DNA from: a virus
Lineage: Duplodnaviria > Caudoviricetes
Strand: one strand, 5' to 3'
DNA length: 39,459 nucleotides
Virus record (IMG/VR): IMGVR_UViG_3300031953_000057
Coordinates: 1-39,459 of that record
Part shown: positions 1-39,459 of the stretch, one piece after another
How the letters are laid out: every line of letters begins with the position of its first letter
Numbering within the stretch: position 1 is the stretch's first letter
Translations under genes and position numbers: made by a program
Notes under the pieces: generated by a model
The model's input: only the letters and a program-made list of their open reading frames with translations
Database searches by the model: none
What the model was told of the DNA's origin: nothing

Positions 1-2
1 GG

Positions 3-224
3 GAGCTGGCTCTTGGCGGGGGAGGCATCCCCCACGGGTGGCGAAGTCACACCCTTTTCTGCCTTGTCTTGACCCTTGGAACCCTTATCCGGGCTGCTCT
101 TAGGTGTCTCGACTGCTTCAGCATAGCCGGAGTTGATCAGTTTGTCTGCTGATCCGGGTGTTGTTGTGATTGTTTCGCCGGCCTTACGTCCGCCTGCGTT
201 GCGTGTGAGTGTTACTTGAGTCAT
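3..224 (-). CDS. small hypothetical protein, runs off the window edge (MTQVTLTRNAGGRKAGETITTTPGSADKLINSGYAEAV...)
   Basis: Hand-translated; ATG overlaps the stop of the HNH gene (ATGA); no stop before position 1. Confidence 0.6.
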   Translation of the reverse strand, partial: MTQVTLTRNAGGRKAGETITTTPGSADKLINSGYAEAVETPKSSPDKGSKGQDKAEKGVTSPPVGDASPAKSQL

Positions 225-523
225 GTTGTTCTCCCTGGGTGTATCTCTGTTGGTCTGCGTCTGAGCTCTGCTTGTTGTGTGTTGCGTGCTGCACTCTCGC
301 GTGTGGTCTTGGCTTTGTGGCATGGGCCGCTTAGCCATTGGAGCGCTTCGGGTCTGTGGTCGTCGCCGGGTGTGATGTGGTCGGCGTCTGTCCCGATGCC
401 GTCACATGCTGAGGCGTGTTGTGTTGCTTGGCATAGTCCGTTGGCGTTGGCTTTGACTTGGCGTCGGATTGTTGTCCAGTTTGTGGGGAGTCGTTGTCGC
501 CTGTCTGATGTTGACCAGTTCAC
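221..523 (-). CDS. HNH endonuclease, packaging-associated type
   Basis: LP.NW..IR..V...A.G.CQ, DADHI, LQWLSGPCHKAKT motifs; usual position near the genome end. Confidence 0.85.
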   Translation of the reverse strand: MNWSTSDRRQRLPTNWTTIRRQVKANANGLCQATQHASACDGIGTDADHITPGDDHRPEALQWLSGPCHKAKTTRESAARNTQQAELRRRPTEIHPGRTT

Positions 524-539
524 GACTTCTCCTTAACGC

Positions 540-566
540 AAAAAGCCACCCAGCTAGGGTGGCTAT
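540..566 (-). terminator. intrinsic terminator
   Basis: TAGCCACCC-tagct-GGGTGGCT then TTTT on the - strand. Confidence 0.8.
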
Positions 567-604
567 CGTTTCACTTAGTGGCGGTTACTGTTGCCGTGCT
601 GGCG

Positions 605-742
605 TTAGTTGCAGCCCAATTGGTGCCCGTAAAAGTAGGCGTTGACGGCCCATATCAGTAGGCCGCTGACGACGATGATCGCAGCCATTTTGAATATGAG
701 GAATGTTGTTGAGACTTCTTCTTCGTCGCATCCGTTACGCAC
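605..742 (-). CDS. 45-aa single-pass membrane peptide
   Basis: GGAGG RBS, GTG start, hydrophobic FLIFKMAAIIVVSGLLIWAVNAYFY, terminator downstream. Confidence 0.6.
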   Translation of the reverse strand: MRNGCDEEEVSTTFLIFKMAAIIVVSGLLIWAVNAYFYGHQLGCN

Positions 743-837
743 TGGCGCCTCCCTGTTTCATGGTCAGGACTATACCGTTTTGGGTATGGTTTCGGCTTAT
801 TGCGCGTCTCTGCTGGCAGCGGAATGCCAATGTTTTC

Positions 838-884
838 TGACTCCTAAATGGTAGTCAGTGAGGTTGACTCGTTTATGGTAGTCA
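838..884. promoter_or_regulatory. two tandem 20-bp palindromic boxes TGACT-N10-AGTCA
   Basis: 838-857 tgactcctaaatggtagtca and 865-884 tgactcgtttatggtagtca. Confidence 0.55.
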
Positions 885-1526
885 TCCGTTGCGCGCTTCA
901 GCCTTACCTTCTCGCCGTTCACGTTTGTGTCGCCACTCCATGACCGTCCGCCTTTGCTTTCGCAGGTTGCAGTGGGCGCACGCTGGTACGAGATTCCCGA
1001 CTGAATGCACGCCGCCCCGAACCAGCGGAACCACGTGGTCCCAGTGGAAGGCAACTAGCTTTACGTCGCAGTAAGCACAGAGCCCGCCGCGGCGATTGAA
1101 CTCGCGCCGCAGATCGTTCCGCGTGACACGGAACACTCCGTTGGCCCGCTTCCGCGCCCTTCTCGCTGCGTCATATATGCGCCGTTGCTCGCGGTCCCCG
1201 TTGCTCAATGCGTAGCGGCATTTATTCGAGCATGTCCCGTGGCGTTGATCTCTCGGGGTGAAGGTGACCGAGCAGTACGCGCATTTTCTGTCGGGAACCA
1301 CGAACTCGCCGAATAGAGTCTGGTACTTGTAGTGCCTGCGGCACCAAGACCGGGCGAACTTCTTGCTGCCGCACTCTGGGACAGAACACTGGGCCACCGT
1401 CTCGCGCGACCGCCATTTACGGTCCCTGCAAAGTTTGGAGCAGTACTTTGCCGAGGCGCGCACGGCCAAGAACTTAGCCGAGCAAACGTGGCATTCAAAA
1501 GTCTTCAGGGTTGAATTGACTGACAT
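882..1526 (-). CDS. free-standing HNH homing endonuclease with N-terminal Zn-ribbon repeats
   Basis: CxxC/YCSxxC repeats; CAYC...WDHVVPLVRGGVHSVGNLVPACAHCN; start set at ATG 1526 after GGGAGG. Confidence 0.9.
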   Translation of the reverse strand: MSVNSTLKTFECHVCSAKFLAVRASAKYCSKLCRDRKWRSRETVAQCSVPECGSKKFARSWCRRHYKYQTLFGEFVVPDRKCAYCSVTFTPRDQRHGTCSNKCRYALSNGDREQRRIYDAARRARKRANGVFRVTRNDLRREFNRRGGLCAYCDVKLVAFHWDHVVPLVRGGVHSVGNLVPACAHCNLRKQRRTVMEWRHKRERREGKAEARNG

Positions 1527-1668
1527 GGCGTCGGGCCTCCCTGCGCTCTCGCCGGTGCGTTCTTCGTTTGATTGCTTTGATGACGCCGGCTTTGTGTGTG
1601 TAGCAGAGGATGTGTCGCCATTTGGTGTAGGCGTCTTGTTCGTCAGCGTTGACAATACGACGTGGCAT
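1495..1668 (-). CDS. 57-aa basic phage protein (MPRRIVNADEQDAYTKWRHILCYTHKAGVIKAIKRRTHRRERREARRH...)
   Basis: Hand-translated; TGATG coupling to the upstream gene; below the ORF-track size cutoff. Confidence 0.7.
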   Translation of the reverse strand: MPRRIVNADEQDAYTKWRHILCYTHKAGVIKAIKRRTHRRERREARRHVSQFNPEDF

Positions 1669-1976
1669 CAGCGCACCTCAATGATGCGACCCACGTTGAT
1701 GCGGTCTGTCCATGTGTAGTCGGTTTCGACGGTCACACTCTTCGCGTTGACCTTCACAACCTTGTGCCAACCAGTGACAGTGCGAACAACCTTCGCGGCT
1801 TTGTACTGTTCAGGCGTGTACGCGATCTTCTCGTTGCGTTTCTTGAATGCTTCACGAGCCTTCGCAAACTCGGTTTCTTGCTGCTCTGCAAGTTCCGCCT
1901 TAGCTGCGTCGATTGTTCTTGCCGTGTCTGCTGCACCTCGTTTTAGGTGCGTGCGGCGTTGGGAAAGTGTCAGCAT
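1668..1976 (-). CDS. hypothetical protein with SH3-like C-terminus (GWHKVVKVNAKSVTV)
   Basis: AAGGAG RBS; motif recalls the C-terminal domain of DUF3560-type proteins. Confidence 0.7.
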   Translation of the reverse strand: MLTLSQRRTHLKRGAADTARTIDAAKAELAEQQETEFAKAREAFKKRNEKIAYTPEQYKAAKVVRTVTGWHKVVKVNAKSVTVETDYTWTDRINVGRIIEVR

Positions 1977-2009
1977 TGGGCTCTCCTTGGGTGAACTGTT
2001 AACTCTGAG

Positions 2010-2270
2010 TTAGTAGTTGCCCCAGTGTTTGGTGCAGTCTCCGCTATCAACCCCCGTAGCGGCGAGCGACGCTGCCCTTGCTAGCTCTCTGTCGATCCAT
2101 GCGAACTTGCGGGTTATTTCGTCCCGCTGCCCCTTGTCTGCGATTAGTGTCGCTCTGTCGCAGTCGGCTATGTAGGTTTGTCGAACTCTGTCGATCGCTT
2201 TCGCGGCCTCGCTACGAATTCGCCTTTCGGTTAGCTCGTCTTGGCGTTCTTCGAAGAGTGGGATTGTCAT
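2010..2270 (-). CDS. hypothetical protein (MTIPLFEERQ...)
   Basis: ATGA coupling with 2267..2449; the longer ORF-track start overlaps the divergent gene. Confidence 0.65.
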   Translation of the reverse strand: MTIPLFEERQDELTERRIRSEAAKAIDRVRQTYIADCDRATLIADKGQRDEITRKFAWIDRELARAASLAATGVDSGDCTKHWGNY

Positions 2271-2449
2271 GCTGCCATTTCCTCTGCGTATGCTTTGCGG
2301 CCTGCTTCGAGCAGTGCGCGCATTGCTGTGGGGTCTTCGGAGATCATCATTGCGATGGCGAGTTCGAAGGCTTCTTCGCGGGTGTATCCCTTGGCTTCGA
2401 TCTGGGTGGTGGTATTTGCGAGGACTTGGGCTGCTGTTGTTCTTTGCAT
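2267..2449 (-). CDS. 60-aa acidic hypothetical protein, leaderless
   Basis: Promoter TAGACA-17-TAGACT ends 6 nt before ATG. Confidence 0.7.
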   Translation of the reverse strand: MQRTTAAQVLANTTTQIEAKGYTREEAFELAIAMMISEDPTAMRALLEAGRKAYAEEMAA

Positions 2450-2455
2450 ATCTGT

Positions 2456-2502
2456 AGTCTACTTTGTGGATGCTTGTTTGTCTACTAAATAGACGATATT
2501 CT
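2456..2502. promoter_or_regulatory. overlapping divergent leaderless promoters with palindrome GTCTA-ctaaa-TAGAC
   Basis: - strand -35 2479-2484, -10 2456-2461; + strand TTGTTT 2474-2479, 17 nt, TATTCT 2497-2502; palindrome 2480-2494. Confidence 0.7.
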
Positions 2503-2508
2503 TTTGGC

Positions 2509-2679
2509 ATGAGCAAACCGCTGAAAGAACTGGAACGCATAGCCCGCGATATAAAGCGCCGGCCTGAACTGATTGAGGCTGCACGCAACGACAACGCATC
2601 GTGGGAGCAGATCGCCCAAGCCCTCGACATGAGCCGTGCCGGGGTGATCAAACTGCACAACACGTTAGAGCGTCCTTAG
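2509..2679 (+). CDS. small HTH transcriptional regulator
   Basis: AARNDNASWEQIAQALDMSRAGV HTH pattern; leaderless start. Confidence 0.8.
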   Translation: MSKPLKELERIARDIKRRPELIEAARNDNASWEQIAQALDMSRAGVIKLHNTLERP

Positions 2680-2903
2680 TCTGCGGATCGTCCGTCGTGT
2701 TCGGTGTCGTCGTTGGATCGGAACACGTAAACACTGTGACCTTCTGGGACGTACACGAGTCGTCCGTTGTCGCGTTTGTAGTTACGTTGCGCAATCTTCT
2801 CAACGTGTGCCGCAATGGCTTCGGGTGTTGCTTCGGGTGGCCAGTTTGCGGGGCGTGGGTTCTTGTTCACAGTTTTACCCCTAACAGTTTCAGTATCAGC
2901 CAT
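2676..2903 (-). CDS. hypothetical protein
   Basis: ORF track; start uncertain. Confidence 0.5.
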   Translation of the reverse strand: MADTETVRGKTVNKNPRPANWPPEATPEAIAAHVEKIAQRNYKRDNGRLVYVPEGHSVYVFRSNDDTEHDGRSAD

Positions 2904-2981
2904 GCACCGATGTTGACTAGTGGCCCGAATGTGCGTGATAGTCCTGCCGCGACCACATCTGTTGTGGTGTGGTGGGGTGGT

Positions 2982-3137
2982 TTAGACAACATGTTTTGCC
3001 AGGCGCAGCATTGCGACCTCGTTGGCAAGTTTGTTGTCGAGCGTGGGCCATTCTGCGGCGGGAACGAATAGTACGTGTTCGTGTGGGTGTTCTAGTTCGC
3101 GTGGGATCGGACGCGGCTCAGGTTGCCAGTCAGACAT
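2982..3137 (-). CDS. 51-aa hypothetical protein (MSDWQPEPRP...)
   Basis: Hand-translated; TGATG coupling. Confidence 0.55.
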   Translation of the reverse strand: MSDWQPEPRPIPRELEHPHEHVLFVPAAEWPTLDNKLANEVAMLRLAKHVV

Positions 3138-3397
3138 CATTCACCCGATGCTTCGTACTCATCCCACGATTGCTTCTCGCGGGCTTCGGAGTAGAACTTG
3201 ATCGCTTCTGCAATGTATTCCGCTGCTTCGTTCAGAAGTTCACTTTCGTTGAACCGTCCACTTTCAACGTTCAGCGAAAGTGTGAAAGCGCCGACTCCTT
3301 TGCTCCCACAAACTCCGTAGTCGATCTCGCCACGGAACGCACTATGCCCGCCGCTCTTATAGCAAAGCATCCCAATTTCTACAGGTTCGGCCATCAT
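3137..3397 (-). CDS. hypothetical protein
   Basis: Coupled start and stop in the gene string. Confidence 0.65.
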   Translation of the reverse strand: MMAEPVEIGMLCYKSGGHSAFRGEIDYGVCGSKGVGAFTLSLNVESGRFNESELLNEAAEYIAEAIKFYSEAREKQSWDEYEASGE

Positions 3398-3597
3398 CCA
3401 CTCTTTTCCGTCAGTCGGAATGTTTCGTCATGGAGCGCCCGCACTGTCCGCAACATCACTGCACGATGCTCACGGGCATGATGACTGCAAAACAGAAGCG
3501 GGCCAGTGTTGAACGTGGCTCGAACGTATGCCTGAGCCCCACACGCCCCAACATCGCAACGATCGTGGGCAGTCAACGTGTCAGTGTGCTTACCCAT
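3394..3597 (-). CDS. small Zn-binding protein of the actinobacterial 'LTA.DRCD..CGAQAYVR...LLFC.HH' family
   Basis: Motif recognised in the translation; start at ATG 3597. Confidence 0.75.
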   Translation of the reverse strand: MGKHTDTLTAHDRCDVGACGAQAYVRATFNTGPLLFCSHHAREHRAVMLRTVRALHDETFRLTEKSG

Positions 3598-3850
3598 TGG
3601 CTTGCAACGTCTCGAGCGCACCACGGATCTCGTTCAGATCAACGGGGTAACTTTTTTCGTACCAGTCGAGCATCGTAAACGCACGCTCAAAGTGGGGTGC
3701 GCCAACAGATTCGCCACCGTAACAACCAGTAGCGAACATCAGCAACCACTCGACTTCTTCATCGTCAATGCGAAGTTCGGCACGGTTGAAGCTATAACCG
3801 CATGTTTCGCAGTCGTCGTCATCACCGAGCATGATCTCAATGTCTTCCAC
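3590..3850 (-). CDS. hypothetical protein with CxxC
   Basis: ORF track; overlaps the next gene start. Confidence 0.65.
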   Translation of the reverse strand: MEDIEIMLGDDDDCETCGYSFNRAELRIDDEEVEWLLMFATGCYGGESVGAPHFERAFTMLDWYEKSYPVDLNEIRGALETLQANG

Positions 3851-3951
3851 GATCAGGATCCCTGCCTTGATATTGGCGAATCAGGTCTACAGCAGTGAGC
3901 AGAGGCAGCAGACGCACCCTAAGCGCACCTGTTGATCTGCATACTCACGCG

Positions 3952-4022
3952 CTGAGCCACGAGGAATCGAACCCCGGTCTGCGGTTTTGGAGACCGCCGT
4001 GCTACCACTGCACCATGTCCCA
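3952..4022 (-). tRNA. tRNA-Trp(CCA)
   Basis: D arm GTGC/GCAC, anticodon arm GCGGT-CTCCAAA-ACCGC, T arm CGGGG-TTCGATT-CCTCG; acceptor stem has an A5-G68 mismatch; CCA end not encoded. Confidence 0.85.
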
Positions 4023-4067
4023 TTGCGCTAAGTGTTGGCACAGCGAAACCATGCCAACACCTAGCGA

Positions 4068-5270
4068 CTAAAGAAATGCGTTATCTGACCAGCCCATCGG
4101 GTGATGGTTGCCAATTAGCAACGCCAGGATTCCTGACCGGCTGAACTTCCCGGTCATGTCCCTAAGCCACTTCGACGAGTTATCGCCCTCACACGAGGGG
4201 CACTGGAACACCATCGCGCTACCCAAATCCCATGCTGCGAAATGGTGACGGTGTGCAGTAATCCAGATCCTTGCTTCGTGCGCCTTGGCATCACCGCGAG
4301 CTTGACCGTTGAGCCAAGTCTCGAAGCCCTTAGCGTCGTTACCGGGGATCTTGTGCCCGTGATTGAAGCCAACAGGTACGCCGGCAACATCTGCGTAAAC
4401 GTTCATCTCATCGTGAGGGATAGTGAACTTGACGTGCTCGAATTCTGCACGGCCCCTGAGGACACGTTGCAACGTTTCCGCAAGGAAAGCCCCACCAGTG
4501 TCTTCATCCCCAGTAAGCGACTTTGCTGAGCCGCCCTGACGCCCATACTGCGTGTGATTGCAGTGGACTGTCACGAACTGGCCCTTGTCGAACTGGGGGT
4601 AAAGCTCACGCGAGTATGCTTCCCAGATGTCTAGTACGTGGTTCTGCTGAGCTCTAAGCCCGCCCTGTACGGTATGCAGTTGGTTGGCATAGTTTCCGGC
4701 GATTCCCTCGAAAGGGTCGCCGTTGTTGACAAGAACAAGCTCGTTGATGTTGCGGCCACTTTTACGTTGCCGGTTGATGTACTCCTGAGTCATTTCTAAC
4801 CCGCGATACATGCGCTCGAGCAGTGCATCGATGCCACCAGATTCGGCCTTCATCGCTTGCATGTCAGCAAGGTTGACTACCGCAGCAACTTCGGGGCCTA
4901 AACCAGAACCGGGAATGCGCTTGGGTAGCTTCCAGCCCTGCACACGCTTACGTGCTGCTGTGATCTCGGCTTCTGTCGGCCCTTTCGACACGCAACGACG
5001 AAACTGTGCCCGATACGAGAACAGGTTTACGACGTCGCGTGAACCATCATCGAGCCCCTTTGACTGTTGCCACGTTGATACGCGAACAGTGTCGTCGACG
5101 ATCTCGAACGATTCGGGGTCAAGGTTGAAGCGGGTGAAAACTTCCGACCAGTCAGTGATTGGCTTGTCGGACTTCACGTCACGAAACTCGCCACCCTCGG
5201 GGCCAAGTTCCATGGAGCCGATTTGTTCGGCAGGTTTCTTGCTTTCAAGTTTACTGGCGAGCGAACCCAT
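4068..5270 (-). CDS. calcineurin-like metallophosphoesterase (Mre11-like)
   Basis: LADMQ, NGDPFEG, CNH, HGH and AHRHH metal motifs; GGAGAGG RBS before ATG 5270. Confidence 0.8.
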   Translation of the reverse strand: MGSLASKLESKKPAEQIGSMELGPEGGEFRDVKSDKPITDWSEVFTRFNLDPESFEIVDDTVRVSTWQQSKGLDDGSRDVVNLFSYRAQFRRCVSKGPTEAEITAARKRVQGWKLPKRIPGSGLGPEVAAVVNLADMQAMKAESGGIDALLERMYRGLEMTQEYINRQRKSGRNINELVLVNNGDPFEGIAGNYANQLHTVQGGLRAQQNHVLDIWEAYSRELYPQFDKGQFVTVHCNHTQYGRQGGSAKSLTGDEDTGGAFLAETLQRVLRGRAEFEHVKFTIPHDEMNVYADVAGVPVGFNHGHKIPGNDAKGFETWLNGQARGDAKAHEARIWITAHRHHFAAWDLGSAMVFQCPSCEGDNSSKWLRDMTGKFSRSGILALLIGNHHPMGWSDNAFL

Positions 5271-5481
5271 GGTCACCTCTCCATGCTGCGACGGTATCTT
5301 TACCAACCGATACGCCCGCTTCTCGCATTACTTGCACGAGGGCTGCATTGGTGAATCCTGGGTCTACTGCTGCTGCTTCGATTGCTTTCCGGTCGTCGTC
5401 GTCTAGTTGGGCGATCCATTGGCGGATGCTGACTTTGACTGGTTTCCGGTGTTGCTTGAGTGAGTCTTGTAGGGTTGCCAC
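5251..5481 (-). CDS. small putative HTH protein paired with the phosphoesterase
   Basis: GGAGG RBS; helical ...ALVQVMREAGVSVGKDTVAAWR. Confidence 0.7.
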   Translation of the reverse strand: MATLQDSLKQHRKPVKVSIRQWIAQLDDDDRKAIEAAAVDPGFTNAALVQVMREAGVSVGKDTVAAWRGDHGFARQ

Positions 5482-5496
5482 GGTTTTACCTCCGTG

Positions 5497-5625
5497 TTAC
5501 TTGTTGGTTTCGTTTTCATGTTTTGCGTATATCCGTTCGACGGCTTCACGGGCAGCGACGGAAATCTTGGAGCGCACAAGGTTTGCGGCCTCTGCGAGTT
5601 GTTGGTGTTCGGGGTATTCGGTCAT
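5497..5625 (-). CDS. 42-aa hypothetical protein (MTEYPEHQQLAEAANL...)
   Basis: Hand-translated; ATGA coupling. Confidence 0.55.
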   Translation of the reverse strand: MTEYPEHQQLAEAANLVRSKISVAAREAVERIYAKHENETNK

Positions 5626-5708
5626 TTCCAGACTCCACAGCTAGAACATTCGGTGCGCCCGGCGTTGATGTACCGCCAAACATGAACGTGCGGTTTGGGA
5701 GGTTTCAA
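5622..5708 (-). CDS. 28-aa His/Cys miniprotein (MKPPKPHVHVWRYINAGRTECSSCGVWK)
   Basis: GGGAG RBS, TTG start, HxH...CxxC pattern. Confidence 0.55.
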   Translation of the reverse strand: MKPPKPHVHVWRYINAGRTECSSCGVWK

Positions 5709-5775
5709 CGTCACTCCCTGAAAGTTTTGGTCGCGCAGTGTGGAGGACGTAACACCCCACACCACGCGGTCACGC

Positions 5776-5994
5776 AAGTTGGTGTTCCGAGAGAAGCGGG
5801 CAGAAGTTTGTTCTACTCCAACCGAGCTACAGCGTCACACTGATGTTCCCGCAGTAACTGCTCGGCAATGTCCTGATGGAGACACGGCCCGGTTCCCCAC
5901 CCGCACAAATCGCAAATGCCGGCAAAGGCTGTCACTGTCTGCATCAAGATCATTGCTTGCTCTCCAAAGTTGGTGTCCGAGAGAAGCGGGCAGA
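5776..5994. repeat. 28/29-bp direct repeat flanking a mini-gene
   Basis: aagttggtgt(t)ccgagagaagcgggcaga at 5776-5804 and 5967-5994. Confidence 0.9.
5813..5953 (-). CDS. 46-aa Zn-finger-like miniprotein (CDLCGW...LREHQC)
   Basis: GGAGAG RBS, ATG, CxxC...H pattern. Confidence 0.65.
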   Translation of the reverse strand: MILMQTVTAFAGICDLCGWGTGPCLHQDIAEQLLREHQCDAVARLE

Positions 5995-6390
5995 GGCTGC
6001 AAGGCTCGACGGCCTCGACGGTTTATGCGTGCCCGCTCTCGGATGGTCTCGTTTGCGTGTTCTTGGGTGAGACTGACCCTCAATGACAGGCAACCAACCT
6101 GTGCACTTCACGGTGTACCCGTGCTCTCTCTAAGCGAGAGGTCTTTGCTGGATGCGCCAAAAGGACGCACCCGATACTCCTTCACCGCATGGGTGACGAG
6201 CTAAAACAACGACAGCGGATATGCGCAAGGAGCATTGCATCCGATGTCAGGTCCGCCGTTGCAACAGCGGCTCCATGACCCAATTAGCGCTTTCCGAGAC
6301 AACCTCTCGGTGCCACTGTTAGACGGCACTTGCACGACCCCGCGCACACTAGAAGGCGTGTGATGATCGGGTGTGGAGTGCCGAAATTTA
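5965..6390 (-). ncRNA. putative structured late-leader RNA (about 10 consecutive hairpins)
   Basis: No credible ORF; serial inverted repeats whose G-U pairs mostly favour the - strand. Confidence 0.5.
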
Positions 6391-6433
6391 AACAGAAAAG
6401 CGATATGTCACCCGATGGGATGAGATATCGCTT
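6390..6433 (-). terminator. promoter-proximal intrinsic terminator
   Basis: AAGCGATAT...ATATCGCTT stem then TTCTGTTT. Confidence 0.75.
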
Positions 6434-6439
6434 AAGCAA

Positions 6440-6469
6440 AGCTTACTACACGGATGCCCACGCCTGCAA
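6440..6469 (-). promoter_or_regulatory. putative late promoter
   Basis: TTGCAG-18-TAAGCT directly after the HTH gene stop. Confidence 0.6.
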
Positions 6470-6694
6470 TCATTGATTTCGGCGTGTCATGCGGCTCTCA
6501 TTTTGTCGCATCTTCCGTGCACGAAAGTCAGCCAACAACTCAGTACGGTTGATAAGCCCCGCCCGAATCGGCAACCCCTCGCGGATATATCGCATGATGG
6601 TCTTCTTCGGACAGCCAAGGTGGAGTGCCGCTTTCTCGACACTCCACCAGACATCATCGTTCAAAAGCCACTGCAACTGTTGCTTAGCTGTCAC
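6470..6694 (-). CDS. HTH DNA-binding protein, candidate late regulator
   Basis: WWSVEKAALHLGCPKKTIMRYIREGL (HTH_17/MerR-like); GTGA coupling. Confidence 0.75.
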   Translation of the reverse strand: MTAKQQLQWLLNDDVWWSVEKAALHLGCPKKTIMRYIREGLPIRAGLINRTELLADFRARKMRQNESRMTRRNQ

Positions 6695-6849
6695 AGGTAT
6701 CCTTCCGATGCCGCCTTCACGAGAACTAGATTCTTGGGCACGAACCGCCAACGGTTGCCGTTGATCCATGTCCAACCGTTCTCGGTCAGCCGCCAAAGGT
6801 CGCCGTTTTCGGGATCTTCGTAGAGGCCCGGTTCACGCTCTTCGCTCAT
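6691..6849 (-). CDS. 52-aa hypothetical protein (MSEEREPGLYEDPENGDLW...)
   Basis: GAAAGGA RBS. Confidence 0.65.
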   Translation of the reverse strand: MSEEREPGLYEDPENGDLWRLTENGWTWINGNRWRFVPKNLVLVKAASEGYL

Positions 6850-6932
6850 GGTTCTCATCCTTTCGTCACAGCCTTCACCGTGTAGCACGGTTGGTCATCC
6901 CACAGGTTCACTCGTGTTCCCGCATCCACGGG

Positions 6933-7367
6933 CTAGATCCCACCGTGGCGATGCATCTCCGAAAGAACTGATGCCGCGCCACCGAATCCGCTGGGGGACG
7001 CAGCTTTCATACGGTCGATGAGTTCTTGCACCGTGTAGAGACGGGTGAACGGGGCGTAACTTCGCGCGGAATCAAGATCCTGCAATCTCCCACCCGCCTC
7101 CGCCACGTTGCCATCTCGTGATGCCATGCCAAAGAACCGCCATATTGTGCCGTACTCATCCCGTTGCACCGTCCCCCAAGGAACCTCAAACGGTGGCGGC
7201 TGCGGAACATCCTCAATGAGGTAATGCGTACCACTTGTCGAGTTCCAGCTATCAAAATCAAATGCTGCGGTAAATTCCACAGCGTTAGCCCATGAGTCAC
7301 CGTCCGCTTCCCAGCGAATCTTTTGTCCTTTGCGGATGTCTGCAACCGCAATCTCTTCTAACGCCAT
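6933..7367 (-). CDS. hypothetical protein, paralog of 10156..10575
   Basis: Shared DIRKGQ, FEVPWGT.QRD, YAPFTRL.TVQEL motifs. Confidence 0.8.
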   Translation of the reverse strand: MALEEIAVADIRKGQKIRWEADGDSWANAVEFTAAFDFDSWNSTSGTHYLIEDVPQPPPFEVPWGTVQRDEYGTIWRFFGMASRDGNVAEAGGRLQDLDSARSYAPFTRLYTVQELIDRMKAASPSGFGGAASVLSEMHRHGGI

Positions 7368-7516
7368 CAGCTCTCTCCTGTTTCTGAACTATGTGTTATT
7401 AGGCTGCAAACGCATCGAGGCAACGAATCCGGATGCGTCGTCATTGGGCCATCGAATCCTGTGCACAGAAGGTGATCACCACGAGCGCACTGGGCGCAGA
7501 AATTAGGCTCAATCAT
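7367..7516 (-). CDS. 49-aa Cys/His-rich protein (MIEPNFCAQCARGDHLLC...)
   Basis: AGGAG RBS. Confidence 0.65.
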   Translation of the reverse strand: MIEPNFCAQCARGDHLLCTGFDGPMTTHPDSLPRCVCSLITHSSETGES

Positions 7517-7811
7517 CGTTCTCTCCTGTCTCTGAATCGTTCGGCAGTGGCTCGCCATTCAGCGCAAACCATTTCGCCACTATCTGCTGATCTGTGCGAT
7601 CGCGTTCATGCCTGCTGCTCATCTTTCGGCGCAAACACCATGAGCAGGTTCGGTATCGGGAGAACGGTGTCGCCCCGAAAGCACGCACCACCTCGCTGCT
7701 TGGCATGTTCGTGGTAACAAGAACTACGTCGCCAACTTCGATGCGTCCGTCATGGGCGAACTGGTGATCGCAATAACCAGACTTGCGTGTCCGAACTAGC
7801 TTCTCACTCAT
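7509..7811 (-). CDS. Zn-binding hypothetical protein (MSEKLVRTRKSGYCD...)
   Basis: ATGA coupling; C/H pairs. Confidence 0.7.
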   Translation of the reverse strand: MSEKLVRTRKSGYCDHQFAHDGRIEVGDVVLVTTNMPSSEVVRAFGATPFSRYRTCSWCLRRKMSSRHERDRTDQQIVAKWFALNGEPLPNDSETGENDD

Positions 7812-8536
7812 GCGCTTTGGAACATTTCTAAATACTCCGGCTTCTTGCTCAAATCGGCAGTCCAGTTGCATAAACCACACAACACCATCGGCTCAGGGTC
7901 GAACGTTGACGGTGCCGCAGCGAACACTTCCTTCTTGCCGCAAATGGGGCACACACGTTTCTGTGCATCCCGCGGTTTACGTTCCTCGCTGCCATAACGA
8001 CGCGACAACTTCACAACACCTGGCGAATCTTCCCAACCCTCCCAAATGTCATCATGGAAGGTTGCGGCGGTAGGTGATGCGCTGATCTGGTCAATATGGC
8101 GTGCAAGCCATTTTGTGAGCTGTGCAGTCAACTCCATCGCCGGGATTAGCGCGAATGATCGCAACCCCTGGATCTCGTTATTGACCAAGTACCCACGAAT
8201 CGACGGTGCGGGAATAGCTAACTCCTCAGCAAACGCACCAACCCAAGACGCAACCTTCGCAAACAACGCATCAGCAGCATCCACCGCACCAACATTCAAC
8301 GGAACAGGCGCACCATCACCGCCACCCTGGACTCTCTCCGTGAGCTCAAAATTGGATGCGGGGATAACTTGCGACCGCATGTTGAGGATGAGTTCCGGGA
8401 TGGTTCTGAGTGCTTCCGTGATGCGTAGATAGCAGGCGTCGCAGAGCGTTCCGTGTGTTGCCAGTTTTGGGTGTGCGGGTTGGTCAGGTTTCTCCGGCCA
8501 CGCGCAGCCACGAGAACAATGGAGTTGATCAGTCAT
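7808..8536 (-). CDS. Zn-ribbon protein of the actinophage late-regulator-like family
   Basis: LCDAC N-terminus, P.P.N..A.DA, CPICG...CGLC; lacks the C-terminal HTH often seen in this family. Confidence 0.7.
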   Translation of the reverse strand: MTDQLHCSRGCAWPEKPDQPAHPKLATHGTLCDACYLRITEALRTIPELILNMRSQVIPASNFELTERVQGGGDGAPVPLNVGAVDAADALFAKVASWVGAFAEELAIPAPSIRGYLVNNEIQGLRSFALIPAMELTAQLTKWLARHIDQISASPTAATFHDDIWEGWEDSPGVVKLSRRYGSEERKPRDAQKRVCPICGKKEVFAAAPSTFDPEPMVLCGLCNWTADLSKKPEYLEMFQSA

Positions 8537-8747
8537 TGGCCTTCACCTCTCGAATCTTGTCGCAAACGCCAGTCCAATAACGTCCACGCCTCGGATCTCC
8601 CAGCACCGCAAATCCTTTACTGAATGCTTCGTCTTTCGTTGCGCCCGTAACGGTGATGACGTGCGCGAGATCCCAGCGGGTGTAGTAGTACCCCTCTGAG
8701 TCGGCTTCTGCTATGCGGAGATCGAACTCAAACATTGGCTGGCTCAT
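8529..8747 (-). CDS. hypothetical protein
   Basis: RBS and coupling. Confidence 0.7.
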   Translation of the reverse strand: MSQPMFEFDLRIAEADSEGYYYTRWDLAHVITVTGATKDEAFSKGFAVLGDPRRGRYWTGVCDKIREVKAND

Positions 8748-8869
8748 CGTTTCCCTTTCTGATCAAATGTTGTTGTCCCGCATCGTCGGCATTGGTATGC
8801 GGTTAGGCCACCAATGACGGGTACAGGGTCGCGGAAGTTATGCCAGAAGATGCGGCATAGGAGGGTCAT
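8744..8869 (-). CDS. 41-aa DUF1660-like protein (MTLLCRIFWHNF...YQCRRCG)
   Basis: Hand-translated; LCRIF.H...CRRCG pattern; coupled at both ends. Confidence 0.7.
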   Translation of the reverse strand: MTLLCRIFWHNFRDPVPVIGGLTAYQCRRCGTTTFDQKGKR

Positions 8870-9426
8870 TTCGAGTTCTCCCATTCGCCAAGAATCCGAC
8901 GTTGTGCCCACTCGCCTTCATCCAGCATCGGCATCGAATCAAATGTTGCGTTCGGCTGCACCCCGAATGACCTACGTCGGCGGTACTCGTATTCGGGTTC
9001 GGTCGGTGCGGTGACAGGTGGTCGGAAACTGGATTTCACGGCTGCTGCAAGTCGCGGGATGAGGTCAAGCATTTCGCCTCGATCCTCACCGCTGAAATTC
9101 TCCGCCTCGGAAAGTAGACGTACAAGGTCTTCCCCCTCGACTGACTCTGACCATTCATCGACCTCAGCCGCAAGTGACCTCAGCCGCTTCAGTTCGTCAA
9201 TGGCAGACGCGATGCTGTCCGCAGGAAAATGGAACTGCTGCTCTCGCATGAGCAACATCGCAGAAGCTAAACCTTGATATTCGTCGTCCTCGGTCGGTGC
9301 GGTGACAGACTCCAAAGCATCCGCCAACCTGTGCAGAACACCGAAGCTGCTCTCCATGCGGAACGCAGACAACCTTGCCGCCGTCCGCGCTTCCGCAATC
9401 AGGTCGGTGATAGAAACATCAGACAT
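8866..9426 (-). CDS. modular hypothetical protein (MSDVSITDLIAEAR...)
   Basis: Internal repeated RLA...VTAPTE motif. Confidence 0.7.
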   Translation of the reverse strand: MSDVSITDLIAEARTAARLSAFRMESSFGVLHRLADALESVTAPTEDDEYQGLASAMLLMREQQFHFPADSIASAIDELKRLRSLAAEVDEWSESVEGEDLVRLLSEAENFSGEDRGEMLDLIPRLAAAVKSSFRPPVTAPTEPEYEYRRRRSFGVQPNATFDSMPMLDEGEWAQRRILGEWENSK

Positions 9427-9538
9427 CCGCTCGACTCCATTCGTTATAGCGACCACACACCGAGCACTTCTCGAATGACCGAGGCTCATGGTCTATCTCG
9501 TTTCCACATCCATCACACTCATGGGTTCGGTATGACAT
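9419..9538 (-). CDS. 39-aa Zn-ribbon protein
   Basis: AGGAGG RBS; CDGC...CSVC. Confidence 0.65.
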   Translation of the reverse strand: MSYRTHECDGCGNEIDHEPRSFEKCSVCGRYNEWSRADV

Positions 9539-9548
9539 GTTCAGCCTC

Positions 9549-9986
9549 CTAGAAAGGTGTTTCGTCGGCGTAGTTGCCGGGCTTGTTCCACACGTCACCT
9601 GAGCTCGCAGAATCGACAGGTGCGGTTGTTCCCCACGGTTCCTCTGTTGTCGCGTTAGAGCGGCCATTGTTGCCCGATGAGGCCACAATCTCGACCCGAT
9701 CAGCCCACACGATTAAGTCGTAATACTTCTTACCCTCATGCTCACGAGTCTCAGTAACCTCACGACCCCACACCTGCACACGATCACCCTTACGAAACGT
9801 CGTCAGGTCAATGCCAGTCGAACGCGGAACCTTGATCGTTCTAAACGTGCGACCAACAGTTTCGTACTTGCCGTCATCGTTCTTACGCGAATGAGGTTCC
9901 GCAGTCTTCATGCCCCACGATGGGTGCTCATCCGTGTTCTTCGTCCACGCTTCAACGAACGCGGACTCAATTTCGATCTTTGCCAT
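9549..9986 (-). CDS. ssb: single-stranded DNA-binding protein
   Basis: OB-fold-like strands, KGDRVQVWG, acidic tail ending DETPF. Confidence 0.85.
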   Translation of the reverse strand: MAKIEIESAFVEAWTKNTDEHPSWGMKTAEPHSRKNDDGKYETVGRTFRTIKVPRSTGIDLTTFRKGDRVQVWGREVTETREHEGKKYYDLIVWADRVEIVASSGNNGRSNATTEEPWGTTAPVDSASSGDVWNKPGNYADETPF

Positions 9987-10155
9987 TAGTTGCTCTCCTT
10001 CATCGTTGTTACTTGTTCACTCAATTGCTTGTCCCGCACTGCCCACGCAATCTCCATCTGCCGCGCCGTGAACTCGAACGCCTTCACACGCGGCTTCGGA
10101 ACCTTTGTCGGGCCGGGTTTACGGGTACGGGTATGCGGGGCTCGCAGATGACCGT

Positions 10156-10575
10156 TCAAATGTCCCCCACCTCCTGCATGTGGAGCAGTTCGCGGCTTAC
10201 CTGTGTGGGCTTACCCGCCACACGCTCGATAGCGTCAGTCAGTTCTTGCACCGTGTGCAGGCGCGTGAACGGGGCATACTGAGCCGCTACCCCTCTCGGC
10301 CAATGGCTGCCTGCGGAAAACGCAACGTTCCCGGTCGGTGATTCTTTGTCGAAGAACTTCCAAATGTCTCCGAGCGAATCTCGCTGCGTTGTCCCCCACG
10401 GAACCTCAAAGTTGGGCGGGGATGTGCTGTCGGAAAACAGAAAGAACCGCTCGTAACCAAGCCCATTTCCGCCATCAGCCGCCGCCACGAATATCTCTGA
10501 AATGACGCTAGAAATAGCTAGCACCGTTTGCCCTTTGCGGATGTCCTCGACCTTGATCTCTTTTAAACTGTTCAT
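10156..10575 (-). CDS. hypothetical protein, paralog of 6933..7367
   Basis: Shared motifs; ATGA coupling. Confidence 0.8.
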   Translation of the reverse strand: MNSLKEIKVEDIRKGQTVLAISSVISEIFVAAADGGNGLGYERFFLFSDSTSPPNFEVPWGTTQRDSLGDIWKFFDKESPTGNVAFSAGSHWPRGVAAQYAPFTRLHTVQELTDAIERVAGKPTQVSRELLHMQEVGDI

Positions 10576-10769
10576 GCGACTCGTCTCCAAACTTGCAACT
10601 CAATCTCCATCTCATCCGCCCGAGCAATCTCTTCCTCCTGGCGAAAGAAACGATCAATCGCCTTCTCCGGCTTCGAGAACATTGGGCCCCGATCCTTGAA
10701 CACCTTGTTCGGTGTCATGCGCGACAGGAACTGACTGAACGCGTGATCAGACGGCAGAAGATCCATCAC
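10572..10769 (-). CDS. hypothetical protein
   Basis: Coupled ORF. Confidence 0.65.
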   Translation of the reverse strand: MMDLLPSDHAFSQFLSRMTPNKVFKDRGPMFSKPEKAIDRFFRQEEEIARADEMEIELQVWRRVA

Positions 10770-10975
10770 AGTTGCACCCCCCGCCCCAGAAGCAGCTTCC
10801 GTGCACGATCAACCTCGCCCAATGCGCTACACCGCAACGAGTCACGCTCCTGACGCAATGACAGGTAATTTCCCCAGCCCTTCTCCTGACCGCGCCAATA
10901 ACGGCGCAGCAGCCGAAAATAGGTTCGCTTCAACTTCCTCGTGGACATATCGCCCATACCCAATGACTTGCTCAT
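10766..10975 (-). CDS. hypothetical protein
   Basis: Coupled ORF; AAGGAGGG RBS. Confidence 0.65.
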   Translation of the reverse strand: MSKSLGMGDMSTRKLKRTYFRLLRRYWRGQEKGWGNYLSLRQERDSLRCSALGEVDRARKLLLGRGVQL

Positions 10976-11322
10976 TGCTTCCCCTCCTTGGCTGCACGGT
11001 GCGCCTCTATCGCAGCCCGTGTCTCAGCCTCAAATTTTGCTCGGTCCAACGTGATCGGTGATGCTGTGATCGCCGGCCGCTGTTTACGCTGCTCACGCTC
11101 ACGAGCCTCCTTCGCACGTTTAGCACCGATGCGGATATGGGCAGGCATCAGATAGTCCGTGGACTCGCGACGATGCAAAACGACCGCAGCAATCGCATCC
11201 GAATACTCAAGATCACCAATCGCGTCATGCCACTCATTCAGCACAAAACCCGCGTTATCCACCTGCCGGTTATCGCCCAACTTGATCTTCGCCAACACCG
11301 CGGCGGTTTCGTCAAACCTCAT
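10972..11322 (-). CDS. helicase loader/inhibitor-like protein (G39P-like)
   Basis: E...VLAKI...DNR...W...IGDL.Y.DA..AV..H...ST..LMPAHI; follows the initiator. Confidence 0.7.
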   Translation of the reverse strand: MRFDETAAVLAKIKLGDNRQVDNAGFVLNEWHDAIGDLEYSDAIAAVVLHRRESTDYLMPAHIRIGAKRAKEAREREQRKQRPAITASPITLDRAKFEAETRAAIEAHRAAKEGKQ

Positions 11323-12083
11323 TGCCCGATCGCCTTCCTGTCATGTTCTTCCTGCATCCGTCTGCCCTGCTCGAGGACGTCGATGATCTGCTCAGACTTC
11401 GACCGCTGCACTGGCGACTTCTCGGCGCGCTCTTGATCGTTCAGCAACCAGTTCTTCCAAGTGCGAACCCAGTCGATCTTTGTTGCGTCCTTGCCCGACT
11501 TCGCCATGAAGTGATTGATGAACTTCTCGGTGGCTCGTTTGCCATCAACGAGTGGTGCTTTCTCCTTGGCCCAAGAAACCATTTCTGGGGTGACCTCGAA
11601 GCTCTCTTTGATGCGGGTAGCGCGTTTACGCGCCCCCACCTCTTTAGAGGTGGTTGTCTCTGTCTCTGTCTCTGTCTCTGTCTCTGAGCTATCGTTTGCC
11701 ATACCTTTGCCATCGGTTTGCCATCGCTTTGCTGCACCTTTGCTACCCGCTTGCGATCGAGAAGCTGATACTTTCGCCCTTTTTTGCACAATGTCAGCCT
11801 TCAGGGGGTGATGATTCTCGAAGTCGTGGATCTGCCAACCGCCCTCAACCCGAACCCAACTGGGTCTTTCCGGGTCGTTTCCGGCCAGCTCCTCAGCCGC
11901 CTCCAACCCCCACCGCTTGAGTACGATGCGTTCGTCTAGGAACCCATCTGAGAGCATTCGGCGGGAGTAAAACGTGGACTCGAATAGGGCCCGAAATGCT
12001 GCATCGGATAGTGGAGCAATTTTGGGGTGCTCGTCCATCTCGATCGAGAACGGGGCAAAGAGTCTGTCGTCAATCATTGCCAT
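11319..12083 (-). CDS. replication initiator protein
   Basis: HPKIAPLSDAAFR...SDGF, WQIHDF..H, ETETET linker, KF.NHF...DW..TW.NWL C-terminal domain; internal iterons. Confidence 0.8.
   Translation of the reverse strand: MAMIDDRLFAPFSIEMDEHPKIAPLSDAAFRALFESTFYSRRMLSDGFLDERIVLKRWGLEAAEELAGNDPERPSWVRVEGGWQIHDFENHHPLKADIVQKRAKVSASRSQAGSKGAAKRWQTDGKGMANDSSETETETETETTTSKEVGARKRATRIKESFEVTPEMVSWAKEKAPLVDGKRATEKFINHFMAKSGKDATKIDWVRTWKNWLLNDQERAEKSPVQRSKSEQIIDVLEQGRRMQEEHDRKAIGQ
11655..11757. repeat. putative replication origin: six 11-bp-period iterons plus (TGTCTC)x5
   Basis: TTTGCCAT-like units at 11695, 11706, 11717, 11728, 11739, 11750; TGTCTC x5 at 11655-11684. Confidence 0.7.
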
Positions 12084-12132
12084 CAGTAAAACCTCCCTTC
12101 ACCTGTTGTTGTCGTGTGGGTGTCAGTTGCAG

Positions 12133-12774
12133 TCATGGGTGCACCCTTGAATTTGCGTCGAATACTGCTCTCGCAAAACCCATCGGTGTAGCTGACCGGA
12201 AGTTGGCACGCTCTGGCCCAGGTGCAGCCATATGGATGCGGTTATCTGGTTCGCCCAACGTGGTGTCGATCTGTCTTGCCGGCATTATGAATCCGCCCCC
12301 CGCCCACAGGTTTGTGCGCTTGGTGTAGTTGTCGGATGGTTCCAGCGCGGTGTAGTGCCACGGGTGGAACCAGTGAGTTGGTTTTCCGAATACCTGCGCC
12401 AAAGTGGAAACAGGGTTCTCGACAAACCACGGAGCGCCTGAGAGCATCCCCACTGTTCGGCACTGTTCAGCAACGTCAATTGCCTTACCGAAGAACGCGG
12501 GGTCGGCTAGTCGCTTTGACTCAAACCAGCGAGCCCCACTCACGGCCATGTCGGTGCATGGCGGGAACCCGAATACCGCGGCAACTTCACCCGATCGGAT
12601 AACTTCGCTGAGCTCTGGCATGGCTTCCAGTACGGTGCGGGCTAGTCGCGTGATTCGTCCATCTGTGTTGTCCATGCCGTGCTGCGGATCAACCAAGATC
12701 ACGTCATGGCCGGCGTCTGCCCAGGGTTGCGCCATGTTGCCGGTTAGGTCGCACAGGCTTATGACGACACTCAC
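12133..12774 (-). CDS. DNA cytosine methyltransferase (phage Dcm-like)
   Basis: ISLCDLTG, catalytic FPPCT, ENPV, YTKRT.LW motifs. Confidence 0.8.
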   Translation of the reverse strand: MSVVISLCDLTGNMAQPWADAGHDVILVDPQHGMDNTDGRITRLARTVLEAMPELSEVIRSGEVAAVFGFPPCTDMAVSGARWFESKRLADPAFFGKAIDVAEQCRTVGMLSGAPWFVENPVSTLAQVFGKPTHWFHPWHYTALEPSDNYTKRTNLWAGGGFIMPARQIDTTLGEPDNRIHMAAPGPERANFRSATPMGFARAVFDANSRVHP

Positions 12775-13325
12775 TGCTTAGCTTTCACGTCTGCATGTTT
12801 GTCATACATTTTTTGGATGATGTCTTGTGCAACGTGTGCACCTTTTGCTGCGGCGCCTAGTGCCTCAATGTCTGCGAGTGTGTTGGCGTTGTCGAGTTCG
12901 GTTAGCCAGTCACGCCCGGTTGTGTCCGTGGGGGCTACAGGTGCGGCGGTAAGGGGCTGAACGGTGTACGGCTTCTTGGTGCCGCGCGAGACCGTAATGA
13001 GCGGCGACATGGGCTTGTCGATGTGTGACATTGAGCGCACCCGAATACCGCCCACGACATCGCGGCCGATCTTCACGCGGGGGTCTTGGAACAGTTCAAC
13101 TTTGCGCCCAGACCATACGGCCGCATCGTCACCCCAGACACGCATCAGCAGCTCGAGCATCCCATTGGAGGGGCGCCAGCATTTGCCGTCGCCGTCTGAG
13201 AATTGGATGTCGTAGGGGGCTTGTTCTTTGCCCTTGGTTACGTTGGCGATTGTGAAGACGCGCGATCCCATCGCGAAGTCCTCGTTGTTCCATTGGTCGG
13301 TTTTGCGGACGATTTGAATTCTCAT
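12771..13325 (-). CDS. putative recombination/ssDNA-annealing partner of the exonuclease
   Basis: WRPS..M..LL..VWG.D...W.GR.V.LF.DP.V..G...VGGIR...MSHI family motif; function inferred from position. Confidence 0.6.
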   Translation of the reverse strand: MRIQIVRKTDQWNNEDFAMGSRVFTIANVTKGKEQAPYDIQFSDGDGKCWRPSNGMLELLMRVWGDDAAVWSGRKVELFQDPRVKIGRDVVGGIRVRSMSHIDKPMSPLITVSRGTKKPYTVQPLTAAPVAPTDTTGRDWLTELDNANTLADIEALGAAAKGAHVAQDIIQKMYDKHADVKAKQ

Positions 13326-14167
13326 AGTTTCAGCTCGATTTCTTCTTCGTTCTGGTACACCAACCACATGGGCGGTTCCAGCGGTGGCATGTTTTGCGGG
13401 TAGCCCGGCCAAAGATCGGCGTCGGTGCATGTGCGGTACGTGTCGAGTGCCCGATGAACTTCATGTCGGGCGATCTGTGCGTAACCTTCGGAGAGCTCGT
13501 GAACTGCCACCAGATAGGGGGCGGCGGTTTCGAGGATGATGAACTTCATGCGCATCGTGTAGTCGCCCGTTTCGAGCCCGTATGCGTGTAGGTACCATTC
13601 CTGTTGGATGTGGTATCCGAACTCTGCGACGGTGCGTGTGAATTGGTCGGCTGATGCTGATTTGCGTGATGTTTTGAGGTCTACCGCAATGGGGTCGTTT
13701 TGTGTGAAGTTGGGCAGGAAGTCGAACCTGGCGCGCATGTCAACGCCCGTGTCCATGTCTTTCGTGATGACGGTTGCTTCACTGTTGCCTGCTTGCTCGA
13801 GCAGTTCTCGTGCTTCACGGTTTGCAAGGATCGATTCGACCATTGCGTCTACTGCGGCGATCTCGTTGGGCGTGACGGGTGTGAGGCCGGCGTCGCGTTG
13901 TTCGGCAGCCCAAGCGATGGTTTCCTTCTTGGTGGATACCTTGTCGCTGGGTGTTAGATGCTCGGGCGGGTATGCAACGAGTCCCGAGCCGACACCTAAC
14001 ACTTTGGTGTGTGCTGCGGTTCCGAGGTCGTATGCGGCTTTCGGTGCCTGCTTATGTGTTTGTGCATAGGCGAATTTGGCGGGTGAGTCGAGCAGCAATC
14101 TTGCGCCCGTTGATGAGAGCTCGGATCGTGCGTGGTATTCGGTATCCGGCATGTCATGGATGATCAT
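13322..14167 (-). CDS. RecE/ExoVIII-like PD-(D/E)XK exonuclease
   Basis: YHA...LSST, GTAAH..VL, RARFD, VDLKT, YHIQ..WY, WPGY. Confidence 0.9.
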   Translation of the reverse strand: MIIHDMPDTEYHARSELSSTGARLLLDSPAKFAYAQTHKQAPKAAYDLGTAAHTKVLGVGSGLVAYPPEHLTPSDKVSTKKETIAWAAEQRDAGLTPVTPNEIAAVDAMVESILANREARELLEQAGNSEATVITKDMDTGVDMRARFDFLPNFTQNDPIAVDLKTSRKSASADQFTRTVAEFGYHIQQEWYLHAYGLETGDYTMRMKFIILETAAPYLVAVHELSEGYAQIARHEVHRALDTYRTCTDADLWPGYPQNMPPLEPPMWLVYQNEEEIELKL

Positions 14168-14475
14168 GCGTCAAGCCCTCTTTCTGCTTTTAGGTAGACT
14201 TCCCACGCCGTGGCGTTGATGTTCCGCAACCCTCGTGCGGCGTCGTCTGTGGCTTCCCTTAGTTCTTGTGCGGCGTCTTGCCACCCGCTCTTGTAGGCCT
14301 TCTTGATTCGCTGTTGCATGGCTGGGGTGTCGCCCTCGCCGATACGTTCCGATTCGAGTTCGGCTATGCGTTGGTTGCGTTTCGTCAACGACACCTGCAA
14401 CCCCTCGATATGGATGAGGAGTGCTTCACGTTTGCGCATATCAGGTACACGCGGATCTTGGTCAGTCATGTCCAA
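14164..14475 (-). CDS. coiled-coil hypothetical protein
   Basis: ORF in operon. Confidence 0.65.
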   Translation of the reverse strand: MDMTDQDPRVPDMRKREALLIHIEGLQVSLTKRNQRIAELESERIGEGDTPAMQQRIKKAYKSGWQDAAQELREATDDAARGLRNINATAWEVYLKAERGLDA

Positions 14476-14869
14476 CTTCTTTCGCTTGCACTACGACAGG
14501 CTCAAACGGTGCCCCACCCTCTAACAGGCGGGCGAACGTTTCGAGGGTCATAGTGATGTACTGGTCGGCACCTTTTGCGTTGCCGTGGAATTTGTGTGCG
14601 ACGACACCAATTGCTGCATCGTCGTTTCCGCGTTCGGCTTCGGCTTCTCGAATCCATGCGGGGAGGTTGTCGCGTTTGGTGTTCTTTGCTTCGATTACGA
14701 CACGGCCACCACGGATGGTTCGCACACCGCCAATATCGCCGCGATCTTTGCTGCCCGACTTCACGCGCCGGTCAATGCGGTCATCGTCTAGGCGGTCGCG
14801 CAGGAAGTCTGCAACCAATCGCTCGAATGATGATCCGGCTTGTTTTGCTGATGCTCTACTTCGAGTCAT
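14462..14869 (-). CDS. Holliday junction resolvase (PD-(D/E)XK, actinophage type)
   Basis: AKQAGSSFER.VA, DRGDIGGV, VIEAKN, W..EAE.ER.ND. Confidence 0.85.
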   Translation of the reverse strand: MTRSRASAKQAGSSFERLVADFLRDRLDDDRIDRRVKSGSKDRGDIGGVRTIRGGRVVIEAKNTKRDNLPAWIREAEAERGNDDAAIGVVAHKFHGNAKGADQYITMTLETFARLLEGGAPFEPVVVQAKEVGHD

Positions 14870-14966
14870 GCTGTTCCTCCGTGGGGAAAGCGAAGGACGG
14901 CTTCAAATGGTGTGAAGCCGTCCTGGGTTTGATGTTGTGTCTGCTGTTCGCAACAGGGGAAATCAG

Positions 14967-15041
14967 TCATCGTCGGAATAGGTCAATCAAGACCAATGTC
15001 CAGATAGCACCGATGACGACTCCGATAACTAGTTCGCTCAT
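14967..15041 (-). CDS. 24-aa membrane peptide (MSELVIGVVIGAIWTLVLIDLFRR)
   Basis: Hand-translated; ATGA coupling at both ends. Confidence 0.55.
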   Translation of the reverse strand: MSELVIGVVIGAIWTLVLIDLFRR

Positions 15042-15313
15042 AGCCCTAACCCTTCGATGATCTGGTTGGATGCGTCATCGCACCGTTTCCGTGTCTGCTG
15101 CGATGGGACAATCCCGTGCACCTCTTGTTCGACCACTAGTGCGTAGTAGGCGATGAGGTTGGCGACTCTCTGCTGTTCAGTGAGTGCTTGTGTGGCGATG
15201 ACCTGTGCGACGAGTGGTGAGGCGATCATGGTCGCGTCTGTCATTCCTTCAACGGCAACCCAGTCCTCCATTCCGCCGATCCAGTTGTCAATTTCTTTCT
15301 TGTAATCGATCAT
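15038..15313 (-). CDS. hypothetical protein (MIDYKKE...ALTEQQRVANLIA)
   Basis: ATGA coupling. Confidence 0.7.
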   Translation of the reverse strand: MIDYKKEIDNWIGGMEDWVAVEGMTDATMIASPLVAQVIATQALTEQQRVANLIAYYALVVEQEVHGIVPSQQTRKRCDDASNQIIEGLGL

Positions 15314-15639
15314 CGTTCTGTCTCCGTTATCTGTCCGCGTTCTCGTGTGTCGAGGCGCCAAAGGATTGCTTTGTGGTCGTTCCGTTTTCGGAACTTCTGT
15401 GGGGTTTCGTGGTCATCCATCTGCAGCCAGTAGTCAGATTCTGTTTCGCTGAGGAAGGTGCCCGGATGTGCGACTTCACGGTCAGGGTCATATGAGGACA
15501 TGCGCCACACGGTCACCTTTTCGCCCTGAACTGGGATCCACGTTTCGCGCCGGTTCTTGTAACGTCGCGGCTCGAACGTGGCATCTTCAGGGCGTGCTGC
15601 GAGAACCTTGCGAAAATGCTCGATCATGTCGTTAGTCAT
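15310..15639 (-). CDS. hypothetical protein (MTNDMIEH...)
   Basis: GGAGG RBS before ATG 15639. Confidence 0.7.
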   Translation of the reverse strand: MTNDMIEHFRKVLAARPEDATFEPRRYKNRRETWIPVQGEKVTVWRMSSYDPDREVAHPGTFLSETESDYWLQMDDHETPQKFRKRNDHKAILWRLDTRERGQITETER

Positions 15640-15886
15640 CGTCTTCCTCCGGGCTGCACTGTTTGCAGTTCTTCTCGTGATCGGCCCAACCTTTGGGGTC
15701 GTGGTAGTGGCGGTCTGGGTCGTGCTCGTCCCAGAGATGTCGAGGGTTGATCTTCGAGTTGTCGCGGTTGTCGCAGCAGATGTGCACACCCATCGGAGAC
15801 GAGCGCCCCCACGGATCCATTCGGTTGCCGTGGTCTGGGCAATCAATGGGTGTCCAACATTTCGGGCCGCAAACGAACCCACTCAT
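15632..15886 (-). CDS. Cys/His-rich hypothetical protein (MSGFVCGPKC...)
   Basis: ATGA coupling. Confidence 0.7.
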   Translation of the reverse strand: MSGFVCGPKCWTPIDCPDHGNRMDPWGRSSPMGVHICCDNRDNSKINPRHLWDEHDPDRHYHDPKGWADHEKNCKQCSPEEDDD

Positions 15887-15996
15887 CGCGTTACCTTCTT
15901 CTCTCGTCGCAACCCAACCCATGCCGCCAACGACGGGATGCCGATGATGAGGGCGAACACGATCACACCGGGTAAGGCGATCTCCATGGGGGTCAT
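15883..15996 (-). CDS. 37-aa membrane peptide (MTPMEIALPGVIVFALIIGIPSLAAWVGLRREKK...)
   Basis: Hand-translated; hydrophobic helix plus basic tail; coupled. Confidence 0.6.
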   Translation of the reverse strand: MTPMEIALPGVIVFALIIGIPSLAAWVGLRREKKVTR

Positions 15997-16103
15997 GCGT
16001 CCACCTCGACCCACTGCGACGTTGCTGGGTCGCTGCGTCTTACTCGTGGGCTGTCATCACCAAACGTCGAATGAATCGGCGGGGTTAGGGTTGTTGCGCT
16101 CAT
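15993..16103 (-). CDS. 36-aa ORF, possibly an internally deleted 'R.SDP.TS' family gene
   Basis: AAGGA RBS; RVRRSDPATS followed directly by WVEV and stop. Confidence 0.5.
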   Translation of the reverse strand: MSATTLTPPIHSTFGDDSPRVRRSDPATSQWVEVDA

Positions 16104-16200
16104 GTTCATTCCTTCTGTTATGCGTACGTGGATAGGTGTGTAAGTGGGACGCCGGGTTCTACGCCCGGACAACCGATTGCAGGCTCGCCCCTAGGTGGTG

Positions 16201-16704
16201 CTAGCGGGAGAGCGGAACGTATGCGCCCCACTCGCTCGCTTTGTCGGCAAGAACTTGTGCGTCCCTTTGCCCGTAAGCAACGAGCACGGATGGCGCGCCT
16301 GAATTGGCTGCGGCTCGCGTGCCATCCGGGTAATGGAAATGAAGCCGACCGTGCAAGAAGAGAAGGCCGTCAGCCTTCCCCCACACCTCGCGGACAAAGC
16401 CGGCAGTTTCGGTGCGAGCGAATATCAGCGCCGTGCCTTCGCCGTGTTCGGCAAGTTTCGAGAGCCACGCCCACGCCGCAAACGAGTAGGGCGGGTTGAG
16501 CCATACGCGGCCGTTCCACTTAGCAGTGAGTCCGTCCTCTGGCAGTTCGATATGCCTGCTAGCGGTCGGCCACGGTCTAGGTGATGGTGCAGCGCAAGGG
16601 TCAAGGTCGAAAGCGCCAAGCCCTTCATTGATGTGCGGCGGGGTAAGCCAAGTCGTTGTTTCTGCTCGTGCCGACTGATGCGACCCCATTGACCTTGTGG
16701 ACAT
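16201..16704 (-). CDS. phage DNA N6-adenine methyltransferase
   Basis: WLTPP, FDLDPCA, DGL..W.GRVWLNPPY, LIFART, GRLHF. Confidence 0.9.
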   Translation of the reverse strand: MSTRSMGSHQSARAETTTWLTPPHINEGLGAFDLDPCAAPSPRPWPTASRHIELPEDGLTAKWNGRVWLNPPYSFAAWAWLSKLAEHGEGTALIFARTETAGFVREVWGKADGLLFLHGRLHFHYPDGTRAAANSGAPSVLVAYGQRDAQVLADKASEWGAYVPLSR

Positions 16705-16931
16705 GGATACTCCTTTGTTTCGAGTGCCCTATTGCCGATTCGCACGGCTCGCAGTCATCGCTGCGTTCGCTTTCGCTAGGGCTGCCCTTCAATGCCACGA
16801 GCAACAAAGACTCGAATTACGCAAACCATCAGGCCCAAACTTGTTTGCGACCTTTCACGTCGCACCTCCCCGCAAACGCGGGGGCACCATTCCCACCTTC
16901 AAACGCCGTGACGCAGGTGAGGCCGGTTCTT

Positions 16932-16949
16932 CTGTTGAGTTTTCAAGTA
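16932..16949 (-). promoter_or_regulatory. rrn boxA-like antitermination sequence
   Basis: TACTTGAAAACTCAACAG resembles actinobacterial rRNA-leader boxA (TTTGAGAACTCAA.AG). Confidence 0.65.
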
Positions 16950-17060
16950 GTGCCAGTTGCGTCCCGATAAACGCGGGAGCCAATCGGTGGAACGAGTGCT
17001 TGCCTGCCGTTTGAAGGCATGGCGAAGCTGACCCAATGAGGGCCGAGAGGGTGTTACGGG

Positions 17061-17369
17061 TTAGGGGGAAGGTGGTTCCGAGAAGGGTTCTCGCACGATG
17101 GGCGGGAAGAAGTTCGCTAGCCCCAGTTCGCGCTTGTCGTATTCGTGGGCGCGGATGAGAAGTTCTTCAGCGGTGAAGTTGAACCGCTGGCTCGTCTGGC
17201 CCTCGTAGATGAAGTCGCTCGCCCACACCGGAGCGGAACTAATCCGGTAGTCAGCGAAACCGCCCAGTAGATAAAGTTCCAGAGCGCCGTACTCAATCGC
17301 CGCTTCGATCAATATCTCCTCACTGATGCTCTTCATTACCAGCATCTGGTCGTAAAGATCGCGGCTCAT
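17061..17369 (-). CDS. hypothetical protein
   Basis: ATGA coupling with the excisionase. Confidence 0.7.
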   Translation of the reverse strand: MSRDLYDQMLVMKSISEEILIEAAIEYGALELYLLGGFADYRISSAPVWASDFIYEGQTSQRFNFTAEELLIRAHEYDKRELGLANFFPPIVREPFSEPPSP

Positions 17370-17584
17370 GCGCTCTGCCCCCTCGTTGCGGGGCGTTCGG
17401 TGATGCGGTCAATGTACGAGTCCAGTTCGGACTTGCGGTACTTGACGCGGCGACCCTCACCAACAGGTGTGATCTCTTTTTGTTCGCGCAGGGTGTCGAG
17501 TTCGCGGAGGGAGCCAGAGATGTAAAAGGCTGCAACCTCGCGAGTCATCAACGCGGGCGCAAATTCGATGCGCAGGTTGTTCAT
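17366..17584 (-). CDS. xis: excisionase (HTH_17-like)
   Basis: LMTREVAAFYI...G.GRRVKYRKSELDSYI; follows cro. Confidence 0.75.
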   Translation of the reverse strand: MNNLRIEFAPALMTREVAAFYISGSLRELDTLREQKEITPVGEGRRVKYRKSELDSYIDRITERPATRGQSA

Positions 17585-17805
17585 GCTGACGCCTCCGAAA
17601 ACCATGAGGCGGTTGTTACGTTTAGTGCCGAGCTGAGACGACGAAGCTCGGCGACGGACAAGTTTCCGTCGCCGAGTAATCTTCTTTCGAGTGTGGGATA
17701 TGCAATGCGAGCTTCGGCAGCTAGGCGCTGCTTACTGATCGCGCGTTCTTGGCGGAGGGCATCGACTCTTAGGCCGATGTCGTCTGCGTTTGTTTGAGTT
17801 GCCAT
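17581..17805 (-). CDS. cro: Cro-like XRE regulator, leaderless
   Basis: ISKQRLAAEARIAYPTLERRLLG HTH; ATG 6 nt after the -10. Confidence 0.85.
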   Translation of the reverse strand: MATQTNADDIGLRVDALRQERAISKQRLAAEARIAYPTLERRLLGDGNLSVAELRRLSSALNVTTASWFSEASA

Positions 17806-17811
17806 ACAGGG

Positions 17812-17903
17812 AGTATGGCTCCCCATTTGGGGAGTGTCAAGTCCAAAAGCAAACTTTCCCCAAATTGGCCAACTGTTGCCAAGCGGGGATTAGCGGGTAA
17901 CCT
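17812..17903. promoter_or_regulatory. immunity switch: lytic promoter, operator, repressor promoter
   Basis: - strand TTGACA(17835-40)-17-CATACT(17812-17); palindrome CTCCCCA-TT-TGGGGAG 17819-34 in the spacer; + strand TTGCCA(17876-81)-16-TAACCT(17898-903). Confidence 0.8.
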
Positions 17904-17910
17904 ATTTCGT

Positions 17911-18156
17911 GTGAAAGAAGAAATAGTCCGAGATCCGTACAACACGGCGGTCGCATCAGTATTGAATGATGCCTACAAGCGCCTGAATTCCCCAATGACC
18001 CGCCTGGTGCAAGCCACGGGGAAATCGAAAAACACAGTCCTGCGGTATCTAGCCGGTGAGCGCGATATTCGTGTTGTAGAGCTTAGGAAGCTCGCGAGGG
18101 CCTTGGAGCTGTCCCTTGGTGATGTTTTCACTGAGGCCGATCGACGCGTTGAGTAG
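17911..18156 (+). CDS. immunity repressor (81 aa, XRE HTH only, leaderless)
   Basis: MTRLVQATGKSKNTVLRYLAGERDI HTH; divergent from cro; no peptidase domain. Confidence 0.85.
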   Translation: MKEEIVRDPYNTAVASVLNDAYKRLNSPMTRLVQATGKSKNTVLRYLAGERDIRVVELRKLARALELSLGDVFTEADRRVE

Positions 18157-18258
18157 TTCAATGACTGGTATCCCCAGCGCCAACGCGAGACGCCGCACAT
18201 CCCCAATGCTCATTCCCTCGACTGGGCATTGACCCGAACCTTTATTTCTTCCCACCAC
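18049..18258 (-). CDS. putative antirepressor resembling the XRE C-terminal helices
   Basis: GGGAGG RBS 7 nt before GTG; MSIGDVRRLALALGIPVIELL aligns by eye with repressor IRVVELRKLARALELSLGDVF. Confidence 0.55.
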   Translation of the reverse strand: MVGRNKGSGQCPVEGMSIGDVRRLALALGIPVIELLNASIGLSENITKGQLQGPRELPKLYNTNIALTG

Positions 18259-18282
18259 TTTATTTCCTCCCGATTAACGGGG

Positions 18283-18305
18283 AGCCTACTCTCGTGCACA
18301 GACAT
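18283..18305 (-). promoter_or_regulatory. RecA-NDp/PafBC-type DNA-damage promoter
   Basis: aTGTCTGTG-cacgagag-TAGGCT versus consensus tTGTCRgtg-8nt-TAnnnT. Confidence 0.6.
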
Positions 18306-18409
18306 GAGGACGGCACAAATTGGGTCGTGGCGGGAATGCTGTACCACTTTGTTTGTGTAAACCGGGGACGCTCAGAACTGTCCCCCAAACAAGTCCCCAC
18401 AAAGGGGGA

Positions 18410-19627
18410 CTATTCGGCGCGGCGGTCAGACAGCTTCTGCATCGCATCAACAGCATCCTTCGAGGACACGTGCTGATAGTTTCCGGTCACACCTGGAGAC
18501 TTGTGGCCGACGACTTCACCAATGGTTCGATCGGGTACGCCGGCAGCCGTGAAGTCAGAGATCGCCGTGTGTCGTGCCCAGTGGGTTGTGACACCTTCGG
18601 CGGCAACTTGTGCATCAGCTAGTAGCGCTTTCCACTGTTGTTGGTCGTGGCGCGAATCTATAGGCATGCCGTCACTGTCGGGCCATAGAAGGCCGTAGGG
18701 GTTCGGGCGCAGCGATAGTTCGGCTAGGTGTTGTTCGAGCGCTGTGAGCAACGATTGGGGCAGCGGGAAGGTGCGTGCCTCGTTGGACTTCGGGGGCAGC
18801 AGTATGAACCGGCCTTTGAGGATGCGGTGTTCCATGCCATCGGGAATGATTAGTTGTTTCGTGGGGCATCGTCCGGCAGATTTTGCGCTGCACTCCCCCT
18901 CATGTCCGTGCTTGTAGTTCGCTTCGACCATGTTCCAGCGCACAGTGAACAGGCCAGCTTGGAGGTCTACGCTGTCGATGGTTGCGCCGAGCCGTTCACC
19001 TTGCCGAATACCTGCGTAGAGCGACACGAGCCACTTGGAGCCATCGGGACGACTCGCTGCGGCTTGGAGGATGCGCAGGGTTTCTTCAGGGCTTAGGGTG
19101 CCGCGTGTAGTCTTGCCAGCTTTGGGTCGGTGGATGTCTTTGGTTACGTTCGCGGTCACCAGACGTTCGAAGCGTGCGGCCTCGAACATGGATGACATTA
19201 CGTTATGCGCTTTGAGCTGTGACGCGGATGATAGCCCTTTGGCTTTCATTTTGTCGTAGATAGCCCGCAGGTCAGAGGGGCGCACTTCTTTGAGGTTCTT
19301 GCGTCCGATCGCGGGCAGTATCCAGTTGTTGGTGTACGAGCGGTACGTACGGAATGGTTGCGGCTTCATCTTGGGTTCGCAGATGTTCGCTAACCAGTAT
19401 TCGCTCCATGCGGCGACAGTCTTGTTGCCCAGTGGTGAGCCGGTGCTGTCGATCTCGGTTTGGAGTGCACGGAGCTTGTCTCGTGCTTTGGATTGTGAAC
19501 GCGAGCTGACACGCTTCTGTTTGCGGCCACCGTTGTCGTTTAGTCCGACATCAACGACACCTATCCAGAGGTCGCGTTTTTCGTCATGGTAGAGACCGCC
19601 TTCACCTGATTTACGGATACGTGGCAT
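18410..19627 (-). CDS. int: tyrosine integrase
   Basis: GIRQGE (R), PKS (K), HWARHT (HxxR), VGH, terminal Y; N-terminal GEGGLY arm-binding domain. Confidence 0.95.
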   Translation of the reverse strand: MPRIRKSGEGGLYHDEKRDLWIGVVDVGLNDNGGRKQKRVSSRSQSKARDKLRALQTEIDSTGSPLGNKTVAAWSEYWLANICEPKMKPQPFRTYRSYTNNWILPAIGRKNLKEVRPSDLRAIYDKMKAKGLSSASQLKAHNVMSSMFEAARFERLVTANVTKDIHRPKAGKTTRGTLSPEETLRILQAAASRPDGSKWLVSLYAGIRQGERLGATIDSVDLQAGLFTVRWNMVEANYKHGHEGECSAKSAGRCPTKQLIIPDGMEHRILKGRFILLPPKSNEARTFPLPQSLLTALEQHLAELSLRPNPYGLLWPDSDGMPIDSRHDQQQWKALLADAQVAAEGVTTHWARHTAISDFTAAGVPDRTIGEVVGHKSPGVTGNYQHVSSKDAVDAMQKLSDRRAE

Positions 19628-19678
19628 TCTCTACTCCTTCTGGTTGACAGATCGCGTCTTCACCTTTGCCGCGCATGG

Positions 19679-20257
19679 CTAGCCCTGTTCGTTGTTCGGC
19701 AGCCCCGCGTGAATAATGGTCTTGGGGTCGTTGAACACCTTGTGCCTCATTAGCGCGGTTGCGCTGTAGGTGCGCCCGATCAGCTTGGCCACTTCCGATA
19801 TGGGCCTAGATTCATCGGATACCACTTCCAGCTCCCACCCCGTCCACTCGAAACCGTGTCGGATCGCGGATGGTAGCGAGGCTTCTTGAAGCTTTTTCTG
19901 GCTCTGGGTGCGTGTCCGCTTTGCTTTCTCTGGGTTATTCCCGCGCCATCCCGAAGTGTATGAACGGAACCTTTCTGGCTCTCGCTCGTAACGCTCTTTG
20001 TGCTGTGCGGCAATCTTCTCGCGGTTGTTTGCGTACCGCGTCCGAGCCGCCTGACGCGCAGCTTCTGGGTCTGCGGCGTAGACGCGGCGAGCCGATGCGC
20101 GATTCCGCTCAGGGTTTGCCGCACGCCACGCCTGCCGCTGTGCCGACTTGCATGCCTTGCATACCGTCCGGTGTTTAGGGTGCTGGAAGAAAGCGTCCAG
20201 CGGCTTATCTAGGCCGCATTTGTTGCAGTGTGCTGTAGTCGTTTCGTCGCTTCTCAT
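19679..20257 (-). CDS. Zn-finger/coiled-coil protein with C-terminal Myb/HTH-like domain
   Basis: CNKC...CKAC, NPE repeats, WT..EL...ISEVAKLIGRTY; no HNH catalytic motif. Confidence 0.7.
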   Translation of the reverse strand: MRSDETTTAHCNKCGLDKPLDAFFQHPKHRTVCKACKSAQRQAWRAANPERNRASARRVYAADPEAARQAARTRYANNREKIAAQHKERYEREPERFRSYTSGWRGNNPEKAKRTRTQSQKKLQEASLPSAIRHGFEWTGWELEVVSDESRPISEVAKLIGRTYSATALMRHKVFNDPKTIIHAGLPNNEQG

Positions 20258-20436
20258 CGCGTGCCGCCCTCTTGCCCGGTCGGCGCGTCAACAGACTCCA
20301 AGCGATCTGCCAACCTGGAAACCAGACTTACGAAATCGACTGCATCTATAAAGTCTCCATCTACGGGCAATGGTGGCGCGGTCATGCTTCGCGCTTCCGC
20401 AACGAGTTCTGCAATGGTTTTGTCGTCTGCGCTCAT
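20254..20436 (-). CDS. 60-aa protein sharing modules with 8866..9426
   Basis: IAELVAEAR and RLADRLESVDAPT. Confidence 0.7.
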   Translation of the reverse strand: MSADDKTIAELVAEARSMTAPPLPVDGDFIDAVDFVSLVSRLADRLESVDAPTGQEGGTR

Positions 20437-20693
20437 CGTGTCCTGCTTTCTTGTCCTGCTATTGGGTTCGGGATTTTAGAGCGGGCAGACTCCACGCAAC
20501 GCTCACAAACCGGTTTGCTTCCGTTGCCGAACCATGTACGTGCACCGACAGCGGTGGCATTGCAAAGGGTTGTCACAGTTCCGATCCTGAGTAGGTGTCG
20601 GTTCCGTGATGCGTCCCAACTGAGTTCCTTTGAGCAGGAAACGTACTTGAAGCCTTCGGGGGCGGTAAAGCTGTCATCTGCCTTCATGGTCAC
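20433..20693 (-). CDS. Zn-binding hypothetical protein
   Basis: H...TLC...CERC; GAAGGA RBS. Confidence 0.65.
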   Translation of the reverse strand: MTMKADDSFTAPEGFKYVSCSKELSWDASRNRHLLRIGTVTTLCNATAVGARTWFGNGSKPVCERCVESARSKIPNPIAGQESRTR

Positions 20694-20839
20694 TGTCCTT
20701 CGTTTGTCATTTTCGGGTTCGGTGCGAGGGCGGGGTTCGGGTCCCCGCCATCTGCTCTGCCGTGAGCACTCCACGCCGCTTGGTTAATCACGCCGGTGTG
20801 GGTAGGTCTTCTATGGAATACGTGGTTGAATGAGTTCAT
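20690..20839 (-). CDS. 49-aa hypothetical protein (MNSFNHVFHRR...)
   Basis: AAGGA RBS; GTGA coupling. Confidence 0.5.
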   Translation of the reverse strand: MNSFNHVFHRRPTHTGVINQAAWSAHGRADGGDPNPALAPNPKMTNEGQ

Positions 20840-20921
20840 GTTCGTTCCTTGTCGATAGCTTGGGACGATCTGGCCTCGAAGTGTTAGCGCACTTCGGGGC
20901 CTTTCCTGTTTCCTCAGTGTA

Positions 20922-21168
20922 GGTTTACACAAAGGTTTACACAAGCGACCGCAAACGTATGTTTGCCACTGTTACACCGGATGTCTGCCAGTTCCGCTTG
21001 TTTCTGCGGATTATGGGGTGTTTATTGGTGCCCCTGGAGGGATTCGAACCCCCAACCTGCCCCTTAGGACGGAGTTGCTTGGGTGGTGATTCCCTGTCGT
21101 ACTTCCCTGTGTGTAGTTATAAAACTAGCATACTCTCCAGCGCTGGGTTTACACAATGGTTTACACAA
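20922..21168. mobile_element. attP: tRNA-Arg(CCT) 3'-half core flanked by paired arm-type repeats
   Basis: Core 21026-21079 (- strand ...TCCTAAGGGGCAGGTTGGGGGTTCGAATCCCTCCAGGGGCACCA); GGTTTACACAA at 20922, 20934, 21146, 21158. Confidence 0.85.
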
Positions 21169-21201
21169 GTGCTCGAACCCAGCAAACTATTGGGCCAACA
21201 C

Positions 21202-21250
21202 AAAAAAGCCCCCACGCTTCAACTCGCGAAGAGGAGAAGCGCAGGGGCTT
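21202..21250 (-). terminator. late-operon terminator
   Basis: AAGCCCC...GGGGCTT stem then T-tract. Confidence 0.75.
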
Positions 21251-21306
21251 AGTTGTTGCATCCATGTTTATGTGGGTGCGTGTGTTCACAAAAACGTGAA
21301 CGTCAG

Positions 21307-21375
21307 TTATTCGCATCCCTCGCAGATATTGAAATCTGCGGGATCGACAGGTACCTCATATTCGGGCCCGCTCAT
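21307..21375 (-). CDS. 22-aa acidic CxxC peptide (MSGPEYEVPVDPADFNICEGCE)
   Basis: ATGA coupling to the holin; GAGGTG RBS. Confidence 0.6.
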   Translation of the reverse strand: MSGPEYEVPVDPADFNICEGCE

Positions 21376-21584
21376 TCAGACACCTCGGAGCCGCCACGGA
21401 ATGCGATCGACGTGAGCACAGACACGACAGCAGCAAGACCAGCTACGGATGCAAGCTGAATACCGTCGATGTCGAGCAGACCAGTCACGCCGGCTGTCAG
21501 TGTTGCAACAGCGGCTTGTGCGAAGGTTGCAACGGCACGGTCGAGAGTGTCGAGCCAGAATTGTTTGTCAGCGTACTTGGACAT
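21372..21584 (-). CDS. holin (r1t-like)
   Basis: FW..T.DRAV.TFAQA...VSVLTSIA; two hydrophobic segments. Confidence 0.9.
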   Translation of the reverse strand: MSKYADKQFWLDTLDRAVATFAQAAVATLTAGVTGLLDIDGIQLASVAGLAAVVSVLTSIAFRGGSEVSE

Positions 21585-21599
21585 GGTTTACCTCTTTCG

Positions 21600-21845
21600 T
21601 TATGGCATGAATAGTCGTGCTAGGTATGGGGATGCGGCAGCGAGTAGACCGAAGCCACCCACCGCAGCCCACATTCGGGTTTCGAGTGCTCGTAGTCGGC
21701 GTTCGTGGTCGGTTAGTTTCTGGTCGGTTGCTTCCGTGTGGGTGGGCAACTTTTCGGCCAGCATGGTTACTGTTTTGGTGAGCTCGCGGACTTCCTCATA
21801 AACCTTTGTGAGGGTGATTCGTGCGGCTGGCTCTTCTTCAGCCAC
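21600..21845 (-). CDS. lysis-module membrane protein
   Basis: Coiled coil DHERRLRALE plus C-terminal transmembrane segment. Confidence 0.75.
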   Translation of the reverse strand: MAEEEPAARITLTKVYEEVRELTKTVTMLAEKLPTHTEATDQKLTDHERRLRALETRMWAAVGGFGLLAAASPYLARLFMP

Positions 21846-21848
21846 GGG

Positions 21849-22574
21849 TTAGCTCTTCACATTGCGTCGGTAGTCGGCTGCTAGCTTGCGTGCGTTCTCT
21901 TGCACACGGATGTACTGGGCGCGCGTGAGACCCTTCCATGAGTCACCCTTCGAGGTTCCATAGACGGCGCCCCACGCTTGTGCTGTCAGGATGTCGAGGG
22001 TTACGCGGTAACCATCCTGTTTGGGGTCGTCTGGGCTGAGTCCGAGTGATGCGCCGACGATCATAAATTCTCGGTGGCCCTCAGTGCGGTGCAGGTAGCG
22101 GATGTCCATGTCGTTCTCTCTTTCGTCTGTGAGTGGTGCCTGATTGCCGGGGAAAGGCTTACTGCCGCCGCCTGCTGGTGCACTGCCAACGAGGGCTTCT
22201 AGGTATGGCAGCGGGTCAACGTAGTTGTTCCACCGTCCGCCTTTGCGGACACCAAAGTGGAGGTGTTTGCCGGTAGACATTCCGGTACTCGCCTGGTATC
22301 CGAGTGCTTGACCTGTGGCAACTTTCTGCCCCACTGTCACGAGGAGCCCTTTGCGGTTGTGGAGGTAGCGGTGGAAGTCGCCGTTGGTGGCAAGGATTTC
22401 CACAACCCACCCGCCACCTGTGAACTGGTAACCCGCTGTGACGACGGTGCCGCCGAGTACTGCATGGTTGATGTCGAAGTTGATCATGTCGAGGCCGTAG
22501 TGGCCGGGGTATCCCTGCCATAGGGCCGTGAAGTCGGGTTTCGTTTTTAGTCCGTTGGGCCACACGCCAGACAC
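21849..22574 (-). CDS. endolysin, M23 peptidase plus C-terminal domain
   Basis: HYGLD, YLH, TG.STG.HLHF, VDP.PYL. Confidence 0.9.
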   Translation of the reverse strand: MSGVWPNGLKTKPDFTALWQGYPGHYGLDMINFDINHAVLGGTVVTAGYQFTGGGWVVEILATNGDFHRYLHNRKGLLVTVGQKVATGQALGYQASTGMSTGKHLHFGVRKGGRWNNYVDPLPYLEALVGSAPAGGGSKPFPGNQAPLTDERENDMDIRYLHRTEGHREFMIVGASLGLSPDDPKQDGYRVTLDILTAQAWGAVYGTSKGDSWKGLTRAQYIRVQENARKLAADYRRNVKS

Positions 22575-22671
22575 GGTGCCTCCTTAAATGCGAAAGCCCC
22601 ACACGTGGTGGGGCAAAGGTTCGGGTTAGTAGCGTGCTTGGCGGTAGGGCGTCTAGTCATCGCGCCTGCCC

Positions 22672-23205
22672 CTAGTCCGCTGCGAGGAAGTGGGGCATAC
22701 TGCCAAACGAGAACGCCGAAATTGCACCCGCAGCCACAGTTCCAGGGATTGCCCCATCTAGCGGTATCGACGCCCGCACAGAACTGCCGTTTGATTCAGC
22801 CAAAAACACAAGTTGCATGTCAGGGACGAATCCTGCGGGGAGGGTGAACGCGGCTGCCGAACCAGATGATCTAGTGGCCCGACCTTGCAGGAAAACTACG
22901 CCGTCTTTCTTTCGGTACCTTGGCGTCTCGCTACCAATTGCCGTCCATCCGGCACCTAGCGTTGGTGTGATCCATCCGGTGTCGTCTCCTGCTGGCGCCC
23001 AACCCGTGCCCGCAAACCAGCTATATACGGCCCGCGTATCGATCAGGGATATTTGTCGCCCCGGCCAGTTTCCAGACGCAGGAAGCGCGGCAAGGTTCGC
23101 CCGAGTCTCCCCAATGAGTGGATCAAAGTGGGCATAGATTGCATCCATGTGAACCTGAGGATCGAACGTTGCGGGTGTTGCTGTGTAACCAGTGCGACCA
23201 GCCAT
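22672..23205 (-). CDS. minor tail/tail fiber protein
   Basis: DTGW...RYRKKDGVVFLQG...FTLPAGF.P. Confidence 0.75.
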   Translation of the reverse strand: MAGRTGYTATPATFDPQVHMDAIYAHFDPLIGETRANLAALPASGNWPGRQISLIDTRAVYSWFAGTGWAPAGDDTGWITPTLGAGWTAIGSETPRYRKKDGVVFLQGRATRSSGSAAAFTLPAGFVPDMQLVFLAESNGSSVRASIPLDGAIPGTVAAGAISAFSFGSMPHFLAAD

Positions 23206-23270
23206 AATTGCTCCTTAAATAGAAAAAGCCCCAAAAGGGGCAAAAGATGTTCGAGAGAAGAGGGGAAGGG

Positions 23271-24128
23271 TCACTTCCACTTGATGGTGATCGCGCCGGA
23301 ACTAGCTGACGACGCAAACGCCCGATAGCCGGTCTCCTTCTGAAAACCAACACCGTATGCAGCACCAGTTTTCAACGCATTAGCAACAGCCATGATCGAG
23401 AACGTGCCACCCGAATTGATCGACACAACACCCGAAATCACAGGCTCACCATTAGGCGACTTCCTGTTGTGCGAACCCAGCAGCGAGGCCACACCAATCT
23501 GGTCATAGGTTTGAATCAGCGTGATCGTGGCCGACGTGATCGTCGCACCATCAGGGATAGTGTCGGCAATCTGCGACCCATACCAATACATACCCGTGCG
23601 GAGACTATTGACCTCCACCTCGGGGCCACGGAACACACCAGACGCATACGAACCAGAAGCGGTAGGGAGGAACGTTTTAGACCCACCAGAGCTTGCGGGG
23701 GGCCCTGCCGGTGTCTCATACTCAGACGATGGCGGTTCGGCCGCATACCGTCCCAAAACTATCTGGCCTGCATGATCCAACCGCACACGATGACCCGCCG
23801 AAATGGTGTCACCGATGCGCACCGGGTAACGGTAAATTGTCCCATCGTCACCTGTGACCGTTGCCACCGATGATGCAACAGAAGAAACGGTACCGATCGC
23901 AGAACCATAAACGGACTGGCACAGGCGCGTCTCCCCCAACTTCAGGATACGAACCGTGTCACCCTTCCATGGGGCAGTACCCAACCACGGCATCGGAATA
24001 GTGACACCGCCAACATCAACCAACACCAGGCGGGAAGCAAACACATACCCCACACAGGTGCCCTCAAGTGACGCCGACAGCCCAGTCTTCACTTCACTAT
24101 CTACACGGGCAGAAGTTTCACCACTCAT
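23271..24128 (-). CDS. minor tail protein
   Basis: Position; OB-like N-terminus, GATITSATITL C-terminal domain. Confidence 0.75.
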   Translation of the reverse strand: MSGETSARVDSEVKTGLSASLEGTCVGYVFASRLVLVDVGGVTIPMPWLGTAPWKGDTVRILKLGETRLCQSVYGSAIGTVSSVASSVATVTGDDGTIYRYPVRIGDTISAGHRVRLDHAGQIVLGRYAAEPPSSEYETPAGPPASSGGSKTFLPTASGSYASGVFRGPEVEVNSLRTGMYWYGSQIADTIPDGATITSATITLIQTYDQIGVASLLGSHNRKSPNGEPVISGVVSINSGGTFSIMAVANALKTGAAYGVGFQKETGYRAFASSASSGAITIKWK

Positions 24129-25210
24129 CAGATTTCCTCCGCAACAATCATTTGAACCTTGATCGGTCGTGTTGGATCCATCGGGATATCGATCGCGGAC
24201 ACCTCACCCAACACAGCACGTTTCTGCACCGGGTCACGCATCCACCCAAAGTCGCCCAACTCCAACAGCAACGCCTCAGGGGTGCACTCGACACTCACCA
24301 AACGTGAACGGCGCGAACTAACCCGTGCAAGGATCGTGTTTGCTGCAGCCTGAGCCGCAGCCACCGTTTCGTAAATGGGGGCAGAGTGCTTGTAGGTTCT
24401 CCCGCCGGCACGCCCCACAGATAGCGGGTTGCCGTCGTTGCTGATGCTTGCGTAAGCGACCACGTTCTTATTCGATGAGCTCGTAACCTGAACTTGGTTG
24501 TAGAACTCATCTGTAAGTTCCGACGACCACGAGATGGTGCCGTTGATGTCGAACACGGGAACTGTTGCTGTCAGCCACGCATCACGGGGGCGCGCAGTGA
24601 GGACACCTTCACGGGTTAGGTGAGGTGCACCACCAAGCAAAGCAAGCAGTGTTGTGATTGCCCCCAAACGTGAGTCGTACGTTGTTGCTGCAGGTACGGT
24701 CGCATCGCCCATCGTCTGCTGAACGGCTACAGGTGACAGTCGGCGAACTTCATCCCACACAGAGTTACCCGCAACAGGTGCATCAACGGACAAGAAGTCG
24801 TCATCACGGATCTGCTTGAAACGGTCAGAGAACCCCACCTCAACCGACCACCCAAGGACCGTGTTCGAGCGGTACCGTTCCGACTCATCACCAGCAGAAG
24901 TAATCCGGTACACCCCCAACGGAATGTTCCATGAGGAAGTACGAACGCGAACTGTGCGGAACAGGGCCAACTCTTGACCGTATGGGGCCAAGGGGTCAGT
25001 TTTGGATTTTGGTACTAACGAATTGCCAACACCAATGGCGGTAATGCTGCCTGATGCCTGAACTTCGCCCTCGGCCCGAAACGTAATCGAGCCCGAATCT
25101 TTCACCGTCACAGCAACCGACGCACCCTGATAACGAGCAACACCGGCAACACCACCGACCTGTGCCGATGACCGCAAAACAGTTTTCACTACCTCCGGGA
25201 AATCGAGCAT
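24128..25210 (-). CDS. minor tail protein (hub/Tal-like)
   Basis: PLAPYGQEL...IPLGVYRI, YNQVQV, LLELGD motifs; position. Confidence 0.8.
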   Translation of the reverse strand: MLDFPEVVKTVLRSSAQVGGVAGVARYQGASVAVTVKDSGSITFRAEGEVQASGSITAIGVGNSLVPKSKTDPLAPYGQELALFRTVRVRTSSWNIPLGVYRITSAGDESERYRSNTVLGWSVEVGFSDRFKQIRDDDFLSVDAPVAGNSVWDEVRRLSPVAVQQTMGDATVPAATTYDSRLGAITTLLALLGGAPHLTREGVLTARPRDAWLTATVPVFDINGTISWSSELTDEFYNQVQVTSSSNKNVVAYASISNDGNPLSVGRAGGRTYKHSAPIYETVAAAQAAANTILARVSSRRSRLVSVECTPEALLLELGDFGWMRDPVQKRAVLGEVSAIDIPMDPTRPIKVQMIVAEEI

Positions 25211-26014
25211 TTAGACCTCCGGTGGTGGTGACTGTTTCGCCTGCAAATAGGTTGTGTAAACGGCTTTAGCAGCCGCATAGGTAGCGAACGCAGCCTTGAA
25301 CCGGGCATACGTGACCACAGCTTCGATGATGTCGAGCAGCAGTGGGGAAACTTCCTGTGCGGACAGCTCCCAACGAATCCACGAACCACCCGTATCAACA
25401 TCAACAGGTGTTTGCACTGCACCCGCCGTGACCCCATAGAAGAGAGGTGGCAGGCGAACAATGTTCGGCATTGTGCGAATCAGGAACGGTGCCTCAGCAA
25501 GAACATCCTCCAGCATGTCCGCCTGCGCAATGGTGCGAGTTGACACGTTGATCGGAACATCCGACCGCAACCCCAACTCACCCATCAACGCAACCGTCCG
25601 CCCGCCCGCGTTATACACAGACACTGCACGACGGCGCCCAACATCAGACGCAAACGACGGGGGCGCATCGACCTTCACGAAACGTTTAGGGGCCAACGGA
25701 TCCTGAATGACAATGAACTGCGGGTCAGAATCAACCTGCGTCACAGCATCACCAGACAACCCCAGCGACGTACCGGCAGCATCAAAATACTCTGCACGGT
25801 ACGTCACCGGAACACCCAGCGGCACCTGAAAGTCGGTGACAAAGAAACCACCAGAAACAGGTGCCCGGTTTGCGTTACGCACCGCCGACTGAACATCCGC
25901 AATCGAATAGACACTAATAAACGCAGCACCAACAGGTGGACTCGTGACGGTAATGTCAACACGCTCCGGTAGTGACGCATCCCCAGCAAGAGGGACGAGT
26001 GAGATCGTAGCCAT
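25211..26014 (-). CDS. minor tail protein (Dit-like)
   Basis: TDFQVPLGVPVTYRAE; immediately after the tape measure gene. Confidence 0.8.
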   Translation of the reverse strand: MATISLVPLAGDASLPERVDITVTSPPVGAAFISVYSIADVQSAVRNANRAPVSGGFFVTDFQVPLGVPVTYRAEYFDAAGTSLGLSGDAVTQVDSDPQFIVIQDPLAPKRFVKVDAPPSFASDVGRRRAVSVYNAGGRTVALMGELGLRSDVPINVSTRTIAQADMLEDVLAEAPFLIRTMPNIVRLPPLFYGVTAGAVQTPVDVDTGGSWIRWELSAQEVSPLLLDIIEAVVTYARFKAAFATYAAAKAVYTTYLQAKQSPPPEV

Positions 26015-28795
26015 TTAGAACCCCCTCGAGCCTTGATTGCGAACGCCATCCTGCTTGCGATCGTTTTGCAGAATCTGAACATCGACATACTTCAACAGAT
26101 CGACACCACCCTTCTGGGACAAAACAACCTCAACCGACGTGCCAGCACCTGACGAATAACCACCACCAGAACCACCACGCGGCGCATACTGAACAACGCC
26201 ACCATCAGCGAACCCATGCGCACCAAGACGTTTCCCGGTCTCAGCCCAAATATCGAGCGACCGGGCACGCTTCGATGCAGCCAACGGAATGTACGACTCA
26301 CCACCCGTTTCCGGTTCAGCCCACACACGCCACGAACCTGCCGGCGCTATCTGCGCAACATGGTTCTCGCGCACGCCACCGTTCGCATAAAAGTCCATCA
26401 CTGAACCGTTTGCGTTATAGGCGGCACCAACAGACCCACGAGAAGCGCCAGTCTGCTTGACAACCTGATTGATAACCACGTCACGCTGTCCCGGAATGTT
26501 ATTGAGAGCGGCAACGAAAGCACTAATGTCCAGCTTTGCCTTGTCTGCATTCAGATTCATCAGCGTTGTTATGTTGTCGGGGATCAACCCAAGTTCATCC
26601 GCATACGCCTCTGCAGCGTCTCCCGTGATGCCGAACTGGGCAAGGTTTTTGATCAGTTCCTCACGGCCCGCTTTCATCGCGGCCGCAGCTTCGCCCTCTG
26701 AGCCAGTACGCTCGTATGTTGCAGCCGCCAACTCGAGGGTCGACTTCGCAATATCATCGAGAGCTGACTCGTTCGCACGCCCCGCATCAGTGTCAGCCTC
26801 AAGGCTCAGACCGTTGTCCTTTACAGATTCCGTCAGCGAGTCATATGCTGCCTCAAGGTTCCGGTTGGCTTCACGAACATCCAGTGTTGCTGAACCAAAC
26901 CCGCGAATCGTGTCCGCGAGGTCTTCAACAGCACCAGCGGTCGAATCGGCTTTTCCCTCAAGTGCATCGAGAGCGGAGGTGTGTTCCTCCGCAGCACGAC
27001 TCGCCTCACCATCGACTGAGGATTTCTGCTTCGTGACACGAGCAGCCTCATCGATCGCTTCAGTGGAGCCAAGTACAGCATCCATGATTGCGTTCGACGC
27101 ATCCGTATATTCCCCGGCCTTACCCCCGGCTTCCTCCCAAGCCTTTGTCGATTCCTCCACGCTCCCGGCAGCAAGCGGCAACTGTGCTTCGAGCTCAGCC
27201 ATTGCTTCGGCGTTACCCAATGCTGCTTCAGTGACCAGATCAATACTGATCCCAAGCTTCTTCGCGGAATCGTAGACAGAATCTTGCTCGAATAGGCCAA
27301 AGGTTGAGTTCTTTACCGAAAGGTTCGACTTCACCAGTTCACGGGTTGAGTCCTGGACTGCTCCCGTTTGCTGATCCAAAGTATCCGAGAATGCTTGCGT
27401 TTTAGCTTTCGCATCAGCCTGAGCGCCAGCAAAGATTGCTAGAGCAACCGCGCCGGCAGCAAACGCAATACCGATCGGCCCAGCAGCCGCAGTAAGAGCA
27501 GCCCCAGCCTTCTGAGCATTCGGGCCCATCGTCAGCAGGGCAGCATTGAACGCCGCCACCTTGGGTGCACCCACAAGGAACGCCCCACCAGCAAGAAGAG
27601 CCGCCGCAGCCAAAGCACCAACAGCCAGCGCCACAGCCTTCACGGGCTCCGGTGCAGCATTGTAGAGGTCAACAAGGTTCGTCAACGTCTGAGTCATAAA
27701 CCGCAAAACTTCATTCGCAGCAGTGCCAGTCGTGATCAGTGCAGTATCGAACGCACCACCCAACTGCTCCACATCACCCTTGAGGTTGTCGAGACGGTCA
27801 CGCGCAACCTGTGCCGCATAACCCGAATCCTCAACCGCAGCAGTCCACTCAGCAACACCCTCAGCACCATCCTGATAGAGGACTCGTGCCGCGGTGATCT
27901 GCTGGTTGCCGAACAGAACACCCAACGACATATCACGTTGCTCATCAGTCAGCCCCGTGTACGCCTTCGACAGTTCGCCGGCAGCATTCTCCATACCAAG
28001 GAAGCCACCCTCAGCGTCGTACAAGTTGATACCAAGCTTCTCCATCTCCTTGTTCGCCAACTTCGACGGCGACGTAAGAGAGGACAACATCCCACGCAGC
28101 GACGTACCAGCCTGCTCACCAATGATTCCCTGCTGAGCAAACAGCGCCAAAACACCAGTGGTTTCCTCAAGCGAAATACCCATCGACTTAGCGACCGGGC
28201 CAACGAACTTCAGGCCATTAGCAAGATCCTCAACCGAACCCAAAGCCTTACCGGCACCAGCAGCGAGAGTGTCAGCCACCCGCGCCGCCTGGTTGCCCTC
28301 GAGACCGAACTGTTGCAACGTGATAGCCGTAATCTCGGCAGCACGAGCAATCTCCAACTGTCCCGCAGACGCAAGGTCAAGCGAACCAGCCAACGCACCA
28401 GAAAGAATGTCAGCAGTGGAGAGGCCAGCCTTACCAAGTTCCTCGATCGCATTGGCCGCTTCAGTGGCAGTAAATACAGATGATGCACCAAAATCTAGTG
28501 CAGCCTCACGAAGCAACTTCTGATTCTCGGCAGTCTCCTGCATGACCGCGTTGACGTTCGACATTGCTTGGTCGAACTCGGCAGCTTTCACAATTGCAAG
28601 ACCGATACCGGCCGCAATAACCGAACCCATAACGAAAGCGGTGCGGCCCAAAAGTTCCAGAGCCTGCTTCTTCTCGGCAAGCTTCGTAGCCTCTTCGCGA
28701 GCCTTCTTCGTAGCCTTGGAAGCGTCCGCCATGCCCGCGATATAGTTCGCAACTTTGGCCTCCAACGAGACCGTGACAACTCTTTCGCCAGCCAT
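26015..28795 (-). CDS. tape measure protein
   Basis: 926 aa, Ala-rich, FDQAMSNV...AGTSLRGML core, WAEPETGGESYIPL motif. Confidence 0.95.
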   Translation of the reverse strand: MAGERVVTVSLEAKVANYIAGMADASKATKKAREEATKLAEKKQALELLGRTAFVMGSVIAAGIGLAIVKAAEFDQAMSNVNAVMQETAENQKLLREAALDFGASSVFTATEAANAIEELGKAGLSTADILSGALAGSLDLASAGQLEIARAAEITAITLQQFGLEGNQAARVADTLAAGAGKALGSVEDLANGLKFVGPVAKSMGISLEETTGVLALFAQQGIIGEQAGTSLRGMLSSLTSPSKLANKEMEKLGINLYDAEGGFLGMENAAGELSKAYTGLTDEQRDMSLGVLFGNQQITAARVLYQDGAEGVAEWTAAVEDSGYAAQVARDRLDNLKGDVEQLGGAFDTALITTGTAANEVLRFMTQTLTNLVDLYNAAPEPVKAVALAVGALAAAALLAGGAFLVGAPKVAAFNAALLTMGPNAQKAGAALTAAAGPIGIAFAAGAVALAIFAGAQADAKAKTQAFSDTLDQQTGAVQDSTRELVKSNLSVKNSTFGLFEQDSVYDSAKKLGISIDLVTEAALGNAEAMAELEAQLPLAAGSVEESTKAWEEAGGKAGEYTDASNAIMDAVLGSTEAIDEAARVTKQKSSVDGEASRAAEEHTSALDALEGKADSTAGAVEDLADTIRGFGSATLDVREANRNLEAAYDSLTESVKDNGLSLEADTDAGRANESALDDIAKSTLELAAATYERTGSEGEAAAAMKAGREELIKNLAQFGITGDAAEAYADELGLIPDNITTLMNLNADKAKLDISAFVAALNNIPGQRDVVINQVVKQTGASRGSVGAAYNANGSVMDFYANGGVRENHVAQIAPAGSWRVWAEPETGGESYIPLAASKRARSLDIWAETGKRLGAHGFADGGVVQYAPRGGSGGGYSSGAGTSVEVVLSQKGGVDLLKYVDVQILQNDRKQDGVRNQGSRGF

Positions 28796-28820
28796 GTAAA
28801 CCTCCGAGGTTATTGTTCAG

Positions 28821-29531
28821 TTATGCGATGCGTGCCCCTTTGGAGAGGTTGCATCCGAGGTGTGCCGATTGGCAGTTTGAGTAGGAATGAACGCCGCCGC
28901 GTGCTAGAGGTATCCGATGATCGATACTTCGACTCATGGGGTCCGGCGATCTTGCCGAGCGATCAATCGGCTGATCGCATAGCTGGCATATCCACCCGTC
29001 GCGTTCCAAGACGACCTCACGCTCAACGTTCTCCACGAATGCGGCGATCTTTCGCGCTCGGTAGCTTGCCGAAGAGTCAAATGATTTCGATTTGTTCGAG
29101 GCATACCATTTGCGAGTAGCCGCGTTGGCCTCTTCTCGCCCGCGCATTGCAAGGTTGTAGCGATTTATGGATGCTTCGCGCGCCTTAGTGCAAGCCTGCG
29201 AGCAGCAGTAGGTTGCTCGCGTCCGCGGAACGAACTGAGATGAACACTGGATGCAGTGGATCGTTGGGAGTGGGACCACCTCAGGCAGAGGCTTTGCACG
29301 CTTCTTCGATGCGACGCACGCCCGACAGTAAGCACTATTCGTCGTGTAATTCCCGACCCGAACGTCTTCAGAGCACGAGGGGCATATTTTGCGTCCGTCT
29401 CGAATCTCGCCCCTGATGCGGTAATTCGCGTCTCCGTAGCGACGGAATCGCGTGTAGTGCCTGGTGCACCAACCTCGCGCCACTATGCGATCGTCATCGC
29501 ATCCATCGAGCGCGCATGTGCGATTAGCCAT
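28821..29531 (-). CDS. free-standing HNH endonuclease
   Basis: RGWC..HY.R, RDGWICQLC, SIDHRIPLARGG.H...N...AH..CN. Confidence 0.9.
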   Translation of the reverse strand: MANRTCALDGCDDDRIVARGWCTRHYTRFRRYGDANYRIRGEIRDGRKICPSCSEDVRVGNYTTNSAYCRACVASKKRAKPLPEVVPLPTIHCIQCSSQFVPRTRATYCCSQACTKAREASINRYNLAMRGREEANAATRKWYASNKSKSFDSSASYRARKIAAFVENVEREVVLERDGWICQLCDQPIDRSARSPDPMSRSIDHRIPLARGGVHSYSNCQSAHLGCNLSKGARIA

Positions 29532-29577
29532 GATCGGGGCCTCGCTTTCAATGTGGAGTTATCGGTAGAATTGAGGT

Positions 29578-29994
29578 ATGCGCAAAATTGCTCTCACCGC
29601 AGTCGCCCTGCTCGTACTGACCGGGTGCGCAACAACAGCGCCAGACGTTGTGCCGGAAGAACCCACAGCACCAATCGACACAGCCGACACGATGGCCTTC
29701 TGTGAAAAGTTTGTTGACAGCCTCAGCGACTACGCGAGCTTTCTTGGTGATATAAGCACCGCCGACATCAACGAATCGGTATACAAAATTCAGCTATCCC
29801 GCATGGAAGCAATGGAAGAAGTTGCCCCCGCGGATGCTCAAGGGATGCTCGAGCAGTACGCAGACCCCATCTACCAAATCAAAGAGGTAGTGGAGGCTGG
29901 CGGGGGCGAACTCACCATCAACACGAACGCTTACAAGACGGCGAACGTGGAACTCATTGCTTACTGTGCAGATGCCGGCTATTCGGGCAGCTGA
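29578..29994 (+). CDS. lipoprotein (moron)
   Basis: Signal peptide with lipobox LTGC; TAGAAT -10 6 nt before ATG; opposite strand to tail genes. Confidence 0.85.
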   Translation: MRKIALTAVALLVLTGCATTAPDVVPEEPTAPIDTADTMAFCEKFVDSLSDYASFLGDISTADINESVYKIQLSRMEAMEEVAPADAQGMLEQYADPIYQIKEVVEAGGGELTINTNAYKTANVELIAYCADAGYSGS

Positions 29995-30994
29995 TCCACT
30001 AGCTTCTTGACCGGGAAGATGAGCCCGTTGAGATTGGCATTTTCGCCAGCCTCTTTCTTCCACTCATCAATACGGTCAAGCCTTGTCTTCTCAGCCCAGT
30101 CCGTCACGGGATTCTCGGCAACATACCTGTAGCCGCCGTCGTACTCATTGGGGTTAGCGCGGCTGTCCGTAGCCTCAGACATCGGATGCCCGTGAGGGCC
30201 AAGGTCTGCCGTGTGACGCGCATAAGCAAGCATCAAAGCGACCTGCTCATCATCAAACTCCGACTCGCGATACTCCACAGTCTGGATGAGTCGCCCCGCA
30301 TCATCACGAACAAACTCTGTGACAGTGCGAGGCTCCCAACCATCCAAACGCTTTGGAGCAACCCTGAGATGTGAAGCTAGAGCTAAACGTTCCCGGAGCG
30401 CGCTTTCGCTCCGAATGCTTTTCCCATTGCCGCCAACTGAATCTTCGGCATGTACTCGTTGAGTCCCCAGATCGTGTTACGGATACTGGTGACCTCATGG
30501 CCCGTTAGCGCCTCAAAAAGGTCTTCCCACTCGTTTACCCCGGCGATATTCTCGGACGGTTTCGCGGCAACGTACTTGAGCGGGAACTCTTCGCCATTCT
30601 CAATACGCACGGCATAGTGACGACCAGACTTATCAACGAAACGTGCAGCGTGAGCGGCCACCGCATCGAAGTTATAGCCGCAATCCTCATCGATCGGAAC
30701 ATAGGGACGCGGCGGGTGCTGCGAGGTGAGCGCAGACCAATCCGAACCCCGCAACTGGGTAAACCGCAAAGTGATAATCGAATCACCCGCGGACGCTTCG
30801 AGCTCATCCAATTCCTTCTGCGCATCATCGGCAGGAGACGAACCAGTCAGACGCGGGTCAGGGTTGGGCGCCTCGATAATCTCCTTGAGGCGTTTCCGCT
30901 CATTGGAAAGATCCTCAGCAAGCAATACCTGAACATCAGCAGTAGGACGCTTAGCAGCCTTCTTCGCCGCAAGCTTCTCTTCAAAAGTAGACAT
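29979..30994 (-). CDS. tail assembly chaperone, -1 frameshifted long form
   Basis: Slippery GGGAAAA at 30419-30425; the -1 frame reads SIRSESALRERLAL...LDGWEPR into ORF 29979..30347. Confidence 0.85.
30383..30994 (-). CDS. tail assembly chaperone, short form
   Basis: W..L..QHPPR motif; follows the tail tube gene. Confidence 0.85.
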   Translation of the reverse strand: MSTFEEKLAAKKAAKRPTADVQVLLAEDLSNERKRLKEIIEAPNPDPRLTGSSPADDAQKELDELEASAGDSIITLRFTQLRGSDWSALTSQHPPRPYVPIDEDCGYNFDAVAAHAARFVDKSGRHYAVRIENGEEFPLKYVAAKPSENIAGVNEWEDLFEALTGHEVTSIRNTIWGLNEYMPKIQLAAMGKAFGAKARSGNV

Positions 30995-31077
30995 AACAAA
31001 CCTTTCACCGTTTCACCGTGACGAAAGTTGAAACCTGCCGGGATGCACGGTGAGAACACCCCGGCAGGAGGTTTTAG

Positions 31078-31587
31078 CTAAACCGCGAGAACGCCCTTAG
31101 TGACACTGCCCACAGCGGTCTCCTGCTTAATGCGGAACTTGCCCGTACCATCAGGAGTCGTACTGATCTGCGCACCCAAAGTCACCGAGTAAGTGATGAC
31201 CTTCTGTGCAGCCGCAGCAAGAGTCGTCTGAGGAATATTGCGACGCTCCACAAGGAACCCCGTCTGCCCCTCAACGAGAACTACCGCACCAGAACCAGCA
31301 GTGGTCGAATCCACGTACTCGAGCGACAGCGTGCGGGTCGTCTTGCCCAGCGATTCGCGCGACTGCGGCGAAGTCAGGCGGTCATCGGCAAGCTTCTCCT
31401 GAGTACCATCAGGCGTCCAGCCACCGGGAACGAATGAGTAGGTGACGCGGTAAGCAGTAGCGGCACCAATCTCAGTCGCAGCCTTAGGGGCGGCGAGGTC
31501 AGAAATTGCCGGAACCCACCACACGGTGAGGTTGCCGGTTTGGTCAACAGCGGGCGGGCCGCCAAACAACTCTGGGGAGTCAGCCAT
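31078..31587 (-). CDS. major tail (tube) protein
   Basis: GN..VWWVPAI.D..AP...EI, D.RL...Q..E.LG; GAAAGG RBS. Confidence 0.85.
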   Translation of the reverse strand: MADSPELFGGPPAVDQTGNLTVWWVPAISDLAAPKAATEIGAATAYRVTYSFVPGGWTPDGTQEKLADDRLTSPQSRESLGKTTRTLSLEYVDSTTAGSGAVVLVEGQTGFLVERRNIPQTTLAAAAQKVITYSVTLGAQISTTPDGTGKFRIKQETAVGSVTKGVLAV

Positions 31588-31663
31588 AATGTTTCCTTTC
31601 GTCTCCCCGAGTTTCGGGGTGTTCAGTTGACCCTCAGAGGGACTGAGGGAGTAAATGGGCAAC

Positions 31664-31692
31664 AAAAAAGACCAGCCACAATGACTGGTCTT
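31664..31692 (-). terminator. intrinsic terminator inside the late operon
   Basis: AAGACCAGT-cattgt-GGCTGGTCTT then TTTT. Confidence 0.7.
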
Positions 31693-31707
31693 GCGTGTTG
31701 CAAATAG

Positions 31708-32130
31708 TTAGACGCGGGAGCTTTTGAGGCTCAACTCAACGTCGGTATAAAAAAGTGGTGGGCTCACATTGTCGTCAGTCTGCACAGGGTCAGAACCCTC
31801 GAAACCAAGCGGGCCACAAGCACGCCCAGCAACCACAGGAACGCCCCCTACAGCCATGAACACACGACCAGCGAGGGTTCGTGCACCATCCGCAGTAACA
31901 GACACACAGCGCGCCGTATAGCCATAGTCAGCATCCGACGCAGCAACCTGTGGAGCGGTCAAACGGTCATCATCCAACGAGTCAGGGCCACCACCAAACA
32001 GGACAACATACGTCGCACGCACAAGCTCACCAGTGGCACTCGTCAACACCGAATCGACAACCTGAACAGCAGCCGGAACCTCAGCCACAATCAGGGTTCG
32101 CACGGCCGCAAAATGTTCCTGAATCATCAC
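31708..32130 (-). CDS. tail terminator protein
   Basis: Position; YVVL...D..V.PPLFY. Confidence 0.75.
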   Translation of the reverse strand: MMIQEHFAAVRTLIVAEVPAAVQVVDSVLTSATGELVRATYVVLFGGGPDSLDDDRLTAPQVAASDADYGYTARCVSVTADGARTLAGRVFMAVGGVPVVAGRACGPLGFEGSDPVQTDDNVSPPLFYTDVELSLKSSRV

Positions 32131-32564
32131 AACCCCAAACGTTTCAGTGTCTGATCGATAGCCTTCTGGACACCCTTCTCGAGATCCTTGATTGCAAACT
32201 TCTCAGCCTTAGGACGCGCACGAGAAGGAGTGACGGATATGCCACCAGATGACTGCGGATCATCGAAAATACCGAACGATGGAGTTAGGCCACCCGGGCC
32301 AGTCTTGCCACCGTAGCGGGCCAAGTTCGGGCCAATCTCGACAGCATAAACACCCTGCCCGAAACCGCCGTACTCCTTCAGCGTGTAGTCGATCGTCGGC
32401 GCATATTGGGCACCCATCGGCCCCTTCTTGGCATCGGCAGCCCACGACTTCTTTGTGTTCATCGCCGCTTGCTGGACAATCTGTGAAGCCTGCAAGTTGT
32501 CGATGTTCGCAGCCTCAGTGAGATCGAGGCTCAACTTGTCGAGCTGGGAAAAATCGTCACTCAC
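32127..32564 (-). CDS. neck protein (HK97 gp10-like)
   Basis: Position; A.N.KK.W...TIDY...EIGP. Confidence 0.7.
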   Translation of the reverse strand: MSDDFSQLDKLSLDLTEAANIDNLQASQIVQQAAMNTKKSWAADAKKGPMGAQYAPTIDYTLKEYGGFGQGVYAVEIGPNLARYGGKTGPGGLTPSFGIFDDPQSSGGISVTPSRARPKAEKFAIKDLEKGVQKAIDQTLKRLGL

Positions 32565-32965
32565 GATAGGAACTCCAAAATGAAACGTGCCGCGGTCGCC
32601 TGGGAGCCATTGGCTAGACCAGCGATGCGATACCTTCGCCCGACCATTGCGGGGTTACCCGTGTCTGGATCAGCCGCCGTGTAAACCATCTCGGCATCAG
32701 TGCGAATCGACCCACCAGCAGAAACGGGAACACTCAGCACCAGCGATTGATCAGCGAACGTCTGTGTGCCAGCTTCACGCTCAGCAACTGCATTGGAATC
32801 AGAAGAAACCCGACATTTGCCGCTGTACTGTTCGTTGACCAATGTCTTGATCGTCTCGAATGTCACCGGGTCAACGGCTTCCTCGAACGTGCCAACGTCG
32901 CACGAGTCCAACATGCGCCACTCCGCGAGGTCGCGGCCACGCTTAATCATTCTTGAGAGGCGCAT
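32561..32965 (-). CDS. head-to-tail stopper
   Basis: GR..AE..M.D.C...Y.GKCRV...S..TA.R; AGGAG RBS. Confidence 0.8.
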   Translation of the reverse strand: MRLSRMIKRGRDLAEWRMLDSCDVGTFEEAVDPVTFETIKTLVNEQYSGKCRVSSDSNAVAEREAGTQTFADQSLVLSVPVSAGGSIRTDAEMVYTAADPDTGNPAMVGRRYRIAGLANGSQATAARFILEFLS

Positions 32966-32975
32966 GTCAGAACTC

Positions 32976-33437
32976 CTAATACCAAGGGAACAAAACGTCA
33001 GGCGTGCCAGTCGGAACCCAACCAGCACTAGGCGCAGCAGACTCAACACGAGTCGTACCAACAGAGCCCAAACCGCGAAAACCAGACGTGCGAAACAGAA
33101 CAAGCATCCGCTTCTCGGAAGCCGTCAAATAGGCGCCAGACTCATCAACTTTCCACGCCTCTGAATAGTCATCCAGGCCACCCCGCGTTTGCGCGTTACG
33201 GTTATCAAAAACCCGCGACGCACAATACAAAGTGACCATGACCGCATCTTCTGGGACGGTGGCTACTAAGTCGCCGGCATCGTCCAACCACGTCTGCCCT
33301 GATTCTTTACGAACCAGAGCAGACGCGATACGCAGACAAAGCTCAGCGCGCTTCTCTTCAGGACTGTCAGCCGTTATCGGCTCACCCATCCAGTCAGAGA
33401 GCTCAGTAACCCCGGCCAGTGTTGCCGGGGCTGCCAT
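32976..33437 (-). CDS. head-to-tail adaptor
   Basis: LA...EL...RAE..L..ASALVR...G.TW...YLT..E...L. Confidence 0.8.
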   Translation of the reverse strand: MAAPATLAGVTELSDWMGEPITADSPEEKRAELCLRIASALVRKESGQTWLDDAGDLVATVPEDAVMVTLYCASRVFDNRNAQTRGGLDDYSEAWKVDESGAYLTASEKRMLVLFRTSGFRGLGSVGTTRVESAAPSAGWVPTGTPDVLFPWY

Positions 33438-33439
33438 TG

Positions 33440-34330
33440 CTAAGCCGCGACGGTAACGGAAACGGCGCGGTTGGCGTCGAGCGTTGCCGCACCGAAGAAC
33501 GTGTCCACAACGGACTGATCTTCGAGCTGCAGGGGGTTGTAGTGCTGGATCCAACGCAGCGAGAAACCATCCTGTGCAACGGTGGCCGACTTGGCGGCAC
33601 CCTCAGGCTGGCGCGAAGGGCGCGTGACGTGAGCAAACGCATCACGGTGGTACGCAACACCGAAGTCCGACGCAAGAGCCGGGTCAGCAATGATGTTGAA
33701 GCCGAACAGGCGACCGATGGTGGCGTTACGGAGAACCTCCGATGTGCCAGCCTCGTTGACCTTCTGAAGCTGAGGAAGGCTAAGAAGCGCGGCCTCGATG
33801 TCAGAACCAACAGCGAACGTGCGACCCTCGGTGGAGATGTGACGGTCGTTCAGAACCTGACGTGCCTTGATCAGCACCTGCAGAATGTTCGAGCCGTTCG
33901 CAAGCATTGCCGGGATAGCGGCATCCGTAGCAATGGCCGACATCTCCGCAACGAGCGGAGCAGCAAGGCCATCAACAACAGACTCGGCCTGCGGGCGGAG
34001 AACCTGACGAGTCAGATCCTTCAGCGTGAACGTCGCAAAGTCGTCAGGAAGACGAACAGCGTTGTAAATCTGGTCCTCGAGGGTTACGGGGAACCAAGTC
34101 TCCGTCAGGTCGTTGAACCCGATCGCAGCACGCGCGGTACGGTTCGCCTTGGTGTAAATCTTGGCGGTACCAGCACTGATGGGGTTGAGAACGTTGACCG
34201 TCTGGCCTGCACCAGCAACGAACTCGGTCGAGAAGTCCTGACGCACGGTGCGCGGCAGGTTCGAGAGCCAACGGAGCGACGCAAGAGTCGCCTTCGCTGC
34301 CTGCTCAGGGGTGTAAAGAGTGTTCGCCAC
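33440..34330 (-). CDS. major capsid protein
   Basis: V.QDFS.EF...G.TVNV, QVL.PQ..SV, LR.A.IGRLFGF; AAGGAGG RBS. Confidence 0.9.
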   Translation of the reverse strand: MANTLYTPEQAAKATLASLRWLSNLPRTVRQDFSTEFVAGAGQTVNVLNPISAGTAKIYTKANRTARAAIGFNDLTETWFPVTLEDQIYNAVRLPDDFATFTLKDLTRQVLRPQAESVVDGLAAPLVAEMSAIATDAAIPAMLANGSNILQVLIKARQVLNDRHISTEGRTFAVGSDIEAALLSLPQLQKVNEAGTSEVLRNATIGRLFGFNIIADPALASDFGVAYHRDAFAHVTRPSRQPEGAAKSATVAQDGFSLRWIQHYNPLQLEDQSVVDTFFGAATLDANRAVSVTVAA

Positions 34331-34379
34331 GATGGGCCTCCTTGGTTAAATACGAAAAGCACCACCGAATGGCAGTGCT

Positions 34380-34895
34380 CTAGTTCTTGAAGACGTCAGC
34401 CGCGAACTTGTCGAGGTCATCCAAGTCTTCATTGTGTTGCTGTGTTGGATCGCCGCCGCCGCGCAGTTTCTCGCGAGGCTGCTGGGTGGGTGGCTTTTTG
34501 CCTCCACCGAATAGCTCCATGAGTTCCTGTGCGTCCTGAAGCATTTCTTCTTCAGTGCCGCCGGATAGGCGCTTCACGAGAGCTTCGGGGAGTCCGTGTT
34601 GCATCCCGATTCGCAAGCGCATGTTTTCGGCCTCCAGGGCCGTTACGCGCTCTTGCCCACCGTTAGCAGCTTCCGCAACGCGGGCATCTGCTGCAGCGAT
34701 CTTCTCTTTGGCCTTCACGACCTCGGCATTGAGCTTTCGAATCTTGGTGATTGCCCGGTCCTTGTCCCACGCCTCACGGTGCGGGATCTTTTCTAGGCCA
34801 TCTTCAGACTCTTCGGTCTCTTCAGTTTCTGAGTTTTCGTTCTCAGATTCCGTGCTCTCTTCAGCCTCCGGGGCTTCTTGATTTTGGTTACTCAA
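34380..34895 (-). CDS. scaffolding protein
   Basis: Acidic N-terminus, RA..KIRKLN.E, GLP..L..RL.G.TEEE...DA, LRGGGDP; GGAGG before TTG 34895. Confidence 0.85.
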   Translation of the reverse strand: MSNQNQEAPEAEESTESENENSETEETEESEDGLEKIPHREAWDKDRAITKIRKLNAEVVKAKEKIAAADARVAEAANGGQERVTALEAENMRLRIGMQHGLPEALVKRLSGGTEEEMLQDAQELMELFGGGKKPPTQQPREKLRGGGDPTQQHNEDLDDLDKFAADVFKN

Positions 34896-35011
34896 TTTGT
34901 CCTCCAGGGACGATCGCGACGCCAAAAAGGCATCTTCTAACCTGACCCGTTTGAGTCAGGAAACTTGTCTAAATCATTGTTTTGTTTCAAATATCGGTGT
35001 ATTGTTGCAAC

Positions 35012-35248
35012 ATGACCACTACATCGAAGCAAGACCTAACGCACAGCGCGATGGTTGGGCGCAACATGCGAATGCACATGGCAGCCAATCGGGCCACCCT
35101 CCGCGGGTTGGCCGAATCAACGGGAATGTCCGCAGCCACACTCAGTCGCATATCCCAAGGCACCAGCTCCGTGAGCATCGACCAGATAGTGTCCATCGCG
35201 AAAGCTTTGGACTTGCCAGCATCTTCACTGACAGAAGGGGTCATCTAA
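35012..35248 (+). CDS. XRE-family HTH regulator, leaderless
   Basis: TLRGLAESTGMSAATLSRISQG; TTGTTT-17-TATTGT ends 6 nt before ATG. Confidence 0.85.
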   Translation: MTTTSKQDLTHSAMVGRNMRMHMAANRATLRGLAESTGMSAATLSRISQGTSSVSIDQIVSIAKALDLPASSLTEGVI

Positions 35249-35466
35249 TGGCTGAGTCAAAAAAGCAGGCGCGAGGGCGCAGGAGCATAGACAACCGAGC
35301 AAGGACTGCCATCAATGCCCTACTCGATGTCGAAAAGCTGCTCTCCGAAGGCGAAACTGTCGAGGCGCAAAAACGAATCGACAAGTGGCGCGAGGTAAGC
35401 GGGTTCAACAAGCCCACCGAAACCGCTGAATCGCTGCTACTGGACAAGATTTTCAAGGGCCGCTAG
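35248..35466 (+). CDS. 72-aa hypothetical protein (MAESKKQARG...)
   Basis: TAATG coupling to the XRE gene; AAGGGG RBS. Confidence 0.75.
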   Translation: MAESKKQARGRRSIDNRARTAINALLDVEKLLSEGETVEAQKRIDKWREVSGFNKPTETAESLLLDKIFKGR

Positions 35467-35505
35467 CCCCTTGACGCGCTTGCGGGATTGCCCTACGCTA
35501 GAAGA

Positions 35506-35612
35506 ACATGGTCGCGGTTGCCTCGGATTCCGCTATACAGGGCCTCATTCGTGAGGAAGTAGCGTAGTAGCTCCCGGTGAAGAAGCCCCAGCCTTTTGGC
35601 CGGGGCTTCCTG
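35506..35612 (+). ncRNA. putative small RNA 1 (or 19-aa peptide mRNA)
   Basis: TTGACG(35471)-17-TACGCT(35494); CCTCA-TTCG-TGAGG hairpin; terminal GC stem 35582-35609. Confidence 0.55.
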
Positions 35613-35677
35613 CATTCTCCAGAATAAATAGCTAGGCAGGTGTAGACATTTCAGCCACCTGCGCGTATGCTTATCTC

Positions 35678-35773
35678 AACGCGTCGCAGCGTCACATACT
35701 GCGTCCAGGTTCTGCTTAGCGGCGGAATGTTGCCGAAAGGCTTCAAGTAGCTCACCTTCGGGTGGGCTATTTC
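35678..35773 (+). ncRNA. putative small RNA 2
   Basis: TAGACA(35643)-17-TATGCT(35666); four hairpins including GAAA and TTCG tetraloops, ending in a terminator. Confidence 0.65.
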
Positions 35774-35790
35774 AAGTTAAGGAGCAGCGC

Positions 35791-36597
35791 CTATTTGTTG
35801 CGCGACAGTGGAGAGTCACGGAATACGCCGTTATTGCGCATCCGATGAAGAACCGTTTCCTCAACACGAGGCAAACCAGCATCCTCAGCCTCTTGCGCCG
35901 CCTTCTCGTACTCTTCGATATAGCGCTGCTCAGACTCAGACGGTTGCCACTCGCCATAAATAATCTCGGCAGTGCAACCGCAATAGCCGTGATAGCGAAG
36001 ACCGGAACCGCCCTCACGCAAAGGACGCAGCACGTCACCCTGCACCGAACGGCTACCATAGACCGGCCCACGAGAGGCCAGCATTGCGCAGAACGTACAC
36101 GGATCACCATCAGTCACCCGACGCCAACCAACCGCATTCCTATCCGCACTAGTCGTCTCGTGAATCATCATCCGACCGCCCGAAAGCACTTGCCGGCGCA
36201 TCATCCCCGAATACTTCATCAACGCACCCGAATAAGCAGAACCCGAACGAGTGCCCGACTTGATAAGCGTCTTCACCCTCACCGGGCCAGCAACAAGCAG
36301 AGTGTTCCGCATCACCGCAGTCTCAAACTCAGGCTCAACAATCGACCCCGCAGCAGAACCCAACTCGGCAGCACGATACTCAGGAACATACGCCGCAGCC
36401 AACGCCGCAGACTCCGCATAAAACTTGCGAGTAGCCGCCACGTTCGCGTTCAACCATGCAGGCGTGCTGCGGTCGAGGTCATCAATATCCAACCCCGACC
36501 ACAACGCACGCCCAACAATCTCTGCACGAGCAGCAATAGCTATCTGTGCTTTACGGTGCGCCTCAGTGAGCTCCTTGCCCCTAGCCGTTAGAGCCAT
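35791..36597 (-). CDS. MuF/VG15-like head morphogenesis protein
   Basis: GWRRVTDGDPCTFCAMLASRG.VY...YH..CGCT; no toxin extension. Confidence 0.85.
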   Translation of the reverse strand: MALTARGKELTEAHRKAQIAIAARAEIVGRALWSGLDIDDLDRSTPAWLNANVAATRKFYAESAALAAAYVPEYRAAELGSAAGSIVEPEFETAVMRNTLLVAGPVRVKTLIKSGTRSGSAYSGALMKYSGMMRRQVLSGGRMMIHETTSADRNAVGWRRVTDGDPCTFCAMLASRGPVYGSRSVQGDVLRPLREGGSGLRYHGYCGCTAEIIYGEWQPSESEQRYIEEYEKAAQEAEDAGLPRVEETVLHRMRNNGVFRDSPLSRNK

Positions 36598-37900
36598 TGG
36601 ACTGAGTTGTCAGAGCCGAAGCTAGCTGCGCCTCAGCGGAAGGATTCGCCTGCTTATACTCAAGCCACGACTTCGCAATATCAGGAGTCACGCCCGGCAC
36701 ACGATCCCACAACTTCTCAGGTGGAATACCAAGCATCGTCGCCATCTTGCCAAGAGCATCAGCAGCCTGAGCCATAGACCGTGAACCGAGATCAGCCCAG
36801 TCCATCGTCAGCGTGAAGTCATTAGCGTCATCATCGCGACCCTCAATATACGAAGCAAGACGCAGGGTTTGGATGTGTGAATCACCAAAGCCAACCTTGC
36901 GTTCACCCGCCTTCAAATCAAGCATCGAACGGGCCTCCATGATCGCGTCCGCAGAAAGGTTGATCATCTTTCCCGTCAACGCATGAGCGGGAGTCTGAGA
37001 CACAGCCGCGAGCGTTTCAACATCAGTCTCGCCAGCCTTAATAAGCCCCTCAGGGCTCGTCTCATCAAGCGTGCCGAACTGCACACCATCGCCACCAGTG
37101 AGAATGTCGCTATGACGCAGCAGCAGCTTCTGGGCAGCGCCCTCAGCCTCGCTCGAAGGCTCTTCTAGCCCCGTTGCGGTGCGAATCTTCCACGAACTGT
37201 GGTGCTGAATCAGAAGACGATCGAACGTAGTCTTATTGATGCGCTGAGCAACCGGAATAAACGGCTCAATCTCACCAGGCGTGCGACCCTCAAGGTCAAT
37301 CTGGTTTGAATAACGGATCGCCGGACACACACCAGCATTGTGGAGCTTGTAGTCAATGAACTTCAGCTTCCCATCCTCGAGACCGAGAGTGTAAACAGCT
37401 TCCTCATCCACAACAATGCGATGACTGCCACGAACCCGCAGGTAGTACATCGGGTACTCATCCTCAACAGGATCCGCATACACCGCGTACATGTCCCGCG
37501 GAGAATACCCACGAATCACAGCGCCAGAGTCACCCGGCATTACCGTTGTGTACGCATACCCATAGGCAAGCGCGGAGCGGTGGATAGCACGCTGACGCGA
37601 AGGCATCCGGTTGCGCAACCAAGGCAACCACACCGCATCAACATTCGCAGACTGCGACGAACGCACGAGCTCACCAACAAGCTGCTGAGCAACAGTCGTC
37701 ACAACAAGATTCAGCCAAGGAGTCTCAGCCAGATCACGAAGATACTTCTCTTCTTTGCTGGCGTGGTCAGGAACGCGCACCTTTTCGGGCGACCACCGAT
37801 ACCACTGGTCGATCTCGTCAAGCTTCTGACGCTCTGCCTGCCACCCAGGAATCAGAATGTCATTGGCTAGCGCGAGAACCGCAGATTGATTCATTACCAT
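36581..37900 (-). CDS. portal protein
   Basis: PWL.LVV...AQ.L, A..YGYAY..V, G.GEIEP, RINKT.FD, NLSADA. Confidence 0.9.
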   Translation of the reverse strand: MVMNQSAVLALANDILIPGWQAERQKLDEIDQWYRWSPEKVRVPDHASKEEKYLRDLAETPWLNLVVTTVAQQLVGELVRSSQSANVDAVWLPWLRNRMPSRQRAIHRSALAYGYAYTTVMPGDSGAVIRGYSPRDMYAVYADPVEDEYPMYYLRVRGSHRIVVDEEAVYTLGLEDGKLKFIDYKLHNAGVCPAIRYSNQIDLEGRTPGEIEPFIPVAQRINKTTFDRLLIQHHSSWKIRTATGLEEPSSEAEGAAQKLLLRHSDILTGGDGVQFGTLDETSPEGLIKAGETDVETLAAVSQTPAHALTGKMINLSADAIMEARSMLDLKAGERKVGFGDSHIQTLRLASYIEGRDDDANDFTLTMDWADLGSRSMAQAADALGKMATMLGIPPEKLWDRVPGVTPDIAKSWLEYKQANPSAEAQLASALTTQSNGSNG

Positions 37901-39459
37901 ACTCGGCCACCCCTCTTCTTCCCGTTGTTCAAAATTTGGCGCCGCACCATGCGAGCACCGACCATGCAAATAGCAAGGTCAACCTTTTTCTTAGACTCAC
38001 GACTGTCCTTAGCGATAGAAACGAACCCCTGCACCGGATAGCGGCGAGCATTCAAAACATGACGACGCAAACGAGCATCCGCATCATGCGTAAACGCCCC
38101 CGACTTGATTTCCTCCAACGTGAAACCAACAGCCGACGCAAACGTCCGCGCATTATCACGAGCCGACATATCGAACATCACCGAATGACCCTTGCCGCCC
38201 TTAGTGCCAGAAGCCCAAACCAGCAACTTGTGCCGATACTTCAAATGCCACTTATCGAACAACGGATCCCAATAACGATCCATAGTCTCGTCATCCAAAA
38301 CATGCGAAGGATCACCAAAGAAACCGACAACACGGAACCGCTCAAACGCAGCATCAACCGTTGCGTCAACATCCTCGCGGGGAGCCAACCAACCATCACC
38401 GCGCTTACCGGGAGGACGCTGCCACATGCCCAAAGTGAACACATGCCCATCGGACATACGCACACCCATCAAGCCAGTAGCATCATCCGACTTCGAGCAG
38501 TCAAGGAACATGACAACTTCTTCGCCATCCTCCATGACAACCTCAGGAGCCTGCAACGGATCCCACTCAGAAGGCTCAGTCCACGCATCCTCAGCAGCCG
38601 TAATCTGGTTGTACCACTTACGACGCGACTCGGACGGCGAGTTCACCGGGTTAGCAATCGACTTCTTGATACGCCCCTCAGCATCCAACCAAACCGCGTC
38701 ACCACGGACAGCCTTCACAACAGACGGAGCAGCATCCAAAGTCAACGGCGCGTTCGGTGGGGCCTCCAAAGAGTCATACATCACACCGTAAGAACTGAAC
38801 GAAGCATCATCGCCCACAGTGGACTCATACGCCTCACGCTCACGCTGGCCCACGGAATCCTCACCAGGCCGATACGCATTGCAGATATCCAACATCCGCG
38901 CCGGCGACTCAATCTCCGACTTAGCCGCGTTGCCCTCAATCGCACCAGCCATATCATGACCGCCGTTAGAAGAGTTCCAGTTCTGCGTCTCGTTACGAAT
39001 GATCTGCGTAGGGCGACCACCCTCGATCGACATCACCGACGACGTAACAGCCTCAATCTGGCGAGTATCACCCATGCCCCACACGTTGCGCTTACCAATC
39101 TGAATGCCGTAACGCTTACGTGCTTCAGCAGAAATAAGCGAAGGAAACAACTTCATCGTGTTCTGCGTCTGAATCAACGACACAGCCACAATCTGCACCC
39201 AAGCATTCGGCTGCTCCCGACCAACAGGACGATCGTCATCCCAATGATCAAAAGTGACATCAGCAAACATCGCCGCCATCGACAAACACGCAGCCATCGG
39301 GTCTTTACCCCACCCCTTAAGGCGCTGCAAAACCGCCGAATGGAAAGTAAACGAACCATTGTCGTCAACCGAGAAATACCAAAGAATGAAACGAGTCTGC
39401 TCAGGCGTAAACGCCCACGGCTTACCGTTCTTGTCCTTCAGCCACATTCCGCACCAAGC
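37894..39459 (-). CDS. terL: terminase large subunit (5' end outside the window)
   Basis: QRLKGWGKDP Walker A, EG.RPT...NETQ, DCSKSDDAT nuclease motif, KKVDLA. Confidence 0.95.
   Translation of the reverse strand, partial: AWCGMWLKDKNGKPWAFTPEQTRFILWYFSVDDNGSFTFHSAVLQRLKGWGKDPMAACLSMAAMFADVTFDHWDDDRPVGREQPNAWVQIVAVSLIQTQNTMKLFPSLISAEARKRYGIQIGKRNVWGMGDTRQIEAVTSSVMSIEGGRPTQIIRNETQNWNSSNGGHDMAGAIEGNAAKSEIESPARMLDICNAYRPGEDSVGQREREAYESTVGDDASFSSYGVMYDSLEAPPNAPLTLDAAPSVVKAVRGDAVWLDAEGRIKKSIANPVNSPSESRRKWYNQITAAEDAWTEPSEWDPLQAPEVVMEDGEEVVMFLDCSKSDDATGLMGVRMSDGHVFTLGMWQRPPGKRGDGWLAPREDVDATVDAAFERFRVVGFFGDPSHVLDDETMDRYWDPLFDKWHLKYRHKLLVWASGTKGGKGHSVMFDMSARDNARTFASAVGFTLEEIKSGAFTHDADARLRRHVLNARRYPVQGFVSIAKDSRESKKKVDLAICMVGARMVRRQILNNGKKRGGRVW

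Follow-up and report, generated by a model that had tools for sequence, protein, structure and literature searches.

The closest known system to the one described here appears to be AimX/AimC/AimL, the extended arbitrium of Bacillus phages. As described in a preprint (bioRxiv 2025.11.23.689978), AimX is a small antirepressor (29–80 aa) whose gene converges on, and in some cases overlaps, that of a short HTH repressor lacking an autocleavage domain; a cro-like gene is divergent, a LexA site lies upstream of phi106 aimX, and a heterodimer of the antirepressor with the repressor blocks oligomerisation of the latter. The window analysed here, a whole 39.5-kb virus record with 56% GC, shares this layout, a small ORF being convergent with a short, protease-less HTH repressor next to a divergent cro-like gene, and a similar mode of action is predicted for its peptide. 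It differs in its input, a PafBC-type promoter, in the homology of the peptide to XRE helices 4–5 of Cro, and in a repressor that has no separate C-terminal oligomerisation domain. The window would not be a member of the arbitrium family, since neither aimR nor aimP was found beside the module, whose upstream neighbor is the integrase, and no TPR/AimR-like Pfam match occurs among the 75 window ORFs scanned.

A second precedent is Mor of lactococcal TP901-1 and staphylococcal phi13, an XRE protein in the Cro position that is reported to inactivate CI by direct heterodimer formation (PMC11149083; PMC8516035; PMC11323111). Mor residues Trp43 and Phe67, and helix 4 and the C-terminal stretch of CI, are described at this interface (PMC11149083), the general region that is also retained by the window peptide. 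However, Mor comprises a complete HTH protein, is encoded at the head of the lytic operon and also relies on the N-terminal Tyr3 and Tyr5 (PMC11149083), whereas in the window a truncated copy resembling Cro stands apart from cro behind a host damage promoter signature; the peptide is encoded past the repressor 3′ end, and it is cro (17805–17581) that holds the Mor position. SinI of Bacillus subtilis is likewise described as a small helical protein that mimics an oligomerisation element, trapping SinR in a dead heterocomplex (bioRxiv 2025.11.23.689978), yet SinI mimics a distinct domain at the C-terminus of a host regulator, and the pair as described is neither a phage switch nor PafBC-driven. 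Another induction route for repressors without an S24 domain combines an ImmA/IrrE protease with a long-tailed XRE repressor (Footloose gp34/gp35, vB_MoxS-R1 gp2/gp3); it works by cleavage and not sequestration, and none of the loci examined combines it with the peptide module. In coliphage 186, the LexA-controlled antirepressor Tum carries the damage signal to a non-cleavable repressor. The Gifsy and Fels-2 antirepressors are described in similar terms, damage reaching a non-cleavable repressor through a small host-regulated antirepressor (PMC3121763). These systems rely on LexA derepression, whereas the window bears the signature of a positive activator, found with or without a LexA box, the comparison being one of descriptions.

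What appears to be new in the present locus is a predicted damage-induced small antirepressor that combines a PafBC-type input with a Cro-derived peptide, in a module that looks real, mostly unannotated and widespread among temperate phages of soil actinobacteria. Searches of open full texts (among them PMC7617703, PMC11323111, PMC12908700, PMC9030533 and bioRxiv 2026.10.29.762952) turned up no link between PafBC and prophage induction, no phage target of PafBC and no account of this gene, although sites of this kind could be listed in supplements to SEA-PHAGES or PafBC ChIP studies. The module would explain how actinobacterial phages whose repressors cannot cut themselves sense DNA damage and wake. 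It could also be the first target of PafBC known from a phage, and the response may need neither RecA nor LexA. Across loci, its forms grade from a whole XRE gene down to a minimal antirepressor peptide, and the peptide might serve for inducing such lysogens or curing them. The module is directly testable, as 11 cultured phages carry it, ten of which grow on harmless Arthrobacter hosts.

The immunity switch of the window

The window encodes terminase, portal, tail and tyrosine integrase proteins and is the genome of a temperate actinobacterial phage. The portal shares 64% identity with its counterpart in Microbacterium phage Footloose, and the integrase 43% with that of Microbacterium prophage vB_MoxS-R1; because the nearest phage proteins are those of Microbacterium phages, the host is likely a member of the Microbacteriaceae. 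A blastn search of positions 17300–19700 against cultured phages gave no match. The phage genome also contains a tRNA-Trp(CCA) gene (3951–4022, minus strand), as well as two genes for HNH endonucleases and, immediately upstream of the integrase, one for an endonuclease/HTH-like protein (882–1655, 19679–20257 and 28821–29531, minus strand). The switch runs from an excisionase-like gene and cro (minus strand) through the 81-aa repressor (plus strand) to the small ORF and the integrase (minus strand), with the following features:

17366–17605, minus strand: excisionase-like gene, after cro in the early operon (gene calls and domain searches)
17581–17805, minus strand: Cro/Mor-like XRE gene, first in the early operon; likely leaderless ATG at 17805, longest ORF from 17826
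17812–17840, minus strand: Cro (early lytic) promoter TTGACA-17-CATACT (sigma-70 scan), same layout in 7 clade loci
17819–17834, minus strand: palindromic operator candidate between the cro promoter hexamers (palindrome search)
17911–18156, plus strand: short XRE immunity repressor, 81 aa from GTG; five helices, ClgR/C-protein-like fold, no autocleavage domain
18049–18258, minus strand: small ORF, predicted antirepressor, 69 aa here from GTG 18258; last 36 codons including the stop antisense to the repressor
18151–18213, minus strand: conserved core, residues 16–36, aligning to XRE helices 4–5 and closer to Cro (hhalign)
18266–18271, minus strand: Shine-Dalgarno (SD) sequence GGGAGG, 7 nt before GTG 18258
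18267–18284, minus strand: inverted repeat CTCCC...GGGAG, which by prediction masks the ribosome-binding site (RBS) in read-through RNA and leaves it free in RNA from the damage promoter
near 18276, minus strand: predicted transcription start, 6–7 nt past the −10
18283–18304, minus strand: PafBC/RecA-NDp-type promoter; −26 TGTCTG 18304–18299, 10-nt spacer, −10 TAGGCT 18288–18283
18410–19627, minus strand: tyrosine integrase, directly upstream of the damage promoter and co-oriented, a possible source of read-through

The start codons of cro (17805) and the repressor (17911) lie 6–7 nt past a −10-like hexamer and have no SD sequence, so that both mRNAs are probably leaderless. Some 70 bp between the integrase stop and the damage promoter (18340–18421) contain an inverted repeat, a possible terminator or att-related site; this stretch is present in the window and in loci L002 and L037 and missing from L001, L032, L038 and L039. 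An attP at the module is not suggested in L001, L016, L032, L038 and L039, where the integrase stop is too close to the motif, and the attP search found no tRNA near the module in 18 of the 19 loci scanned.

The repressor matches only the XRE/HTH_3 and HTH_26 families of Pfam, and its AlphaFold2 model (pLDDT 92.8) consists of five helices, the protein ending with helix 5, in agreement with the claim of an earlier note on this DNA that these 81 residues include no S24 autocleavage domain. The folds nearest to the model are those of ClgR, restriction-modification controller proteins and mycobacterial XRE proteins; in C.Esp1396I, an XRE protein of this fold, helix 5 is reported to contribute to the dimer interface (PMC2504287). 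The designation 'immunity repressor' is the annotation of relatives in Maja, Shoya, Zucker, Sarge, Eileen and E1. The same note had listed ImmA/IrrE, BRO and Ant domains as missing from the window, and a Pfam scan of 75 of its ORFs indeed found none, nor any S24 domain. Two matches to the HExxH motif occur among six-frame ORFs of at least 60 aa, neither in the HE(L/I)(A/G)H context of ImmA. Thus the window has neither the C-terminal S24 autocleavage domain of a lambda CI/LexA-like repressor nor the ImmA-type HExxH metalloprotease and long-tailed repressor of an ImmA/ImmR system.

Damage promoter signature and conservation of the module

Rereading of the sequence placed the motif TGTCTG-N10-TAGGCT on the minus strand at 18304–18283, and GGGAGG followed by the GTG ORF 18258–18049 downstream of it, exactly where the earlier note had them. 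That note had also assigned the motif to PafBC, and it does match the published consensus tGTCgg(N10)tA(N3)T, in which GTC is strict, the −10 is that of SigA and there is no −35 (PMC8635444), with a single mismatch at a weak position; a sigma-70 scan of 17500–18500 picked up the cro promoter only, the damage promoter having no canonical −35. PafBC is described as activating tGTCgg-N10-tAnnnT promoters on sensing ssDNA, its known targets are host repair genes, and it is reported in almost every actinobacterial species (PMC8635444), so the host is presumed to encode it; an older paper ascribed RecA-NDp to ClgR (PMC3381160). The pattern TGTCDG-N10-TANNNT has its sole match in the window at the promoter of the ORF, which is weak evidence by itself: chance alone would give 0.45 matches, and a match turned up in 35 of 100 shuffled versions.

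The weight therefore falls on relatives, in which the earlier note had proposed to look for joint conservation. Through the repressor, 88 loci were gathered: the window, 15 viral contigs (two of them close to it), 11 cultured phages, 58 contigs from metagenomes and three genome loci, with L014, L015, L017, L018, L031 and L092 left out as duplicates and L091 as a weak archaeal match. The window ORF alone, used as query against viral contigs, retrieved no relative. The set comprised 68 distinct repressor C-termini, and 65 of these had 260 nt of flank (L046, L074 and L081 were left out). TGTC-nn-N10-TAnnnT is present in 58 of the 65 non-redundant loci, the window included, on the antisense strand 101–236 nt past the repressor stop. 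This count speaks for conservation and not for independent origins because the loci are kin: nine are members of the window's clade, and an Arthrobacter-like group accounts for most of the rest. Spacers of 8, 9, 11 and 12 nt were found in 0, 0, 0 and 1 of the 65, the sense strand gave 1/65 and the region further out 0/62, and bases within the 10-nt spacer vary freely (0.1–0.7 bits). A convergent ORF follows the motif in every one of the 58 positive loci, SD-led in 57 and apparently leaderless in one (Propionibacterium phage E1). Motif, RBS and frame are accordingly kept together in relatives, contrary to the decayed HTH remnant that the earlier note would have accepted had they not been.

All 11 cultured Arthrobacter and Propionibacterium phages fetched via the repressor, ten of them Arthrobacter phages, have the module; in their annotation the small ORF is an HTH or hypothetical protein in six and was missed in five. 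Shoya and Zucker encode the 61-aa form, and Sarge and Bauer one of 41 aa. Among the seven motif-negative loci, four have short repressors (L077, L082, L090, L094). L087 is a low-GC outlier; L023 has a long-tailed repressor, no motif and no ImmA in its short flank; and a long-tailed repressor with ImmA was without the module in three of three cases (L093, Footloose, vB_MoxS-R1). At L094, an ORF convergent with the short XRE repressor (about 1366–1527, plus strand) has a helix 4–5-like core and lacks the strict promoter motif. A scan of genome contigs returned two loci, L090 (no motif) and the weak archaeal match L091, and a shallow phylum-wide search, in which about 13 candidates were scored per genome, returned three of 401 genomes, none with the strict motif.

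In L037, L038 and L039 the repressor is only about 45% identical to that of the window and the cro operator is different, while the promoter and the N-terminus of the peptide are the same or near-identical; the module seems to have been swapped between immunity types. In eight Arthrobacter phages an additional HTH gene, divergently oriented to the damage promoter, lies between that promoter and the integrase (L003 3032–3316, L005 3073–3363, L007 1551–1781, L008 1544–1825, L009 1545–1826, L010 1611–1901, L011 1475–1780, L012 1495–1785). Phage Maja (L003 3348–5150) has an annotated serine and an annotated tyrosine integrase, both adjoining the module. In L121 (360–684 and 901–937) a prophage end adjoins a cluster of host tRNA genes (Glu, Asp, Phe); the cluster has the same orientation as the damage promoter and precedes it by about 220 nt, and a possible terminator hairpin separates the two.

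Selection on the small ORF, probable origin of the peptide and its predicted target

On codon-level evidence, the small ORF is a protein-coding gene under purifying selection. dN/dS is 0.23 over the non-overlapping codons 2–33 in seven members of the window's clade and 0.29 over codons outside the overlap in 28 members of the 61-aa form, falling to 0.10 in the helix 4–5 core against 0.39 in the degenerate HTH part that precedes it; shifted frames give 1.2–3.6. That the promoter signature and the gene are real is close to certain. Lengths across loci range from 31 to 78 aa, and since the closest relatives of the window stop at 47 aa, the C-terminal tail and 69-aa length of the window ORF are incidental. 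Similarly, the 108-nt antisense overlap with the repressor 3′ end that had been pointed out in the window is exact there, but its length is not conserved, relatives overlapping by 21–114 nt and mostly by 24.

By hhalign, the peptide profile aligns to repressor residues 43–77, mainly helices 4–5 (probability 66.7, E 5e-5), a possible SinI-type likeness to the oligomerisation region of the predicted target, but the match to Cro is better. Profile matches to Cro and repressor are 69.6 vs 48.6 in the clade of the window; the 61-aa form gives 92.5 vs 16.4 and the short form 95.2 vs 15.8. In pairwise comparison 13 of 5000 shuffles score as well for Cro and 622 of 5000 for the repressor. The resemblance of the core to helices 4–5 that had earlier been noticed by eye thus survives for Cro, whereas for the repressor it is not significant pairwise; likewise, the 'repressor mimic' of the earlier note is homologous to XRE helices 4–5, but with Cro closer in all three ORF subfamilies 'Cro/Mor-derived' fits better. 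Its further remark that the window peptide lacks a DNA-binding HTH is correct, helices 1–3 being missing, and the window ORF has no Pfam or PHROG match. The peptide is best read as a Cro-derived, HTH-less antirepressor of the Mor, AimX or SinI kind. The shortest forms (31–42 aa) keep only the helix 4–5 core, with L142 and L144 starting at helix 4, and L130 and L132 encode near-intact XRE helices 2–5 (E about 1e-7 to the repressor profile); this range suggests a cro duplicate in the course of losing its HTH.

It is fairly likely that this peptide, switched by PafBC, disables the repressor and thereby induces the prophage. Three lines, none of them strong, favor the repressor as the predicted target: co-divergence, a complex model and the Mor precedent. 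Over 32 loci, divergence of the core follows that of the repressor when Cro is held constant (partial rho 0.32, 1/2000 permutations), a correlation that linkage can also explain because the ORF abuts the repressor gene; for Cro the value is 0.02 (769/2000 permutations). The structure model of the repressor:peptide pair that the earlier note had called for passed, though in the weak band, scoring 0.43 against 0.02 for the best control, with runs agreeing in 100% of contacts and a partner pLDDT of 61. Of 157 solved complexes, 116 attain the mark used, as do two of the 215 mismatched pairs, and the weak band (score 0.60 or under) holds 18 of the 157 and both mismatched pairs that passed; because XRE dimers are among solved structures, the pass may show likeness only. 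The model lends weak support to a possible heterodimer of the AimX or SinI type that would keep the repressor off DNA.

The better match to Cro, whose helices 4–5 outscore those of the repressor in all three subfamilies (13 vs 622 of 5000 shuffles), would instead suit a damage-induced inhibitor of Cro, which would poison Cro dimers and alter the turn-down of early genes or favor lysogeny in damaged cells. Such a role is improbable. The divergence of the core tracks the repressor and not Cro (with the confounding by linkage just described), Cro should be scarce in a lysogen, where an inhibitor of it would be unable to set off induction, and neither the Pfam scan of 75 ORFs nor the HExxH scan revealed another route of induction in the window. 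Moreover, the same promoter class drives ImmA antirepressors elsewhere, and Mor, a protein in the Cro position, is itself reported to contact CI with its C-terminus and with residues that precede helix 4 (PMC11149083).

Another possibility, slightly less probable again, is that the transcript acts and not the peptide, antisense pairing or polymerase collision silencing the repressor while transcription runs into the co-oriented cro operon. In its favor, the repressor stop lies within the SD-led ORF at all 57 loci where one was assigned, and no minus-strand terminator-like site is present in 17500–18500; on the other hand, amino-acid-level selection on non-overlapping codons and the conserved SD sequence require a role for the protein, to which a transcript effect may still contribute, and for aimX/aimC a sense–antisense effect is judged in the preprint to be most likely not consequential (bioRxiv 2025.11.23.689978). 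Alternatively, the peptide might act within the damage response on a host XRE protein such as ClgR, or on repressors of co-resident prophages, in line with the likeness of the repressor fold to ClgR and mycobacterial XRE proteins and with the near-identical promoter and peptide N-terminus beside an approximately 45% identical repressor in L037–L039. In all cases found, however, the gene keeps its place facing the cognate repressor, and it co-diverges with that repressor, which makes this quite unlikely. There is very little chance that the gene is a second DNA-binding regulator, as implied by GenBank HTH labels on Maja gp31, Shoya gp38 and Zucker gp41 and by the near-intact helices 2–5 of L130/L132, since the window form and all forms of 31–49 aa lack helices 2–3, the HTH part is the least constrained in the 61-aa form (dN/dS 0.39 vs 0.10), and 0 of 46 peptide members match the Pfam XRE/HTH_3 families. 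Finally, a chance motif beside a decayed HTH remnant, conceivable for a window that in about a third of shuffles would contain the motif and whose ORF matches no known family in Pfam or PHROG, is refuted by its presence in 58/65 loci against 0–1/65 in controls and by dN/dS well below 1, and retains next to no probability.

Damage inputs and the proposed induction route

The description 'LexA-independent' in the earlier note applies to the window's clade and fails for about half of the relatives. The best match in the window to GAAC-N4-GTTC, the core of the mycobacterial SOS box (PMC3381160), has three mismatches, a site with two or fewer is found in none of nine clade loci, and the window promoter thus lacks the SOS box of a LexA-repressed antirepressor. 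Yet a LexA-box-like site with at most one mismatch lies just after the −10 in 28 of 58 promoters, compared with 0 of 58 in the upstream control, and as a second damage signature at the same spot it strengthens the reading as a damage promoter.

A different safeguard is predicted for the window's clade, in which CTCCC at the −10 is able to base-pair with the SD sequence. In folds of the window RNA the SD sequence is unpaired with a probability of 0.32 in read-through RNA and 0.73 in RNA from the predicted start; the clade gives 0.23–0.50 vs 0.73–0.99 in seven of nine loci, the shift being smaller in L036 and absent in L016, and in 48 other loci the values are 0.43 and 0.48. Folding z-scores of the hairpin are not significant (−0.2 to −1.6). 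Since the integrase points at the promoter, an SD-hiding hairpin would insulate a potent gene. The CTCCC...GGGAG repeat was also considered as a repressor operator, but an RNA hairpin is preferred, since the loop length ranges from 3 to 8 nt and the repeat is retained in loci with a different cro operator.

Under the favored reading of a PafBC-switched antirepressor, events would unfold as follows. DNA damage produces ssDNA and activates PafBC, as established elsewhere (PMC8635444), and host PafBC, if encoded as assumed, would switch on the promoter facing the repressor. Where a LexA-box-like site exists, as in many Arthrobacter- and Propionibacterium-type relatives, cleavage of LexA would lift a second lock, while in the window's clade the SD-hiding hairpin would instead keep integrase read-through RNA untranslated. 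The peptide, resembling Cro helices 4–5, is tentatively predicted to pair with repressor subunits rather than with Cro; the cro promoter, with its candidate operator between −35 and −10, would then be freed, excision would follow and the prophage would be induced. Convergent transcription may help, because no minus-strand terminator was found, but is not expected to be the main effect because selection acts on the protein.

The extension of this scheme to a general PafBC-linked induction route is an evenly balanced proposition. A cro duplicate would have moved behind a PafBC promoter and been whittled down (near-intact XRE, 61, 42 and 31 aa) to a helix 4–5 dimer poison, a peptide alternative to PafBC-driven ImmA that would be AND-gated with LexA in many phages, and LexA/RecA-independent and hairpin-conditional in the window's clade. 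Searches starting from the promoter bear on its breadth. In a first scan 17 of 33 matches face an XRE repressor, and 17 of 21 at a GC of 0.54 or more, figures that are partly circular because the SOS pattern came from the study's own loci and about nine of the 17 are phages already in the set or their close kin. A second scan, of viral contigs with the PafBC motif and the published SOS consensus core, gave 27 matches, of which ten face an XRE repressor (two known from the first scan, one a duplicate) and four drive an ImmA-type protease, so this promoter class serves known antirepressors too. A pattern specific to the window's clade had five matches, three true and two by chance.

Several matches lead to other genes. 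In L114/L147 (one contig), L146, L150 and L156 a PafBC-type promoter with an SOS box drives an HExxH protease of the ImmA/IrrE type. Its mRNA appears to be leaderless, since translation would start within the SOS box, some 30 nt after the motif begins. The same combination drives a 49-aa basic low-complexity ORF in L137, where the convergent XRE gene is further away, and, in viral contigs L096 and L134/L149, a conserved 60-aa ORF of beta-rich appearance with no assigned family.
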